Of a stretch of 64,000 bases of DNA, positions 1 through 64,000 are shown piece by piece (positions within the stretch are counted from its first letter, which is position 1; the number at the start of each line of letters is the position of its first letter). Under the pieces are notes generated by a model. The model made no database searches, had not been told where the DNA came from, and worked only from the letters and a program-made list of their open reading frames with translations. The position numbers and the translations under genes were made by a program. The stretch comes from an uncultured Syntrophaceae bacterium (GTDB taxonomy: Bacteria; Desulfobacterota; Syntrophia; Syntrophales; UBA2192): the NCBI GenBank assembly GCA_964429555.1, contig CAYSDD010000001.1:15627-79626 (forward strand). Reading direction: 5' to 3'.

Positions 1-2
1 TC

Positions 3-851
3 ATCAGCCGCGGTGGTCTCGGCCGCCCGGGGCCTGCCGGCGCCTATGCCATCGACGAGGCCATGTGCGAGGACCTCATGGAGGGCCGCTACGGCAAGCA
101 CCCCTCGGCCCTGGGGCCGTCGATGGCGATGGGGCTTGCGCGGCAGTACGGCATGCCCGCCGTCGTGATCGACCCGCCGAGCACCGACGAGTTTGCGCCC
201 CTGGCGCGCGTGTCGGGGCTTCCCGAGATCGAGCGCAAGAGCGCCTTCCACGCCCTCAACCAGAAGGCCGCAGCCCGCAGGGCGGCCGCCGCGCTCGAGA
301 GGCGATACGAGGAGATCAATCTCGTCGTCGCCCACCTGGGCGGCGGCATCACCATCGGCGCCCACTGCCGGGGGCGGGTGATCGACTGCACGCACGGGCT
401 GACCGAGGGGCCCTTCTCGCCGGAGAGGGCCGGGGCCCTGCCGACGCAGGACCTGCTCGACCTGGCCGGCCGCATGAGCCCGAAGGATCTGTCGAAGAAG
501 CTCGTGGGACAGGGGGGGCTTGCGGCCTACCTCGGGACGAACGATGCCGTCAAGGTCGAGGAGGCCGTGAAGAAGGGAGACGCGAGGGCCGAGTTGATCT
601 ACCGGGCCATGGCCTACCAGGTCGCCAAGGACATCGGCGCCATGGCGGCCGTCCTGGCGGGCGAGGTCGACGGGATCGTCCTGACCGGGGGGATCGCCCA
701 CTCGGAGATGCTCACCGGGTGGGTCCGGCAGCAGGTGCAGTTCATCGCTCCCGTCTGCGTCTTCCCGGGGGAGGACGAGATGGAGGCCATGGCCGAGGGC
801 GCCCTGCGCATCCTGCGTGGCGAGGAGATCCCGCGAAAATATCATCCCTGA
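3..851 (+). CDS. buk: Butyrate kinase, C-terminal ~280 aa (5' end lies upstream of the window)
   Basis: Frame 3 is open from base 3 (ISRGGLGRPGPAGAYAIDEAMCEDL...) and continues into ORF 63..851. The tail ...LTGGIAHSEMLTGWV...FPGEDEMEAMAEGALR is typical of the acetate/butyrate kinase family. Confidence 0.85.
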   Translation: MSRGGLGRPGPAGAYAIDEAMCEDLMEGRYGKHPSALGPSMAMGLARQYGMPAVVIDPPSTDEFAPLARVSGLPEIERKSAFHALNQKAAARRAAAALERRYEEINLVVAHLGGGITIGAHCRGRVIDCTHGLTEGPFSPERAGALPTQDLLDLAGRMSPKDLSKKLVGQGGLAAYLGTNDAVKVEEAVKKGDARAELIYRAMAYQVAKDIGAMAAVLAGEVDGIVLTGGIAHSEMLTGWVRQQVQFIAPVCVFPGEDEMEAMAEGALRILRGEEIPRKYHP

Positions 852-876
852 GGCGCAGGGGCGATGCGCCCCGGCC

Positions 877-1314
877 TCAACTCTGCTTGACCAGGACGAT
901 GCCGATCACCGTCAGGACGATCCCCAGGATCCGCTGGGGCGTCGCCGCCTCGCCGAGGATGAGGACCCCGAGGGCGGCCGTCAGGATCGGGTAGGATGCC
1001 GTGATGGGGACCACCTGCGAGATCATCCCGCTGCGCAGCACGTAGAAATAGGTCCACATGGCCAGAAGCCCCGCCATGACTCCCGTGGCGGCGAATATGG
1101 CGTAGTTTTTCATCGAGACCTTCGCCAGCTCCTGGAAGCGGCCCGTCGCCAGCAGGAACAGGGCCAGGAGGATCACCACGGCGGCGCTCCGGATGAAAAC
1201 GCCGATGGCCGGGTCGACCTCCCGGAGGCCGATCTTTTCCAGCAGGGGCGTCGTGCCCCAGAGAAGCATCGTGACGACGAGAAGGCCGATGTTCACCAGC
1301 TCGGCATGGGTCAT
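877..1314 (-). CDS. EamA/DMT-superfamily small membrane transporter
   Basis: ORF 877..1353; the likely start is ATG 1314 (MTHAELVNIGLLVV...). About 145 aa, all hydrophobic helices, with an EamA-like segment SYPILTAALGVLILGE. Confidence 0.7.
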   Translation of the reverse strand: MTHAELVNIGLLVVTMLLWGTTPLLEKIGLREVDPAIGVFIRSAAVVILLALFLLATGRFQELAKVSMKNYAIFAATGVMAGLLAMWTYFYVLRSGMISQVVPITASYPILTAALGVLILGEAATPQRILGIVLTVIGIVLVKQS

Positions 1315-1518
1315 GTGCTGTTCTCCTTGAAGGGAATCTGCCTGCAGACCCATCCATAGCCCGTTTCGCCGGTCCCGGCAAGAGGGAGCGTTCCGGCGTG
1401 ATTCCGTCCCGCCTCGGTTTGAGGGTTTATGAAACGCGCCCGCTGTGCTACACCTTCGTCACGCAGTTCATTGCCTGACACGGATCCCGACATCATCCGG
1501 GGGAAAACAGTCCGAGAT

Positions 1519-1560
1519 TCCCCTGTCGCCTCCGCGGGAGAGGGTCAGGGTGAGGGTGAG
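1519..1560. repeat. Intergenic G-rich motif CGGGAGAGGGTCAGGGTGAGGG (copy 1 of 2)
   Basis: tcccctgtcgcctccgcgggagagggtcagggtgagggtgag; a near-copy sits at 41233-41270 (cccggcgggagagggttcaggtgagggg). Both copies are intergenic. Confidence 0.4.
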
Positions 1561-1589
1561 AAGCGGAAAACAGGACGGCGCAAACCACC

Positions 1590-2189
1590 ATGGCAAAGAA
1601 GATCATCGCCATCACCGGCAGCTACCGCAAGGACGGCACCATCGAGCGCGCCGTGGAGGCCGTCCTGAAGGCGGCCGCCGAGAGGGGGGCAGAGACGGAG
1701 ACCATCCGCCTCATGGACCATCCCATCGAGTTCTGCCTCAACTGCCGCAAGTGCACGCAGAAGGAAGGGCCGCAAAGGGGTCCCTGCGCCCACCGAGACG
1801 GGATGGCGGACATCCTCGACCGCATCGAGGCGGCCGACGGCATCGTGCTGGCCTCGCCCGTGAACTTCTTCGGTGTCACGGCGGTCACGCAGCGCTTCAT
1901 CGAGCGGCTCCTGTGCTACGCCGTCTGGCCCTGGGGTAAGCCGGGGCCCGCCCTCCGGGTGAAGGACCGGGGCCTGAGGGCCGTGCTCGTGACCTCGAGC
2001 GCCATGCCCGCCGCCCTGGGGCGCGTGTTCACCCGGTCTCTCTCGAGCCTCAAGCGGGCCGCGCAGACCCTGGGCGCGAAGACGGTTGGGACGCTGTTTG
2101 TCGGCACGGCCGCCCTGCACGAGAGACAGGAGCTGCCGCAGGCGATTCTCGAAAAGGCGCGGAAGCTGGGACACGAACTGGCGCGTTGA
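1590..2189 (+). CDS. Flavodoxin-like NAD(P)H-dependent FMN reductase / iron-sulfur flavoprotein-like protein
   Basis: MAKKIIAITGSYRKDGT...GIVLASPVNFFGVTA resembles the FMN_red fold; a CLNCRKC cysteine cluster is present. Confidence 0.75.
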   Translation: MAKKIIAITGSYRKDGTIERAVEAVLKAAAERGAETETIRLMDHPIEFCLNCRKCTQKEGPQRGPCAHRDGMADILDRIEAADGIVLASPVNFFGVTAVTQRFIERLLCYAVWPWGKPGPALRVKDRGLRAVLVTSSAMPAALGRVFTRSLSSLKRAAQTLGAKTVGTLFVGTAALHERQELPQAILEKARKLGHELAR

Positions 2190-2207
2190 CACGCTGAAAC
2201 CGGAGCC

Positions 2208-3182
2208 ATGGCATTGATCGACCGAATCCTGCCCGACCTCTACCGCATCACCCTGCCCATGCCCTTCCGCCTCCGCCACGTGCACGTCTACGCCCTGCTG
2301 CACGACGGCAGGGTGGCCCTCTTCGACACGGGCATGAACATCCCCGAGACCTACAGGGTGCTCGACGAGGCGCTGGCGACCCTGGGGAAGACGACGAAAG
2401 ACATCGACTGCGTCTTCCTGACGCACTTCCACGCCGATCACTGCGGAACCGCGGGCAGGCTCCAGGAAATCTCGGGAGCCGCCGTGTATCTCTCGCAGTC
2501 CGACGAGATGCGCCTGCAATACAACAACCGTCACGAGGAACTCGTCGAGCGGGCCCGAAACTTCTTCCTTCCCCAGGGGCTGCCGCAGAAGGCCATGGAC
2601 AACCTGGTGAAGCTCATGGCCGTCTTCCGAAAGGCCACCGTTCCCTTCCGGGTGGACCGCCGCCTCGCGCCCGGCGACCGGTTCACGCTCGGCGGGCGGA
2701 CCCTCGAGGTCATCGCCGCCCCGGGCCACACGGCCGGGCAGATGTGCTTCTACTTCCCCGACGAGGGCATCCTCCTGGCGGGCGATCACATCCTGCCCGA
2801 CATCACCCCGAACCTGAGCCCCGACATCTTCCGGCTCGAGTACCGTCCGCTCAAGAGCTTTCTCGAATCCCTCGGCGCCCTTCGCGACCTGCCCGTCCGG
2901 ATGGTCTGGCCCGCCCACGGCGACCCCTATCCCGACCTGGCCCGGCGCGTCGACGAGATCCGCCGGCACCACGCCGAGCGGACGCAGCTCATCGCTGAGG
3001 CCCTGAAGGGGAAGGAGAAGACGGCCTTCGAGGTCTCCGGTGTCATCTTCGGGGAGGACCTGCCCGAGTTCGACCAGTTCCTCGCCCTCAACGAGACCTA
3101 CGTGCACATCGTGGAGCTGCTGGACCAGGGTGCCGTCCGCGCCGCCGAGCGCGGCGGGCTTGTCCGGTATCGTGCGGCATGA
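2208..3182 (+). CDS. MBL-fold metallo-hydrolase
   Basis: HFHADHCG (HxHxDH) motif, a downstream APGHTAGQ His and a WPAHGDP motif; 324 aa. Confidence 0.8.
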   Translation: MALIDRILPDLYRITLPMPFRLRHVHVYALLHDGRVALFDTGMNIPETYRVLDEALATLGKTTKDIDCVFLTHFHADHCGTAGRLQEISGAAVYLSQSDEMRLQYNNRHEELVERARNFFLPQGLPQKAMDNLVKLMAVFRKATVPFRVDRRLAPGDRFTLGGRTLEVIAAPGHTAGQMCFYFPDEGILLAGDHILPDITPNLSPDIFRLEYRPLKSFLESLGALRDLPVRMVWPAHGDPYPDLARRVDEIRRHHAERTQLIAEALKGKEKTAFEVSGVIFGEDLPEFDQFLALNETYVHIVELLDQGAVRAAERGGLVRYRAA

Positions 3183-3273
3183 TCGGCATCCCCGATTCCG
3201 AATTGATCGGTCCTCGCAATCATGCGAAGGTGACCCGCTTTTCTTCATAAACCCTGTCCACCGGAGGAGCGAA

Positions 3274-3855
3274 ATGCGAACGATTCTGATCCTGTTTCTT
3301 GGCGCCCTGCTGGCCGGCTGCGGCGCCGCCACGAACGTCCAGGTCATGAAGCCCGTCAACGGGGAGATCCAGCCCTTCCTCACGCCCGAACTGCAGAAGA
3401 GCCGCTGCTACAATTTCCTGTCGGCGGGGCGGGAGGGGGAGATGATCGCCAGGAAATCGAACATCCTTCTCAACGAGTGCAACCTGACGGCGAAGGATGC
3501 GGTCGACCGCGTCACCTACCTGACCTACACGACCCGGGACGCCTACGTGGCCGAGAGCGGAGAGAACCAGGTCATCTCGAAGCGGGTCATGGGGAACAAG
3601 GACATCGAGATCGAATCGAGGCTGTTCTATGAAAAGGAAGGGGGCGTCCGGGGGATCCGGGTGCTGATCAACGACTTTGTCGACAAGAATTACGTCAAGG
3701 GCTACGAGCCCGAATGGGTCGTGCGGGCCCTCTATCGGGAAGTCAAGCTGCAGGACGGGAAAATTGTCGTCGTCAGGGAGGGCATGACCCGGGAGGACTT
3801 CACGGAGCAGGACCGGATCGAGCATTACAGGAAGCTCAACCGGATGCTGAAGTAA
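3274..3855 (+). CDS. Lipoprotein, function unknown
   Basis: ATG 3274 is preceded by GGAGGAG. MRTILILFLGALLAGC contains a lipobox. The upstream part of ORF 3040..3855 is an Arg/Ser/Pro-rich artefact. Confidence 0.7.
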   Translation: MRTILILFLGALLAGCGAATNVQVMKPVNGEIQPFLTPELQKSRCYNFLSAGREGEMIARKSNILLNECNLTAKDAVDRVTYLTYTTRDAYVAESGENQVISKRVMGNKDIEIESRLFYEKEGGVRGIRVLINDFVDKNYVKGYEPEWVVRALYREVKLQDGKIVVVREGMTREDFTEQDRIEHYRKLNRMLK

Positions 3856-3887
3856 AGGCCGCAACCCCCCGAAGACCGATGGCCGCC

Positions 3888-3925
3888 AAAAAGGGCGGGG
3901 CCGCAGCGGGCCTTGCCCTTTTTCT
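3888..3925. terminator. Bidirectional rho-independent terminator between convergent genes
   Basis: AAAAAGGGCGGGGCC-gcagc-GGGCCTTGCCCTTTTT: a GC hairpin flanked by an A-run and a T-run. Confidence 0.5.
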
Positions 3926-4119
3926 TATTCCGACTCTTTCTTCTCGCTCTTCTTGCTGGAGCCGTCCTTCGTGACCGGGTTCTGTACCGAGTAGCCCGCT
4001 TCCTTGGCCTTGTAGCCGCCGTAGGCGCCGGCACCCGCCGCCGCGACGTACCAGCAGCCCGACAGGGCGGGGAATACGAACAGCAGAACGGCACAGGCAA
4101 CGAGTTTTCTGACGTGCAT
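3925..4119 (-). CDS. Small lipoprotein (64 aa), Gly/Ala-rich with a Lys/Ser/Glu tail
   Basis: MHVRKLVACAVLLFVFPALSGC contains a lipobox; GGGGAG lies 6 nt upstream of the ATG; a terminator follows directly downstream. Confidence 0.55.
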   Translation of the reverse strand: MHVRKLVACAVLLFVFPALSGCWYVAAAGAGAYGGYKAKEAGYSVQNPVTKDGSSKKSEKKESE

Positions 4120-4245
4120 GACTGCTCCCCGATGATGGAGGTCGGCGCCCGGTCTCTCGACTGCCGTGCGCCCGCATTCTCTTATCGTTCCTCCCGGGCC
4201 CGGACTTTAGCGGGAGGGCGCCGTCTCCCTGTCCGTCTTGCCGTC

Positions 4246-4584
4246 CTACTTCACCTCCTCGATCTTCACCACGTTCTCGTACATCGAGAAGATGGGGATC
4301 CGCCAGCCGTACTTCCAGATCTTGACCTGCTTGCCCTTCAGACGGATGGCCTCGTTCTGGATGTTCCCCGAGTCGAACTTGAAGCGATACTTGGCGTCAT
4401 AATTGGCCAGGGGCTTGTATTCGGTGGCGATCATGAACTTCCCGTCGACCATGTTCATCTGGGCGTCGGTGATCCGCGTGATGACCGTGTCGGAAACGAA
4501 ATAGCTGTAGAGCGGCACGAGAATGCACAGCAGGACCAACGCCGCGATGACCTTGAACTTCGTGCTCTTCAGGAACTCTATCAT
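4246..4584 (-). CDS. Membrane-anchored hypothetical protein (KFDS...YGWRIP motif, DUF1523-like from memory)
   Basis: ORF 4246..4635; the likely start is MIEFLKSTKFKVIAALVLLCILVP (ATG 4584). One N-terminal TM helix. GC is noticeably lower than in the neighbouring genes. Confidence 0.6.
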   Translation of the reverse strand: MIEFLKSTKFKVIAALVLLCILVPLYSYFVSDTVITRITDAQMNMVDGKFMIATEYKPLANYDAKYRFKFDSGNIQNEAIRLKGKQVKIWKYGWRIPIFSMYENVVKIEEVK

Positions 4585-4789
4585 AGCTTTCCCCTCGTAT
4601 TCTGTCTGATGCCATGAGTTCGTCTCAGACATCAAGGCCGCGAAGATCGGAAGAGCAGAAGCGAGGAAGAGCGGCCAGGAAAAGAAATGAACCGAACATC
4701 CTCTCCGCTCTTCATAACTTCCTCATTTCACAATCCTATGCGGCGGGCCATGCAACTCGGCATGATTGAACAGTCCGCAATCGGAAACG

Positions 4790-5275
4790 TTACACCTCCA
4801 CGACGGAGAGCTTCACCATCCTGTCGCCCTGCCGGATCGCGTTGACCACGTCCATCCCCTCCACGACCTTGCCGAACACCGTGTGCTTGCCGTCCAGGTG
4901 CGGCTGGGGCGAATGGGTGATGAAAAACTGGCTGCCGTTGGTGTTGGGGCCCGCATTGGCCATGGAGATGAACCCCGTGCCGTGTTTCAAGGGGTTTCCC
5001 CTGCATTCGTCCTCGAAGGAGTAGCCGGGACCGCCGCGGCCCGTCCCCGTGGGGTCGCCCCCCTGGATGACGAAATCGTCGATCACCCGGTGGAAGACGA
5101 CACCGTCGTAAAAGCCTTCCCTTGACAGGAAGACGAAGTTGTTCACCGTCTTGGGGGCATGCTGCGGGTAGAGCTCGAGGACGATGTTCCCCTTGGTCGT
5201 TTCCAGCGTCACCCGGTAATTTTTTTTCTCGTCGATCTGCATTGCCGGCGGCGTCCGCCACTGCTTTGGTGCCAT
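4790..5275 (-). CDS. ppiB: Peptidyl-prolyl cis-trans isomerase, cyclophilin type
   Basis: [30 protein letters not shown]...[16 protein letters not shown] is the cyclophilin signature; an RBS GGAGA lies upstream. Confidence 0.9.
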
Positions 5276-5422
5276 GGGTGGGTCTCCTTTCCGGTTCCCG
5301 CATGGAGAAATTCGCGTCCCCCCTTGCTAACAGAGCCCGACGGACAAGTCAAGGCGGGTCCTCCGTCGAGGAGGCTTGAAAAAAACGTTGAATGTCGGGC
5401 CGAACCGGGGCATAACCTCCCG

Positions 5423-6565
5423 ATGCCGGTTCGCGACATCGTTTTCATCCTCATCACGACCTCGACCGTCTACGCGTCGATCTACGCACCGCAGCCCATC
5501 CTGCCGCTGCTGGCCGGGGAGTTCGGGCAGACGACTGCCGGCGCCGCCCTTCTCATGACGGCCGTTCTGCTGCCCCTGAGTTTTGCGCCCCTGTTCTACG
5601 GCCTGCTGCTGGAATCGCAGCCCGCCAAACGGATGCTGCTCGTCACGATCGGGGCCCTGGCGCTGCTGCAGGCCGCCTTCGGAGCCGCCGAATCCTACGG
5701 TCAGCTCATCGCCGCCCGCCTCTTGCAGGGGGCCTGCGTGCCGGCCATCGTCGCCGCCATCACCTCCTATCTTGCCTACACGGTGGAACGGGAACACATC
5801 CAGCGGGCGATCACCTACTTCGTGGCGGCCAACATCCTGGGCGGTCTCGTGGGTCGCGTGCTTTCAGGCTGGGTGGCAACAGGCGCGGGGTGGCGCTACA
5901 CGTTTTTTCTGATCGCCGCGGTATTGGCCGGCTGCTTTGCGGCCGTGACCCGGATGAGGGCCGACTCGCGCCTGTCCATGTCGCCCGTGCGCCTCACGGC
6001 CGTCATGCCGATCCTCCGAAACGGCGACATCGCGAGGCTCTACGCCGTGGGCTTCACGATCTTCTTTGCCTTCATGGCCCTGCTGACGTTCCTTCCCTTC
6101 CGGCTCAAGGAGATCGACCCCTCCACCAGCGCCTTCGCGATCTCCATGACATACTCCGGCTTTCTCATGGGAATCGTCTCGTCGGCGACGGCGACGACGA
6201 TCATCCGGTTCGCGGGAGGCGAAAAGCGGGCGATGACGGTCGGACTCGGGATCTACGGGATCTCGATGCTGCTGGTCAACGCGCCCAGCGGGGCGGCGAT
6301 CTTCGCGATCATGTTCGTCATGTCCGGGGGGATGCTCTTCGTCCATGCCGTCGCCATGGGAACGGTAAACAAGCTTTCCGCGGAAAACCGGGCCGTCGCC
6401 AACGGCCTCTACATCTCCATTTACTACACGGGGGCGGCCCTGGGCTCCTGGCTGCCGGGGCTGATCTACCAGGGCGCCGGCTGGGCCGCCTTCACCCTCA
6501 CCCTCACGGCGGCCATCGCAGGCGCACTCGTCATCACCCGGGGCCTTCGCCTGCGGGCCGGTTGA
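5423..6565 (+). CDS. MFS transporter
   Basis: ORF 5159..6565; the realistic start is ATG 5423 (MPVRDIVFILITTSTVYASIY...). About 12 hydrophobic segments. The 5' extension overlaps ppiB in antisense. Confidence 0.8.
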   Translation: MPVRDIVFILITTSTVYASIYAPQPILPLLAGEFGQTTAGAALLMTAVLLPLSFAPLFYGLLLESQPAKRMLLVTIGALALLQAAFGAAESYGQLIAARLLQGACVPAIVAAITSYLAYTVEREHIQRAITYFVAANILGGLVGRVLSGWVATGAGWRYTFFLIAAVLAGCFAAVTRMRADSRLSMSPVRLTAVMPILRNGDIARLYAVGFTIFFAFMALLTFLPFRLKEIDPSTSAFAISMTYSGFLMGIVSSATATTIIRFAGGEKRAMTVGLGIYGISMLLVNAPSGAAIFAIMFVMSGGMLFVHAVAMGTVNKLSAENRAVANGLYISIYYTGAALGSWLPGLIYQGAGWAAFTLTLTAAIAGALVITRGLRLRAG

Positions 6566-6772
6566 GAGGCCGTTTCCTATTGCAAGATGTGAAAAACGTG
6601 AAGGTCTTTCCCTTCATCGCAGGTTTTCCATTTTACAGGGGCTACCCGAGATATCCAACCGGAACCCTGTAGGATAAACCCTTCGCTTTTGCCGTTTCCC
6701 GCAGGTCTGAGGCCGCCCGACATTTCAAATATTATCTTTTCATATCAATATCTTGCGAATAATCATTTGCTC

Positions 6773-6789
6773 CTGGTACATCCGTTGCT
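6773..6789 (+). promoter_or_regulatory. Sigma-54 (-24/-12) promoter candidate
   Basis: cTGGTACatccgTTGCT compared with the consensus TGGCAC-N5-TTGCW has the correct GG-N10-GC spacing. It lies in an AT-rich gap about 35-55 nt upstream of the FN3 gene start. Confidence 0.6.
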
Positions 6790-6820
6790 CAGGATACATG
6801 GCCGGGCCGCATGACGGCCT

Positions 6821-7630
6821 GTGTGCCCAGGAGCATCAGCGTTGAAGCGATACGTTAAAAAACAACAAAAAAACAAACACTTAAACAGAAATTCGGCCCT
6901 GCTGAACCTCTTCGTCGTTCTTGCCGTCCTGCTGGTCCCCCTCCTTGCTGAACCCTCTGGCGCTGCGACGGTGACCGTCGCCTGGGACCCGAATCCCGAG
7001 CCGACCGTGGCGGGGTATCGTCTGTATTACGGGACTTCGTCGCGCTACTACACGAACTCCGTGGACGTGGCGAGCTCGACGCGGTGCACCATCTCGGCAC
7101 TCCTCGAGGGGGTGACCTATTACATGGCCGTCACGGCCTACGACACATCGGGCAATCAGAGCGGCTATTCCAACGAGATCGTCTACTCGGTGCCGGTGGG
7201 GACGTCTCCCTCGCCTTCTCCTGACGGGGGCACGGTGTCCGGCGGCGGCGGTGGCGGGGGCGGGTGCTTCATCGCGACGGCCGCCTTCGGCAGCCCCCTG
7301 GAGCCGGAGGTCGCACTGCTGAGGGAATTCCGGGATACCTGCCTCCTGACGAACGGCCCCGGCCGGGCATTCGTGGATTTCTACTACCGGGTCTCGCCCC
7401 CCGTTGCGGACTTCATCAGCGGCAGCGAGGAACTCAGGCAGATCACCCGGGGCATCCTGTGGCCCCTTGTCATGGCCGTGAAGAACCCGACGGCCGCCGT
7501 GGCCGTGATCATCACGGCCCTGTCGCTGGGGATCCTGTGCGGGGCCGGCCGCGGCAAAAGGCGCCGAACCGAGAGGCGGATGCCCCTGCCCGCCGCGCGG
7601 CGCAGCCTCCTCTTCCGCAGGGAGACCTGA
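6821..7630 (+). CDS. Secreted fibronectin type III domain protein with Gly-run + CFIATAAFGS C-terminal module and TM anchor
   Basis: Signal-like LLNLFVVLAVLLVPLLAEPSGA and an FN3-like segment VTVAWDPNPEPTVAGYRLYYG...YYMAVTAYDTSGNQSGYS, followed by GGGGGGGGCFIATAAFGSPLEPEVALLREFRD. The start is uncertain (GTG 6821 or TTG 6842). Confidence 0.75.
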   Translation: MCPGASALKRYVKKQQKNKHLNRNSALLNLFVVLAVLLVPLLAEPSGAATVTVAWDPNPEPTVAGYRLYYGTSSRYYTNSVDVASSTRCTISALLEGVTYYMAVTAYDTSGNQSGYSNEIVYSVPVGTSPSPSPDGGTVSGGGGGGGGCFIATAAFGSPLEPEVALLREFRDTCLLTNGPGRAFVDFYYRVSPPVADFISGSEELRQITRGILWPLVMAVKNPTAAVAVIITALSLGILCGAGRGKRRRTERRMPLPAARRSLLFRRET

Positions 7631-7677
7631 CAGCCGTCCCGCACCCCTGCGTGCCTCACCCGTGAAGCCTCGATCGA

Positions 7678-7714
7678 CAGAGGACTCCTCCAATGTGGAG
7701 AGTCCTCTTTTTTT
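7678..7714 (+). terminator. Rho-independent terminator
   Basis: AGAGGACTC-ctccaatgtgga-GAGTCCTCT followed by TTTTTTT. Confidence 0.7.
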
Positions 7715-7789
7715 CAGGTGCCGATCTCGTGTCCCGTCCCGGAAAACCATTCAATACGTATCCGGGCGGGATCGTCCTTCATGCAAAAC

Positions 7790-7898
7790 CGTCATCGCGA
7801 GGAGGCGCAGCCGACGTGGCGATCTGCGATTGAGAACTCTCAAAGGGAATTCTCTCAACGGAGGATTGCCACGCTTCGCTCGCAATGACGATTTTTTT
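7790..7898. repeat. ~100-bp palindromic intergenic element (MITE/REP-like) with T-run
   Basis: The outer arms cgtcatcgcgagg...gacgtggcgatc and gattgccacgcttcgctcgcaatgacg are imperfect reverse complements. The inner part TTGAGAacTCTCAA...TCTCTCAA forms sub-hairpins. The element ends in attttttt. Confidence 0.6.
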
Positions 7899-8050
7899 AG
7901 ACTCAGCAAGAAGCCGGCTGGACAATCATTGTAAATGAACTTCTGAGACAGGATACTAGTTCCCGCCGGCGCTAAAGTTTCAGGTGCAAAACAGGCAAAA
8001 GCCGGTTACAGTATGGGCCGGCAAACAAGAGAAAGAAAGGAGGGCAGGCC

Positions 8051-8464
8051 ATGCACAAAGAGACCTTGAGAAGAATCCTGACGGCTGCGGTTGTTGCCGT
8101 CGCCCTGACATTCGTCTTTGCGGCCGCCAGCCCGGCGGCGCCCGCCGCGGACCAGAAGAAGTTCGAGGAATACCGTGCGGCGATCCAGAAGGCACACGGC
8201 ATCGACATCAGGAACTTCAAGCAGAAGCTCAAGGGCGGCCGTGCCGACGCCCACAGGGTCACGGACTTCGATCTCGATCAGCTGATCATGGGGATCAAGG
8301 TCGAGCAGGAGCACACGACGGACAAGTACACGGCCCTCGAGATTTCCATGGACCACCTCGAGGAGATCCCGGACTACTACACGCGGCTGCACGAGATGGA
8401 GGAGACGGCCGAACAGGAGGCAGCCGAAGAGACGAGAAAGAAAGAGGCGGAAAAGAAGAAATAG
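8051..8464 (+). CDS. Secreted hypothetical protein with Glu/Lys-rich tail
   Basis: AAAGGAGGG RBS and signal peptide MHKETLRRILTAAVVAVALTFVFAAASPAAPA. The core GIKVEQEHTTDKYTALEISMDHLEEIPDYYTRL resembles a DUF family recalled from phage and bacterial proteins (unverified). Confidence 0.7.
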   Translation: MHKETLRRILTAAVVAVALTFVFAAASPAAPAADQKKFEEYRAAIQKAHGIDIRNFKQKLKGGRADAHRVTDFDLDQLIMGIKVEQEHTTDKYTALEISMDHLEEIPDYYTRLHEMEETAEQEAAEETRKKEAEKKK

Positions 8465-8487
8465 GCTTGACGCCGTTGAGATGACAA

Positions 8488-8516
8488 GGGCACACCCTGC
8501 GGCGTGCCCTTTTTTG
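8488..8516 (+). terminator. Rho-independent terminator
   Basis: GGGCACACC-ctgc-GGCGTGCCC followed by TTTTTTG. Confidence 0.75.
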
Positions 8517-8569
8517 TGTCCTTTCGGCAGGCCCCGGATCTCGGAGCCCCTCCGGAATGTCGAAGCGGC

Positions 8570-9964
8570 TCAGGCCCCCTGCCCTCCGCGCCGCCCAAAG
8601 GACGCGATCAAGCGCGCCAGCGCCCTCGGCCGGCTCGCGAGGTGGAGATGGGCGTAGCTGGCCAGGATGTTGCCCCTCTGGAACCCCTCCTCGACGGGGA
8701 CCTCGACGCGCGGCTTGCGCATGCGGTAGACGGAGCGCCAGCCCTCGACGCCCACGAGGCTTGCCGTGAGCGTGGAGTGGTGGAACTCGTGGCCCCGGGC
8801 CGTCTCGCCGGCGAGGCCCCAGAGGGCGTCCTCCTTCAAGGTCACCTCCAGGTACGCCAGCGCCTGCAGCCCGCGGTGCATCTTCGTTGCCGCCGGCAGC
8901 ACGCCCGCCATGGGGTGCCGTTTCCCGTCGACCGTCTCCATCTCCCGGCAGAGGTACATGAGCCCGCCGCACTCGGCGTAAACGGGCCGGCCCGAGGCCG
9001 CAAAATCCCTGATTGCGGCCAGCATGGGGGCGTTCGACGAAAGCTCCGCGGCCATCTCCTCGGGGTAGCCGCCGCCGAGGTAGAGGCCGTCGAGATCCTC
9101 CGGCAGGGCCCTGTCCGCGGCGGGCGAGAACCGGACGAGGGTGCATCCCCCGTCTTCCAGCTCGTCGAGGACATCCCGGTAGTAGAAATGAAACGCCGCG
9201 TCGTGGGCCAACCCCAGGCGGGCCCTGCCCGTCAAGCCCTTTCTCTCCGGCGCCTCCACGTAGAGGAACGGCGCGCTGCGGGCGAGGTTGACGATCTCTC
9301 CGATTTCCGAGTAGTGCTCGAAGGCATCGGCCAGGGCCTCCAGGGCCTGCGGAGGGAGATTGCGCGAATCCGCCGTCACGAGGCCCAGGTGCCTCTCGGG
9401 CAGCGCCGGCAGCGCCCCCCGGGGGATGGCCGCGACCATGGGCGGCAGGCGCGAGGCCTGAAGCGCCTCGGCCAGCATGATTCCGTGCCGCACGGAGCCG
9501 CAGTGGTTGGCCATGACGCCCGCCACCCGGACCTTGCGCTCGAAGGCGGCAAAGCCCTTCACGACGGCTGCAAGGCTCCGGGCCATTCCGTAGACGTCGG
9601 CCACCAGGATCACGGGGGCCCTGAGCCATGCGGCGATCTCGGCCGTGCTTCCCTCGAGGCTGTCGTGCCCGGCCCCGTCGAAAAGCCCCATGACCCCCTC
9701 GATGACGGCGATGTCGGCATCGGCCGTGGCGCGAGCCACGAGCCTCTCCACGTAGTCGCGTCCCATCATCCAGCCGTCGAGGTTGTAGCAGGGCCGTCCC
9801 GAGGCGACGGCAAGGTAGGACGGATCCAGGAAATCGGGCCCGACCTTGAAGGTCTGGACCCTCGTTCCCCGGCGGCGAAGCGCCGCCACGAGGGCGAGGG
9901 TGAGCGACGTTTTCCCCACGCCGCTTTCCGTCCCGCCGATGACAATCCGGGGGCAGTCGATCAT
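8570..9964 (-). CDS. cbiA: Cobyrinate a,c-diamide synthase
   Basis: MIDCPRIVIGGTESGVGKTSLTLALVAALRRRG (P-loop), ...KVGPDFLDPSY..., and a C-terminal GATase-like domain containing ECGGLMYL. Confidence 0.9.
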   Translation of the reverse strand: MIDCPRIVIGGTESGVGKTSLTLALVAALRRRGTRVQTFKVGPDFLDPSYLAVASGRPCYNLDGWMMGRDYVERLVARATADADIAVIEGVMGLFDGAGHDSLEGSTAEIAAWLRAPVILVADVYGMARSLAAVVKGFAAFERKVRVAGVMANHCGSVRHGIMLAEALQASRLPPMVAAIPRGALPALPERHLGLVTADSRNLPPQALEALADAFEHYSEIGEIVNLARSAPFLYVEAPERKGLTGRARLGLAHDAAFHFYYRDVLDELEDGGCTLVRFSPAADRALPEDLDGLYLGGGYPEEMAAELSSNAPMLAAIRDFAASGRPVYAECGGLMYLCREMETVDGKRHPMAGVLPAATKMHRGLQALAYLEVTLKEDALWGLAGETARGHEFHHSTLTASLVGVEGWRSVYRMRKPRVEVPVEEGFQRGNILASYAHLHLASRPRALARLIASFGRRGGQGA

Positions 9965-10044
9965 GGTGTCACCTGTGTGTAAAGATGGCTAATGGCTTAA
10001 GGCTAAGGGCAAAAACCAAGTAGCAAATGGCCCCGCGCCTCGCC

Positions 10045-11001
10045 TTATTTCAGCAACGCGGCAAGCCCCTTGTGCGCCAGGGCGAAGACCGTCGCGGCCA
10101 GGATCGTCGTGGCGAAGAGCACCGCGTTTGCCTGCCGGATGTGATTCGGCTCCAGCCTCTGCAGCGGGTCCCCCATGAAGGGCTGGGGATCGAAGGAACC
10201 CCCGCGGAACACCGGCCCGCCCAGCTGTACCCCCAGGGCCCCCGCCATGGCCGCCTCGGGAAGCGCTGCATTGAGGTTGTCCTGGACCGCCCCGTCGCGC
10301 CGGCTCACGCGCAGGGCGGCCAGGGGCCTCATCCCGAGAAGCATCGCCGCGAGCGCTATGAACAGAACCGTCACCCGGGCCGGCAGCCAGTTTGCCAGCC
10401 GGTCGAGCCAGGCGGAGAACCGCCCGAAATCATAGTATTGCTCGTTCTTGTGTCCGAAGGCCGAGTCGAGGGCGTCGATGGCCTTGTAGAGAATGACGCC
10501 CAGGGGGCCGAAGAGGAAGGCGCAGATCAGCGGGGCCATGACCCCGTCGACGCCGTGGCGCGCGACGCTCTCGATGGCGGTCCGCGTTACCTCCTCGCGG
10601 TCCATGCGGTCCGTGTCGCGCCGCACCATCTCCGAGACGCGCTTGCGCGCCAGGGGCAGATTGCCCACCTCGAGGGCGCGGTAGACCTCCGAGGCCTGGT
10701 CCGCCAGGAATCTCGCGGAGAGGGCCGTGTAAAAGACCCAGATCGAAAGCGCCGTGTGCGCCCAGGGGTGCAGCAACGCCGCAAGCCTCAGGAGCCCCCA
10801 GGCCGCAAGGCCCGCAAGGCCGAGGACCATCACGGCTGTCAGCAGCCCCGCCTCACGGGGCGATTTGAGCATCCCTCGGATCGAGGGTTCCAGGGCGAGG
10901 GCAAATCGCCGCATCATCCTCGCCGGGTGGGGAAGCCCGCGGGGATCCCCGAACAGCAGGTCGAGGAACAGGGCGATCAGGATCTGGATCTCGAGGCTCA
11001 T
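10045..11001 (-). CDS. cbiB: Adenosylcobinamide-phosphate synthase (CobD/CbiB)
   Basis: ALFLDLLFGDPRGLPHPARMMRRF is the CobD/CbiB N-terminal signature. It is a polytopic membrane protein directly upstream of cbiA on the same strand. Confidence 0.9.
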   Translation of the reverse strand: MSLEIQILIALFLDLLFGDPRGLPHPARMMRRFALALEPSIRGMLKSPREAGLLTAVMVLGLAGLAAWGLLRLAALLHPWAHTALSIWVFYTALSARFLADQASEVYRALEVGNLPLARKRVSEMVRRDTDRMDREEVTRTAIESVARHGVDGVMAPLICAFLFGPLGVILYKAIDALDSAFGHKNEQYYDFGRFSAWLDRLANWLPARVTVLFIALAAMLLGMRPLAALRVSRRDGAVQDNLNAALPEAAMAGALGVQLGGPVFRGGSFDPQPFMGDPLQRLEPNHIRQANAVLFATTILAATVFALAHKGLAALLK

Positions 11002-11059
11002 GTCGCGCGTAATATACAGGAATTTTGGTCATTTCGAAAGGTTCAAGCCGCATGGCGAA

Positions 11060-12370
11060 TTGCCTCACAATAAATGTTACCGGGGACGAGTTTCCGTAAG
11101 GGTCGTTGACTCATAATTCATGTTACCGGGAGAGAGACCTTCTCCAGGAGCCATGACGATGAGTCCGCGAACCAAACGGGAGTACCTCGAAGCCGTCCAC
11201 CGCCGATACAAGAACGCCACCCGGGACCAGAAGAGCCTCATCCTCGATGAGTACTGCGCCACCACGGGGTGCCATCGCAAGCATGCCATCCGGCAGCTCA
11301 ACGGCTTTCAGCGATTCACCGCCCCCAAACCCAAGAAGCGGGGGCGAAAGACCCTCTACGATCCCGAGGCCGTCCTCCGACCGCTGAAGAAGATCTGGCT
11401 GGCGGCCAATCTGCCCTGCTCCAAGCGCCTCAAGCCCATCGTGGCGCTCTGGCTGCCGGGCTACGAGGCCTCCTTCGGGACCCTGGCCCCGAAGGCCAGG
11501 GCGGCCCTGCTGCGGATCTCGGCGGCCACCATCGATCGCCTCCTCCAACCCACCCGAGAGCAGATGGCGCATCGGGGACGGGCCACCACCAAGCCCGGCG
11601 CCCTGCTGCGCAACCAGATCCCCCTGGGCACCAACCAGTGGGATCAAACCCAACCGGGCTTCCTGGAGGCCGACACCGTCGCCCACTGCGGGCTCTCCAT
11701 GGCCGGCCAGTTCGTCTACAGCCTCGACTGCGTCGATATCGCAACCACCTGGACCGAACAGCGGGCCCTCTGGGGCCGCGGCGAGCAGGGTGTGCTGGAG
11801 CAGCTCCAGGACATCGAGCAGCACCTGCCCTTTGAGATCCTGGGCTTCGACTGCGACAACGGCGGCGAGTTCCTCAACCGACATCTCGTGCGCCACTTCA
11901 CCGAACGAGTCCGGCCCGTTCAGTTCACCCGCAGCCGCGCCTACCGAAAGGACGACAACGCCCACGTCGAACAGAAAAACTGGACCCACATCCGCCAGTG
12001 GCTCGGCTATGAACGCTTCGATGACCCGGCCCTGGTCCCCTTGCTCAACGAGCTGTACCGCACCGAGTGGCGGCTCTTTCACAACTTCTTCTGCCCCTCG
12101 GTGAAACTCCTGGAAAAGGAACGGATCGGCGCCAGGACCCGCAAACGCTACGACACCCCGAAAACCCCGTACCAGAGGGTCATGGCGTCCAACGCCATCC
12201 CTCGAAAAACCAAAATCGCCCTCGCCGCTCAGTTCCGGACTCTCAACCCCTTCGTGCTCCGGGAGGCCATGGAACGCAAGCTTAAAAAAATCTTCGATCT
12301 CTGCTATAAGCGGGCTCTCTCCCGTCAGCGACCTGGGCCCCCTCCTCGGTAACATTTATTTATGAGGCAA
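11060..12370 (+). mobile_element. Insertion sequence (~1311 bp) with a single DDE transposase
   Basis: The terminal inverted repeats are TTGCCTCAcAATAAATGTTACCGgGGA (11060-11086) and the reverse complement of 12343-12370 (TTGCCTCAtaAATAAATGTTACCGaGGA). A second terminal-like copy tcataattcATGTTACCGGGA lies at 11111-11131. Subterminal CGGGAGAGAG sits at 11127-11136, with its inverted partner at 12316-12327. No clear target-site duplication is visible. Confidence 0.8.
11153..12352 (+). CDS. DDE (integrase-core/rve type) transposase; family uncertain (ISNCY-like by recollection)
   Basis: The N-terminal HTH is KREYLEAVHRRYKNATRDQKSLILDEYCATTGCHRKHAIRQL. The catalytic triad context is LEADTV..., FDCDNGGEF..., DNAHVEQKNW. 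The start is either ATG 11153 (AGGAG upstream) or ATG 11120. Confidence 0.85.
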   Translation: MTMSPRTKREYLEAVHRRYKNATRDQKSLILDEYCATTGCHRKHAIRQLNGFQRFTAPKPKKRGRKTLYDPEAVLRPLKKIWLAANLPCSKRLKPIVALWLPGYEASFGTLAPKARAALLRISAATIDRLLQPTREQMAHRGRATTKPGALLRNQIPLGTNQWDQTQPGFLEADTVAHCGLSMAGQFVYSLDCVDIATTWTEQRALWGRGEQGVLEQLQDIEQHLPFEILGFDCDNGGEFLNRHLVRHFTERVRPVQFTRSRAYRKDDNAHVEQKNWTHIRQWLGYERFDDPALVPLLNELYRTEWRLFHNFFCPSVKLLEKERIGARTRKRYDTPKTPYQRVMASNAIPRKTKIALAAQFRTLNPFVLREAMERKLKKIFDLCYKRALSRQRPGPPPR

Positions 12371-12389
12371 CGGGATGGTCGTCACTTGC

Positions 12390-12418
12390 TTGACGGACCG
12401 GCGGAAAGGGGTTATACG
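12390..12418 (+). promoter_or_regulatory. Sigma-70-like promoter candidate for rnk with overlapping palindrome
   Basis: TTGACG-N17-TATACG. The perfect palindrome CGTTACAaaaaTGTAACG (12417-12434) overlaps the -10/+1 region and looks like an operator. Confidence 0.4.
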
Positions 12419-12539
12419 TTACAAAAATGTAACGATCATGAAGGGGTCCAGAATTCGTTCTGGAGGGAACCGGGACATGGTCGGGCCGCCGTCTCAGTTT
12501 GAGGTTGCGGCCTTTACGTTTGTCCTCAAGGAGGCAGCC

Positions 12540-12956
12540 GTGAGCGAGAGACAGATCTGGATCACCACGTTCGACCTGGAGAGGCTTAGCAGTCTCATCG
12601 ACGGGGTCCGGGCCGCGGGCCCGCAGAAGAAGTCCTACCTCGCCGAGTTGGAGAAGGAACTCGAGCGGGCCAGGGTGGTGGCCCCCCGGGAAATCCCGGG
12701 CGATGTCATCACGATGAACTCGACCGCCCGCATCCGGGACCTCGAGTCGGGCGAGGAGACAACGTACGCGCTTGTGTTTCCCGCAGACGCGCGCATCGAG
12801 GAAAACCGGATCTCCGTACTCTCGGCAATCGGCACGGCGCTTATCGGCTACCGCGTCGGGGACACCATCGAGTGGCGGGTCCCGTCCGGGCTCAAGCGGC
12901 TCCGGGTCGAGCAGATTGTCTATCAGCCGGAGGCCTCCGGTCACTATGACCGCTGA
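12540..12956 (+). CDS. rnk: GreA/GreB-family regulator of nucleoside diphosphate kinase (Rnk)
   Basis: GTG 12540 is preceded by AGGAGG. The 138-aa product contains ...VITMNSTARIRDLESGEE...VLSAIGTALIGYRVGDTIEW...YQPEASGHY, which matches E. coli Rnk in length and motifs. Confidence 0.8.
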   Translation: MSERQIWITTFDLERLSSLIDGVRAAGPQKKSYLAELEKELERARVVAPREIPGDVITMNSTARIRDLESGEETTYALVFPADARIEENRISVLSAIGTALIGYRVGDTIEWRVPSGLKRLRVEQIVYQPEASGHYDR

Positions 12957-13058
12957 CATTGCCGCGGCGATCTCTCCGCCTCCGGCGCTTCTCCGGGCCC
13001 GGCACCCGATTCGCCCGGGGCGGAAACGGCATCGACACCCGGGAAGAGGGTCAAAGGG

Positions 13059-13796
13059 ATGATGAAGAACCCCGGCAAGAAACAGCAAGCGCAGGACATG
13101 GCGATCCTGCGTCGCGCCGTCGAGGAGCGGGATGCGATGCTTCACGATCTTCGGCAGCGGGAAGCGGCGTCGAGGAAAGCGGCGGAAAAGTACCGCATCA
13201 TCGCCGACAACACCTACGACTGGGAATTCTGGCTCGGGCCGAATGCCCAGTTCATCTACTCATCACCCTCGTGCGAAAGAATCTCGGGCTATCTCGCGGA
13301 CGAATTCGAGACGGATCCCACCCTGTTTTACCGGATCATCCACCCCGAGGATCTCGCCCGCGTGAACGAGCACATGAGTTGCAGGAAATACGAACCCGGC
13401 CTGGCCGAGATCGAGTTTCGGATCATCCGCCGGGACGGTGCCGAGCGGTGGGTTGCCCTGGCTTTTCAGCCGGTCTACGACGGCTCGTCGAGGTTTCTAG
13501 GCACGCGGGGAAGCAATCGGGACGTCACCGAACGGAAGCGTGCGGAGGCGGAGCGCGAAAAGCTCATCGGCGAGCTTCGCGATGCGCTGTCGCGCGTCAA
13601 GCTGCTGAGCGGGCTGCTCCCCATCTGTGCCTCCTGCAAGAAGATCCGGGACGACAAGGGCTACTGGAACCAGATCGAGTCCTATATCCGGGACCACTCG
13701 GAGGCCCATTTCAGCCACGGGATCTGTCCCGAGTGCGCACGAAAGGAATACCCGGAGCTCTTCGCGGAAACGGTGAAGAGGAAAACAGGCAAATAG
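13059..13796 (+). CDS. PAS-domain sensor protein with a conserved Cys/His-rich C-terminal tail and no classical output domain
   Basis: The protein has a coiled-coil N-terminus and a PAS core YRIIADNTYDWEFWLGPNAQFIYSSPSCERISGY...RIIRRDGAERWV...RDVTERKRAE. The tail is LLPICASCKKIRDDKGYWNQIESYIRDHSEAHFSHGICPEC. Confidence 0.8.
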   Translation: MMKNPGKKQQAQDMAILRRAVEERDAMLHDLRQREAASRKAAEKYRIIADNTYDWEFWLGPNAQFIYSSPSCERISGYLADEFETDPTLFYRIIHPEDLARVNEHMSCRKYEPGLAEIEFRIIRRDGAERWVALAFQPVYDGSSRFLGTRGSNRDVTERKRAEAEREKLIGELRDALSRVKLLSGLLPICASCKKIRDDKGYWNQIESYIRDHSEAHFSHGICPECARKEYPELFAETVKRKTGK

Positions 13797-13911
13797 CGAC
13801 GAAATCCTTGAAACCGAAAGGCCGGGGATGCGGGCCGGACCGGTATTGCGTCAGGCCTCGAGACCCGCAGCCTCACGTCCGTGACCTGCCCGTGGCTTGC
13901 CTGCGGGAAGC

Positions 13912-13942
13912 AAAAGGCCCCCACCGATGCGCGGAAGGGGCC
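13912..13942 (-). terminator. Rho-independent terminator of the micro-ORF operon (minus strand)
   Basis: On the minus strand this reads GGCCCC-ttccgcgcatcggtg-GGGGCC followed by TTTTGCTT. It lies 50 nt downstream of the micro-ORF A stop. Confidence 0.55.
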
Positions 13943-13992
13943 CTCAGCAAGGAGAACATCCTGTATATGTGAACGCGGCCCTGGCCGCCGGT

Positions 13993-14076
13993 TTACTTTC
14001 CGACAAAAGCGGGAAAGCACATGGGGTCCGCCCAGAACTTCTTGTCCTTCTTGATTCCCTTCGCCGTCTTTTTCAT
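13993..14076 (-). CDS. Micro-ORF A, 27 aa: MKKTAKGIKKDKKFWADPMCFPAFVGK
   Basis: Not in the ORF track because it is too short. ATG 14076 has GGAGG 7 nt upstream; GC3 is about 78%. It shares the W-x-D-P-M-C-F-P core with its neighbours. Confidence 0.6.
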   Translation of the reverse strand: MKKTAKGIKKDKKFWADPMCFPAFVGK

Positions 14077-14089
14077 CTTGCAGCCTCCT

Positions 14090-14236
14090 TTACGGCTTGT
14101 GTTTGAGTCTATCGGCCGGTCCCTCGAATTCCGGAAAGCACATGGGGTCATACCAGATGCCGCCACGCCTGTAGACCTTGTCTTTCTCCGGTCTCCGCCT
14201 TTTCTTCACGTCGTTTCCGCGCATCGACGTCGCCAT
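14090..14236 (-). CDS. Micro-ORF B, 48 aa: MATSMRGNDVKKRRRPEKDKVYRRGGIWYDPMCFPEFEGPADRLKHKP
   Basis: ATG 14236 has GGGAGG upstream. Its stop (14090-14092) abuts the SD of ORF A, with a 13-nt gap. It shares the same core motif. Confidence 0.6.
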   Translation of the reverse strand: MATSMRGNDVKKRRRPEKDKVYRRGGIWYDPMCFPEFEGPADRLKHKP

Positions 14237-14245
14237 GATTCCTCC

Positions 14246-14338
14246 CTAGCGGCCTCGCTTCGGCGCGTAGACGGGGAAGCTCATCGGGTCTGTCCAGTAC
14301 TTCTTGTCCAGCTTTGCGTTCTTGCCTCTTTCCTTCAT
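14246..14338 (-). CDS. Micro-ORF C, 30 aa: MKERGKNAKLDKKYWTDPMSFPVYAPKRGR
   Basis: ATG 14338 has GAGGAGG 8 nt upstream. Its stop TAG (14246-14248) lies inside the SD of ORF B, with a 9-nt gap. The core motif has Ser in place of Cys. Confidence 0.6.
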   Translation of the reverse strand: MKERGKNAKLDKKYWTDPMSFPVYAPKRGR

Positions 14339-14375
14339 GACCATACCTCCTCGAGTGTTTATGCGAGCCCCGGGG

Positions 14376-14507
14376 TCAGCGTGCGAGGCCATTGCGGGGA
14401 GGCAGGATGGGGTCCTCCCACACCCTGTCCACCCTCTCGCCCATCAGGTTGATCCGGGGGTCTCTGGTAACCCTGCTGTGTGCCGTCGTTTGAATCCGCG
14501 TCATCAT
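14376..14507 (-). CDS. Micro-ORF D, 43 aa: MMTRIQTTAHSRVTRDPRINLMGERVDRVWEDPILPPRNGLAR (divergent paralogue)
   Basis: This is the C-terminal part of track ORF 14376..14708. The ATG-ATG at 14507 follows a weak SD (AAGGGAA). It retains the W-x-D-P-I-x-P-P core. Whether the short or the long form is made is unresolved. Confidence 0.45.
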   Translation of the reverse strand: MMTRIQTTAHSRVTRDPRINLMGERVDRVWEDPILPPRNGLAR

Positions 14508-14839
14508 GTCTTGTTCCCTTTCGTCACCCCCAATATACGGTTTTTTTGTTTCCGGAAAATCGGCGGCGGTCTGAATCTTGGGTAGGAAAGCCGGACTTTC
14601 GAAGGGCAGAGGGCGTCTGAGTGGACCATAGGAGGTATGCCTATGGCGCCATACTGCTCTTGATCCGGTTGCATGCGGGCGAAGGAACGCATTGATCGCT
14701 TTGTTCACCGCCGTTGAACGTTTCTTTCAAGAAAACCCCCTGTCGCTGGCCTCCCGGGCAGTGACGGGCACGCCGGGTCATGATCGATACTGTAATCGAT
14801 TCAACAACTTGCAGATTATCTGCCATCCTCCTTTCACGT

Positions 14840-14855
14840 TGGCACGCTCCTTCCA
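14840..14855 (+). promoter_or_regulatory. Sigma-54-like promoter candidate (imperfect -12)
   Basis: TGGCACgctccTTCCA has a perfect -24 element, but the -12 is TTCC rather than TTGC. It lies 45 nt upstream of ATG 14900. Confidence 0.35.
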
Positions 14856-14899
14856 ATACGGATAGGCAAGAACACAAACACACCGAGGAGGACCTGACC

Positions 14900-15172
14900 A
14901 TGAAAAAGACGCTTTCCACCCTGATTCTTTCCGCCGCCGTCGTTCTGATCACCGCCGGCTTCGCCTTTGCCGAGTACGCGGCAGCCGGGGCGGGCAACTT
15001 CCCCTACTTCCACCTGGGGGCCCTGATCGTGGGGGGCATGACGATCGTATCGCTCAAGCAGAAGTACGAGAAGCTCTACCTCAGCGAGGCGGTGGGCAGC
15101 TTTGCGATGTACGCGGTGCTGGTGGCGCTCTTCACGAGCCCGGTGGCCGAGGCGATCAGGAATCTCATGTAA
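14900..15172 (+). CDS. Small membrane/secreted protein (90 aa), unknown function
   Basis: GAGGAGG RBS and signal peptide MKKTLSTLILSAAVVLITAGFAFA, followed by two hydrophobic segments. Confidence 0.65.
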   Translation: MKKTLSTLILSAAVVLITAGFAFAEYAAAGAGNFPYFHLGALIVGGMTIVSLKQKYEKLYLSEAVGSFAMYAVLVALFTSPVAEAIRNLM

Positions 15173-15207
15173 GAGGTGTGCAGGACGCAAGACAGGAGGC
15201 AGGGGCC

Positions 15208-15459
15208 ATGGCAGCGCAGGTGAAGGCAAGAGTTCGGCAGATTGATTTTTCGCACATCCTGGTGATCGGTTCCTGGGGGTTTGCGATCGTGATTGCCTCG
15301 ATGCTGGCGCTGTACATGGGGTACCTGCTGGACGAGATGCTGCGGACGCCGCCGACGTTCATGCTGGGGCTGTTCTTCCTGGCGCTGCTGCTGTGCATCG
15401 GGCGGCTCTACAAGGATGCCTGGGACCGTGTGGGCACGAAGGAGAAGGCCCGGGGCTAG
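15208..15459 (+). CDS. AtpZ/AtpI-like small two-TM protein
   Basis: An AGGAGG RBS precedes ATG 15208. GFAIVIASMLALYMGYLLDEMLRTPPTFMLGLFFLALLLCIGRLYKDAW fits the pattern of the putative F0F1-ATPase subunit AtpZ/AtpI family, but no ATP synthase genes are nearby. Confidence 0.55.
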   Translation: MAAQVKARVRQIDFSHILVIGSWGFAIVIASMLALYMGYLLDEMLRTPPTFMLGLFFLALLLCIGRLYKDAWDRVGTKEKARG

Positions 15460-15538
15460 AGGCCCGGGGAGCGAGGGAAACGAAACCCCCGACGAACGCA
15501 ACAGACAAGACAGACCGTAGAAGGTCCTCCAATAGAAA

Positions 15539-15576
15539 CCCCCTCTCCGCAAGGCGGCGGAGCGGGGGTTTTTTTA
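15539..15576 (+). terminator. Rho-independent terminator
   Basis: CCCCCTCTCCGC-aaggcg-GCGGAGCGGGGG followed by TTTTTTT. Confidence 0.8.
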
Positions 15577-15959
15577 TAACCGACGTGCCCTGCCCTGGGC
15601 GTGCGTCCGGTTCCCCAAGCAAGGGTTCTGCCCTCTCGTCCTCTCCTGCCCCGCGGCGCCCGCCTTCGGGGCGGGCCCCTGCGGGCACGGCATTTCCGGG
15701 GGCCGCGTCCGAAGCGTCAAGGCCCTCGCGCGACGTGAAATCCCCATTTGACATGCAGAATGGCCATGCCTTAGACTTCGGCCATCGAGATCGAATTCCC
15801 CTCGGGCCGGGGATGAGGGCCCCGCTGTGCACACACGCACCGGCGGGATGTCCGCGGCGGGCGGCAAAGAGAATTCCGCCGGGCGAGGAGAGCGATCCGG
15901 ATTGCCGCTTGCACTGTCCCCGAGTCGCGTCCGCAGGGAAGGGGAGTCTGGAGGTGGTT

Positions 15960-17390
15960 GTGGAGCCGTTCCTGACCGAGGATTTCCTGCTGCACAGCCC
16001 GACGGCGAAAACCCTGTACCATGAATTCGCCGAGGGGATGCCGATCTTCGATTACCACTGTCACCTCCCGGCGGCCGAGATTGCCGCGGACAGGAGATTC
16101 GAGAACCTCACCGACATCTGGCTGCGCGGCGATCACTACAAGTGGCGCGCCATGAGGGCCAACGGCATCGCCGAGCGCCTGATCACCGGGGACGCGAGCG
16201 ATCCGGACAAGTTCAAGGCCTGGGCCGCCACCGTGCCCCGGACGCTTCGCAACCCGCTCTACCACTGGTCCCACCTGGAACTCAAACGCTACTTCGGGAT
16301 TTCCGGAAAACTGCTGGGCCCCGAAACCGCCGAGGAGATTTACGACACCTGCTCGGATATGCTCCGGACGGACGATTTCAGCGCGCGCCGCATCCTGCAG
16401 CGCATGAACGTGCGCGTGGTGTGCACCACCGATGACCCGGTCGACACGCTGGAACATCACCGGGCCCTCAGGGAGGAAACATCCTTTCCGGTGAGCATTC
16501 TGCCGGCCTTTCGCCCGGACAAGGCCCTGGCCGTAGACTCGCCCGCGTTGTTCAACCGCTGGGTGGCGCGGCTCGAGGAGGCAGCCGACAGGGACATCCC
16601 CGATTACGCGTCTTTCCTGGAGGCCATACGGAAGCGCCACGATTTCTTCCACGAGGCGGGCTGCCGCCTGTCGGACCACGGCATCGAGCATCCCTACGCC
16701 GCGGCCTTCACGGCGAAGGATGCCGCACGGGCGTTCGACAAGGCGAGGCGGGGGAAAAAGCCGACGGCCGGCGAGACCCTGAAATTCAGGTCGGCGCTGC
16801 TGTTCGAACTCGCCTCGATGAACGCGGAAAAGGGCTGGGTCCAGCAGCTGCACATGGGCGCCCTGCGAAACGTCAACAGCCGGGCCCTGAAGGCCCTCGG
16901 TCCCGACACGGGGTACGACACCATCGGCGACTTCGACATGGCCGCCGCCCTCGCCCGGTTCCTGGACCGCCTCGAGAGCGGCGGCAGGCTGGCCAAGACC
17001 GTGCTGTACGCGATGAATCCCCGCGACAACGAGGTGTTTGCGACGGCCATCGGCTGTTTCCAGGACGGGGTCATTCCCGGGAAGATGCAGTTCGGGTCGG
17101 CCTGGTGGTTCAACGACCAGAAGGACGGCATCGAGCGGCAGATCAACGCGCTTTCCAACATGGGGCTGCTGAGCAGGTTCGTGGGCATGCTCACCGATTC
17201 GCGAAGCTTCATGTCCTTTCCGCGGCACGAGTACTTCCGGCGGGTGCTGTGCAACCTGATCGGAAGCGATGTGGAAAACGGGGAGCTGCCCGGCGACATG
17301 GAGCTGCTGGGCGGCATGGTCCAGGACATCTGCTTCCGAAACGCCGCTGCGTACTTCGGCATGGGACTCGAGAGCCGCCGGGGGACATGA
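15960..17390 (+). CDS. uxaC: Glucuronate isomerase
   Basis: (V)EPFLTEDFLLHSPTAKTLYHEFAEGMPIFDYHCHL...WLRGDHYKWRAMRANG is the UxaC signature. The probable start is GTG 15960 (GGAGG upstream), giving about 476 aa. The long 5' extension of ORF 15393.. is an artefact. Confidence 0.9.
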   Translation: MEPFLTEDFLLHSPTAKTLYHEFAEGMPIFDYHCHLPAAEIAADRRFENLTDIWLRGDHYKWRAMRANGIAERLITGDASDPDKFKAWAATVPRTLRNPLYHWSHLELKRYFGISGKLLGPETAEEIYDTCSDMLRTDDFSARRILQRMNVRVVCTTDDPVDTLEHHRALREETSFPVSILPAFRPDKALAVDSPALFNRWVARLEEAADRDIPDYASFLEAIRKRHDFFHEAGCRLSDHGIEHPYAAAFTAKDAARAFDKARRGKKPTAGETLKFRSALLFELASMNAEKGWVQQLHMGALRNVNSRALKALGPDTGYDTIGDFDMAAALARFLDRLESGGRLAKTVLYAMNPRDNEVFATAIGCFQDGVIPGKMQFGSAWWFNDQKDGIERQINALSNMGLLSRFVGMLTDSRSFMSFPRHEYFRRVLCNLIGSDVENGELPGDMELLGGMVQDICFRNAAAYFGMGLESRRGT

Positions 17391-17460
17391 GCGGCCGTTT
17401 CGGAGAAACGCTACGGCTGCGGCAACGGCGGGACGACATGCCGCACGAGGGGGCCGGACG

Positions 17461-18294
17461 GTGGATCTCGAAAAGCTGATCCAGTCATACGATTTCTCCG
17501 GGTGCACCGTGGTCTTGACCGGCGGAACCGGGGTGCTGGGCTCCGAGATGGCCTGCGCGCTCGTGCGAACGGGCGCAAACGTGGCCATCCTGGCGCGCAA
17601 TCCGGCCGGGGCCGGGCCGCTGAAAGAAAAACTGGACAAGGGTCCGGGAAGCGCCATCCTGGTGAAGACGGACATTTTCTCGAGGGACTCCCTCCATGGG
17701 GCCGCAAAGGAGATCCACGGCCGGTTCGGCCGCGTCGATGGCCTGATCAATGCGGCCGGCGGAAACGATCCCGGGGCGACCACGGGCCCTGACAAGCCCT
17801 TCTTCGATCTGCCCGAGGAGGCGCTCAGGCAGGTGGTGGACCTGAACCTGCTGGGGACCGTCCTGCCCTGCCAGGTGTTCGGCCGCCTGATGGCGGATCA
17901 GGGAGAAGGGGTCATCATCAACATCGCGTCCATGGCCGGACTCCGGCCGCTGACCCGCACGGTCGCCTACAGCGCCGCCAAGGCGGCCGTCGGCAATTTC
18001 ACGCAGTGGCTGGCCGTTCACATGGCGCAGGAGTACTCCCCCCGGATCCGGGTCAACGCGATTGCGCCCGGCTTCTTCCACACGCGGCAAAACCACTTCC
18101 TGCTGTACGACGAGAAAACGGGGGGGCTGACCCCCCGCGGCCGGACCATCCTCGACCACACCCCGATGCGCCGGTTCGGCAACCCCGTCGATCTTCTGGG
18201 CACTCTATTCTGGCTGCTTTCCCCGGGGGCGGAATTCGTCACCGGCGCCGTGATCCCCGTCGATGGAGGGTTCTCGGCCTACGGCGGCGTCTGA
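17461..18294 (+). CDS. SDR-family oxidoreductase (candidate fructuronate/mannonate reductase, UxuB-type)
   Basis: VVLTGGTGVLGSEMA (TGxxxGxG), a YSAAKAA catalytic motif and PGFF. The GTG 17461 start is inferred; the gene lies next to uxaC. Confidence 0.85.
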   Translation: MDLEKLIQSYDFSGCTVVLTGGTGVLGSEMACALVRTGANVAILARNPAGAGPLKEKLDKGPGSAILVKTDIFSRDSLHGAAKEIHGRFGRVDGLINAAGGNDPGATTGPDKPFFDLPEEALRQVVDLNLLGTVLPCQVFGRLMADQGEGVIINIASMAGLRPLTRTVAYSAAKAAVGNFTQWLAVHMAQEYSPRIRVNAIAPGFFHTRQNHFLLYDEKTGGLTPRGRTILDHTPMRRFGNPVDLLGTLFWLLSPGAEFVTGAVIPVDGGFSAYGGV

Positions 18295-18459
18295 AAGCGT
18301 CCCCCTGCCCTTTGCGGCCCGTTTGCCGGGTTCGGAGCACCTGTCGAAAACCGCGGCGGATCCCCGATTCGGCCAGGTCTGGCGCGCAGAATTGACAAGC
18401 TCATCGATTCATGATATGCGAAACTACGTTCCGTAATGCGAAACGATGGACCCATCGCC

Positions 18460-19257
18460 ATGGCCCAGCCCAGGAAACCGAGCAATCATGTTCAGACGAT
18501 TGAACGGGTGTCCCTGATCCTCGACATGGTGGGGCAGAATCCCCAGGGGATCAGCTTGGGCGACATTGCGGCCGGCCTGAACCTGCCCAAGGGAACGGTG
18601 CACCGCATCCTCTCTTCCCTCTCGCATTACGGCTTCGTCCGCCAGAACGGCAAGGCCCGGAATTACTTTCTCGGGCTGAAGCTCATGGACCTGGGGACAC
18701 GGCTGGCCGGCCAGCTCGATCTCCGCCGAACGGCCGAGCCGGCACTGCGGGCCCTGGCGGAGAAGACCCGGGAGACCGTTCACCTGGTGCTCCTGGATAA
18801 CGGCGAGATCGTCTACATCGACAAGATCGAAAACCAGCAGGACACGAGCGGCCTGAAAATGGCGTCCAGGCTCGGGGCAAGAAATCCCGCCCACTGCTGC
18901 GCCGTCGGCAAGGCCCTGCTGTCCCATCTGTCGGAAGAGCTTCTCGAGGAATACATCCGCGAGAGGGGACTTCCCCCGCGGACGGCCAACACCATCACCG
19001 ACCCCGATCGCTTCAGGGACCATCTCCGGGCGGTGAGAAGCCAGGGCTACGCCGTCGACGACGAGGAGAACGAAAGGGGGATCCGCTGCGTGGCGGCCGC
19101 CGTTCTCAACGAAAAGGGCATGCCGGCGGCGGCCATCAGCGTGTCGGGGCCGGCCTTCCGCATCACGAAAAAACTCATCCAGGAATCTCTCCGGCACGAC
19201 GTCGTCCGGACGGCGATGGACATATCCCGCCAACTCGGTTATCGGGAGGGCAGATGA
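18460..19257 (+). CDS. IclR-family transcriptional regulator (KdgR-like context)
   Basis: The HTH is TIERVSLILDMVGQNPQGISLGDIAAGLNLPKGTVHRILSSL, followed by a C-terminal IclR effector domain. The alternative start is ATG 18436. Confidence 0.85.
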   Translation: MAQPRKPSNHVQTIERVSLILDMVGQNPQGISLGDIAAGLNLPKGTVHRILSSLSHYGFVRQNGKARNYFLGLKLMDLGTRLAGQLDLRRTAEPALRALAEKTRETVHLVLLDNGEIVYIDKIENQQDTSGLKMASRLGARNPAHCCAVGKALLSHLSEELLEEYIRERGLPPRTANTITDPDRFRDHLRAVRSQGYAVDDEENERGIRCVAAAVLNEKGMPAAAISVSGPAFRITKKLIQESLRHDVVRTAMDISRQLGYREGR

Positions 19258-19724
19258 ACCCGCAGGGCCGCGAGGCGATCGGCGGCATCATTCTTTTCCT
19301 CTTCGGGGGGGCGACCCTCGCCCTGTCCCTGGGGATGCCCATCGGGAACTTCCGCGCCGCCGGAACGGGGCTGTTTCCCATGATCCTGGGGATCCTCCTC
19401 ATGACCCTGTCCGGCCTTTTCCTTGCCGGGCTCGTCGCCGCAAAACGAAAATCCCCGTCGGCTCCGCCCGCAGTGCCGGCGGAGCCCCCCTTCGGGCGGC
19501 AGTGGGCGATGTTTATGGGCGCGACCGTGCTGGCCGTCGCCCTCTTCGGCACGCTGGGCTTTCCCCTGACGGTGTTCCTCCTCATGGCGCTCCTGCTGAG
19601 AAGCCTCGGGATGCGGAAGTGGGGAGGGGTTGCCCTGCTGTCCCTCGCGACGGCCCTCTCGGCCTATGTCCTTTTCGTCAAGATCCTGAAAATCCCTCTG
19701 CCCGCAGGCCTTCCCGGCCTTTGA
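19254..19724 (+). CDS. tctB: Tripartite tricarboxylate transporter TctB-family small membrane subunit
   Basis: 156 aa with four hydrophobic helices. Its ATGA start overlaps the IclR stop, and it directly precedes tctA. Confidence 0.8.
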   Translation: MNPQGREAIGGIILFLFGGATLALSLGMPIGNFRAAGTGLFPMILGILLMTLSGLFLAGLVAAKRKSPSAPPAVPAEPPFGRQWAMFMGATVLAVALFGTLGFPLTVFLLMALLLRSLGMRKWGGVALLSLATALSAYVLFVKILKIPLPAGLPGL

Positions 19725-19734
19725 GGTGCACCCG

Positions 19735-21249
19735 ATGCTCGAGTCCCTCCAGCATCTCTTTGCAGGGTTCGGCGTCGCGACGACGACGGTCAACCTGACC
19801 TATTGCCTGATCGGGGCCATTGTGGGCACGCTCGTGGGCGTCCTTCCCGGTCTGGGCCCCATCGCCGGGATCGCCCTCCTGATCCCCGCCACCTTCGGCC
19901 TCAGTCCCACAACGGCCCTGATCATGCTTGCCGGCATCTACTACGGGGCCATGTACGGGGGCTCCACGACCTCCATTCTCCTCAACGTCCCCGGGGAAAC
20001 GGCCTCCGTCATCACCTGCATCGACGGCTACCGGATGGCCCAGAAAGGCAGAGCGGGTGCGGCTCTGGCCATATGTGCCATCGGCTCCTTCATCGCCGGC
20101 ACCCTCGCGATCTTCGGGATGGTCTTTCTCGCCCCTCCCCTGGCGGAGGCGGCCCTGGCGTTCGGCCCCGCGGAGTACTTCTCCCTGATGGTCTGCGGGT
20201 TCGTCGTCCTGAGCAACGTGACGGGCGGCTCGATCGTCAAGTCCCTGATGATGGCCGTCGTCGGGCTGATCATCGGCACCGTCGGGCTCGACCCCGTCAC
20301 GGGGGATGCCCGCTTCACCTTCGGCACGACGTACCTGCTGGGCGGGATCGAGTTCGTCGCCGTCGCCATCGGGCTCTTCGGCATCGGCGAGATCCTGTCG
20401 AACGTCGGCAAGCCACAGGCTGCGCTGGACCAGTCGGTGACCGTGCCGCGCCTCAAGGAACTGTACCCTTCCCTCCAGGACCTGAAGCAGTCGATCGGCG
20501 CCATTCTCCGGGGGGCCGGCATCGGGTTCGGCGTCGGCCTGGTGCCCGGGCCGGCGCCGGTGATCGCCACCTACGCGTCCTACATGGTGGAGAAGAAGAC
20601 GTCCCGCCATCCCGAGACATTCGGACACGGGGCCGTCGAGGGGGTGGCCGGCCCTGAGGCCGCGAACAACGCCGCGTGCCAGTCGGCCTTCATCCCGCTG
20701 TTCGTGCTGGGCATCCCCTTCGCCCCGCCCACGGCCATCCTCCTGGGGGCCCTCCTGATCCACGGCGTCGTGCCCGGACCGATGATGATCTCGGAGCACC
20801 CGGAAGTCTTCTGGGGCGTCATCGCCAGCATGTACATCGGCAATTTCATCCTCCTGCTGCTGAACCTCCCCTTCGTCCCCCTCTTCGCCAACATCCTCCG
20901 CATCCCCAAGAGGGTTCTGCTGCCCCTCGTCATGGTCTTCTGCATCACGGGGATGTACACCGTGAACAACTCCATCCCCGACATCTGGGTGATGCTGCTC
21001 TTCGGCGTCATCGGGTACACGATGCGCATCGGGGGGTTCGAGGGGGCTCCGCTTCTGCTGGCGCTGGTCCTCGGCCCGAAGCTGGAGGTCGCCTTTCGCC
21101 AGGCGCTTATGATTTCCCACGGGGATTTCGGCGTGTTCCTCAGCCGTCCCATCTCAGCCTTTTTCCTGGCGGCGACCTTCCTCTTCTTGTGCGTCCCCCT
21201 CGTGCGGGCCGCCGCCCGCCGATGGCAGGCACGGGCGAATCCCGCGTGA
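19735..21249 (+). CDS. tctA: Tripartite tricarboxylate transporter TctA-family permease
   Basis: GVLPGLGPIAGIALLIPATFGL...AGIYYGAMYGGSTTSILLNVPGE are TctA hallmarks; about 504 aa. Confidence 0.9.
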   Translation: MLESLQHLFAGFGVATTTVNLTYCLIGAIVGTLVGVLPGLGPIAGIALLIPATFGLSPTTALIMLAGIYYGAMYGGSTTSILLNVPGETASVITCIDGYRMAQKGRAGAALAICAIGSFIAGTLAIFGMVFLAPPLAEAALAFGPAEYFSLMVCGFVVLSNVTGGSIVKSLMMAVVGLIIGTVGLDPVTGDARFTFGTTYLLGGIEFVAVAIGLFGIGEILSNVGKPQAALDQSVTVPRLKELYPSLQDLKQSIGAILRGAGIGFGVGLVPGPAPVIATYASYMVEKKTSRHPETFGHGAVEGVAGPEAANNAACQSAFIPLFVLGIPFAPPTAILLGALLIHGVVPGPMMISEHPEVFWGVIASMYIGNFILLLLNLPFVPLFANILRIPKRVLLPLVMVFCITGMYTVNNSIPDIWVMLLFGVIGYTMRIGGFEGAPLLLALVLGPKLEVAFRQALMISHGDFGVFLSRPISAFFLAATFLFLCVPLVRAAARRWQARANPA

Positions 21250-21330
21250 TCGCCCGCGAGTCTTTGCGATCCGGCCGTTTCGACGAGACAAACCATTCGA
21301 TCCGCAACCGACAGAAAGGAGGGCCAGGTG

Positions 21331-22278
21331 ATGTCAAAGAAAATCGTCCTGTCGTTGGTCATTCTCACCCTGCTTGTGATACCCGCTGCGGCCCCGGCCG
21401 CATTCCCGGAAAAGGAGGTGCAGATCATCGTGCCCTACGCGGCGGGCGGGGCGACGGATCTCATTTTCCGCGCCCTGGCCGAGTCGACGTCGAGGTACCT
21501 GGGCAAGGCGGTGGTCATCGTGAACCGTCCCGGAGGGGGCGGCACGGTGGGGTTCACGGAAGGCGCGCAGGCCAAGCCGGACGGCTACACGCTCACGGCC
21601 GTGATCACGCCGGTCACCATCCTGCCCCACCAGGTGAAGACGGCCTTCACGTACAAGAGCTTCGCGCCGATCATCAACGTCGTCGACGATCCCTCCATGT
21701 TCCTCGTCAAGGCGGACTCCCCCTGGAAGACGACGAAGGAGTTCGTCGACTACGCAAGGAAAAACCCCGGCATGATCACCGTCGGTAACTCCGGCGCGGG
21801 CGGCGGCGTCCACCTCGTGGCCCTGGCGTTCGAAAAGGCGGTCGGGGCCCGGTTCAATCACATCCCCTTCGCCGGCGGGGGGCCGTCCGTCACGGCTCTC
21901 ATGGGGGGTCACATCAACGCCGTCTCCGTCTCGCCCCCCGAAGGGATAGCCCAGGTCAAGGCGGGCAAGCTGAGGATCATCGCGCTCTTCGCCGACGAGC
22001 GCTTCGAGCTGTTCCCCAATGTGCCGACGGTCAAGGAGCAGGGCATCCCCTTCTCCATGGGCATGTGGCGCGGCCTGGCGGCGCCGAAGGGAACCCCGGC
22101 GGACGTCGTCAAGACGCTGCACGACGCCTTCAGGAAAGGCATGGAGGACCCCGCGTTCAAGAAGAACGCCCATGACATGTCCGTGAAACTCTTCTACCTG
22201 GGGCCGCAGGCGTTCGAGAAGCGGATGGCCGAAGACGATCAGTATTTCGCAAAACTGGTGGCCGAAATGAGGAAATGA
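21331..22278 (+). CDS. tctC: Tripartite tricarboxylate transporter substrate-binding protein (TctC/Bug family)
   Basis: A signal peptide is followed by FPEKEVQIIVPYAAGGATDLIFRALA..., the Bug/TctC N-terminal signature. AAGGAGGG lies 7 nt upstream of the ATG. Confidence 0.85.
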   Translation: MSKKIVLSLVILTLLVIPAAAPAAFPEKEVQIIVPYAAGGATDLIFRALAESTSRYLGKAVVIVNRPGGGGTVGFTEGAQAKPDGYTLTAVITPVTILPHQVKTAFTYKSFAPIINVVDDPSMFLVKADSPWKTTKEFVDYARKNPGMITVGNSGAGGGVHLVALAFEKAVGARFNHIPFAGGGPSVTALMGGHINAVSVSPPEGIAQVKAGKLRIIALFADERFELFPNVPTVKEQGIPFSMGMWRGLAAPKGTPADVVKTLHDAFRKGMEDPAFKKNAHDMSVKLFYLGPQAFEKRMAEDDQYFAKLVAEMRK

Positions 22279-22301
22279 GATTGACCGAAAGGAGGGTGTC
22301 C

Positions 22302-23288
22302 ATGAAGAGCGCAAGAGTCGTCGCGTCCAGTTTCACCCTGGTGTTCCTTCTGGTCGTCCTGGCGGGGGCCGGAGCGGCCGATGCGGCGCAGAAAACCGTG
22401 ATCCGCTTCGCCAGCCCGTTCAAGACGGGCCACATCCTCTGCGACGCCGGGGAGAAGTTCAAGCAGATCGTCGAGAAGGAAAGCGCGGGCCGGATCGAGG
22501 TCCAGGTCCAGCCCGGCGCGGGAAGCGAAGAGGAGATCAACGACTGGTGCAGCCAGGGCAAGGTGGAAATGCAGGCCACGGGGGGCCGCCCCCTGGAGGT
22601 CTCTGCGCCCCAGTACTTCTTCTTCAACGCCCCGTACGTCATGAAGGACTTCGATCACTTCATGCGGGTCTGGAACGGACCGTTGGGCAAGAAAGCCAGG
22701 GACCAGGTGGAGAAGAACGGCAAGCAAATCTACGTCGGGATCGTCTACCGGGGCCTGAGGCAGATGACCTCGAAGGTGCCCATCTACACCCCCGCGGACG
22801 TCTACAGGATGAAGCTCAGGCTGCCGACGGTGAAGACCTGGATCGCCGTCTGGAAGGGCCTGGGGGCCGAGCCCGTCCCCATCCCCCTGCCGGATCTGTA
22901 CCGGTCGCTCAAGGAGGGCAAGGCGGACGCCTCCGAGGGCGATCTCACCCAGATCTCCTCCTTCAAGCTCAACGAGGTGCAGACCCACCTCACCCTGACG
23001 AATCACCTTGTTCAGACAGGCGGGATCCTGATCAACAGCGGCTTCTTCAAGAAGCTCCCCAAGAAGGACCAGATGCTGGTCCTCAAGGCGGCAAAGGAGG
23101 CCTCCGACTGGGGCAGCATGAGGATCAAGACGGGTGAGAATGCCACGCTGGTCGAACTCCAGCGAAAGGGCATGCAGGTGGTCATCCCCGATGCCGAGTC
23201 GTTCCGGCAGGCGGCCAAACCCTCCGTCGAGGAGCTGTTCAAGACGGAATGGCCGGTCACGACCTGGGCGGCGGTCCTGGCGCAATAA
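22302..23288 (+). CDS. TRAP-transporter DctP-family solute-binding protein (no DctQ/M partner nearby)
   Basis: The RBS GAAAGGAGGG is followed by a signal peptide MKSARVVASSFTLVFLLVVLAGAGAADA. ...LRLPTVKTWIAVWKGLGAEPVPIPLPDLYRSLKEGKADASEG is DctP-like. Confidence 0.8.
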   Translation: MKSARVVASSFTLVFLLVVLAGAGAADAAQKTVIRFASPFKTGHILCDAGEKFKQIVEKESAGRIEVQVQPGAGSEEEINDWCSQGKVEMQATGGRPLEVSAPQYFFFNAPYVMKDFDHFMRVWNGPLGKKARDQVEKNGKQIYVGIVYRGLRQMTSKVPIYTPADVYRMKLRLPTVKTWIAVWKGLGAEPVPIPLPDLYRSLKEGKADASEGDLTQISSFKLNEVQTHLTLTNHLVQTGGILINSGFFKKLPKKDQMLVLKAAKEASDWGSMRIKTGENATLVELQRKGMQVVIPDAESFRQAAKPSVEELFKTEWPVTTWAAVLAQ

Positions 23289-23302
23289 ACGGGGGCTTGC
23301 CG

Positions 23303-24409
23303 ATGGCAAAAACCGACGAAATCAGGGAAAAGGAAAAACGAGTGCGTGCGTTCCTTCAGGAGAGGGGCCTCGGGGCCCTCCTCCTGAAGCGCCAGGCCAA
23401 TTTTTCGTGGCTGACCGCGGGCGGCCTCAACCTCGTGGGGATAGCCACCGAGGTGGGGGCCGTCTCCCTCCTCGTGACCGGGGATGCGAAATACGCCATC
23501 TCGAACGTCATCGAATCCCCGCGGATGATCGACGAGGAGAAGCTGGAGTCGCAGGGCTTCACCGTCCTGTCGTTCCCGTGGCACGAGGAGAGGGAGGCAT
23601 CGATCGTGAGGGAAAAGGCGGGCGCGGGCGGCCTGGCTTCCGACGTCCCCTTCCCGGGCGCAGCGGTGCTCACCGAGGACATCGCCCGCCTCCGGTATTC
23701 CCTCACGCCCGAGGAGCAGGAGCGATACCGGTGGCTCGGGGAGAAGGTTTCGCTGGCTCTCGAGAAGACGATGATCGAAACGAGGCCGGGGGAGAAGGAG
23801 TCGGAGGTCGTCGGGAGGCTCTGCCATGCGCTGTGGGCGGACCGGATCGACCCGATCACGCTCATGTCCGCGGCCGACGAGCGCGTCTTCCGGTTCCGCC
23901 ACCCCATCCCCACGGAAAAGAAAATCGATCGGTACCTGATGGTATCCGTCAACGCGAGGAAGTGGGGCCTCGTCGTCTCGCTCACCCGCTTCGTCCATTT
24001 CGGGGAATTGCCCCCGGAGCTCCGGCAGAAGTACAGGGACAACGTCTTCATCGACTGCACCTTCATGGCGGCCACCCGCCCGGGGGTCAGAGCCAGCGAG
24101 GTGCTGCAGAAAGGGATCGAGGCCTACCGGGAACGGGGCTACCCCGACGAGTGGAAATTCCACCACCAGGGAGGTTCCATCGGCTACACCGGCAGGGACT
24201 ACCGGGCGAATTTCCAGACGGCGGACACGGTCCGGGAGAACCAGGCCTTCACGTGGAACCCCTCCCTGACGGGGACGAAATCGGAGGACACGATCCTGGC
24301 CACCGCCAGGGGGCCCGAGCCCGTCACGAAACCGGTCCTCTACCCCACGATCAAGGTGGAGGCCGGCGGAATCGCCTTCGTCCGGCCCGACATCCTCGTC
24401 AAGCCGTGA
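23303..24409 (+). CDS. M24 (creatinase/prolidase)-fold protein, probably not a metallopeptidase
   Basis: The N-terminus MAKTDEIREKEKRVRAFLQERGLGALLL has a creatinase_N-like start. In a by-eye alignment of the C-terminal pita-bread domain, Ser replaces both Asp ligands (VSVN..., GLVVSLTRF) and Asn replaces one Glu (FTWNPS). Confidence 0.75.
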   Translation: MAKTDEIREKEKRVRAFLQERGLGALLLKRQANFSWLTAGGLNLVGIATEVGAVSLLVTGDAKYAISNVIESPRMIDEEKLESQGFTVLSFPWHEEREASIVREKAGAGGLASDVPFPGAAVLTEDIARLRYSLTPEEQERYRWLGEKVSLALEKTMIETRPGEKESEVVGRLCHALWADRIDPITLMSAADERVFRFRHPIPTEKKIDRYLMVSVNARKWGLVVSLTRFVHFGELPPELRQKYRDNVFIDCTFMAATRPGVRASEVLQKGIEAYRERGYPDEWKFHHQGGSIGYTGRDYRANFQTADTVRENQAFTWNPSLTGTKSEDTILATARGPEPVTKPVLYPTIKVEAGGIAFVRPDILVKP

Positions 24410-24443
24410 CACGGGAGCGAAGGATGAACGAAAGGAGTGACGC

Positions 24444-25637
24444 ATGGACCGAGTGAGAATCGGGATCATCGGCGCGCAGTTCGCGGCCCGCTTCCACATG
24501 ACCAGCCTCTCGAAGCTGCGGGGCCTCAAGGCCGACGTCGTCGCCGTCGCCTCGAAAACGGGGCAGAGCGCCGCCGCCCTGGCGAAAGCCTGGGACATCC
24601 CCGAGCACACCGGCGATTACCGGCGCCTCCTGGAGAGGCGCGACATCGACGTCATCGACCTGTGCGTCCCCACCGACCTGCACGAGCAGTTCTGCATCGA
24701 GGCGGCCCGGGCCGGCAAGCACATCATCTGCGAGAAGCCGCTGACCGGGTATTTCGGGAAGGACAGGCCGGAGGCGCTCGTGGGCGACTGCGTCGACAGG
24801 GGCACCATGCTCCGGGAGACGCTGGCAGGCTGCGACCGCGTCCGGCAGGCGGTCGAGGAAAACAGGGTGAAGTTCATGTACGCGGAGAACTGGATCTACG
24901 CCCCCCCGCTGGCCAAGCTCAAGAGCCTGATCCGGGTCAGCGGGGGGACCATCCTGGATATCCGGGCCGAGTCGAGCCATTCCGGCTCCCACGCGGTCTA
25001 TGCCAGGACGTGGAAGACCTCCGGCGGCGGGGCCGTGATGCGGCTGGGGGCCCACCCCGTCGGGGGCGTTCTCCATCTGAAGCACTACGAGGGGCAGCTC
25101 AGGCAGGGCAGGCCGATCCGCGTTCGGTCGGTGACGGCCGAGACGGCGAGGCACACCCGGATCGAATCGTTTCTCCGGGAGCCGAGGAAATACCTCGTTT
25201 CGGCCTGGGAGGACGTGGAGGACTGGGGCGTGATGGTCATCACCTTCGAGGACGGATCCTCGGCGACGGTCTTCTCGTCGGACGGCGTCCTCGGGGGCGT
25301 GCGCAACACCCTCAACGTCTACCTGTCAAACGCGGTGGTCAACGTGAACATGAACCCCCACGACGTGCTGGAGGTGTACGCGCCCGCCCCCGACGTCTTC
25401 GCCGACGAGTACATCGCCGAGAAGCTGGAGACCAAGGCGGGCTGGAACTACCCCAGCCCCGACGAGGACTGGGTCCGGGGGTATCCCCAGGAGATGGAGG
25501 ATTTCGTCGACTGCGTCCTTCACGACCGGGAACCGGCCTCGGGGTTCGACCTGGCCCGCGACGTCGTGGAGGTGATCTACGCGGCCTATCTCTCGGCCCA
25601 GGAGGGACGAAGGGTCGATCTGGGCGCGATACGCTGA
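24444..25637 (+). CDS. Gfo/Idh/MocA-family oxidoreductase
   Basis: RIGIIGAQFAARFH... is a Rossmann N-terminus, and IICEKPLTGY is the EKP motif. Confidence 0.85.
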   Translation: MDRVRIGIIGAQFAARFHMTSLSKLRGLKADVVAVASKTGQSAAALAKAWDIPEHTGDYRRLLERRDIDVIDLCVPTDLHEQFCIEAARAGKHIICEKPLTGYFGKDRPEALVGDCVDRGTMLRETLAGCDRVRQAVEENRVKFMYAENWIYAPPLAKLKSLIRVSGGTILDIRAESSHSGSHAVYARTWKTSGGGAVMRLGAHPVGGVLHLKHYEGQLRQGRPIRVRSVTAETARHTRIESFLREPRKYLVSAWEDVEDWGVMVITFEDGSSATVFSSDGVLGGVRNTLNVYLSNAVVNVNMNPHDVLEVYAPAPDVFADEYIAEKLETKAGWNYPSPDEDWVRGYPQEMEDFVDCVLHDREPASGFDLARDVVEVIYAAYLSAQEGRRVDLGAIR

Positions 25638-25745
25638 CCGGGAGGCATCAACCCGCGGAAGCGCCGCGGAACGGGATCCGGGGCGGATCGTGCGAAGCGG
25701 GGGCAGGGAGATCCAGGTATCGTGCCCCTGCGGGAGGCGGCAGTG

Positions 25746-26780
25746 ATGAAAAAAGTTGTGACCTTCGGCGAGATCATGCTCCGGCTCAATCCGCCGGGCT
25801 TCCTTCGGTTCGATCAGGCGACGTCCTTCGACGCCTCCTTCGGGGGCGGCGAGGCGAACGTCGCCGTTTCCCTCGCCCGGTTCGGCGTGGCGGTCGACTA
25901 CGTGACGCGCCTGCCCGACAACGAGCTGGGCGATGCCTGCATCGCCGTCCTGCGGGGCCACGGCGTGGGGACGTCCAAGATCCTGCGGGGGGGGAGCCGG
26001 ATCGGCATCTACTTCCTCGAAAACGGCGCGGCCCAGCGGGCGGGAAAGGTCATCTACGACCGCGAGGGCTCCTCCATCGCCGCGGTCGAGAAGGGGATGA
26101 TCGACTGGGAACGGGTCTTCGAGGATGCCGACTGGTTCCACTGGACGGGGATCACGCCCGCCGTGAGCCGCGGACTGTGCGAGGCCTGCCTCGAGGGGAT
26201 CGTGAAGGCGAAGGCAATGGGCCTCACGGTGTCCTGTGACCTGAATTACCGCTCCAAGCTCTGGAAATGGGGCAGGAAGGCGGGCGATGTGATGCCGGAC
26301 ATGGTGAGATACTGCGATGTCGCGGTCGGGAACGAGGAAGACGCCGAGAAGGTGTTCGGCATCCGGGCGCCCGGCGCGGACGTCGCCGGGGGAAAGGTCG
26401 ATCCGGAAGCGTACCGGCCCGTGGCCGAGGCGCTGAAAAGCCGCTTCCCCGGCCTGAAGCAAATCGCCATCACGCTCAGGGGCAGCATCAGCGCGAGCCG
26501 GAACACCTGGTCGGGGCTTCTCTATGACGGAAGGACGCTGTACCGGGGGCCCCTGTTCGACATCGACCACATCGTGGACCGCATCGGCAGCGGGGACGCC
26601 TTTGCGGCCGGTCTGATCTACGGGCTGCGCACCTACGGCGAGGCCCACCAGCGCACCCTCGATTTCGCCGTGGCGGCGTCGTGCCTGAAACATTCCGTTT
26701 TCGGGGATTTCAACCGTGTCGGTGTCGAGGAAGTGGCGGCCGTCGCATCCGGCGCGGCCTCGGGCAGGGTATCCCGTTAG
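25746..26780 (+). CDS. kdgK: 2-dehydro-3-deoxygluconokinase (PfkB family)
   Basis: MKKVVTFGEIMLRLNPPGFLRFDQATSFDASFGGGEANVAVSLARFG is the typical KdgK N-terminus, and a DRIGSGDAFAAG anion-hole motif is present. Confidence 0.85.
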   Translation: MKKVVTFGEIMLRLNPPGFLRFDQATSFDASFGGGEANVAVSLARFGVAVDYVTRLPDNELGDACIAVLRGHGVGTSKILRGGSRIGIYFLENGAAQRAGKVIYDREGSSIAAVEKGMIDWERVFEDADWFHWTGITPAVSRGLCEACLEGIVKAKAMGLTVSCDLNYRSKLWKWGRKAGDVMPDMVRYCDVAVGNEEDAEKVFGIRAPGADVAGGKVDPEAYRPVAEALKSRFPGLKQIAITLRGSISASRNTWSGLLYDGRTLYRGPLFDIDHIVDRIGSGDAFAAGLIYGLRTYGEAHQRTLDFAVAASCLKHSVFGDFNRVGVEEVAAVASGAASGRVSR

Positions 26781-26827
26781 ATCGGCACGGCGGATGCTCG
26801 CCGGACGAGCACGAGGAGGCAAGGGGC

Positions 26828-27502
26828 ATGGCACGATTCAAACGGCTGGACGTTCTCAACGCCATGATGGCAAGCGGGCTGGTCCCCGTCTTTTACCATG
26901 GCGAGGCTGAAACGGCAAAAAAAGTCGCAAAGGCGGTCGCGGAAGGCGGGGCGAGGCTCCTGGAATTCACCAATCGCGGGGATTTCGCGCACGAGGTCTT
27001 TTCCGAGCTCAGCCGGTGGTGCGGGCGGGAGCTCCCGGATCTGATCCTCGGTGCCGGGTCCGTCGTCGATCCGGGCACGGCGTCCCTGTACATCGCCAGC
27101 GGGGCGAACTTCATCGTCGGCCCGGTCCTCAACGCGGAGGTCGCGAAGCTGTGCAACCGCAGGAAGATCGCCTACCTGCCCGGGTGCGGCAGCGCAAGCG
27201 AGGTGTCGCAGGCCGAGGAGCTGGGCGTCGAGATCTGCAAGATCTTCCCCGGCGGCGAGGTCGGCGGTCCGGCGTTCGTAAAGGCCCTCCTCGCGCCGAT
27301 GCCCTGGACGAACATCATGCCGACGGGGGGAGTCGAGGCAACGAGGGAATCCATCCGGGAGTGGTTTGCCGCGGGCACGGCCTGCGTCGGCATCGGTTCC
27401 AATCTCATCACGAAGGCGTGCGTCGATGCGGGCGACTTCGGCGCCATTGCCCGGAAAACGGCCGAGGTGCTCGGCTGGATCCGCGAGGCGAGGAGCAGAT
27501 AA
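26828..27502 (+). CDS. eda: KDPG / 4-hydroxy-2-oxoglutarate aldolase
   Basis: An AGGAGG RBS precedes the gene. ...GLVPVFYHGEAETAKKVAKAVAEGGARLLEFTNRG...KIFPGGEVGGPAFVKAL is Eda-like; 224 aa. Confidence 0.85.
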   Translation: MARFKRLDVLNAMMASGLVPVFYHGEAETAKKVAKAVAEGGARLLEFTNRGDFAHEVFSELSRWCGRELPDLILGAGSVVDPGTASLYIASGANFIVGPVLNAEVAKLCNRRKIAYLPGCGSASEVSQAEELGVEICKIFPGGEVGGPAFVKALLAPMPWTNIMPTGGVEATRESIREWFAAGTACVGIGSNLITKACVDAGDFGAIARKTAEVLGWIREARSR

Positions 27503-28549
27503 ATGACCGGACAGACCGTGATCGTCGAGAGCGCCGCGCTGCGCCGTGTCCTTGCGAATCTGCTGTCGGCGGCAGGGGTCCGTGACGAAGACTCGCAGAT
27601 CGTCGCCGATTCCGTCACCACGGCGGAGCTCTTCGGTTTCCAGTCCCACGGCGTGATCCGGGTTCCCCACTACCTCAAGCGCCTCCGGATCGGCTCGATC
27701 AACAAGCGCCCGGAGATCCGGGTCGTGCAACGCTCGGGCAACACGGCGGTCGTCGACGGGGACCACGGGCTGGGGCACGCCGTCGCCCATTTCGCGATGC
27801 GCGAGGCCATCGGGCTGGCGGAAAGCGGGGTGGGGGTTGTCGGCGTGCGAAACAGCAGCCATTTCGGGATTGCGGGGTACTTCGCCCTGCAGGCGGTCCG
27901 GAGGGACATGATCGGGGTCGTCGTCAGCCACACCGACGCCAGCGTCGTGCCCTACGGGGGACGGAAGCCTGCGGTCGGGACCAACCCGCTTGCCGTTGCC
28001 GTCCCGACGGACAGGGAATACCCCGTTCTGCTCGACATGGCGACGAGCACCGCGTCCCTCGGAAAGGTCCTCGTGGCCAGGGACAAGGGGGAGAGCATCC
28101 CGCCCGACTGGGCCGTCGACGAGGAGGGGAACCCGACGACGGACCCGCACAGGGCGAAATACCTCCTGCCGATGGCCGGGCCGAAGGGCTACGGGCTGGC
28201 GCTGATCTTCGACATCCTGTCGGGGCCGCTCACGGGCGCTGCCTTCGGGAAGCACATCCCGCTGATGTACGGCGATTACGAGAAACACCGCGAGCTGGGT
28301 CATTTCATGGGGGCCATCAACGTGGAGCGATTCGTGCCGGTCGGGCAATTCAAGAGAAACGTGGGCCTCATGATGGACGACATCCACGCGACCCCCCCGG
28401 CCAGGGGGTTCGACCGCGTCCTTGTCCCCGGGGAACGGGAATACCTGATCATGCGCGCCTACGAGAGGGACGGCATCCCGATACCCCTTGGAACCATGAA
28501 CGACCTGAGAGCCGCGGCGAAAGAGCTCGAGGTCCGGTTGGATCTTTAG
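27503..28549 (+). CDS. Ldh_2-family (malate/L-lactate/diketogulonate-type) oxidoreductase
   Basis: ...TTAELFGFQSHGVIRVPHYLKRL...NSSHFGIAGYFA...GTNPLAVAVP are Ldh_2 family motifs. Confidence 0.8.
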   Translation: MTGQTVIVESAALRRVLANLLSAAGVRDEDSQIVADSVTTAELFGFQSHGVIRVPHYLKRLRIGSINKRPEIRVVQRSGNTAVVDGDHGLGHAVAHFAMREAIGLAESGVGVVGVRNSSHFGIAGYFALQAVRRDMIGVVVSHTDASVVPYGGRKPAVGTNPLAVAVPTDREYPVLLDMATSTASLGKVLVARDKGESIPPDWAVDEEGNPTTDPHRAKYLLPMAGPKGYGLALIFDILSGPLTGAAFGKHIPLMYGDYEKHRELGHFMGAINVERFVPVGQFKRNVGLMMDDIHATPPARGFDRVLVPGEREYLIMRAYERDGIPIPLGTMNDLRAAAKELEVRLDL

Positions 28550-28582
28550 AGAAAGGAAACCGCGGGCGTCCGGTCGATGGGA

Positions 28583-28611
28583 TTGACGGCAGGGCCGTCC
28601 TGGCATAGGAT
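28583..28611 (+). promoter_or_regulatory. Sigma-70-like promoter candidate giving a near-leaderless btuF mRNA
   Basis: TTGACG-N17-TAGGAT. The -10 ends 8 nt before ATG 28620, and no SD is present. Confidence 0.4.
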
Positions 28612-28619
28612 GACCTGCC

Positions 28620-29447
28620 ATGAAGAGAATCCTCTCAACTGCCGTCATCCTCTTCTGCCTCGCTGCGCCCGCCTTCGGGGCTCCGCCCGCCCGGATCGTC
28701 TCGCTTGCGCCCAACATCACCGAGATCCTCTTCGACCTGGGCCTCGGGGACCGCGTCGCGGCGGTGACCGACTTCTGCGACTACCCGCCGGCCGTGAAGG
28801 GAAAGCCCCGCGTGGGCGGCTTCACGAACCCCTCGCTCGAGGCCGTCGTCGGCGCGAAGCCCGATCTCGTGATCCTGACCGACGACGGCAACCCCAAGGC
28901 GATCTACAACCGTCTCCGGGATTTGGGCATCCCCTGCTACGTCTTCAGGCCGCGGCGCCTCGAGGAACTGCCCGGGGGCATCCGGGATCTGGGCGCGGTC
29001 CTGGGTGTCGGGAAGGACGCCGCGGCGCTTGCCGGCAAAATAGAAAGAGAGATGGCGGCCCTGGAGAAAAAGGCCCGTCAGAAGCGCGTCCGGCCCCCGA
29101 AGTCGGCCCTCTTCATCATCCAGCCTGAGCCCGTCGTCGTGGCAGGCCCCGGAACGCTCATCCACGAGGCCTTCGGCATCCTCGGCATCCGCAATGTCGC
29201 CGCCGACGGGACGGACAAATACCCAAAGTTTTCCCTCGAAGAGATCATCCACCGCAACCCGGACTACCTCCTTGCCGGGCAGGGGTTCATGTCGGGCGGG
29301 GGCATCGAGCGCCTCAAGGACAGGCTTCACATGCTTCCCGCCGTCCGGGAGGGTCGGATCTGTGTCGTCACGGAGCGGCTCTACCGCCTGAGCCCCCGGG
29401 CCGTCGCCGGGATCGAGGAAATGGCACGGTGCGTCGAAGGGCCTTAG
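28620..29447 (+). CDS. btuF: Periplasmic cobalamin/iron-siderophore ABC substrate-binding protein (BtuF-like)
   Basis: A signal peptide is followed by RIVSLAPNITEILFDLGLGDRVAAVTDFCDYP, a BtuF/FecB class III SBP signature. Confidence 0.8.
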   Translation: MKRILSTAVILFCLAAPAFGAPPARIVSLAPNITEILFDLGLGDRVAAVTDFCDYPPAVKGKPRVGGFTNPSLEAVVGAKPDLVILTDDGNPKAIYNRLRDLGIPCYVFRPRRLEELPGGIRDLGAVLGVGKDAAALAGKIEREMAALEKKARQKRVRPPKSALFIIQPEPVVVAGPGTLIHEAFGILGIRNVAADGTDKYPKFSLEEIIHRNPDYLLAGQGFMSGGGIERLKDRLHMLPAVREGRICVVTERLYRLSPRAVAGIEEMARCVEGP

Positions 29448-29552
29448 TGTTTTGTTCTCTATCTCCTTATTTTTCCTCCCTTCTTAACTTCCGGTTTTCC
29501 TGGTGACCGTCCTTTCTTGGTCCTTGACAAAGCCCCGATGCTTTGTTACGGG

Positions 29553-29725
29553 ATAACTATCCAAGGGGGTGGGCAGATGGAAGAGGGGTGAAAATCCCCC
29601 GCTGCCCCGCAGCCGTGATGGGAACGAAATCCCGATGAGCCACTGTCATGGTCACCATGATGGGAAGGCGGGAGAGTAGGCCGCCCTAAGCCGGAAGACT
29701 GGTCCATCCCGTTAGCCTCGAGGGA
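29553..29725 (+). promoter_or_regulatory. Cobalamin riboswitch 1
   Basis: GGTGAAAATCCCCCGCTGCCCCGCAGCCGTGA..., the B12 box GAGCCACTG, ...GGGAAGGCGG...AAGCCGGAAGAC. It ends just before the GAGGGAGG SD and the GTG of btuC. Confidence 0.85.
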
Positions 29726-29732
29726 GGTTGCG

Positions 29733-30824
29733 GTGACCCGGTTCTTCCTTTTCATATCCCTTTTGGCCGTTCCGGCAATCGCCCTTTCCGTCGCATCGAG
29801 AATCGAGACGGGCAAGGCGGCAACACCGCTTCGGGTGAGCCGCGTCTGCGTCCTGCTGTTCGGCGTGTTCGCGGCCGTGGCGGCCATGGCCGCCGTCACC
29901 GGCCCCCACCGGATCGACCTGATCGCACTGCTGAGGCAGGGCCTCGCTGCCGATACGTCGCCCGAGCACACCATCGTCTTCTCCGTCCGCATCCCCCGCA
30001 TCCTGCTGGCCGCCGTCGTCGGCGCCGCCCTGTCCACGGCGGGCGCCGTGTTCCAGGGGCTGCTGCGCAACCCCCTGGCTGACCCCTACATCCTCGGAGT
30101 CTCCGGCGGGGCCGCCGTGGGCGCCGTCCTCGGCATCATCGCGGGGCTCGACATCCTGCCCTTCGGCATCCCGGCGCTGGCCGCCCTGGGCTCCTTTGCG
30201 GCCATCGTCCTTGTCTTCGGCGTGGCCGGCCGCAGGGGCGAGACCCCGTCGGGAACGCTCCTGCTCTCGGGGGTCATCGTGAACGCCTTCTGCACGGCGG
30301 CCATCATGTTCCTGATCTCCACGGCTTCGGGCACGCGCCTGCACGGCATCATGTTTTGGCTGATGGGGGACCTGGGACTCGCCGAGAGCGGGCAGGCCCT
30401 CCTGGGGGCCGTTGCCCTGCTGGCGGGCTTCGCCATCATCTACCTGCACTCCCGGTCCCTGAACCTGCTCGTCATCGGCGAGGAGCAGGCCCTGCAGCTC
30501 GGGGTGGACGTCGAGAAAACGAGGCGGGTGCTCTTCTTTGCCGCCTCCTTCATCACGGCGGCCGCCGTGTCGCTCTCGGGTCTCATCGGCTTCGTGGGGC
30601 TTCTCGTGCCGCACCTGATCCGGATGATCTTCGGTTCCGACTACCGGCTGCTGCTGCCCGCCAGCTGTCTCTTCGGCGCCACCTTCCTCGTGGCGGCCGA
30701 CACGCTGGCCCGGACGGCTCTGGCGCCCAGCGAGCTTCCCGTGGGGGTGATCACGGCCCTCTTCGGGGCACCCTTTTTCATTTACCTGCTGAAGAAAACG
30801 GAGGCGGGCCGATGCCGCTTCTGA
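29733..30824 (+). CDS. btuC: FecCD-family ABC permease (cobalamin/iron-chelate import)
   Basis: ...RIPRILLAAVVGAALSTAGAVFQGLLRNPLADPYILGVSGGAA is the FecCD signature; GTG start. Confidence 0.85.
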   Translation: MTRFFLFISLLAVPAIALSVASRIETGKAATPLRVSRVCVLLFGVFAAVAAMAAVTGPHRIDLIALLRQGLAADTSPEHTIVFSVRIPRILLAAVVGAALSTAGAVFQGLLRNPLADPYILGVSGGAAVGAVLGIIAGLDILPFGIPALAALGSFAAIVLVFGVAGRRGETPSGTLLLSGVIVNAFCTAAIMFLISTASGTRLHGIMFWLMGDLGLAESGQALLGAVALLAGFAIIYLHSRSLNLLVIGEEQALQLGVDVEKTRRVLFFAASFITAAAVSLSGLIGFVGLLVPHLIRMIFGSDYRLLLPASCLFGATFLVAADTLARTALAPSELPVGVITALFGAPFFIYLLKKTEAGRCRF

Positions 30825-31585
30825 GCGTGGACAGGGTCAGTTTCAAGTACGGCGAGCAGTGGGTCCTGCGGGGGATCGACTTCGAGGTCGAGAAGGGCGA
30901 TTTCCTCGGCGTCATCGGTCCCAACGGCTCGGGCAAGACGACGCTGCTGCGTATCATCGACGGGATCCTCCGCCCCCAGGAGGGCGAGGTCCGGCTCGAG
31001 GGGACGGAGATCGGCAGGCTCCGGCGCGACGCCCTGGCCCGCAGCGTGGCCGTCGTGCCCCAGTACTCGGCCCTGGCCTTTCCCTTTTCCGTGGAGGAGG
31101 TCGTGCTCATGGGCCGCTCGCCGCATCTCGGCCGCTGGCGCTTCGAGGCCGACCGGGACTACCGCATCGCACGCGAGGCCATGGAGATGACGGACACGCT
31201 GGCCTTGGCGGCGCGCGACATGGAGTCGCTCTCCGGCGGCGAGCGGCAGCGGGTGCTCATCGCCCGGGCCCTGGCGCAAGAACCGAGGCTCATGCTGCTG
31301 GACGAGCCGACGGCCTTCCTGGACATCCGGCACCAGGTGGATTTCTTCGACCGCATCCGGGCGCTCAACCGCGACCGGGGGCTCACGATCGTCGCCGTGA
31401 CGCACGACATCAACCTGGCCGCCCACTACTGTGACCGGGTGATCCTGCTGAAGGACGGGCGCATCGAGGCGGCGGGTTCCGTCGAGGCGGTCATAACGGA
31501 CGAGAACATCCGGAGGGCCTACGAGACGAGGGTCCTGGTGGACCGGCACCCCGCGACGGGGTCGCCGAGGATCACGCTGACGTAG
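30812..31585 (+). CDS. btuD: ABC transporter ATP-binding protein (BtuD/FepC-like)
   Basis: Walker A GPNGSGKTTLL, signature LSGGERQRV and Walker B LMLLDEPT. ATG 30812 overlaps the end of btuC. Confidence 0.85.
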   Translation: MPLLSVDRVSFKYGEQWVLRGIDFEVEKGDFLGVIGPNGSGKTTLLRIIDGILRPQEGEVRLEGTEIGRLRRDALARSVAVVPQYSALAFPFSVEEVVLMGRSPHLGRWRFEADRDYRIAREAMEMTDTLALAARDMESLSGGERQRVLIARALAQEPRLMLLDEPTAFLDIRHQVDFFDRIRALNRDRGLTIVAVTHDINLAAHYCDRVILLKDGRIEAAGSVEAVITDENIRRAYETRVLVDRHPATGSPRITLT

Positions 31586-31599
31586 AGCAAAAGCGAAAA

Positions 31600-31765
31600 A
31601 AAAGAGAAAGAAGCTGTCGGAGCGAGGAAGCCGGTCGAAATCCGGCGCTGCCCCGCAACTGTAGGCGGAGCGAAATCCGCAGCGTTTGCCACGGGTCACC
31701 GGCACAGGGGGCCCGGAAGGCGCGGAGAGTAGGGGGCCGCAAGCCAGTAGACTCGACCGACGGCG
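31600..31765 (+). promoter_or_regulatory. Cobalamin riboswitch 2
   Basis: GAAGCCGGTCGAAATCCGGCGCTGCCCCGCAACTGTA..., a B12-box variant TTGCCACGG, ...CCGGAAGGCGCGG...AAGCCAGTAGAC. It lies upstream of the TonB-dependent receptor. Confidence 0.8.
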
Positions 31766-31803
31766 CAACAATGCCAATTCCCGAGGGGGAAGGAGGAAAA
31801 GAG

Positions 31804-33849
31804 ATGATTCGCATGAGCAGGGGAGTCGTCGTTTTGTGTCTTCTCGCGCTGGCCGTCACGGCCTCTCCCGGGCTTGCACGGGCCCAGGCGTCGCCGGACA
31901 CTGCCCGGCCCGAGTACCGGATGGGCGAGGTGGTCGTCACGGCCACCCGCGACGCCCAGGAGGTGCGCAAGGTCCCGGCCAACGTGACGGTGATCACGGC
32001 CGAGGATATCCAGAATTCGGGCGCCACGAGCGTTCCCGAGGTGCTGACGGGCCTCGTGGGCATCAACGTCACCAGCTACAGCGGCAACGCCTCGCAGTCC
32101 ATCGTGGACATGAGGGCGTTCGGCACGGAGGCGGGTTACCTTCGCCACGTGGTCCTGCTGGACGGCCGGCGCCTGAACCGCCCCGACATTGCCGGGGTCA
32201 ACTGGCTCGAGATCCCGCTGTCGGAGATCGAGCGCATCGAGGTGGTGCGCGGGGCAAGCAATGTGCTGTACGGGGATGCCGCCATCGCCGGCGCCATCAA
32301 CATCATCACCAAGCGTGGCGAGGGGAAGCCCAAGGGGGATGTAACCTTCATCGGGGGGAGCTACAACACGTACAACGGACGCGCCGGCATTCGGGGCTCG
32401 GCGGACAAGCTCTACTATGCGCTGAGCGGCGAGGGCCTCACGACGAGCGGCTACCGGGACCGCTCCAAGTTCACCACGGAAGGCGCGGGCGGCTCGGTCG
32501 GCTACAACCCCAGCGATGCCCTCGACGTCTCCCTGGGGATCACCTACAACAAGACCGACAACCAGTTCCCGGGCGCCCTGACGGCGGCCCAGCTCGCGTC
32601 CAACCGCCGGCAGGCCCAGAACCCCGACGACGACGCCAGCTCGAGCTTCTTCGACGCCAACCTACTCGTCAAAACCGTCCTGGGCCCCTACGGACGCCTC
32701 GACGGCAACTTGATCTACGGCAGGCGGGAGGTGACCTCCAACTATTCCTCCTTTGCCTCCTTCACGAAGATCGGCATCGACACGGTGGGCGCCACCCCAC
32801 GCTACATCCTCGACAGGAAGCTCTTCGGCTTCGACAACAAGCTCACCGTCGGCGTCGACTTCTACCGGGATCAGCTCGACAAGGACACCTTCTCGAGCCG
32901 CTCGCAGGCGGTGAGAACCTACGAGGCGGAACTGAAGCGCCGGACCGCGGGTCTTTACGCCCGCGACGAGTTCAGCATCCTGAAGGATCTCATCCTGGCG
33001 CTCGGCGCACGGACGGAGCGGGCCGACGTCGACGGCAGCGAAACGAATCTGGGCACGGGCGTGAAGGTCTTCGACGCCGAGAAGGTCCACAAGGGGACGG
33101 CCTGGGAGGGCTCGCTGACATATCTCTTCGGCCAGAAGGCGAAGGCCTGGGCCAAGTACGCAACGATCTACCGTTTCCCTTCGCTCGATCAGCAGGCCTC
33201 CTACTACGCCTTCCCCTTCGACAGCTTCCTGACGGACCTCGAGAAGGAAACGGGCAAGAGTTACGAGGTGGGCACGCAGGCAAGCCCCCTGAAGGACCTC
33301 AAGCTGGGGCTCACGTTCTACCTCATCGACATGGAGGACGAGATCAGCTACAACCCCGTCACATTCCGCAACGAGAACCTCGACAAGACGAGGCACCGGG
33401 GCGTCGAGTTCACGCTGGACTGGCAGTTCCGGAACGTGGCGCGCCTCCTGGCCAACTACACGTTCCAGGAGGCCTTCTTCCGCGAGGGGGCGAACAAGAA
33501 CAAGGACGTCCCCTTGGTGCCGAACCACATGGCGAACGGGGCCCTGGAAATTTATCTTCCCTGGAACCTCACGCTGCGGCCCGAGGTCCGGTACGTGGGC
33601 GATCAGTACTTCGGCTCCGACATCGACAACAGCTCGACGAAGCTCGACAGCTATATGATTGTCAACCTCTATTTGAGATACCAGCCCGACTGGAAGATGT
33701 TCGGGGTCGCGAAGCCGACGGCTTTCGTGGGGGTGGAAAACCTCTTCAACAAGAGCTACGTCCCCGTGGGGTATGAGACCTTCTCGGGGCTGAGCTATTA
33801 CCCCGCGCCGGAGATGAACTTCCGGGGAGGAATCTCCCTGTATTTCTGA
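31804..33849 (+). CDS. btuB: TonB-dependent outer-membrane receptor (BtuB-like by riboswitch context)
   Basis: The protein has a signal peptide, the TonB box and plug (GEVVVTATRDAQEVRKVPANVTVITAEDIQNSGA), and the C-terminal beta-barrel terminus MNFRGGISLYF. Confidence 0.85.
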   Translation: MIRMSRGVVVLCLLALAVTASPGLARAQASPDTARPEYRMGEVVVTATRDAQEVRKVPANVTVITAEDIQNSGATSVPEVLTGLVGINVTSYSGNASQSIVDMRAFGTEAGYLRHVVLLDGRRLNRPDIAGVNWLEIPLSEIERIEVVRGASNVLYGDAAIAGAINIITKRGEGKPKGDVTFIGGSYNTYNGRAGIRGSADKLYYALSGEGLTTSGYRDRSKFTTEGAGGSVGYNPSDALDVSLGITYNKTDNQFPGALTAAQLASNRRQAQNPDDDASSSFFDANLLVKTVLGPYGRLDGNLIYGRREVTSNYSSFASFTKIGIDTVGATPRYILDRKLFGFDNKLTVGVDFYRDQLDKDTFSSRSQAVRTYEAELKRRTAGLYARDEFSILKDLILALGARTERADVDGSETNLGTGVKVFDAEKVHKGTAWEGSLTYLFGQKAKAWAKYATIYRFPSLDQQASYYAFPFDSFLTDLEKETGKSYEVGTQASPLKDLKLGLTFYLIDMEDEISYNPVTFRNENLDKTRHRGVEFTLDWQFRNVARLLANYTFQEAFFREGANKNKDVPLVPNHMANGALEIYLPWNLTLRPEVRYVGDQYFGSDIDNSSTKLDSYMIVNLYLRYQPDWKMFGVAKPTAFVGVENLFNKSYVPVGYETFSGLSYYPAPEMNFRGGISLYF

Positions 33850-33886
33850 CGGGCCGCGGGCGACAGAGGATCCGGGCAGGCGAATC

Positions 33887-34693
33887 ATGAACGTCACGAC
33901 GTGGAGAAGGGAAGGCCCCGCTGACCTTGGCCTGGCTGTCGACGGGCCGGCGGAGCTCTCCGCGCGTCAGCCTTTGCGGCGCCGCGGCAGGGGCATGCTC
34001 CCCGGGATCGCCCTGTCCGCGGTTCTCCATGCGGCCGTCCTTGCGCTCGTCCTGTTTGCCGTGGCAAACCCCTTCATCGGGTTCCCGACGGACGGTGACG
34101 AGGGGATCGTCCGGGTCTCGCTCGTGACGGTCACAGCGGGGCCTGACAACGGCGCACCGGCACCGCCGGAGGCTAAGACCAGACAGGTCCGGGCGGCAAA
34201 GGCGGACCCCGTCGCGGTTCAGAAGGCCATGGAGAACACCGTCATCGCCGAAGCAGCCGATCGTCGCGCGGCCGAGCGGCAGGAGGCGGTGACGAGCATT
34301 GCCGTCGAGCCCGCCCGGTTGCAGGCGTCTGCGGGACGCGGCACGGCCGCGGGCGAGGCGGCCCGGGGGCAGCGGCAGGCGGGCTCAGCGCAGGAAGGCT
34401 ACTCGGAGGCCATGCCCCGCTACCGCGAGAACCGGCCCCCCGTGTACCCCGGCCTGGCGAGGCAGAGGGGGTACGAGGGCGATGTGCTGATCGCGGCCGA
34501 GGTCCGGTCCGACGGGCGCATCGGGGCCGCCCGCATCAAGCGCTCCTCGGGCTACGCTTCCCTGGACCAGTCGGCCCTCGAGGCCGTGCGGGGATGGCGG
34601 TTCGAGCCGGCAAGGCGGATGGGCAGCCCCGTGGACGCCTGGGTGGAGATTCCCATCCGCTTCAAACTCTCGCCGCATGACTCGTTCATGTAA
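33887..34693 (+). CDS. tonB: TonB-family energy transducer
   Basis: The protein has a TM anchor GIALSAVLHAAVLALVLFAV, an Ala/Pro-rich linker, and the C-terminal TonB domain YPGLARQRGYEGDVLIAAEVRSDGRIGAARIKRSSGYASLDQSALEAVRGWRFEPA. Confidence 0.75.
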   Translation: MNVTTWRREGPADLGLAVDGPAELSARQPLRRRGRGMLPGIALSAVLHAAVLALVLFAVANPFIGFPTDGDEGIVRVSLVTVTAGPDNGAPAPPEAKTRQVRAAKADPVAVQKAMENTVIAEAADRRAAERQEAVTSIAVEPARLQASAGRGTAAGEAARGQRQAGSAQEGYSEAMPRYRENRPPVYPGLARQRGYEGDVLIAAEVRSDGRIGAARIKRSSGYASLDQSALEAVRGWRFEPARRMGSPVDAWVEIPIRFKLSPHDSFM

Positions 34694-34764
34694 TCGCTGA
34701 GTAAAGGCGGACAGAATTACTCCTGCACCCTGGGGAGACTGAAGCTAAGAAGCCAGGCAGCGGG

Positions 34765-34832
34765 GAAGTTCGGAGAAGCCCGAGCTTGCGTTCGACCATA
34801 AGCTCGTCCAGACTTCAGAGCTTCTCAACTTC
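34765..34832 (+). repeat. Extended three-segment hairpin after tonB (terminator-like; member of a loose family)
   Basis: GAAGTT/AACTTC (6 bp), GAGAAGC/GCTTCTC (7 bp) and CGAGCTT/AAGCTCG (7 bp) are nested helices, followed by a T-rich tract. Confidence 0.4.
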
Positions 34833-34914
34833 ACAACTTCTCTTTGATTCGTTCATAAGTGCCCGTCCTGCAATGGTTTCAAGGGGCTCCCGGCGGCACC
34901 GTGAAAAAATTCTG

Positions 34915-34943
34915 TTGACAGCGACTCCCAATCGTGTTTTCAT
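34915..34943 (+). promoter_or_regulatory. Sigma-70-like promoter candidate of the aro leader
   Basis: TTGACA-N17-TTTCAT has a perfect -35 and a weak -10. It would place the TSS about 20 nt before the leader ATG. Confidence 0.35.
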
Positions 34944-34971
34944 GGGTCACTTTTTGAAGGAATCGCTCGTG

Positions 34972-35058
34972 ATGGACAGCACCCACATCCGTAATTTTGG
35001 CTTCTGGTTTAGCTATTATTTTTACGGACAGGTCTGCCCGTCGCTGAGGAGGACTTAG
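34972..35058 (+). CDS. Aromatic-rich leader peptide [28 protein letters not shown] (28 aa)
   Basis: This is the 3' part of track ORF 34786..35058. GAAGGAA lies 9 nt upstream of ATG 34972. Eight of ten consecutive codons are Phe/Trp/Tyr, and an intrinsic terminator follows immediately. Confidence 0.7.
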
Positions 35059-35082
35059 GCACGAAAGAATAAGCCGAACCAA

Positions 35083-35126
35083 AGCCATGGGTAGATCGAA
35101 AGACGCTGCCCATGGCTTTTTTGTTT
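35083..35126 (+). terminator. Attenuator terminator upstream of DAHP synthase
   Basis: AGCCATGGG-tagatcgaaagacgctg-CCCATGGCT followed by TTTTTTGTTT. It lies 66 nt upstream of the aroF ATG. Confidence 0.8.
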
Positions 35127-35191
35127 CTCCTTCTCCCCGGGCCATGAGGGCGGCAGCCATCATGGCCTTTTTCATTGGAGGTGACGGAATC

Positions 35192-36217
35192 ATGATTATC
35201 GTGATGAAGAAAAACGCAACGGACGGGCAGGTCGACCGGGTCGTCGAGTGGATCGAATCGGTCGGCTACCGTGCCCACCTGTCCCGTGGGACGGAAAAAA
35301 CGATTATCGGCGCTGTGGGGGATGCCCGCGGACGTGAGCAGATCAAGTCCGTCGCGCACCTGCCGGGCGTGGAAAGCGTCGTTCCCATCCTCAAGCCCTA
35401 CAAGCTCGCCAGCCGCGAGTTCCAAGAGAAAGACACGGTCGTGCGCGTGGGCGCGCTCGGGATCGGCGACGGCTCCTTCACCGTCATGGCGGGGCCCTGC
35501 GCCGTCGAGACGGAGGAGCAGCTCATGGAATGCGCCTGGGTGGCGAAGAAGGCGGGGGCCCACATCCTGCGCGGCGGAGCCTTCAAGCCCAGGACCTCGC
35601 CCTACAGCTTCCAGGGACTTGAGGAGGCGGGCCTCAAGCTCCTGAAGATGGTCCGCGAGCGGACGGGGCTCCCCGTGGTGACGGAGGTGGTCAACCCGGC
35701 CGACGTCGACCTCGTCGAGGCCTACGCCGACATCCTCCAGATCGGCGCCCGCAACGTCCAGAACTTCGCCCTGCTGAAGCGGGTCGGGCAGGCCCGAAAG
35801 CCCGTCCTGCTCAAGCGGGGCATGATGACGACCATCGAGGAGCTCCTCATGTCGGCCGAGTACATCCTCTCCGAGGGCAACGCCGATGTGATCCTCTGCG
35901 AGCGCGGCATCCGGACCTTCGAGACGGCCACGCGCAACACGCTCGACATCTCCGCCGTCGTCGTCCTCAAGCAGCTCTCCCACCTGCCGGTCATCGTGGA
36001 CCCGAGCCACGCGGCGGGTCACTGGAAGTACGTCGCCCCCCTGGCCCGGGCGGCCGTGGCCGTCGGGGCCGACGGGATCATCGTCGAGGTTCACCCCGAG
36101 CCCGAGAAGGCCGTCTCCGACGGGATGCAGTCCCTGAAGCCCGAGAAGTTCTACCAGCTCATGGAGGACATCGGGGTCCTCGAGAGGGCCATGCGGGAAG
36201 TGAGGACCGTGTCATGA
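35192..36217 (+). CDS. aroF: 3-deoxy-7-phosphoheptulonate (DAHP) synthase, type I-beta with N-terminal ferredoxin-like regulatory domain
   Basis: [26 protein letters not shown]... is an ACT/FL-like N-terminus, as in the Thermotoga-type enzyme. It is followed by [12 protein letters not shown]...[18 protein letters not shown] and IVDPSHA. Confidence 0.9.
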
Positions 36218-37308
36218 ACCGGATCCGCGTGAACCTCGACAGGCGCCTGAGCGCGAGCTACGACATCCACATCGGCCGCGGCATCCTGGACCGCATGGCG
36301 CTGATCCTCGCCAAGGGCAACTGGGCGGGGCGCTGGTTCATCGTCACCGACGAGACCGTTGCGGGCCTGCACGGCGGCCGCGTGCTCGAAGCGCTGGCCG
36401 GCGCGGGGCTCGGGGCCGAGCGCCTGACGATCCCCCCCGGCGAGGGGGCCAAGACCGTCTCGACCTGCCTGGGGCTTGCCGAAGATCTCCTGGAACGAGG
36501 CGCCGACCGGGCCTCGGGGCTCATCGCCCTGGGCGGCGGGGTGGTGGGCGACGTGGCGGGCTTCCTGGCCTCCATCTACATGCGGGGCATCCCATGCGTG
36601 CAGGTGCCCACGACGCTGCTGGCGCAGGTGGACAGCTCCATCGGGGGCAAGACCGGCGTGGACACAGGGGCGGGAAAGAACCTGCTCGGGACCTTCCACC
36701 AGCCGAGGGCCGTCTTCATCGACCTCGGCTTCCTCGAGACCCTCCCGCAGAGGGAGTTCACGAGCGGCCTGGCCGAGATCGTCAAGTACGGGATCATCGA
36801 AGACCCGGACCTGCTGGCGGCCCTCGAGGACAACGCCGCAGCCCTGCAGGGGCGGGACCCCGCCATCCTGGAGCGGGTCGTCTCGTCGTCGTGCCGCATC
36901 AAGAAGGGCATCGTCGAGATCGACGAGACGGAGAAGGGCCTGCGCCGCATCCTCAATTTCGGCCACACCCTGGGCCATGCCGTCGAGGCGGAGTCCGGCT
37001 ACGCCGTTTCCCACGGCGAGGCCGTGGCGATCGGGATGGCCGCCGCGGCGGCGATCTCGGAGCGGCTGCGCTACCTCAATGCCGAGGACCGGGAACGCAT
37101 CGAGAGGGCCATCGAGCGCGTGGGCCTGCCGCGCCTCATCCCCCGGGAGCTCGACGCGGGCAGGATCCTTGCACGGATGGAGAAGGACAAGAAGAAGGTG
37201 AACGGGCGGATTCACTTCGTCCTGCTCAAGAAACCCGGCATGCCCTTCGTCAACGGAGGCGTGCCGCTCGACGTGGTGCGGGAGACGGTCGAGGCGATGC
37301 GGTCATGA
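36214..37308 (+). CDS. aroB: 3-dehydroquinate synthase
   Basis: ...[46 protein letters not shown]...NFGHTLGHA. Its start overlaps the aroF stop. Confidence 0.9.
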
Positions 37309-38384
37309 AACGAAGGGACATCGAAGACATCCGGCGCGGGATCCGGGACAGGGACCGCCGGCTCGTGAGGCTCCTGAACGATCGCGCCCGGCTCTCCGTC
37401 GAGATGGGCCGGATCAAGGCCGACGCCGGGCTCGGCGTCTTCGACCCGGTGCAGGAGCGCAGGGTCCTCGACGGGATCGCGTCCCTGGGCGAGGGACCGC
37501 TGTCCGCGGAAGCCCTGCGGAACATCTGGCGCGAGATCCTGTCGGCCTCGCGCGCCCTGCAGGCGCCCCTCGCGGTGGCCTGCCTGGGCCCGGAGGGGTC
37601 CTTCGCACACCTGGCGGCCCTCGAGCGCTTCGGCAGGAGCACGCGCCTGGCGCCGCAGGTGACGATCGGCGCCGTCTTCGATGCCGTGGAGAAGCGCCGG
37701 AGCGACCTCGGCGTCGTTCCCCTGGAGAACTCCGTGGAGGGGCCCGTGCGGACTACGCTGGAGCGGCTCATCTCGACGCCCCTGGCGATCCGGGGCGAGA
37801 TCTGCCTGCGCGTCTCCCACTGCCTGCTGGCGAAGGGAGCCAGGGGGCGGATCCGCAGGGTCTACTCCCACCCCCAGGCGCTGGCCCAGTGCCGGCAGTG
37901 GCTGGCGCGGAACCTGCCCCAGGCCGTCCCCGTCGAGACGGAGAGCACCTCGGCGGCCGTGCTGCAGGCGCGCGGCGACCGGCAGGGGGCGGCCATCGCG
38001 AGCCGCCTGGCCTCGGAGATCCACGGGCTTCCCGTCGTCGAGGCGGGCATCGAGGACCACCCGGCCAATACGACGCGCTTCATCGTCATCGGGACGGGCT
38101 CGAACGGGCCGACGGGCCGGGACAAGACCTCCGTCCTCTTCTCGACGCAGCACCGGCCCGGGGCGCTGTACGCGGCCTTGGCGCCCTTCGCGGCGGCGGG
38201 GATCAACCTGCTGCGCATCGAGTCCCACCCGGCGCGGGACCGGATGTGGCAGTACCTGTTCTTCGTCGACCTCGAGGGGCACGCGGGGGACCGGGCCGTG
38301 AGGGACAGCCTGCGCAAGCTCAGGCGCAAGACGGCCTTTCTGAAGGTGCTGGGGTCGTACCCCCGGGAGGTGGAGCCCTCATGA
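37305..38384 (+). CDS. pheA: Bifunctional chorismate mutase / prephenate dehydratase (P-protein)
   Basis: The N-terminal CM_2 domain is IRRGIRDRDRRLVRLLNDRARLSVEMGRIK. The PDT domain is VACLGPEGSFAHLAA...NTTRF, and the ACT domain is TSVLFSTQHRPGALYAAL. The start ATGA overlaps aroB. Confidence 0.9.
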   Translation: MKRRDIEDIRRGIRDRDRRLVRLLNDRARLSVEMGRIKADAGLGVFDPVQERRVLDGIASLGEGPLSAEALRNIWREILSASRALQAPLAVACLGPEGSFAHLAALERFGRSTRLAPQVTIGAVFDAVEKRRSDLGVVPLENSVEGPVRTTLERLISTPLAIRGEICLRVSHCLLAKGARGRIRRVYSHPQALAQCRQWLARNLPQAVPVETESTSAAVLQARGDRQGAAIASRLASEIHGLPVVEAGIEDHPANTTRFIVIGTGSNGPTGRDKTSVLFSTQHRPGALYAALAPFAAAGINLLRIESHPARDRMWQYLFFVDLEGHAGDRAVRDSLRKLRRKTAFLKVLGSYPREVEPS

Positions 38385-39061
38385 TCTGCATCTCCGTCGT
38401 GCCCGCGACCAACGAGGAGGCCCTGTCGCTGCTGGGACGGGCCCTGCCCCTGGCCGAGCTCGTGGAGCTGCGGATCGACCGGATCGAAAAGCCGGAGCTC
38501 CCGATGCTGCTGTATGCCGGAAGGGAACGGATCGTCGTGACGAACCGCCGGCGCGACGAGGGCGGCTTCTTCGCGAGCTGCGAGACCCGCCGCCTGGAGC
38601 TTCTCCACGAGGCCGTCGAGCTGGGGGCCCGATTCGTGGACGTCGAGCAGCGCACGGGCGCAAAGGCCGTGGGGAGGCTTGCCGATGCGGTCCGGTCCCG
38701 GGGCGGAAGGACGGGGCTCATCGTGTCGCACCACGACCTGGCGGGCACGCCCTCCGCAAAGGCGCTGGCGGCAAGGCTGAGGGCCTGCCGGGCCCTCGGG
38801 GCCGACGTCGTGAAGATCGTGACCCTTGCGACCCGCGCGGAGGACAACCTCCGGGTCCTGGGGCTCCTGCCGCAGGCCCGGGAGATGGGACAGGACCTCG
38901 TCGCCTTCTGCATGGGCGAACAGGGGCGCCTGAGCCGGGTGGCGGCCCCGCTTCTCGGGTCCTGCTGGAGCTACGCGAGCCTCGAGAAGGGCGCCGCTTC
39001 GGCGCCGGGGCAGTTGACGGTCAGGGAGATGAGAACCATCCTGGGGATGCTGCAGTCGTGA
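38381..39061 (+). CDS. aroD: Type I 3-dehydroquinate dehydratase
   Basis: MICISVVPATNEEAL...VELRIDRI...IVSHHDLAGTP...DVVKIVTLA...FCMGEQGRLSRV. The start ATGA overlaps pheA. Confidence 0.85.
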   Translation: MICISVVPATNEEALSLLGRALPLAELVELRIDRIEKPELPMLLYAGRERIVVTNRRRDEGGFFASCETRRLELLHEAVELGARFVDVEQRTGAKAVGRLADAVRSRGGRTGLIVSHHDLAGTPSAKALAARLRACRALGADVVKIVTLATRAEDNLRVLGLLPQAREMGQDLVAFCMGEQGRLSRVAAPLLGSCWSYASLEKGAASAPGQLTVREMRTILGMLQS

Positions 39062-39081
39062 GGGCCGCCGTGGCGACAGGA

Positions 39082-39912
39082 ATGAGACACTTCGCACTTT
39101 TCGGGAACCCCGTGGGGCACAGCCTCTCGCCCCTGATGATCAACGCGGCCTTCGGGTCCATGGGGGTCCGCGCGGACTACGAGTCCCACCGCGTCGAGAA
39201 CCTGGAGCTCGCGGTCCGGATGATCCGCGAGCGTCCGCTCGACGGCGTGAGCGTGACCCTGCCTCTGAAGGGGGCCATCATGGCCTTCCTCGACGAGGTG
39301 GACGACGACGCCCGGGCCATCGGGGCCGTCAACACCGTGACCAACGAGCGCGGCTGGCTCAAGGGCTCGAACACGGACTGGACGGGCCTCTTGGCCGCCA
39401 TGCAGGAGCATTTTCCCCTCGCGGGAAGGACGGTCGCCGTGCTGGGCGCGGGCGGCGCCGCGCGGGCCGCCGTCTACGCGATCCTCCGGGCGGGGGGGAC
39501 CCCGATCGTCTTCAACCGGAGCCGCGACAGGGCCGAGTCCCTCGCCCGGTGGTTTTCGTGCGAGACACGGCCGCTGGCCGGTCTGGGGAGGACGGAGGCG
39601 GATGTCCTGATCAATGCGACCCCCGTCGGGATGCACCCCGACACGGGGGAATCCCCCGTGGACGGGCGTCACCTGGCCCGGTTCGAGTGGGTCGTGGAGA
39701 CGATCTACAACCCCCTCGAGACGCGCCTGCTCCGGGAGGCCCGGGCCGCGGGATGCGGTGTCGTCACGGGGCTCGCCATGTTCGTCCGCCAGGGGGCGGA
39801 GCAGATCCGCACCTGGACGGGGCTCGAGCCCCCGGTCGAGCTGATGACGCGCGTGGTGCGGACGACCCTGGCGCAAAACCGGGCCCGGGGTGAAGGGCAA
39901 AGAGAAACGTGA
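39082..39912 (+). CDS. aroE: Shikimate dehydrogenase
   Basis: MRHFALFGNPVGHSLSPLMINAAF...NVTLPLK...GAVNTV...NTDWTG...VLGAGGAARA. The alternative start is GTG 39058, which overlaps the aroD stop. Confidence 0.85.
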   Translation: MRHFALFGNPVGHSLSPLMINAAFGSMGVRADYESHRVENLELAVRMIRERPLDGVSVTLPLKGAIMAFLDEVDDDARAIGAVNTVTNERGWLKGSNTDWTGLLAAMQEHFPLAGRTVAVLGAGGAARAAVYAILRAGGTPIVFNRSRDRAESLARWFSCETRPLAGLGRTEADVLINATPVGMHPDTGESPVDGRHLARFEWVVETIYNPLETRLLREARAAGCGVVTGLAMFVRQGAEQIRTWTGLEPPVELMTRVVRTTLAQNRARGEGQRET

Positions 39913-39935
39913 AAGGGAGCCATGGGGAAGAGGCG

Positions 39936-41216
39936 ATGATCGACGTGAAGGAAATCAGGCCGCTGGCGGCTGTGAAGGCCGCGGTGCAGGTCCCCGGCTC
40001 GAAGAGCTTCACCCAGCGCGCCCTCGTCGCGGCGTCGCTTGCCGAGGGGACGTCGCTGCTGCGCAATGCGCTGATCGCGGAGGACACGGGTCACCTCGTC
40101 GGGGCGCTGCGCCTGCTGGGCGCGCAGATCGTCAACTCCGGCCCCGACGTGATCGTCACGGGCACGGGGGGCCGCATCGCGAACCCCGGCCGGGAGCTGT
40201 ACCTGGGCAGCAACGGGACAGCCATGCGGTTTCTCGCCGGTGTTGCGGCCACCGGGCCCGGCGAGATCACCCTCACGGGGGATGCGAGGCTCTGCGAGCG
40301 GCCCCTGAAGCCGCTGCTCGACGCGATCGGCAGCCTCGGCGTGTCCAGCGAATGCCGAAACGTCCCGGGCTATCCCCCGGTCACGATCCGCGGAGGCACC
40401 ATGCACGGCGGGCGTGCCGTCTTCCAGGACATCGAGAGCAGCCAGTATGTCTCCTCGATCCTGCTGGCGGCCCCCTACGCCGCGGGGGACGTGGAGGTCG
40501 AGATCCGCGGCTCCGCCGTCTCGCGTCCCTACGTGGAGATGACCCTCGCGACGATGAAGGCCTTCGGCGTCGCCGTGGAGAAGAGATCCGAGGCCCTCTT
40601 CACCGTGCGCAGCGGCCAGCGCTACCGGGCCTGCCGGTATCTCGTGGAAGGGGACCTGTCGAGCGCGTCCTATTTCTTCCTCGCCGCGGCCCTCTGCGGC
40701 GGAACGGTCCGCGTGGCGAACACGAACTTCTGGACCCACCAGGGGGACGTGCGCTTCCTCCGTTTCCTCAAGGAGCTCGGCTGCGGCGTTGCGGCCACGG
40801 ACCAGTGGATCGAGGTGTCGGGCGGGAGACTCGCGCCCGGCGATTTCACGGCCTCCATGGAGGACGTCCCCGACATGGTCCCGACGATGGCCGTTCTGGC
40901 GGCCCTGAGGCCGGGAAGGACGTTCATCCGCAACGTGCCGCACCTGCGTCTCAAGGAGAGCAATCGCCTGGCGGCCCTCGTCAGCGAGCTTTCGAAGACG
41001 GGCATACGCGCCGCGGAACTCGAGGACGGCCTCGTCGTCACGGGCGGGACGCCCCGGGGGGCGGAGATCGAAACCTACAACGATCACCGGATCGCCATGA
41101 GCTTCGCCGTGCTGGGGCTCGTCGCACCGGGCATGCGGATCCGCAACCCCGGCTGCGTGGGGAAATCCTTCCCCGGCTTCTGGGACGAACTCGAAAAGCT
41201 GTACCGGGCCGCTTGA
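39936..41216 (+). CDS. aroA: 3-phosphoshikimate 1-carboxyvinyltransferase (EPSP synthase)
   Basis: ...VQVPGSKSFTQRALVAASLAEG...LGSNGTAMRFL...DHRIAMSFAVLGL. The alternative start is GTG 39909. Confidence 0.9.
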   Translation: MIDVKEIRPLAAVKAAVQVPGSKSFTQRALVAASLAEGTSLLRNALIAEDTGHLVGALRLLGAQIVNSGPDVIVTGTGGRIANPGRELYLGSNGTAMRFLAGVAATGPGEITLTGDARLCERPLKPLLDAIGSLGVSSECRNVPGYPPVTIRGGTMHGGRAVFQDIESSQYVSSILLAAPYAAGDVEVEIRGSAVSRPYVEMTLATMKAFGVAVEKRSEALFTVRSGQRYRACRYLVEGDLSSASYFFLAAALCGGTVRVANTNFWTHQGDVRFLRFLKELGCGVAATDQWIEVSGGRLAPGDFTASMEDVPDMVPTMAVLAALRPGRTFIRNVPHLRLKESNRLAALVSELSKTGIRAAELEDGLVVTGGTPRGAEIETYNDHRIAMSFAVLGLVAPGMRIRNPGCVGKSFPGFWDELEKLYRAA

Positions 41217-41232
41217 TCTCCAAAACCGCAGT

Positions 41233-41270
41233 CTCTCTCCCCCGGCGGGAGAGGGTTCAGGTGAGGGGCC
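41233..41270. repeat. Intergenic hairpin + G-rich motif (copy 2 of the 1519-1560 motif)
   Basis: CTCTCCC-ccggc-GGGAGAG followed by GGTTCAGGTGAGGGG, in the aroA-aroK gap. Confidence 0.4.
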
Positions 41271-41289
41271 TGTAAGTTTGAAGGCTGAA

Positions 41290-41856
41290 ATGAATATTAT
41301 CCTGATCGGGTACCGCGGGAGCGGCAAGACATCCGTCGGAAGGAAACTGGCGAGGCTCCTGGGGAGGCCCTTTTTCGACTCGGACCGGATGGTCTTTGCG
41401 AAGACGGGAAGGACCGTCCGCGAGATCGTCGAGGCGGGGGGGTGGCCTGCCTTTCGCGAGGCGGAAAAGGCCGTGATCGCCGAGCTCTCCGCCCTCGACC
41501 AGGCCGTCATCTCGCTGGGCGGCGGCGCGGTCATGGACCCCGAGAATGTCACGGCGCTCAGGGAGCGGGGGAAATTCGTGTGGCTCAGGGCCGACGCGAG
41601 GACCCTTGCCGGCAGGATCCGCAACGACGAAAGCGGCGCGGGTCAGCGGCCGTCCCTCACCGGGGCGGGAACGCTGGAAGAGGTAGAGAGGGTGCTGGCG
41701 GAGCGCCTGCCGGTGTACCGTGCCGTGGCCGATCTGGCCGTCGACACGGCGGGAAAGTACCCCGAGGCCATTGCCGCGGAGATTGCCGGCGCGCTGTCGG
41801 GGAGCCCGGCCCGGCGGCGGGTAAAGAAAGACGGGAGGAGGCCGCATGTCCGGTAA
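41290..41856 (+). CDS. aroK: Shikimate kinase
   Basis: [32 protein letters not shown] contains a P-loop; ...GGGAV...; basic C-terminal tail. Confidence 0.85.
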
Positions 41857-42898
41857 CACCTTCGGCGTGCTCTTCAGGGTCACCACGTTCGGGGAGTCCC
41901 ACGGTCCCGGCCTCGGCGCCGTCATCGACGGCTGCCCGCCGGGCATCGATCTCGTCGATGCCGACATCCAGGACGAGCTGGACCGCCGCCGGCCGGGGGG
42001 ACACGCCGCGTCCACCCCCAGGCGGGAGGAGGACCGCGTGGAGATCCTCTCGGGGGTGTTCGAGGGGAAAACGACGGGGACGCCGATCGCCCTTTTGATC
42101 CGCAACCTGGACATAGACAGCAGCGCCTATGAAGAGCTGCGGGAGGTCTTCCGCCCCGGGCACGGGGACTTCACCTACATGAAGAAATACGGCATCCGGG
42201 ACCACCGCGGTGGCGGCCGCGCCTCGGGGCGTGAGACCGCTGCGCGCGTGGCGGCCGGGGCCGTCGCCCGCAGGATCCTGGCGCGCGAGGGGATCGCCGT
42301 GTCGGGCTGCACGGTGGAGCTGGGCGGCATTGCGATCGAGACGCGTTCCGAAGCGGCGGCCGGCTCGAACCGCCTGCGGTGCCCCGACCCGGCGGCGGCG
42401 GCACGGATGGAGGCCCTGCTCGAGGAGGCCAGGCGCGCAGGCGACACCCTCGGCGGCATCGTGGAGGTGCGCGTGACCGGCTGCCCGGCCGGGCTCGGCG
42501 AGCCCGTCTTCGACAAGATGGACGCAGACCTCGCGAAGGCCCTCATGGGCATCGGGACGGTGAAGGGCGTGGAGATCGGCGCGGGGTTCCAGGCGGCTCG
42601 GCTGAGGGGATCGCAGTGCAACGACCCCCTCGGGCCCGGCGGGTTCGGGACGAACCGCGCGGGCGGGGTCCTCGCCGGGATCACGACGGGGCAGGAGATC
42701 GTGATCCGCGCGGCCTGCAAGCCGATTGCCTCGATCGCCCTGGAGCAGGGCACGATCGACGTCCACGGGAACCCGAAAACGATCTCCGTGCGGGGCAGGC
42801 ACGACGCCTGCGTCATCCCGCGCGTGATCCCCGTCTGCGAGGCCATGGTGTGCCTGGTCGTTGCAGATCACCTGCTCAGACAAAAGGCAAACCGATGA
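41846..42898 (+). CDS. aroC: Chorismate synthase
   Basis: [33 protein letters not shown]...RPGHGDFTY...[18 protein letters not shown]. Confidence 0.9.
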
Positions 42899-43746
42899 AG
42901 AACACCGGAACCCCCATCTCCCCCCCGGAGCGTTTCCCCATCGGCATCATCGGGGGCACGGGCGGCATGGGCCGCTGGTTCGCCGCATTCTTCGAGAAGG
43001 AGGGCCACCCGGTCATCGTCTCGGGAAAGGGCACGGGCCCGCGCCCGGACGAGATGGCGGCGTCCTGCCCCGTCGTCATCGTGAGCGTGCCCATCGGGGC
43101 GACGATTGAGGTCATCCGGCAGGTGGGCCCGCACATGAAGCGGGATTCGCTCCTCATGGACCTGACGTCCCTGAAGGCTGAACCGGTGCGGGCCATGCTC
43201 GAATCGTCGGTCTCGGAGGTCATCGGCCTGCACCCGCTGTTCGGCCCGGGAGTGCCCTCCCTGGAGGGGCAGAACGTCGTCCTCTGCCCGGCAAGGGGCG
43301 ACAGATGGCTCCCCTGGGTTCGGGATGTCCTTGTGAAAGGTGGCGCGAATCTAATCGAGACGACGCCGGAGCGACACGACGAGATCATGGCCGTCGTCCA
43401 GGCGCTCAATCATTTCGACACGATCGTCCTGGGCCTTGCGATCCGCCGAAGCGGCATTGCGCGGGAGGTCCTGGAAGCCTTTTCCACACCCTTGTTCCGG
43501 GGGAAACTGGCGATGATCGACAGGGTATTTTCCCATCCGGAACTCCATACGGAGATCATCACGGCAAACCCGCATGCAGCAGGGATGATCGATCTCTATG
43601 GGCAGATCCTTGACAGGGTCGGACGGGTTGCCATAGAAGGAAATGCCGCGGATCTGGCGGCACTCATGCGGCCGGAAGAACCCGATGAAAAAAACGTGAT
43701 CCCTGTCGTTACGTTGTCAGAAAGACGCGCTTCGGACCTGCCGTAA
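42895..43746 (+). CDS. tyrA: Prephenate dehydrogenase
   Basis: [18 protein letters not shown] is a Rossmann motif; ...LMDLTSLK...GLHPLFGP...[18 protein letters not shown]. The start ATGA overlaps aroC. Confidence 0.85.
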
Positions 43747-43775
43747 TCCTGTGGGAAACCCGGTCGGACAGGCCC

Positions 43776-44252
43776 ATGGTACGGCAGATCCTGTTATCGG
43801 GACCGGGGCAGCCGGCGGAAACCGTCCTGAAGGAGCAATTTCCGGATTCGGTTTCATCCTCCTGCAAACTCATTGACGATCTGGCCGGGCGGATCGCGGC
43901 GTTTCTCGACGGAGCCGATGTCCGTTTTACACTCGAGCATGTGCAAATCGATCTCTGCCCCCCGTTTCAGCGGAAAGTCCTTCTGGCCGAATACGGCATC
44001 CCGCGGGGTTCCGTGAGCACGTACGGGCGGATGGCGGCCCATCTGGGCATTCCCGGGGGCGCCCGGGCCGTGGGCAACGCGCTGGCGACAAACCCCTTTC
44101 CCATCGTCATCCCCTGCCACAGGGCGATCCGCTCCGACGGAACGCTCGGCGGATACCAGGGAGGGCTCGCCATGAAGCGGGCGCTGCTCATGCAGGAAGG
44201 GGTTGATGTCGACGAGAGGGGAAGGGTTGTGTCGCCGAAACTCTACTATTGA
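43776..44252 (+). CDS. ogt: Methylated-DNA--protein-cysteine methyltransferase (MGMT/Ogt family)
   Basis: VSTYGRMAAHLGIPGGARAVGNALATNPFPIVIPCHRAIRSDGTLGGY contains the PCHR active-site motif. Confidence 0.85.
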   Translation: MVRQILLSGPGQPAETVLKEQFPDSVSSSCKLIDDLAGRIAAFLDGADVRFTLEHVQIDLCPPFQRKVLLAEYGIPRGSVSTYGRMAAHLGIPGGARAVGNALATNPFPIVIPCHRAIRSDGTLGGYQGGLAMKRALLMQEGVDVDERGRVVSPKLYY

Positions 44253-44285
44253 GTGCAGGCTGGTGACCGGGGGCGCAAGCCGACC

Positions 44286-44393
44286 AGAGAAGGTAAGAAG
44301 GTGAGAGGGTAAGAACGTTGGATGAGCCGATAGCTGTCTTCACGCTCTCCGCTTCTCCAACCTTCCCACCTTCATACCCTCTTACCCTCTGCC
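44286..44393. repeat. Long imperfect hairpin with a purine-rich 5' arm and pyrimidine-rich 3' arm
   Basis: agagaaggtaagaaggtgagagggtaagaacgttgg pairs with ccaaccttcccaccttcataccctcttaccctct. It lies between the ogt stop and the trp promoter. Confidence 0.4.
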
Positions 44394-44469
44394 TTTGCAT
44401 CCGGGCATTTAGACTAGCCTGGGTGAAACCCTTTCCCGAAAGGGCCGCAAAGGGCGCAAATAAACCGGG

Positions 44470-44498
44470 TTGACAGGCGGCGGAAAGCTTGCTATAAG
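44470..44498 (+). promoter_or_regulatory. Sigma-70-type promoter of the trp leader
   Basis: TTGACA-N17-TATAAG, about 25 nt upstream of the leader ATG. Confidence 0.65.
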
Positions 44499-44521
44499 TG
44501 CGCTCAGTTGGAGAAAGAATA

Positions 44522-44599
44522 ATGTTCAGCGAGATCCTTTCGAAAAACAGCTGGTGGTGGCGCAACTTCATAGGAGGGGTTTGCCTGCTGCCGGTATGA
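44522..44599 (+). CDS. trpL: trp operon leader peptide MFSEILSKNSWWWRNFIGGVCLLPV (25 aa)
   Basis: Not in the ORF track. GGAGAAAG lies upstream, there are three consecutive TGG codons at 44552-44560, and an intrinsic terminator follows. Confidence 0.8.
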   Translation: MFSEILSKNSWWWRNFIGGVCLLPV

Positions 44600-44618
44600 C
44601 GTGAAGAAGTGAAATCCA

Positions 44619-44661
44619 GGCCGTGGGGGACCCCGGAGGTGCCCCACGGCTTTTTTGTTTT
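44619..44661 (+). terminator. trp attenuator terminator
   Basis: GCCGTGGGG-gaccccggaggtg-CCCCACGGC followed by TTTTTTGTTTTT. Confidence 0.85.
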
Positions 44662-44683
44662 TAGCGTATTGCAGGAATCAGGA

Positions 44684-44710
44684 GGCCGTGCCGGGAGCAC
44701 GGCCTTTTTC
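44684..44710 (+). terminator. Second tandem hairpin + T-run downstream of the trp attenuator
   Basis: GGCCGTGC-cggga-GCACGGCC followed by TTTTTC. Its arms share GCCGTG/CACGGC with the first terminator. Confidence 0.6.
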
Positions 44711-44718
44711 ATTTCAGG

Positions 44719-44756
44719 GATTAAATCCCCCTCTTTCCCCCTTTGGGAAAGGGGGA
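44719..44756. repeat. C-run/G-run hairpin repeat, copy a
   Basis: gattaaatccccctctttCCCCCTTTgggAAAGGGGGa lies immediately upstream of the trpE RBS. Confidence 0.5.
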
Positions 44757-44774
44757 AGCACGGAAGGAAGAAAA

Positions 44775-46271
<1,497 letters not shown>

Positions 46272-46277
<6 letters not shown>

Positions 46278-46339
46278 AATCCCCCCTTCCCCCCTTTACG
46301 AAAGGGGGGCATGGAGACATCCCCCTTTAAAAAGGGGGA
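46272..46339. repeat. C-run/G-run hairpin repeats, copies b and c (tandem)
   Basis: gattaaaatccccccttCCCCCCTTTacgAAAGGGGGG (46272-46309) is followed by catCCCCCTTTaaAAAGGGGGa (46318-46339). Copy b starts at the trpE stop codon. Confidence 0.5.
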
Positions 46340-46378
46340 AACAGCGGGATCTTCAGAGCAAACATCAGGAGAAACGAC

Positions 46379-46966
46379 ATGTACCTCATGATCGACAACT
46401 ACGATTCCTTCACCTACAACCTCGTCCAATACCTGGGCCAGCTGGGCTGCGAGGTGGCCGTGCACCGCAACGACGAGATCACCCTCGAGGACATCGAGGC
46501 GATGGCCCCCGAGGCGATCTTCCTTTCGCCGGGACCCTGCACCCCGAAGGAGGCGGGGGTCACCGTCGAGACGATCCGCCGGTTCCACGAACGGATCCCC
46601 ATCCTGGGCATCTGCCTGGGGCACCAGGCCATCGGCTACGCCTTCGGTGCCGAGGTCGTCCGCGCCGAGCGGCTCATGCACGGCAAGACCTCACCCGTCT
46701 ACAACGACGGCCGGACGATCTTCAGGGGGCTGCCCAACCCGCTCACGGCGGGCCGGTATCATTCGTTGCTCGTCCGCCGGGATACGCTTCCCCCCTTTCT
46801 CGAGGTGAGCGCCGAGACCGAGGAAGGTGAGGTCATGGGGCTCCGTCACAGGCATTTCCCCCTCGAAGGGGTCCAGTTCCACCCCGAGTCGGTCCTCACG
46901 CCGAACGGCAAACGAATCTTGAAAAACTTCCTGGAGATCGTCTCCGGGAACGGGAAAGGAGCATAG
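46379..46966 (+). CDS. trpG: Anthranilate synthase component II (glutamine amidotransferase)
   Basis: [23 protein letters not shown]...SPGPCTP...[10 protein letters not shown]...VQFHPES. Confidence 0.9.
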
Positions 46967-46970
46967 CAAC

Positions 46971-47981
46971 ATGATCCGGGAAGCGCTGGCGAAGGTCGTG
47001 CAGGGAATCGACCTTCAGGAAATGGAAATGACGGAGGCCATGACGGAGGTCATGGAGGGGAAGGCGACGCCCGCGCAGATCGGGGCCTTCATCACCGCGC
47101 TGCGCATGAAGGGGGAGACCGTCGCCGAGGTCACCGGTGCGGCACGGGTGATGCGCCTCAAGGCCACGCGCATCGACGCGCGCTCGCCCGTCATCGTCGA
47201 CACCTGCGGCACCGGGGGCGACGGCCGCAACACCTTCAACATCTCCACCACGGCGGCCTTCGTGGTGGCGGCCGCGGGGCTCACGGTGGCCAAGCACGGC
47301 AACCGCGCCGTCTCGAGCGGCTGCGGCAGCGCCGACGTTCTCGAGGCCATCGGGGTCAACATCGACGCGCCCCCCGAGATCGTCGAGGAGTGCGTCCAGC
47401 AGGCGGGGATCGGGTTTCTCTTCGCACCGAAGCTCCATGGGGCCATGAAGTACGCCATCGGGCCCCGGCGCGAGATCGGCCTGCGCACGATCTTCAACAT
47501 GCTGGGGCCGCTGACCAACCCCGCCTCGGCGACGGCGCAACTCGTCGGAGTCTACGACCCGAAGCTCACGGAGATGTTCGCGGGGGTGCTGAAGAACCTC
47601 GGGACGAAGCATGCCTTCGTCGTGCACGGATCGGATGGTCTCGACGAGGCCACCGTCACGGGCAAGACGCGCGTCTCGGAGCTCAAGGACGGGATCGTCA
47701 GGACCTACAATATCGATCCCGTCGACTACTTCGGGGCGACCGACGGAGGGGAGGCGCTCGCCGGCGGCGATGCCTCGACGAATGCCGAGATCACCAAGGC
47801 CGTGCTTTCGGGCGAGGAAGGCGCCCGCCGCCGGATCGTCGTCCTGAACGCGGCCCTGGCCATCGTGGCCGGCGGGAAGGCGCAGTCGATCGCCGAGGGG
47901 ATCAAGGTAGCCGAGGCGTGCATCGACAGCGGCGCCGCAATCAGGAAGCTGCAGGCGCTCATCGAGATGAGCCGGAGCTGA
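46971..47981 (+). CDS. trpD: Anthranilate phosphoribosyltransferase
   Basis: ...VDTCGTGGDGRNTFNISTTAAFVVAAAGLTVAKHGNRAVSS...HGSDGLDE. Confidence 0.9.
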   Translation: MIREALAKVVQGIDLQEMEMTEAMTEVMEGKATPAQIGAFITALRMKGETVAEVTGAARVMRLKATRIDARSPVIVDTCGTGGDGRNTFNISTTAAFVVAAAGLTVAKHGNRAVSSGCGSADVLEAIGVNIDAPPEIVEECVQQAGIGFLFAPKLHGAMKYAIGPRREIGLRTIFNMLGPLTNPASATAQLVGVYDPKLTEMFAGVLKNLGTKHAFVVHGSDGLDEATVTGKTRVSELKDGIVRTYNIDPVDYFGATDGGEALAGGDASTNAEITKAVLSGEEGARRRIVVLNAALAIVAGGKAQSIAEGIKVAEACIDSGAAIRKLQALIEMSRS

Positions 47982-47996
47982 ATGGAGAAGGCGATA

Positions 47997-48087
47997 GGGT
48001 TCAGGAGAAGATGAAGCGGTGAAGCCGGGAAGCTGGGAAGTTCGGCAAGGCCCTCACGTGATGGACTGCAAGCTTTTCCTGATACCC
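47997..48087 (+). repeat. Large stem (about 14 bp, one bulge) enclosing a ~62-nt loop in the trpD-trpC gap
   Basis: GGGTTCAGGAGAAG (47997-48010) pairs with CTTTTCCTGATACCC (48073-48087). The loop contains gggaagttcgg, which also occurs in the 34765 hairpin. Confidence 0.4.
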
Positions 48088-48147
48088 GAGTCCCGATACA
48101 CCCTGACCGGAGAGACCGAACAGATCGAACAGACGGAATAGACCGCA

Positions 48148-48924
48148 ATGATTCTCCAGAAGATCGTTGACAACAGGCGCAGCGAGGTCGCCCGCCAGAA
48201 AGAGATCCTTCCCCATTCGGAGCTCAGGCGGATGCTGGCCGACAGGCCGCCGACGCGCGACTTCGCGGCGGCGCTCCGGGGGCGCGGCTGTGCGGTGATC
48301 GCCGAGGTCAAGCGCAGCTCACCGTCGAAGGGCCGGATCCGCGACGACTTCGACCCCGTCGCGATCGCCCGCACCTACGAGGAAAGCGGGGCTTCGGCCG
48401 TCTCCATCCTGACGGAGAGGAAATTCTTCGAGGGCAGTGCCGCTTATGTGCCCCAGATCCGAAAGGCCGTCAATCTGCCTCTTCTTCGGAAGGACTTCGT
48501 CATCGATCCCTTCCAGATCGCCGAGACCCGTGTCCTGGGCGGCGATGCCCTGCTTCTCATTGCGAGGGTCCTGGAAGCGGGTGAATTGCTGGACTTCATC
48601 GGCCTCGCCTCCGAGCTTGGCCTTGCGGCCCTCGTGGAAGTGCACGACGAGGCCGACCTGGAGAAGGCCCTCTCGGCGGGTGCGCGGATCGTGGGGATCA
48701 ACAACCGCGACCTGCAGACCTTCCGGACGGACCTCGAGGTCAGCATCCGGCTAGCCCGACGAATCCCGAAGGGCGTCACCGTGGTGAGCGAGAGCGGGAT
48801 CGAGGGCCGCAGGGACATTGAGCGTCTCATGGAAGCGGGCATCCACGCCTTTCTCGTCGGCGAGAGCCTCATGCGGGAGACAGACATCGGCAGGAAGCTC
48901 AGAGAATTGCTGGGAAATGAATAG
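48148..48924 (+). CDS. trpC: Indole-3-glycerol phosphate synthase
   Basis: MILQKIVDNRRSEVARQKE...VIAEVKRSSPSKG...ISILTERKFFEGS...LRKDFVIDPFQI...INNRDL. Confidence 0.9.
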   Translation: MILQKIVDNRRSEVARQKEILPHSELRRMLADRPPTRDFAAALRGRGCAVIAEVKRSSPSKGRIRDDFDPVAIARTYEESGASAVSILTERKFFEGSAAYVPQIRKAVNLPLLRKDFVIDPFQIAETRVLGGDALLLIARVLEAGELLDFIGLASELGLAALVEVHDEADLEKALSAGARIVGINNRDLQTFRTDLEVSIRLARRIPKGVTVVSESGIEGRRDIERLMEAGIHAFLVGESLMRETDIGRKLRELLGNE

Positions 48925-49003
48925 GCATCAGGCCGCAGGCGACAGGCATCAGATCAGAGAGATGGAATAAACCGGAAAGACCGGATAGCCGGGATAGACC
49001 GAA

Positions 49004-49675
49004 ATGATTCAGATCAAGATCTGCGGCATCACGAATATCGGGGACGGGCTCGCGGCAGCCGAGGCCGGTGCGGACGCATTGGGTTTTGTCTTTCACCCTG
49101 CAAGCCCCCGCTGCGTGACTCCTGCGCAGGTGAAGGCGATCATCGATGCACTGCCCCCGACGGTCTGCACGGTGGGAGTCTTCGTGAACCTGCCCCCCGA
49201 TGAAGTGCTGCAGATCGCGGATCTGTGCGGGCTCGACTTTATCCAGCTCCACGGGAGCGAAACGCCGGAATACTGCCGCCGCCTTCCCCGCGAGAGGCTG
49301 ATCAAGGCCGTCTCCTTCCGGAACGAGGCGGACTTTGCCGCGACGGCCGATTACCCCGTGCGGGCCTTTCTCGTCGATGCCCGCGACCCGGTCCGCTTCG
49401 GCGGGACGGGGAAGACTTGCGACTGGAACCTCGCGCGCCGCTTTGCCGCCCGCCACCCCCTCATTCTTGCGGGGGGGCTGCATGCGGACAACGTCGGGGC
49501 GGCCCTGGAGGCGGTTCAGCCCCTGGCCGTCGACCTGTCAAGCGGGGTCGAAGCGGCACCGGGGGAAAAAGATCATGACAAGGTCCGCGCCGTCGTTACA
49601 GCGGTCAGAACCCATGATGCCTCGCGTTTCGCGGGTGACCGGAAACCCATTTTCAGGAAGATGCCCCTGCGCTAG
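49004..49675 (+). CDS. trpF: Phosphoribosylanthranilate isomerase
   Basis: [30 protein letters not shown]...QLHGSE...GGTGKTCDW...LAGGL. Confidence 0.9.
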
Positions 49676-49739
49676 GGATGAAAAATGGGATATTCATGAA
49701 GGATGGCCATCAGCCAGCAAAGGAGACAAGGACGTGAAG

Positions 49740-50924
49740 ATGCCAGTGCTGCCCGACAGGAAAGGGCATTTCGGAATGTTCGGGGGGAGATACGTCGCCG
49801 AGACGATCATGCCCGCGCTCGCGGAGCTCGAGGCCGCCTACCGGGCAAGCCGCAGGGACAGGGCTTTCCAGGCGGAGTTCCGAGACTATCTCCGGCAGTA
49901 CTCGGGCAGGGAGACGCCGCTGTACCTGGCCCGAAACCTCACGGAGAAGCTCGGCGGGGCGAAGATCTACCTGAAGCGCGAGGACCTGAACCACACGGGA
50001 TCCCACAAGATCAACAACACCCTCGGACAGGCCCTGCTGGCCCGTCGGATGGGGAAGCGCCGCGTCATCGCCGAGACGGGGGCCGGCCAGCACGGGGTGG
50101 CCACGGCCACCGTGGCCGCGCTCTTCGGGATGGAGTGTCGCGTCTTCATGGGCGAGGAGGACATCCGCCGGCAGGCGCCCAACGTGCTGCGCATGCGGAT
50201 CCTGGGCTCCGAGGTGGTCCCCGTCACGGCCGGGTCGGCCACCCTGAAGGACGCCATGAACGAGGCCATGCGCCACTGGGTGACGCACGTGCGCGACACG
50301 TTCTACATCATCGGCTCCGTCGCGGGCCCGCACCCCTACCCGATGATGGTCCGGGACTTCCAGAGCGTCATCGGCCGCGAGACGAGGCGCCAGATCCTCC
50401 GGCTGGAAGGCCGCCTGCCCGACTGCATCGTGGCCTGCGTGGGCGGCGGCAGCAACGCCATGGGGATCTTCTTCCCCTTCCGCAACGACCGCGCCGTGCG
50501 CCTGGTCGGCGTCGAGGCGGCGGGGCTCGGGATCGCCACGGGAAAGCACTCGGCCTCCATCTCGGCGGGCAGCGTCGGCGTTCTGCACGGCAGCAAGTCC
50601 TACCTGTTGCAGGACGGGGACGGCCAGATCCGCGAGGCCCACTCGGTGGCGGCGGGGCTCGATTACCCCGGCGTGGGGCCCGAGCACAGCTGGTTCAAGG
50701 AGACGGGAAGGGCGGACTACGTCTCCGTCGAGGACGGAGAGGCCCTGGAGGCCTTCCGCACGCTCTGCACCACCGAGGGGATCATCCCCGCCATGGAGAG
50801 CGCCCATGCCGTCGCCTACGCCATGAAGCTGGCTTCGGCGATGGGGAAAGAACGGATCGTCGTCATCAACCTCTCGGGGCGGGGCGACAAGGACGCGGGG
50901 ATCATCGAGGAAAACAAAATGTAA
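49740..50924 (+). CDS. trpB: Tryptophan synthase beta chain
   Basis: [27 protein letters not shown]...[16 protein letters not shown]...[10 protein letters not shown]. The start may instead be GTG 49734 (AAGGAG 8 nt upstream). Confidence 0.9.
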
Positions 50925-50925
50925 C

Positions 50926-50958
50926 ATCCCCCTCTTTCCCCCCTGTTCCAAAGGGGGA
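50926..50958. repeat. C-run/G-run hairpin repeat, copy d
   Basis: atccccctctttCCCCCCtgttccaaAGGGGGa starts 2 nt after the trpB stop. Confidence 0.5.
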
Positions 50959-50993
50959 TGCAAGGGGAGTTTATCCTTCGGGAGACAAGGTTC

Positions 50994-51803
50994 ATGCATC
51001 GCATCGAAAAGACGTTTGCGGAGTTACGGAAGAGAGGAGAGAAGGCCCTCGTGGCCTACATCACGGCGGGCTACCCCGACTTGGAGACGACGCGGCAGCT
51101 GGTCCCGGCCCTGGAGAAAGCCGGTGTGGACATCCTGGAGGTGGGGGTGCCCTTCTCGGACCCCACGGCCGACGGGCCCGTGATCCAGGCCGCATCCCAG
51201 GCGGCCCTGAAAAAGGGCGCAACCCTCACCCGCATTCTGGACCTCCTCGGCGGTCTTCGGGGTGCCGTCGGGATCCCGATCGTGCTCTTCAGCTACTACA
51301 ACCCCATCTTTTCCATGGGGAACGAGAGCTTTGCGAGGCGAGCCTCCGCCGCGGGGGTGGACGGGGTGCTCGTCGTGGATCTCCCGGCGGAGGAAGCGGG
51401 AGAGCTTCGCCGCCACACCGACCCGGCCGGCATCGACTTCATCTCCCTCGTGGCGCCCACGACGGGCGCGGACCGGGTGAGGAAGATCGTCAGGGCGGCC
51501 ACGGGCTTCGTCTACTACATCTCCGTCACCGGCGTCACGGGCACCCGCGGCCCCGAGATGGAGGAGACGCGCGCAAACGTCGAGGCGATCCGTTCACTGA
51601 CGAAGCTACCCGTCGTCGTCGGCTTTGGCGTCACCACGGCCGAGCAGGCACGTCAGGTGGGCGGCATGGCCGACGGCGCCGTCGTCGGGAGCGCCTTCGT
51701 GCGGCTCATCGGCGAGAGGGCGGGCAACCCGGGAATGGCGGCTGCCGTGGGAGACTACGCGGCCTCACTCAAGGCGGCCCTTCGCCTCCGCTCTTCCGTT
51801 TGA
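50994..51803 (+). CDS. trpA: Tryptophan synthase alpha chain
   Basis: MHRIEKTFAELRKRGEKALVAYITAGYPDLETT...LEVGVPFSDPTADGPVIQ...GFVYYISVTGVTG. Confidence 0.9.
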   Translation: MHRIEKTFAELRKRGEKALVAYITAGYPDLETTRQLVPALEKAGVDILEVGVPFSDPTADGPVIQAASQAALKKGATLTRILDLLGGLRGAVGIPIVLFSYYNPIFSMGNESFARRASAAGVDGVLVVDLPAEEAGELRRHTDPAGIDFISLVAPTTGADRVRKIVRAATGFVYYISVTGVTGTRGPEMEETRANVEAIRSLTKLPVVVGFGVTTAEQARQVGGMADGAVVGSAFVRLIGERAGNPGMAAAVGDYAASLKAALRLRSSV

Positions 51804-51812
51804 TCGAGGGCC

Positions 51813-51841
51813 TTGTCGGCGGCCCGCGATCTTGGTATAGG
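51813..51841 (+). promoter_or_regulatory. Weak sigma-70-like promoter candidate for the response-regulator gene
   Basis: TTGTCG-N17-TATAGG, about 50 nt upstream of TTG 51892. Confidence 0.3.
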
Positions 51842-51891
51842 GGAGACACGGCGGCCGAAACCGCCGTCATGATCGGAGGCAACCTGTCCGC

Positions 51892-53253
51892 TTGAAACGA
51901 ATCCTGATTGTCGATAATGACGAGCCGGCACGGACCGCGCTGGCCGCCTTGCTTCGCGATGAAGGGTACGAGATTGATGAAGCGACCACCGAGATCGAGG
52001 CCATGCAGCTCGTGGAGCGACGCATCCCGGATCTGGTCGTTTCAGATCTGTGCGCGCCAGACTGCTTCTGCGTCGGCCTGCTGCACTGGATCAAGGAGCA
52101 CCACCCCCACCTGGACGTGATCATCGTCACGGCCTTCGGATCCATCGACTGCGTCGTCAAGACGATCAAGATGGGCGCCCTCAACTATGTCATGAAGCCC
52201 GTGAACAACGGGAAGTTCCTCGAGATCGTCCGCGAGGCCCTGCACCGGCGTGAGGGCGGGATGAAATCCCTGCGACGGGTCAATGAGCCTTACTGCTACC
52301 TCGTCGACGAGGTGGTGGGCGTCTCGCGCAGCATGGAGCAGGTCCTCAAGACGGCCCTCCGGGTCACCGACGTCGACAGCGGCATTCTCATCCGCGGCGA
52401 GAGCGGCACGGGCAAGGAGCTCATCGCCCGGATCCTCCACAACCGCAGCACCCATCGGCGCAACCGGGAATTCGTCGCCATCAACTGCGCCGCCATCCCG
52501 GGCGAGATCCTCGAGAGCGAACTCTTCGGCTCCGTGCGGGGGGCCTTCACGGGGGCGACCCAGACCCGCAAGGGTCTCATCGAGGTGGCCGACGGGGGGA
52601 CGCTCTTCATGGACGAGATCGGCGACACGTCGCCGCAGTTCCAGTCGAAGCTGCTGCGGGTCATCCAGGAAAAGGAGATCCGGCGGGTGGGTGACACGGC
52701 GTCGCGCTCCGTCGACGTGCGCATCGTGGCCGCCACCAACCGGGATCTCAAGAAGATGATCGGCGAAGGCACCTTTCGGGAGGACCTGTACTACCGGCTG
52801 AGCGTCATCGACATCATCGTCCCGCCGCTGCGGGAGCGCAAGGAAGACATCCAGCCCCTCGTGGACTACTTTCTCCAGGACATCAACGGCAGGCTCGGCA
52901 CCGGGATCGAGGGAGTCTCCGCGCAGGCCATGGCGGTCCTCATGGCCTACCCCTGGCCCGGAAACGTCCGGGAGCTGCGGAACAGCCTGGAGAGGGCCGC
53001 TCTGCTGTCGGGCCACAAGATGCTCAAGCCCGAGGACTTCCCGCTGGCCTTCGAGCACTACCTCCGGCTCACGCAGAAGGACAGGGACGATGAGATCATC
53101 CCCCTGAAGGAGATGGAACGCCGCCACCTGCTCAAGGCCATGCAGAAGTACAACTACAACCAGAAGCTCGTGGCGAAGAAGCTCGGCATCGGCTACACGA
53201 CGCTCTGGCGAAAGCTCAAGGAATCCGAGAAGGACATCAACTCGACGCCCTGA
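51892..53253 (+). CDS. Sigma-54-dependent response regulator (NtrC/bEBP: REC + AAA+ + Fis-type HTH)
   Basis: The start is TTG. The REC domain is KRILIVDNDEPARTAL...DLVVSD. The AAA+ domain carries Walker A GESGTGKE, the GAFTGA loop (RGAFTGA) and LFMDEIG. The C-terminal HTH is KLVAKKLGIGYTTLWRKL. No histidine kinase gene is adjacent. Confidence 0.85.
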   Translation: MKRILIVDNDEPARTALAALLRDEGYEIDEATTEIEAMQLVERRIPDLVVSDLCAPDCFCVGLLHWIKEHHPHLDVIIVTAFGSIDCVVKTIKMGALNYVMKPVNNGKFLEIVREALHRREGGMKSLRRVNEPYCYLVDEVVGVSRSMEQVLKTALRVTDVDSGILIRGESGTGKELIARILHNRSTHRRNREFVAINCAAIPGEILESELFGSVRGAFTGATQTRKGLIEVADGGTLFMDEIGDTSPQFQSKLLRVIQEKEIRRVGDTASRSVDVRIVAATNRDLKKMIGEGTFREDLYYRLSVIDIIVPPLRERKEDIQPLVDYFLQDINGRLGTGIEGVSAQAMAVLMAYPWPGNVRELRNSLERAALLSGHKMLKPEDFPLAFEHYLRLTQKDRDDEIIPLKEMERRHLLKAMQKYNYNQKLVAKKLGIGYTTLWRKLKESEKDINSTP

Positions 53254-53288
53254 GAGCGTGCGCTGAGCGAACGCTCCGTTTCGTTTTG
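53254..53288 (+). terminator. Weak terminator-like hairpin after the regulator gene
   Basis: GAGCGT-gcgctgagcga-ACGCTC followed by cgTTTcgTTTTg. Confidence 0.4.
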
Positions 53289-53337
53289 AAACACCCCCGC
53301 CCCGCCGCGGCCCCCCATCGGGGCCCCGCAGCCGATG

Positions 53338-53350
53338 TGACCCGCGGTCA
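53338..53350. promoter_or_regulatory. Palindrome, candidate enhancer (UAS) site
   Basis: TGACC-cgc-GGTCA lies about 100 bp upstream of the -24 element. A TGTGAC word recurs at 53336 and 53380, and an AT-rich tract with an IHF-like cATCAGaggcTTA (53386-53398) lies between them and the promoter. Confidence 0.3.
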
Positions 53351-53449
53351 GTTCACGCCGGAAAACAAAAATCTTTTTCTGTGACATCAGAGGCTTAAGC
53401 CGCCGTCGGCCGGCTTGGACCCGCCGCTTGCCGCAGGGTGGATTCCCCG

Positions 53450-53465
53450 TGGCACGGCCGTTGCC
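53450..53465 (+). promoter_or_regulatory. Sigma-54 promoter upstream of nuoA
   Basis: gTGGCACGgccgTTGCC is a near-perfect match to TGGCACG-N4-TTGC. The -12 element lies 42 nt upstream of the nuoA ATG. Confidence 0.7.
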
Positions 53466-53505
53466 ATCCATCGCTCATCCTCGAAAAGGGGCAACACGAA
53501 ACGGG

Positions 53506-53849
53506 ATGACGGCTTCCACCTCCATCTCCATCTATCTGCTGCTGGTCGTCGGGTCGGCGGCGCTGATCCTTCTGCTCTCCCATTGGGTCGGGCGCCGTCC
53601 CCTGACCCCCGAAAAGGACGTGCCCTACGAATGCGGCATGCCCCCCGCCGGGAGGGCGGGCACGCAGTTTCCCGTCCGGTTCTACAAGATAGCCCTGCTC
53701 TTCGTCGTTTTCGACGTGGAAATCGTCTTCCTGTACCTCTGGGCCGTCGTGGTCCGGGATCTCGGCCTCTTCGGGCTCGTCGAGATGTTCGTCTTCATCG
53801 CCGTCCTGCTGGCGGCCCTCGTCTACGTCTGGCACAAAGGAGACCTGCA

Positions 53850-53859
<10 letters not shown>
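53506..53859 (+). CDS. nuoA: NADH-quinone oxidoreductase subunit A
   Basis: ...[14 protein letters not shown]...[22 protein letters not shown]...; 117 aa with three TM helices. Confidence 0.9.
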
Positions 53860-54325
<466 letters not shown>

Positions 54326-54329
<4 letters not shown>

Positions 54330-54781
54330 ACCTCGACGCCCTCCGGGAGCGCTTCGGCACGGCCCTCGGCGAGCCGGCAACGTTTCGCGGCGAGACGACC
54401 CTGACGGTGGATCGCAACAGCCTTGTCGCGCTCTGTGAATGCCTACGCGATGACGAAGCCCTTGCCTTCGATTTCCTTGCCGACCTGTGCGGCGTAGACC
54501 GCCATCCCGCCGCGCCGCGCTTCGAGGTGGTCTACCACCTGTATTCGGTGCGGCACGGGCACCGTCTCCGGGTCAAGGTTGCACTCGAAGAGGAAGACCC
54601 GGTCATCGACTCCGTCACGGGGGTCTGGGAGACGGCGGACTGGCACGAGCGGGAGTGCTTCGACCTCTTCGGGATCCGTTTCCGCAATCACCCCGACCTC
54701 AGGCGCATCCTGCTGCCCGACGATTTCGAGGGGCACCCGCTGCGGAAGGACTTCCCCCTGGAGGGGATGGACAGGACATGA
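54326..54781 (+). CDS. nuoC: NADH-quinone oxidoreductase subunit C
   Basis: ...[11 protein letters not shown]...VVYHLYS...[34 protein letters not shown]...; the start ATGA overlaps nuoB. Confidence 0.9.
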
Positions 54782-55947
54782 GCGCCGAGACCCTGAGCCT
54801 GAACCTGGGCCCTCAGCACCCGAGCACCCACGGGGTTCTGCGCGTCATCCTCGAGCTCGACGGCGAGACCGTTGTCGACGCCCGCCCCGACATCGGCTTT
54901 CTGCACCGGGGCATCGAGAAGCTCGCCGAGAGCCGCACGTACCACCAAGTCATCGTGCTCACCGACCGCCTCGACTACCTGGCGGCCCTGAGCAACAACC
55001 TGGCCTATGTCCTGGCGGTGGAAAAGCTCATGGACATCGAGGTCCCCCGGCGGGCCCGCTACGTCCGCGTCGCCCTGGCCGAGCTGCAGCGGATCGCGAG
55101 CCACCTGTTCTGGCTCGGCACCCACGCCCACGACCTCGGGGCCATGACGCCGCTGTTCTATGCCCTGCGCGAGCGGGAGGCGCTCATGGACATCTTCGAG
55201 ACGCTCTCGGGCTCCCGGCTGACGCCCAGCTTTCTGCGGGTCGGGGGACTGGCGGCCGACATCGACGGCCGCTTTGTCGGGTCCGTGCGGGCCTTCACGG
55301 ACACCTTCCAGAAACGGGTGGACGAGTACGAGACGCTGCTGACGGACAACCCCATCTGGAAGCGCCGGACGAAGGGGGTGGGCGTTCTCGACGCGGGGCA
55401 GTGCATCCGCCTGGGCATTTCGGGTCCCATGCTGCGCAGCGCCGGGGTGCCCCTGGACCTGCGGAGGGCGCAGCCGTACAGCGGCTACGACGAATTTCAT
55501 TTTGAAATACCCACCGGAACGGCAGGCGACGTCTACGACCGGTACCTCGTCCGCATCCGGGAGATGCGCGAAAGCGCCCGCATCGCCCGGCAGGCCGTCG
55601 ACGGGCTCCCCGAGGGTCCCTGGACGGCGTCGGGCTCGCCGGCCGTCTTCCCCGCGAGGGACGAGCTGAAGCACAGCATCGCCGGCCTCATCCGGCATTT
55701 CGGTCTCGTCATGGAGGGCATGAAGCCCCCGGCGGGCGAGGTCTATCACGCCGTCGAGTCGCCGCGGGGAGAGCTGGGGTTCTACATCGTCAGCGACGGC
55801 GGCCCGCGGCCCCTGCGGTTCAAGGTCCGCCCCCCGTCCTTCGTGAACCTCCAGGGCCTCGTGAAGATGATCCGCGGCAGGCTCCTGGCCGACGTGGTGG
55901 CCGTCATCGGGGCCGTGGACATCGTGCTGGCCGAGGTGGACCGGTAA
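54778..55947 (+). CDS. nuoD: NADH-quinone oxidoreductase subunit D
   Basis: LNLGPQHPSTHGVLRVILELDGE...GFLHRGIEKL...DRLDY...ESPRGELGFY...VDIVLAEVDR. Confidence 0.9.
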   Translation: MSAETLSLNLGPQHPSTHGVLRVILELDGETVVDARPDIGFLHRGIEKLAESRTYHQVIVLTDRLDYLAALSNNLAYVLAVEKLMDIEVPRRARYVRVALAELQRIASHLFWLGTHAHDLGAMTPLFYALREREALMDIFETLSGSRLTPSFLRVGGLAADIDGRFVGSVRAFTDTFQKRVDEYETLLTDNPIWKRRTKGVGVLDAGQCIRLGISGPMLRSAGVPLDLRRAQPYSGYDEFHFEIPTGTAGDVYDRYLVRIREMRESARIARQAVDGLPEGPWTASGSPAVFPARDELKHSIAGLIRHFGLVMEGMKPPAGEVYHAVESPRGELGFYIVSDGGPRPLRFKVRPPSFVNLQGLVKMIRGRLLADVVAVIGAVDIVLAEVDR

Positions 55948-55992
55948 AAAAGCAAAGGGCGAAAGGCAATCGGTCAAGGGAGAAGGGAAACG

Positions 55993-56475
55993 ATGAGACA
56001 GGAGCTCGTAAAACAGTTTTCGGAGGAGCAGATGGCGAAAGTGGACGCCCTGATCGAGTCGCACCGCAGGGTGCCCGGCTCCCTGCTCGTGGTGCTCGAG
56101 AAGGCGCAAGACATCACCCTGTACCTGCCCGTGACTCTCCAGCGATACATCGCCGAGGGGATGGGGATCCCTCCGAGCAAGGTTTCCGGCGTGGTGACCT
56201 TCTACTCCTACTTCAGCACCGTCCCGCGGGGACGAAAGGTCGTCAAGGTCTGCAGCGGGACCGCCTGCTACGTGAAACGCTCCGGCGAGATCATGGACCG
56301 GCTCAAGCAGAAGATCGGGGTCGAGGAGGGGGAGGTCTCCGCCGACGGCGAGTACTCCATCGAGGAGGTCCGCTGCCTGGGGGCCTGCGGCCTGGCGCCC
56401 GTCGTCGTCATCGGCGAGGAGACCTTCGGCCTCATCGACCCGGAACACGTGGAGGAGATCATCGAAAAGGCCTGA
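55993..56475 (+). CDS. nuoE: NADH-quinone oxidoreductase subunit E (thioredoxin-like 2Fe-2S)
   Basis: ...SLLVVLEKAQD...VKVCSGTACYVKRSGEI...VRCLGACGLAPVVVI. Confidence 0.9.
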   Translation: MRQELVKQFSEEQMAKVDALIESHRRVPGSLLVVLEKAQDITLYLPVTLQRYIAEGMGIPPSKVSGVVTFYSYFSTVPRGRKVVKVCSGTACYVKRSGEIMDRLKQKIGVEEGEVSADGEYSIEEVRCLGACGLAPVVVIGEETFGLIDPEHVEEIIEKA

Positions 56476-56508
56476 ACCCGGGCTTTTCGGGAAACGGGGT
56501 GCGCGCAC

Positions 56509-56901
56509 ATGACCATCAAGGAATTGACTGAAATCAAGGAAAGCTACATCGACGAGCGGAAGAAAGAGCTCGAGGAGGGCGTGGCGACCGTCGACGTCCA
56601 CATGGGCACCTGCGGCATCGCCGCCGGCGGGCGCAATGTCTTTTCCGCCCTGCAGGGGGAGATCGAGCGCCTCGGGATCGGCCGCGTGAAGCTGCGCGTC
56701 ACGGGCTGCGCGGGGCTCTGCAGCATGGAGCCCATGATCACCGTGCATCTTCCCGGGCAGGCGCCCGTCAAATACGGCAAGCTCGACGCCGCGAAGACCC
56801 GGGAGATCTTCTACAGCCACGTCCTCGGCGGCCGCCCGAAGGCGGAGTACGCCATCGGGCAGGGCCTCGAGAAACCGCAGAAACGGGTGGAGATCGAATG
56901 A
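56509..56901 (+). CDS. Stand-alone thioredoxin-like [2Fe-2S] ferredoxin domain protein inserted between nuoE and nuoF
   Basis: VDVHMGTCGIAAGGRNV...LRVTGCAGLCSMEPMITV has the Cys pattern of the 2Fe-2S domain that is fused to the N-terminus of HydB/HndC-type subunits. Confidence 0.75.
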   Translation: MTIKELTEIKESYIDERKKELEEGVATVDVHMGTCGIAAGGRNVFSALQGEIERLGIGRVKLRVTGCAGLCSMEPMITVHLPGQAPVKYGKLDAAKTREIFYSHVLGGRPKAEYAIGQGLEKPQKRVEIE

Positions 56902-58685
56902 TCTCGTCGGTCAGCAAGATCGCCTACTGCGCGAGCCGGAGCTGCAAGTTCCGCAAGCCCATCGACGTGCGCTCTCTGCTGGAGAGGGCCCTCGACGAAC
57001 TGGGCTATCGCGACCGGATCGGCCTCGTGGAGACCGAGTGCCTGATCTCGTGCTACCAGGGCCCCTCCATCATGTTCCTGCCGGGCGGCAAGGTTTTCCA
57101 GGTCCTCTCGGAGGAGCACTTCACGGAAACGCTGAAGGGCTTCTTCGCCTCGCTGCAGCACCCCACCTCGCCACTGCTGAGCGAGCCCCGCACCGAGAAG
57201 GAGATCCCGGGGATCGAGCACCTGGACTTTTTCGCGAAGCAAAAGCTCATCGTGCTGCGCAACCGGGGCCACATCGACGCCGAGTCGATCGAGGAATACA
57301 TCGCCCACGACGGCTATCTCGCCCTGTACAAGGCCCTGACGGCCATGACGCCCGAGGAGGTCATCGGCGAGGTGAAGCTCTCGGGCCTTCGCGGCCGGGG
57401 CGGCGCGGGGTTCCCCACGGGCACCAAGTGGGAAGAGGCGCGCAAGTACGCCGCCTTCCCGAAGTACGTCATCTGCAACGGCGACGAGGGAGACCCCGGC
57501 GCCTTCATGGACCGCAGCGTCATGGAATCGGATCCCCACGCCGTCCTGGAGGGGATGATCGTCTGCGGCTACGCCATCGGCGCCCGCCAGGGCTACATCT
57601 ACGTCCGGGCCGAGTATCCCCTGGCGCTGCGGATGCTGCGGACGGCCATCGACAGGGCCCGCGAGAAGGGGTTCCTGGGCCGCAACGTCCTGGGCACGGG
57701 ATTCGATTTCGACATCGACATCTACCCCGGGGCGGGGGCCTTCGTCTGCGGCGAGTCGACGGCGCTCATGTACTCCATCGAGGGAAAGCGCGGCATGCCG
57801 CGCATCAAGCCCCCCCGTTCCACCGAGTCGGGCCTCTGGGGCCGGCCCACGTGCCTCAACAACGTGGAGACCTTCGCCAACATCCCCCGGATCATCCTCA
57901 ACGGGGGCGCGTGGTTCCGCGCCATCGGCACCGAGGACAGCACGGGCACGAAGGTCTTTTCGCTGACGGGGGCCGTGAAGAACGTGGGTCTCGTGGAGGT
58001 GCCCATGGGGACGGATTTGCGGACGATCATCTTCGAGATCGGCGGGGGCATCCGGGGCAACGCCCGCTTCAAGGCCGTCCAACTGGGCGGTCCCTCGGGG
58101 GGATGCCTCACGGAACAGCACCTGCACCTGCCGGTGACCTTCGATTCGCTGCAGGACGCCGGCGCCATGATGGGCTCGGGCGGCGTCGTCGTCATGGACG
58201 ACACGAACTGCATGGTGGACGTGGCCCGCTTCTTCACGCAGTTCAGCGTCGACGAGTCCTGCGGCAAGTGCGTTCCCTGCCGCGTGGGCCTCAAGGTCAT
58301 GCTGGGCACGCTGGAGAAGATCATCGTCGGGCAGGGGGAGCCCTCGGACCTGGCGCTCCTGGAGAGGCAGGCCAACCACATCGCCGCCACCTCCCACTGC
58401 GGTCTCGGGCAGGCGGCCCCCAACCCCGTCCTGAGCACCCTGCGCTACTTCCATGACGAGTACGAGGCCCACATCCGCGAGAAACGCTGCCCGGCGCTGG
58501 TCTGCACGGACCTCATCCGCTTCGAGATCGACGCGGAGGCCTGCAAGCGCTGCGGGCTGTGCGCGAAGGTCTGCCCCGTCAATGCCATCTCCTGGCAGAA
58601 GAAGGAGCCGGCCGTCCTGCACCAAGAGAAATGCATCCGCTGCAAGTCCTGCATCCGGGCCTGCAGGTTCAAGGCGATCCACTAG
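56898..58685 (+). CDS. nuoF: NuoF-like NADH dehydrogenase FMN/NAD-binding subunit, extended (595 aa) HydB/HndC-type architecture
   Basis: The N-terminal extra domain has YCASRSC...ECLISC. The NuoF core is GLRGRGGAGFPTGTKW...ICNGDEGDPGAFMDR...ESCGKCVPCR. The C-terminal 2x[4Fe-4S] motifs are CKRCGLCAKVCP and CIRCKSCIRAC. Confidence 0.85.
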   Translation: MISSVSKIAYCASRSCKFRKPIDVRSLLERALDELGYRDRIGLVETECLISCYQGPSIMFLPGGKVFQVLSEEHFTETLKGFFASLQHPTSPLLSEPRTEKEIPGIEHLDFFAKQKLIVLRNRGHIDAESIEEYIAHDGYLALYKALTAMTPEEVIGEVKLSGLRGRGGAGFPTGTKWEEARKYAAFPKYVICNGDEGDPGAFMDRSVMESDPHAVLEGMIVCGYAIGARQGYIYVRAEYPLALRMLRTAIDRAREKGFLGRNVLGTGFDFDIDIYPGAGAFVCGESTALMYSIEGKRGMPRIKPPRSTESGLWGRPTCLNNVETFANIPRIILNGGAWFRAIGTEDSTGTKVFSLTGAVKNVGLVEVPMGTDLRTIIFEIGGGIRGNARFKAVQLGGPSGGCLTEQHLHLPVTFDSLQDAGAMMGSGGVVVMDDTNCMVDVARFFTQFSVDESCGKCVPCRVGLKVMLGTLEKIIVGQGEPSDLALLERQANHIAATSHCGLGQAAPNPVLSTLRYFHDEYEAHIREKRCPALVCTDLIRFEIDAEACKRCGLCAKVCPVNAISWQKKEPAVLHQEKCIRCKSCIRACRFKAIH

Positions 58686-58694
58686 AGGAACCCC

Positions 58695-61031
58695 ATGATC
58701 ACCCTGAAAGTCAACGACATCGAGGTCACCGTCCCGCGGGGGAGCACCATCCTGCAGGCCGCCGAGAAGGCGGGCGTTTTCGTGCCGACGCTCTGCCACG
58801 ACAAGCGGATCGCCCCCTTCGGGGCCTGCCGCCTCTGCGTCGTCGAGGACCGGAAGAAGCCCGGCAGCCTGATCCCGTCGTGCTTCACCCCCGCGCGGGA
58901 CCGCATGGAGATCCTCACGGAGACCCCCGCCGTACTCGACGCCGTGCGGACCCAGCTGCAGCTCATCCTCGTGAACCACCCCCTGGACTGCCCCGTGTGC
59001 GACAAGGCCGGCGAGTGTACCCTGCAGGACCTGGTGATCCGCTACAACATCACCGAGTCCCCTTTCGGGACAGAGCGTTTCGCGCGCTATGTGGATCGCC
59101 GCTCGCCGCTCATCGAGCGCGACATGACCCGCTGCGTCCTGTGCGGCCGCTGCGTGCGGATCTGCGGCGAGCTGCAGGGCCGGGACGAGCTGGAGTTTCT
59201 CCACCGGGGCCACCGGACGGTTGTGGGAACCGACGGGGGCCGGCCCCTCGATTGCGACTTCTGCGGGCTCTGCGTCTCCACCTGTCCCGTGGGCGCGCTC
59301 AACGACAAGCTCTTCAAGGACCGGACCCGCGTCTGGAAACTTCGGCAGGAAACCACCGTCTGCAGCCACTGCGGCCTCGCCTGCCGGGCCGACTTCCACC
59401 TGGAAGAGGGACGGCTGCGGCGCGTGACACCGGCCGCCGCGTCGGGAGGCGAAAAAGGCCTTCTCTGCGCGAGGGGGCAGTTCGGCTGGCGTGCCTTCGA
59501 GAGCCCCGGCCGTCTCGGCGCCCCGAAGCTCCGCAGGGACGGGGCGTTGTGCGAGGCCGGCTGGGACGAGGCCGTCGGCCATGCGGCGAAGGCCCTCGAC
59601 GACATCCGGCGCGCCCACGGCGCGGCGTCGATCGCCCTGCTCACGGCGGACCATCTCACGACGGAGGAGGCGGCTGCCTGGGGCGCCTTCTGGCGGGACA
59701 CCCTGGGCGGCGGCCCGATCGGCTCGATCCAGGCGGGCGGGTACCGCCGGATCCTCGAGATCCTCGAAGGCGCCCGGGGCACGCGGGTCGCAGTGGGGAC
59801 CCTCCGGGATCTCGACGAAGCGAATGTCCTCATCGTCCTGGGAGGAGGGGCAGCCGAGATGCACCCCGTGCTCAAGCCCCTCGTCAACGGCTGGATGAAA
59901 AAGGGCGACAGGCAACTCGCCGTCGTCTCGTCCTGGCCCGACGCCCTGACACGGCGGGCGACACTTGCCCTCACCGTCGGCCCCGGGCTGGTGGAGGAAT
60001 TCTGCGCGGAGCTTCTCGAGGCCCTCGGCCCGGAGAGGATAAATCCCCCGGCTGACCTGGCGCGGTTCGGCATCGACTCCTGCGCCCTGGCCCGCCTCAT
60101 CGGCCTGCTCGAGGAAAAGCGGGACATCGCGGTGCTCGTCGCGCCGGAGCCCTGCGGGGACAACCGGCACAAGGCGCGCCTGGCGGCATACCTGCAGGAC
60201 CGGGTTCGGGCCGTTGTGCCCTTGGGAGGGCAGGCCAACAGCGCCGGCGCCGTGTTCGAAGCGGGCTTTACCTCCGGTGAAGTGGCCGTCGACGGGCTGT
60301 CTCTTGTCGAGGCCATTGAGGCCGGCCGCATCCGGGCACTCTACCTCCTGGGCGAAGATCCCCTCGAGAGCCTGCCTGACCCGTCGCGGGTGCGGCAGGC
60401 CATGGAAAAGCTCGACTGCATCGTCTGCCAGGGCCCCTTCGAAACGGCCGTCACCGGCCTTGCGCACGTGGTCCTGCCCGCGGCCCTCCTCCACGAGAAG
60501 CGGGGGACCGTTCTGTCGCTCCTGGGGGAGAAGCGCACCCTCCGTCCCGTGCTGCCCCCCTTCGGGCGGTCCCGGCCGGACGGGGAGATCCTCCGGGCCC
60601 TCGCCGCGGCCCTCGGCAGCGAGGCCGTGCCCCGCGTGCCGGCTGCCCCGGCGGCGCAGAAGACGGCGATCCCGTCCGTGGGCGCCGTGCCCCGGGATGC
60701 CGGGCAGGGGATGCCCTTCATTCTCGAGGCGGTGCCCTCGCTTTTCGGCGATGGGATCCTGTCGAGGCAGAGCCCCGATCTGGCGCAGCTGCGCCGGGGC
60801 CTCCGGGTCGTGATGAGCGCCGGGGACTTCGAGCGCCTGGGGCTTGCGGAGCGTGAGATCGTGGAGGTCAGGACTCCCTTCGGCTGCGCCCGGGCCGAGG
60901 CGGAGCGGGACGCGGCCGTGCCGTGCAGCCGGCTTCTCCTGCGGCACGCGGCGGGCAGCGCCGCAGGTCTTTCCCTCACCCGGCCGGGCACAAGCGCCGT
61001 GCCGGCGGCCATTGCGAGGATCGGGACATGA
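58695..61031 (+). CDS. nuoG: NADH-quinone oxidoreductase subunit G
   Basis: The N-terminal 2Fe-2S region is LCHDKRIAPFGACRLCVV, followed by HPLDCPVCDKAGEC, CVLCGRCVRIC and CDFCGLCVSTCPVGAL, and then a molybdopterin-oxidoreductase-like domain. Confidence 0.85.
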   Translation: MITLKVNDIEVTVPRGSTILQAAEKAGVFVPTLCHDKRIAPFGACRLCVVEDRKKPGSLIPSCFTPARDRMEILTETPAVLDAVRTQLQLILVNHPLDCPVCDKAGECTLQDLVIRYNITESPFGTERFARYVDRRSPLIERDMTRCVLCGRCVRICGELQGRDELEFLHRGHRTVVGTDGGRPLDCDFCGLCVSTCPVGALNDKLFKDRTRVWKLRQETTVCSHCGLACRADFHLEEGRLRRVTPAAASGGEKGLLCARGQFGWRAFESPGRLGAPKLRRDGALCEAGWDEAVGHAAKALDDIRRAHGAASIALLTADHLTTEEAAAWGAFWRDTLGGGPIGSIQAGGYRRILEILEGARGTRVAVGTLRDLDEANVLIVLGGGAAEMHPVLKPLVNGWMKKGDRQLAVVSSWPDALTRRATLALTVGPGLVEEFCAELLEALGPERINPPADLARFGIDSCALARLIGLLEEKRDIAVLVAPEPCGDNRHKARLAAYLQDRVRAVVPLGGQANSAGAVFEAGFTSGEVAVDGLSLVEAIEAGRIRALYLLGEDPLESLPDPSRVRQAMEKLDCIVCQGPFETAVTGLAHVVLPAALLHEKRGTVLSLLGEKRTLRPVLPPFGRSRPDGEILRALAAALGSEAVPRVPAAPAAQKTAIPSVGAVPRDAGQGMPFILEAVPSLFGDGILSRQSPDLAQLRRGLRVVMSAGDFERLGLAEREIVEVRTPFGCARAEAERDAAVPCSRLLLRHAAGSAAGLSLTRPGTSAVPAAIARIGT

Positions 61032-61987
61032 CGACAGCGGATTTCCTGTGGGGCGTAGTGCGGATCGTCCTCATCTTTTCGGCCGTCATGGGCCTTGTCG
61101 CCTATATGACCCTGATGGAGAGACGCTTTTTGGGCTTCTTCCAGGTCCGGCTGGGCCCCAACCGCGTCGGCCCCGGGGGCCTGCTGCAGCCGATCGCCGA
61201 CGGGATCAAGCTCCTCTTCAAGGAGGACATGACCGTCTCCCATGCGAACCGCTTCTGGTTTCTCCTGGCGCCGGCCATCGCGCTCGTGTCGGTGCTGGCC
61301 TGCTTCGCCGTCGTGCCGGCCTCGCCGACGGTCGTCGTGGCGGATCTGCCCGTGGCCGTCCTGTACCTCCTGGCCCTCTCTTCCCTGGGCGTCTACGGCA
61401 TCCTGATGGCCGGCTGGTCTTCCAACAACACGTACTCGCTGCTGGGCGGGCTGCGGGCCGCCGCCCAGATGATCAGCTACGAAATCCCGCTGGCGCTGTC
61501 CGTCGTGGGCGTGCTGATCCTCGCCGGCTCCATGAGCCTCGTCGAGATCGTGAAGGCCCAGGAGGGGCTCTGGTTCGCCGTGAAGCAGCCCCTGGGGTTT
61601 GCCCTTTTTCTGATCTGCATCTCCGCGGAGACCAACCGCACGCCCTTCGACCTGCTGGAGTGCGAAAACGAACTGGTCGCCGGCTACCAGACGGAGTATT
61701 CCTCCATGAAGTTCGGGCTCTTCTACATGGCCGAGTACGCCCACATCCTGCTGGCCTCGTGCCTGGTGAGCCTCTTCTTCCTGGGCGGCTGGAACGGCCC
61801 GCTGCTGCCGGCGCCCCTGTGGCTGCTCGTCAAGGTCTTCTTCGTCTTTGCGGCGTTCATCTGGGTACGGGCCACCTTCCCCCGCATCCGCTACGATCAG
61901 CTGATGGGATTTTCCTGGAAGGTGCTGCTGCCGCTTGCCTTCGTGAACCTGATGGCGACGGCGGCGCTGACGGTACTCCTTTCGTGA
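61028..61987 (+). CDS. nuoH: NADH-quinone oxidoreductase subunit H
   Basis: LMERRFLGFFQVRLGPNRVGPGGLLQPIADGIKLLFKED...ETNRTPFDLLECENELVAGYQTEYS; the start ATGA overlaps nuoG. Confidence 0.9.
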   Translation: MTTADFLWGVVRIVLIFSAVMGLVAYMTLMERRFLGFFQVRLGPNRVGPGGLLQPIADGIKLLFKEDMTVSHANRFWFLLAPAIALVSVLACFAVVPASPTVVVADLPVAVLYLLALSSLGVYGILMAGWSSNNTYSLLGGLRAAAQMISYEIPLALSVVGVLILAGSMSLVEIVKAQEGLWFAVKQPLGFALFLICISAETNRTPFDLLECENELVAGYQTEYSSMKFGLFYMAEYAHILLASCLVSLFFLGGWNGPLLPAPLWLLVKVFFVFAAFIWVRATFPRIRYDQLMGFSWKVLLPLAFVNLMATAALTVLLS

Positions 61988-61996
61988 GGAAATGAC

Positions 61997-62422
61997 ATGA
62001 GCAAGGCCCTGCTGAAGGGGTTGGCCCTGACCCTGCAGACGTTTTTCCGAAAGCCCGTCACGGTGCAGTACCCCGACGAGAAGCGGCCCGTTCCGGGTCG
62101 CTTCCGGGGGCGGCCGGCACTCGTCGCCCGCGAGGACGGCGCGCCCCGCTGCGTGGCCTGCGGCCTCTGCGAGAAGATCTGCCCGAGCCTCTGCATCGCC
62201 GTCACGGCCGAAACGGGCCCCGAGGGCATCCGGGCGCTTGCCCGCTACCGCCTCGATCTCAACCGATGCTCCTTCTGCGGGCTCTGCGTCGAGGCCTGCC
62301 CGGTGGAGGCCATCATCATGAGCGCCGACTACGAACTGGCCGCCGCCGGCCGCGAGTCCCTTGTCTGGGACAAGGGGCGCCTGCCGGCCGGGTCTGGCCG
62401 GGCCGGGGAGGGACGATCATGA
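61997..62422 (+). CDS. nuoI: NADH-quinone oxidoreductase subunit I
   Basis: Two ferredoxin motifs are present: [12 protein letters not shown] and [12 protein letters not shown]. Confidence 0.9.
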
Positions 62423-62928
62423 TCGAGACAGTCCTCTTCTGGGTTCTGGCCGCCGCTTCCGTCGCCTCCGCCCTGGGGGTCGTCGCCCTGCGAAGCCCCG
62501 TTGGCAGCGTCATGGCGCTGCTTGCGGCCATGCTGGCCACGGCGGGTCTCTACGCCCTCATGGGGGCGCCCGTGCTGGCCCTCTTCCAGGTCATCGTCTA
62601 TATCGGGGCCGTCCTCGTGCTCTTCCTGTTCGTCGTCATGCTCCTCGATCTCAAGGGGACCACTGCCCGCGGGAGGCCCTCGGCCCGTGCCGCGGCGGCG
62701 GGCGCGGCCGGCATCGGACTCACGGCGGCGGCAGCCTGGGGGGCATGGAAGGGTTTTTCGCAGGCGGCCCCCGTGGGCGGTCTTCGTCCCGCGCCCGGCA
62801 TTTCCGAGATCGCCATCGACCTCTTCGGCCGGCATCTGCTCGTCTTCGAGTTGACCTCCGTGCTGCTCCTGGCCGCGGCCGTCGGGGCCGTGTTCGTCAG
62901 CCGGACGAAAAAAAGGAGGCCCTCATGA
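62419..62928 (+). CDS. nuoJ: NADH-quinone oxidoreductase subunit J
   Basis: [35 protein letters not shown]...[21 protein letters not shown]; the start ATGA overlaps nuoI. Confidence 0.85.
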
Positions 62929-63224
62929 GCCTGGAACACGTCGTCGGATTGGGGATCGTCCTCTTCGCCATCGGGGCGGCGGGGTTCTTCGTCCGCTCCA
63001 ACGCCCTCGTGCTGCTTCTGTGCGTCGAGCTCATGCTCAACGCCGTGAACCTGATCCTCGCGGGGTTTTCCCGCTACCTCCACGGGACGGATGGGCAGGT
63101 CTTCGTCTTCATGATCATGACGGTGGCCGCCGCGGAGGCCGCCGTGGGGCTTGCCATTCTCGTGGCCCTCTGCCGGCTCCTCGGGACCCTCGACATGAGC
63201 CGGATCAACATCCTGAAAGGGTAA
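62925..63224 (+). CDS. nuoK: NADH-quinone oxidoreductase subunit K
   Basis: ...[20 protein letters not shown]...[18 protein letters not shown]; 99 aa. Confidence 0.9.
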
Positions 63225-63229
63225 GCGCC

Positions 63230-64000
63230 ATGCTGTCCGAATCGATCTGGATCCTTCCCGCCCTGCCTGCCCTGGGGGCCCTGGCCAACGGCCTTCTCGG
63301 CGCCCGGTGGAGCGAAAAAGGCATTGCCGCCGTCGCCATCGGTTCCGTGGGCCTCGCGCTGGCGGCGGCCCTCGCCCTGCTGGCGGAGATGCTTGCCGGC
63401 CCGGCCGACCGGGCGTTCTCGGTCACGCTGTGGAGGTGGCTCTCCGACGGGGCGCTCCGCATCGAGACGGGCTTCGTGCTCGACCGCCTCGCCATGGTCA
63501 TGGTCATGGTCATCCTCTTCGTGGGGTTTCTCATCCACCTTTACTCGGCCGGTTACATGAAGGGCGATACCGGGTACCGCCGCTTCTTCGTCTGCCTCAA
63601 CCTCTTCGTCTTCTTCATGCTCGTCCTCGTGCTGGCCGACAACCTGGTGGTCACCTTCGTCGGCTGGGAGGGCGTGGGGTTGTGCTCGTACCTGCTCATC
63701 GGGTTCTGGCACGAGAAGACCTCGGCCTGCGACGCCGGCCGCAAGGCCTTCGTCGTCAACCGCATCGGCGACTACGGGTTTCTCCTGGGGACCCTGCTGG
63801 CCGCTGTGACCTTCGGGACGGTCAACTACGGGGACCTCGCCCGCCTCCTGGCGACGGGCCCCGCCGTCTCCGAAGGCACCGTCGCCGCCGTCGCCCTGCT
63901 GCTCTTCATGGGGGCTATGGGCAAATCGGCCCAGTTCCCTCTCCACGTCTGGCTGCCCGACGCCATGGAGGGCCCCACGCCGGTCTCGGCCCTGATCCAC
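63230..64000 (+). CDS. nuoL: NADH-quinone oxidoreductase subunit L, N-terminal 257 aa (continues past the window end)
   Basis: Not in the ORF track because there is no stop in the window. My translation from ATG 63230 reads MLSESIWILPALPALGALANGLLG...FVGWEGVGLCSYLLIGFWH...MGKSAQFPLHVWLPDAMEGPTPVSALIH. Confidence 0.85.
   Translation, partial: MLSESIWILPALPALGALANGLLGARWSEKGIAAVAIGSVGLALAAALALLAEMLAGPADRAFSVTLWRWLSDGALRIETGFVLDRLAMVMVMVILFVGFLIHLYSAGYMKGDTGYRRFFVCLNLFVFFMLVLVLADNLVVTFVGWEGVGLCSYLLIGFWHEKTSACDAGRKAFVVNRIGDYGFLLGTLLAAVTFGTVNYGDLARLLATGPAVSEGTVAAVALLLFMGAMGKSAQFPLHVWLPDAMEGPTPVSALIH

Follow-up and report, generated by a model that had tools for sequence, protein, structure and literature searches.

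A Conserved Sigma-54 Promoter and Adjacent Orphan Activator Predicted to Control Complex I in Syntrophales

Introduction

Can respiratory complex I be placed under a sigma-54 promoter with an activator of its own? This complex is usually described as the product of a housekeeping-sigma operon that is tuned by global redox regulators. The nuo operon of Escherichia coli is regulated by ArcA, NarL, FNR, and IHF. The 64,000-nt stretch of DNA analyzed here (the window) raises the question because its nuo genes lie directly downstream of a gene for an orphan response regulator. The original prediction for this locus held that a near-consensus −24/−12 element precedes nuoA, that the neighboring gene encodes an enhancer-binding protein, and that the pair forms a two-component, sigma-54-dependent switch.

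We compared the window with Syntrophales/Smithella metagenome loci whose activators are 51–100% identical; 17 loci could be evaluated for gene linkage, and 15 (12 of them tandem) were analyzed for promoter and enhancer geometry. From the sequence elements, their conservation, and their spacing, we conclude that nuo is probably read from an enhancer-dependent sigma-54 promoter and that the product of the adjacent gene is its dedicated activator.

Results

The window contains the subunit genes for nuoA through nuoK and the start of nuoL (Table 1); nuoM and nuoN would fall past its end. The limits of nuoB, nuoC, and nuoD were set by comparison with a related locus, L081. As a separate observation, the N-module of this complex I resembles that of electron-bifurcating enzymes.

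Table 1. Coordinates of the features discussed, numbered from the first letter of the window
Feature	Position	Strand	Basis or remark
Enhancer-binding protein gene, TTG start, 453 aa	51892–53253	+	Pfam, alignment
Codons for D52, C54, C58, C60	52045–52071	+	alignment, AF2 model
Codon for C87, fourth conserved Cys (GSIDCVVKT, helix alpha4)	52150–52152	+	
GAFTGA sigma-54 contact loop, residues 217–222	52540–52557	+	sequence, alignment
Site A, distal palindrome GTKCG-N5-CGMAC (GTGCGCTGAGCGAAC)	53258–53272	.	enhancer position
Site B, proximal palindrome TTTCA-N3-TGAAA, here TTTCGTTTTGAAA, 1 mismatch	53279–53291	.	15-locus comparison
Originally predicted palindrome TGACCcgcGGTCA, TGACC..GGTCA	53338–53350	.	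present in sequence
A/T-rich tract between enhancer and promoter	53361–53379	.	aligned gaps
−24/−12 promoter element TGGCACGGCCGTTGC	53450–53464	+	predicted start site near 53475–53477
nuoA	53506–53859	+	Oxidored_q4, 4.9e-36
nuoB	53850–54329	+	NCBIfam NuoB
nuoC	54326–54781	+	NCBIfam NuoC
nuoD	54778–55947	+	Complex1_49kDa
Intragenic enhancer palindrome GAATTTCATTTTGAAAT in nuoD, codons EFHFEI	55492–55508	.	perfect copy
nuoE	55993–56475	+	
Extra 2Fe-2S-ferredoxin-like ORF, 130 aa	56509–56901	+	
nuoF with C-terminal 2x[4Fe-4S] extension	56898–58685	+	
nuoG	58695–61031	+	
nuoH	ORF end 61987	+	
nuoI	61997–62422	+	
nuoJ	end 62928	+	
nuoK	62925–63224	+	
nuoL	63230 to beyond window end (64000)	+	

The gene upstream of nuoA encodes a protein with the expected REC-AAA+(GAFTGA)-HTH layout. 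Pfam matches identify a receiver at residues 1–121 (Response_reg, PF00072, 2.3e-21), followed by a linker, an AAA+ domain with an intact GAFTGA loop (Sigma54_activat, PF00158, 1.8e-68; AAA_lid_14), and HTH_8 (3.6e-12); the REC fold is present in the AF2 model. In the family alignment, Walker A (G169–E176), D241–E242, and GAFTGA are invariant (locus L087 excepted for GAFTGA), as is the recognition helix GIGYTTLWRKLK, which is the same in tandem and divergent gene arrangements. The closest solved structures are NtrC-family proteins of Aquifex aeolicus (NtrC1, 1NY5; NtrC4, 3DZD; full-length 4L4U; E-values from 1e-98 to 1e-83). They have in common with this protein the REC-AAA+-HTH_8 architecture, GAFTGA, and the Walker motifs, with identity at the general family level only; the protein described here differs in its Cys-rich receiver loop in place of M-P-x-x-D-G, in having no adjacent kinase, and in its target, complex I. 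It falls below every NCBIfam equivalog cut-off (score against cut-off: NtrC, 378 and 558.6; AtoC, 375 and 714; ZraR, 360 and 760; GlrR, 315 and 763; NtrX, 330 and 600). Its neighbors are trpB and trpA (Trp_syntA, 1.6e-86) upstream and nuoA–L downstream, and no kinase gene lies beside it, either here or in those nuo-linked loci for which gene tables were inspected.

The receiver domain carries an unusual set of cysteines. After the phospho-Asp, the canonical D-h-x-M-P-x-h-D-G sequence is replaced by a D-L-C-x3-C-x-C loop, and the AF2 model places D52, C54, C58, and C60 in the beta3-alpha3 loop (residues 52–60). Together with C87, these cysteines are conserved around the phospho-Asp within the activator family. 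Some 55 family members have the Cys triad, as do 0 of 47 paralogue-level matches, and none of the 146 non-family sequences among the best 150 matches of a REC-only search against 1.84e9 representatives has the motif. The family equivalent of CheY D13 is N, S, or H, and the second acidic-pocket residue is noncanonical as well.

These features bear on the input signal: an unlinked kinase may phosphorylate D52, or the four cysteines around D52 may sense redox or metal directly. The chances are evenly poised that the activator works as a plain two-component response regulator, dependent on phosphorylation by a histidine kinase encoded elsewhere, with structural or incidental cysteines. The phospho-acceptor D52, T80, and K102 are conserved, distant kinases are common for orphan NtrC-type regulators, and a sub-branch in which the cysteines are partly or entirely missing through loss (P0056, P0060–62, and P0064–66) retains its nuo linkage (L084, L089, and L090). 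Against this stand the family-specific replacement of a near-universal loop, the altered acidic pocket, the lack of a kinase gene beside the activator in any nuo-linked locus, and the precedent of FixT from Caulobacter crescentus, a REC protein in which C53, C56, C59, and C64 bind an oxygen-sensitive Fe–S cluster and which was described as the first Fe–S-binding REC domain (PMC7078487). In both proteins, four cysteines occupy the same part of the REC fold, with cluster binding putative in the activator. FixT differs in being a single-domain kinase inhibitor rather than a transcription factor, and its Cys spacing is unlike that of C54/C58/C60/C87.

A further precedent comes from an anaerobic, deltaproteobacterial lineage, the host of OrpR. 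In Desulfovibrio vulgaris, OrpR serves as a dedicated sigma-54 activator; its regulon is tiny and local, it has two DNA sites of its own, and it senses redox without a kinase through a Cys-ligated [4Fe-4S] cluster (PMC8359166). In OrpR, however, a PAS domain rather than the receiver is the sensor, IHF is needed, and the targets are orp operons instead of nuo. The Cys cluster described here may be the missing sensor of the orphan activator. More specifically, we consider it possible, though rather doubtful, that the protein is a one-component redox switch, in which a receiver carrying an Fe–S cluster, a metal, or disulfides (C54, C58, C60, and C87) would give kinase-free, all-or-none nuo transcription and the window clade would also use the enhancer copy in nuoD for full activation. 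Because the family-specific cysteines may let the receiver sense redox itself, the two-component part of the original prediction is an assumption; its sigma-54 part is supported.

We next consider where the activator would bind. The gap between its stop codon and nuoA spans 252 bp (53254–53505), 196 bp of which precede the −24 element. Two conserved palindromes lie directly 3′ of the stop codon, roughly 180 and 200 bp ahead of the −12 GC. The proximal one, site B, has a TTTCG half as its single mismatch in the window and is the only B site in this gap. In 14 of the 15 loci, a B-type site sits 167–181 bp ahead of the −12 GC; the exception is L007, where this distance is 152 bp. The strict B motif has 17 matches in orthologous loci and 0 in 607 kb of unrelated control loci. 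Since the recognition helix is identical in both gene arrangements, the motif they share is the expected target, and we propose site B as the binding site of the activator. Two loci, L006 and L083, carry an extra B site that abuts the −24 element, centered 27–29 bp upstream of the −12 GC.

The distal palindrome, site A, is present in eight tandem loci, where it is centered 189–201 bp ahead of the −12 GC at a distance of 20 bp from site B (19 bp in L081); more generally, L006 and 11 of the 12 tandem loci, 12 loci in all, have a second palindrome 19–22 bp upstream of site B. No covariation accompanies the variation at position 3 of each site A half, as would suit a DNA site and not an RNA hairpin. 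Site A was rejected as an enhancer type of activators in general, its few other occurrences being scattered in G+C-rich DNA, and also as a diverged B site, its half-site spacing differing by 2 bp (TTC-N7-GAA versus TTC-N5-GAA). An Rfam scan of 51000–54500 returned nothing relevant, and the RNA fold of 53240–53360 is no more stable than those of shuffled sequences (z = −1.1); we therefore rejected the idea that the gap contains a terminator or other RNA element.

The enhancer elements first proposed for this gap fared less well than the two palindromes. The TGACC..GGTCA palindrome is indeed present, and TGTGAC words occur at 53336 and 53380, but neither is conserved beyond the closest relative, L002, in which the palindrome is kept only approximately and the words recur in part; both were therefore rejected as the enhancer. 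The tract described as AT-rich and IHF-like is A/T-rich, has A/T-rich counterparts at the corresponding position when the gaps of other loci are aligned, and may aid bending; its IHF character was not borne out, as 53254–53505 contains no WATCAANNNNTTR match with up to one mismatch.

A perfect copy of the site B palindrome occurs within nuoD, about 2 kb downstream of the nuoA promoter. At 17 nt, it is the longest invariant run in nuoD among five loci (the next is 8 nt), in a gene whose third-position invariance is only 0.21 overall. It is spelled with rare codons in a window with a GC3 of 0.93 and has been preserved against codon bias. An internal sigma-54 promoter downstream of this copy was rejected, as six loci show no −24/−12-like site recurring there at a shared position.

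Related palindromes are also found at a different type of operon. On low-G+C metagenome contigs (loci L102, L104, L121, and L125), REC-AAA+-HTH_8 activators lie beside potassium-uptake operons (kdpA/kup). These loci have the same activator domain architecture and the same TTTCAAAATGAAA-N7/8-TTTCATTTTGAAA palindrome pair, which in L102 and L125 is directly 3′ of the activator stop codon; a sigma-54 promoter scoring 9/10 is present in L102, L104, and L121. The kdp/kup activators differ in sequence (38–41% identity), in target operon, in having a canonical receiver loop where readable (L097 and L125), and in an enhancer that lies nearer the promoter (about 80–110 bp in L104 and L121).

A reading that keeps the sigma-54 promoter but assigns TTTCA-N3-TGAAA to another protein, such as a repressor looping between the gap and nuoD, with the activator binding elsewhere, for example at site A, is unlikely. 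Such an arrangement would accommodate a window-clade gap with one B and one A site of different half-site spacing, the second B copy in nuoD (a layout known also for looping repressors), and the operator-typical position of the extra B sites in L006 and L083. However, site A is missing from 7 of the 15 loci despite the same activator recognition helix, the B pair recurs beside unrelated activator genes at the kdp/kup sigma-54 promoters, and the fixed spacing of ~175 bp suits an upstream activating sequence.

The promoter itself is the sole exact TGGCAC-N5-TTGC match in the 64-kb window, as a consensus search confirmed. It has 10/10 core bases, with GG and GC 10 bp apart, and its −12 GC ends 41 nt upstream of the nuoA ATG. 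By chance, 0.15 exact matches are expected per window, and 13 of 100 shuffles contain at least one. A single site in one window is weak evidence, and the significance of this element rests on its conservation across loci. A GG-N10-GC promoter is retained 32–87 nt before nuoA in 15/15 loci, scoring 8–10 of 10 consensus bases, with per-locus p values of 0.0005–0.03 in shuffle controls. The Fisher-combined p of ~4e-16 treats the first 12 loci as independent and overstates that independence because they are related. GG, GC, and their spacing are invariant across the 15 loci, while the sequence around them has diverged, spanning 29% to 67% G+C. No RpoN-box peptide was found in the window or the fetched loci; from the intact GAFTGA activator and PMC12316311, we infer that the genome encodes sigma-54.

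It is very improbable that this element is an unused match and that nuo transcripts arise instead at an unrecognized sigma-70-type promoter or as read-through of the activator gene. The chance frequency given above and the lack of a terminator-like site in 51700–53900, including after the activator gene, would allow for this. The conservation of the element despite base-composition divergence argues against it, as does a promoter scan that found no sigma-70-like site in the same interval. Read-through into nuo is impossible in the three loci with a divergent activator gene.

Linkage of the enhancer-dependent promoter to the adjacent activator is also conserved. The activator gene adjoins nuoA in 16 of the 17 evaluable loci, in tandem in the window, L002, L003, L004, L081, L082, L084, L086, L087, L089, L090, L091, and L135 and divergently in L006, L007, and L083. 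In a relative at 50% identity, L085, the gene is not adjacent to nuo. The genes on the other side of the activator are unrelated and differ from locus to locus. In L087, the promoter and enhancer are retained, yet the activator has GALPDA in place of GAFTGA; this may be a chimeric contig or a locus served by another activator. L087 is the one point in favor of a promoter served generally by some other activator, with the neighbor linked by chance or co-inheritance and regulating something else, a reading we consider scarcely credible given that linkage holds from 100% to 51% identity and through inversion while all other neighbors change, and that in every locus the enhancer sits between the activator and nuoA genes or immediately after them. 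Overall, these comparisons suggest that activator, enhancer, sigma-54 promoter, and nuo form a conserved regulatory module in this Syntrophales group.

Discussion

The preferred reading, a sigma-54 promoter served by the adjacent activator, predicts the following mechanism. The HTH_8 domain would bind TTTCA-N3-TGAAA, centered some 180 bp ahead of the −12 element, and probably also the copy in nuoD. Once the receiver is switched on, the AAA+ domains would assemble into a ring that contacts the closed sigma-54 holoenzyme complex via DNA looping and, using ATP and the GAFTGA loop, opens the promoter for transcription of nuoA–N. Without active regulator, the promoter would be silent. Such an arrangement suggests that complex I is controlled in a strict on/off manner, possibly by redox sensing.

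In E. coli and Geobacter sulfurreducens, nuoA likewise heads a long operon whose control responds to redox state or electron donor (for E. coli, Bongaerts 1995, as cited in PMC4453560). In Geobacter, a sigma-54/activator pair acts indirectly by driving hgtR; HgtR represses nuoA, for which transcription by the RpoD form of RNA polymerase has been reported as likely (PMC2817479). Both nuoA genes combine a housekeeping sigma factor with repressors or activators, whereas the nuoA promoter described here is itself of the −24/−12 type and has a predicted dedicated activator. For Xylella nuo, a weak sigma-54 site has been proposed in silico and is unvalidated (PMC3224663). Beyond these reports, our literature search for sigma-54-dependent nuo yielded nothing else of relevance, and nuo went unmentioned in a 2025 sigma-54 regulon survey and in the D. 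vulgaris regulome.

If the Cys-rich receiver is a sensor, it would be only the second Fe–S receiver domain known and the first to drive transcription. The module is compact and well-defined, consisting of an activator, two palindromes, and a promoter, and is therefore directly testable in a heterologous host. A lineage of syntrophic anaerobes appears to have placed complex I behind a promoter that would be silent unless a dedicated ATP-driven activator fires, which suggests that these organisms need complex I to be fully on or off. One possibility is that the switch follows shifts of energy metabolism from syntrophic to axenic and back.

Gene Organization

The window is G+C-rich, and its right-hand part carries trpE-G-D-C-F, then trpB and trpA. 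An 88-bp gap separates the trpA side from the open reading frame (ORF) of an enhancer-binding protein, hereafter the activator, whose nearest database relatives come from Syntrophaceae/Syntrophales metagenome-assembled genomes. As originally predicted, no kinase gene adjoins it in the window. The small ORF following nuoE and the extended NuoF both recur in every related locus reaching that region, and the nuo N-module here is similar to that of NADH-linked hydrogenases or of bifurcating enzymes.

Features of the window (64,000 nt)
Feature	Position	Strand	Description
TATCAATATCTTG	6743-6755		exact IHF consensus
TGGTACATCCGTTGC	6774-6788		candidate second sigma-54 promoter
fn3-domain ORF	6821-7630
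TGGCACGCTCCTTCC	within 14799-14854		near-match, -12 = TC
small ORF	~14900-15172		signal-peptide or membrane protein
activator gene	51892-53253	+	TTG start, 453 aa; receiver, Sigma54_activat AAA+, AAA lid, Fis-type HTH_8
codons of D52, C54, C58, C60	52045-52071
codon of C87	52150-52152
GAFTGA	52540-52557		intact
activator-nuoA gap			252 bp
site A (distal palindrome)	53258-53272		GTKCG-N5-CGMAC
site B (proximal palindrome)	53279-53291		TTTCA-N3-TGAAA; window version TTTCGTTTTGAAA
TGACCcgcGGTCA	53338-53350		palindrome
TGGCACGGCCGTTGC	53450-53464		-24/-12 element
nuoA	53506-53859	+
nuoB, nuoC, nuoD, nuoE			downstream of nuoA, in this order
GAATTTCATTTTGAAAT	55492-55508		perfect intragenic B copy in nuoD, encodes EFHFEI
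extra ORF	56509-56901		130 aa, between nuoE and nuoF; weak 2Fe-2S-ferredoxin similarity
nuoF	56898-58685		595 aa, added C-terminal 2x[4Fe-4S] domain
nuoG, nuoH, nuoI, nuoJ, nuoK			after nuoF, in this order
nuoL			start only within window; runs past its end

A -24/-12 Element Precedes nuoA

The near-consensus sigma-54 site predicted before nuoA, TGGCACGGCCGTTGC, is the sole exact TGGCAC-N5-TTGC match in the 64 kb and ends 41 nt before the nuoA ATG. Taken alone, this match is only suggestive (~0.15 expected in the window; at least one in 13 of 100 shuffles), so the case for a promoter rests on comparison between loci. A GG-N10-GC element with 8-10 of 10 consensus bases lies 32-87 nt ahead of nuoA in all 15 loci analyzed. 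When the 110 nt ahead of nuoA were dinucleotide-shuffled, the observed score was reached with per-locus p = 0.0005-0.03, and Fisher combination over the first 12 loci gives ~4e-16, a figure that overstates independence because the loci are related. Across loci, the promoter's surroundings range from 29% to 67% G+C and cannot otherwise be aligned. Scanning 51700-53900 revealed no sigma-70-like promoter or terminator; neither an Rfam family match nor an RNA fold of unusual stability was found, and no rpoN was seen in the window or fetched loci.

Two other sites in the window were noted. TGGTACATCCGTTGC scores 9/10 and lies 32 nt before the fn3-domain ORF, with TATCAATATCTTG just upstream of it in an A/T-rich stretch. 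TGGCACGCTCCTTCC, which has TC rather than GC at -12 and is preceded at 30 bp by a one-mismatch IHF-like site, precedes a small ORF; it is probably weak or without function.

Linkage of the Activator to nuoA

We collected activator orthologues of 51-95% identity by a species-representative genome scan and exact look-ups of graded homologues, the comparison loci (L-numbers) being metagenomic contigs. The activator gene is followed by nuoA on the same strand in L002, L003, L004, L081, L082, L084, L086, L087, L089, L090, L091, and L135, the last a later addition found by DNA pattern. In the Smithella-type loci L006, L007, and L083 (~54% identity), the genes are divergent, with nuoA upstream of the activator. 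The far-side neighbor varies by locus (e.g., trpA, TMEM175, a dCache protein, diacylglycerol kinase, bactofilin, or pseudouridine synthase). Because the pairing outlasts inversion and complete flank turnover, this comparison is strong evidence that activator and nuoA are functionally linked. The only locus without nuo adjacency, L085, encodes a homologue with 50% identity, an altered HTH, and no Cys triad; a paralogue at 45% identity sits in an ordinary kinase-regulator pair.

The L087 activator (P0072) looks chimeric. Its N-terminal 300 aa diverge, the receiver loop being canonical and GALPDA replacing GAFTGA, and its C-terminal 150 aa, enhancer, promoter, and nuoA are close to those of the window. 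Either the gene is recombinant or the contig was chimerically assembled.

Conserved Palindromes in the Gap and in nuoD

The original prediction counted TGACCcgcGGTCA among the features of an enhancer-dependent layout. This palindrome is present in the gap, as are the A/T tract and both TGTGAC words noted with it, but it is not conserved when the tandem gaps are aligned; two other palindromes, sites A and B, are conserved instead, directly 3′ of the activator stop codon. Measured from the GC of the -24/-12 element (the -12 GC), 14 of the 15 loci have a B-type site 167-181 bp upstream; in L007 the distance is 152 bp. Another palindrome, about two helical turns (19-22 bp) upstream of the first, occurs in 12 of the 15 loci, being A-type in the window, L002, L081, L004, L003, L082, L086, and L087 and B-type (TTTCAAAATGAAA) in L084, L089, L090, and L006. 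Three B-type sites spaced 75 bp apart occur in L091. In 607 kb from 74 unrelated loci there is no match to the strict B motif, versus 17 in orthologous loci, all of them in the regulatory gap or at one nuoD position.

Position 3 of the site A half-sites varies with no compensating change, so that A looks like a DNA site bound by protein and not like an RNA stem. Site A fills the position held by a B-type site in other clades, with different half-site spacing, and co-occurs with the nuoD site; its other occurrences are scattered. In L006 and L083, an extra B-type palindrome centered 27-29 bp upstream of the -12 GC abuts the -24 element and may be operator-like or autoregulatory for the divergent activator gene.

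When 1167 nt of nuoD from five loci are compared without gaps, the longest invariant stretch is the nuoD copy, GAATTTCATTTTGAAAT (17 nt; the next is 8 nt); of all third positions, only 21% are invariant. At the copy, five codons in a row have A or T as their last base, against a strong G+C codon bias (GC3 of 0.93 in the window nuoD; TTC, CAC, and GAG preferred 80-84% in the tallied nuo and activator genes). Instead of an enhancer, the copy could be a looping operator or a rare-codon pause that is conserved. Among contigs reaching nuoD, the copy was found exactly in loci with an A-type distal site and a single gap B site; loci with two or three gap B sites lack it, so that B-type sites number two or more in each locus that could be evaluated. 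Such a distribution would fit an activator that requires a pair of dimers and is able to act from an enhancer far downstream. No -24/-12-like site recurs at a shared position downstream of the nuoD copy across six loci. A short tandem repeat of GGCAAAGGGCGAAAGGC-like units in the nuoD-nuoE gap of L002 (~8055-8125) is absent from the other loci.

Putative Binding of Site B by the Activator

The recognition helix GIGYTTLWRKLK is identical in tandem and divergent arrangements, and B is the only motif common to those loci, which points to the activator as the putative B-binding protein. A metagenome scan for double B sites returned 55 stretches, two of which belong to the window activator's family. 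At least 18 others lie ~600 bp or less from other REC-AAA+-HTH_8 genes (38-41% identity), beside which the pair takes the form TTTCAAAATGAAA-N7/8-TTTCATTTTGAAA. A -24/-12 site scoring 9/10 occurs within ~520 bp of the pair in L102, L104, and L121, and the next gene in these loci and L125 is kdpA or kup (potassium uptake). About 33 further stretches, several of them on human-gut contigs and the majority with spacer 7, contain no activator gene within the fetched sequence. The B pair, lying beside other activator genes and sigma-54 sites, therefore appears to be a kind of enhancer that serves more than one family of activators. This pattern would be hard to account for if B were bound by a non-activator protein.

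A Cysteine-Rich Receiver Domain

The predicted GAFTGA motif is conserved, together with Walker A and B motifs, D52, T80, and K102, and the best solved-structure relatives are Aquifex NtrC-family proteins. The activator does not reach the curated cut-off of any named NCBIfam equivalog and so belongs to an unnamed subfamily. In its receiver domain, the near-universal D-h-x-M-P-x-h-D-G loop that follows the phospho-Asp is replaced by D52-L-C54-x-P-D-C58-x-C60, with a fourth Cys at C87. The motif D-[LM]-C-x3-C-x-C occurs in ~55 of 73 matches at ≥50% identity and in none of 47 paralogue-level matches; among the best 150 matches of a receiver-only HMMER search of 1.84 billion representatives, only the four that belong to the family have it. 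An AF2 model (mean pLDDT 82.9) places C54, C58, and C60 in the β3-α3 loop, the least confident part of the receiver fold, and C87 in helix α4.

Some or all loop cysteines are lost in a sub-branch of homologues (P0056, P0060-62, P0064-66) that is still nuo-linked in L084 (P0062), L089 (P0060), and L090 (P0064), where two B-type sites lie 21-22 bp apart with no site A. Glu replaces the phospho-Asp D52 in P0062, P0064, and P0065 and may be a constitutive mimic.

Caulobacter FixT carries an oxygen-labile Fe-S cluster via four Cys of its receiver domain, in the region corresponding to the Cys cluster here, and was called the first such REC domain (PMC7078487). Desulfovibrio OrpR provides precedent for a kinase-independent, Fe-S redox-sensing sigma-54 activator (PMC8359166), although OrpR senses via a PAS domain, whereas the Cys cluster here is in the receiver.

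Proposed Mechanism and Comparison with Known nuo Regulation

A sigma-54 promoter with a dedicated activator quite likely drives nuo. We infer that sigma-54 is present in the organism and that the activator would occupy the B-type palindromes ~180 bp upstream, with possible assistance from the nuoD copy and from whatever binds site A. A signal on the receiver domain would release AAA+ ring assembly, and the ring would contact sigma-54 holoenzyme held at the -24/-12 element, the DNA looping over the A/T-rich tract. ATP hydrolysis would then open the promoter, with nuoA-N transcribed from ~53476. As the input, an unlinked kinase and direct Cys-based sensing seem about equally probable; a full kinase-independent redox switch is less likely.

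The E. coli nuo operon has a sigma-70 promoter under global regulators. For the transcriptional regulation of nuoA-N in that species, PMC4453560 refers to Bongaerts 1995. In Geobacter, RpoD RNA polymerase is reported to be the likely enzyme transcribing nuoA and HgtR its repressor, with only hgtR itself sigma-54-dependent among these (PMC2817479); nuoA of the window, in contrast, lies behind a -24/-12 element. A weak, unvalidated in silico RpoN site at Xylella nuoA (PMC3224663) is the only hint of sigma-54-dependent nuo that we found in the literature, and nuo is mentioned neither in a sigma-54 regulon survey of 2025 nor in the D. vulgaris regulome. The regulatory logic would follow the textbook sigma-54/enhancer-binding-protein module; the novelty lies in the target, together with the unnamed activator subfamily, and a redox-sensing receiver domain with an intragenic enhancer is plausible as a new variant.
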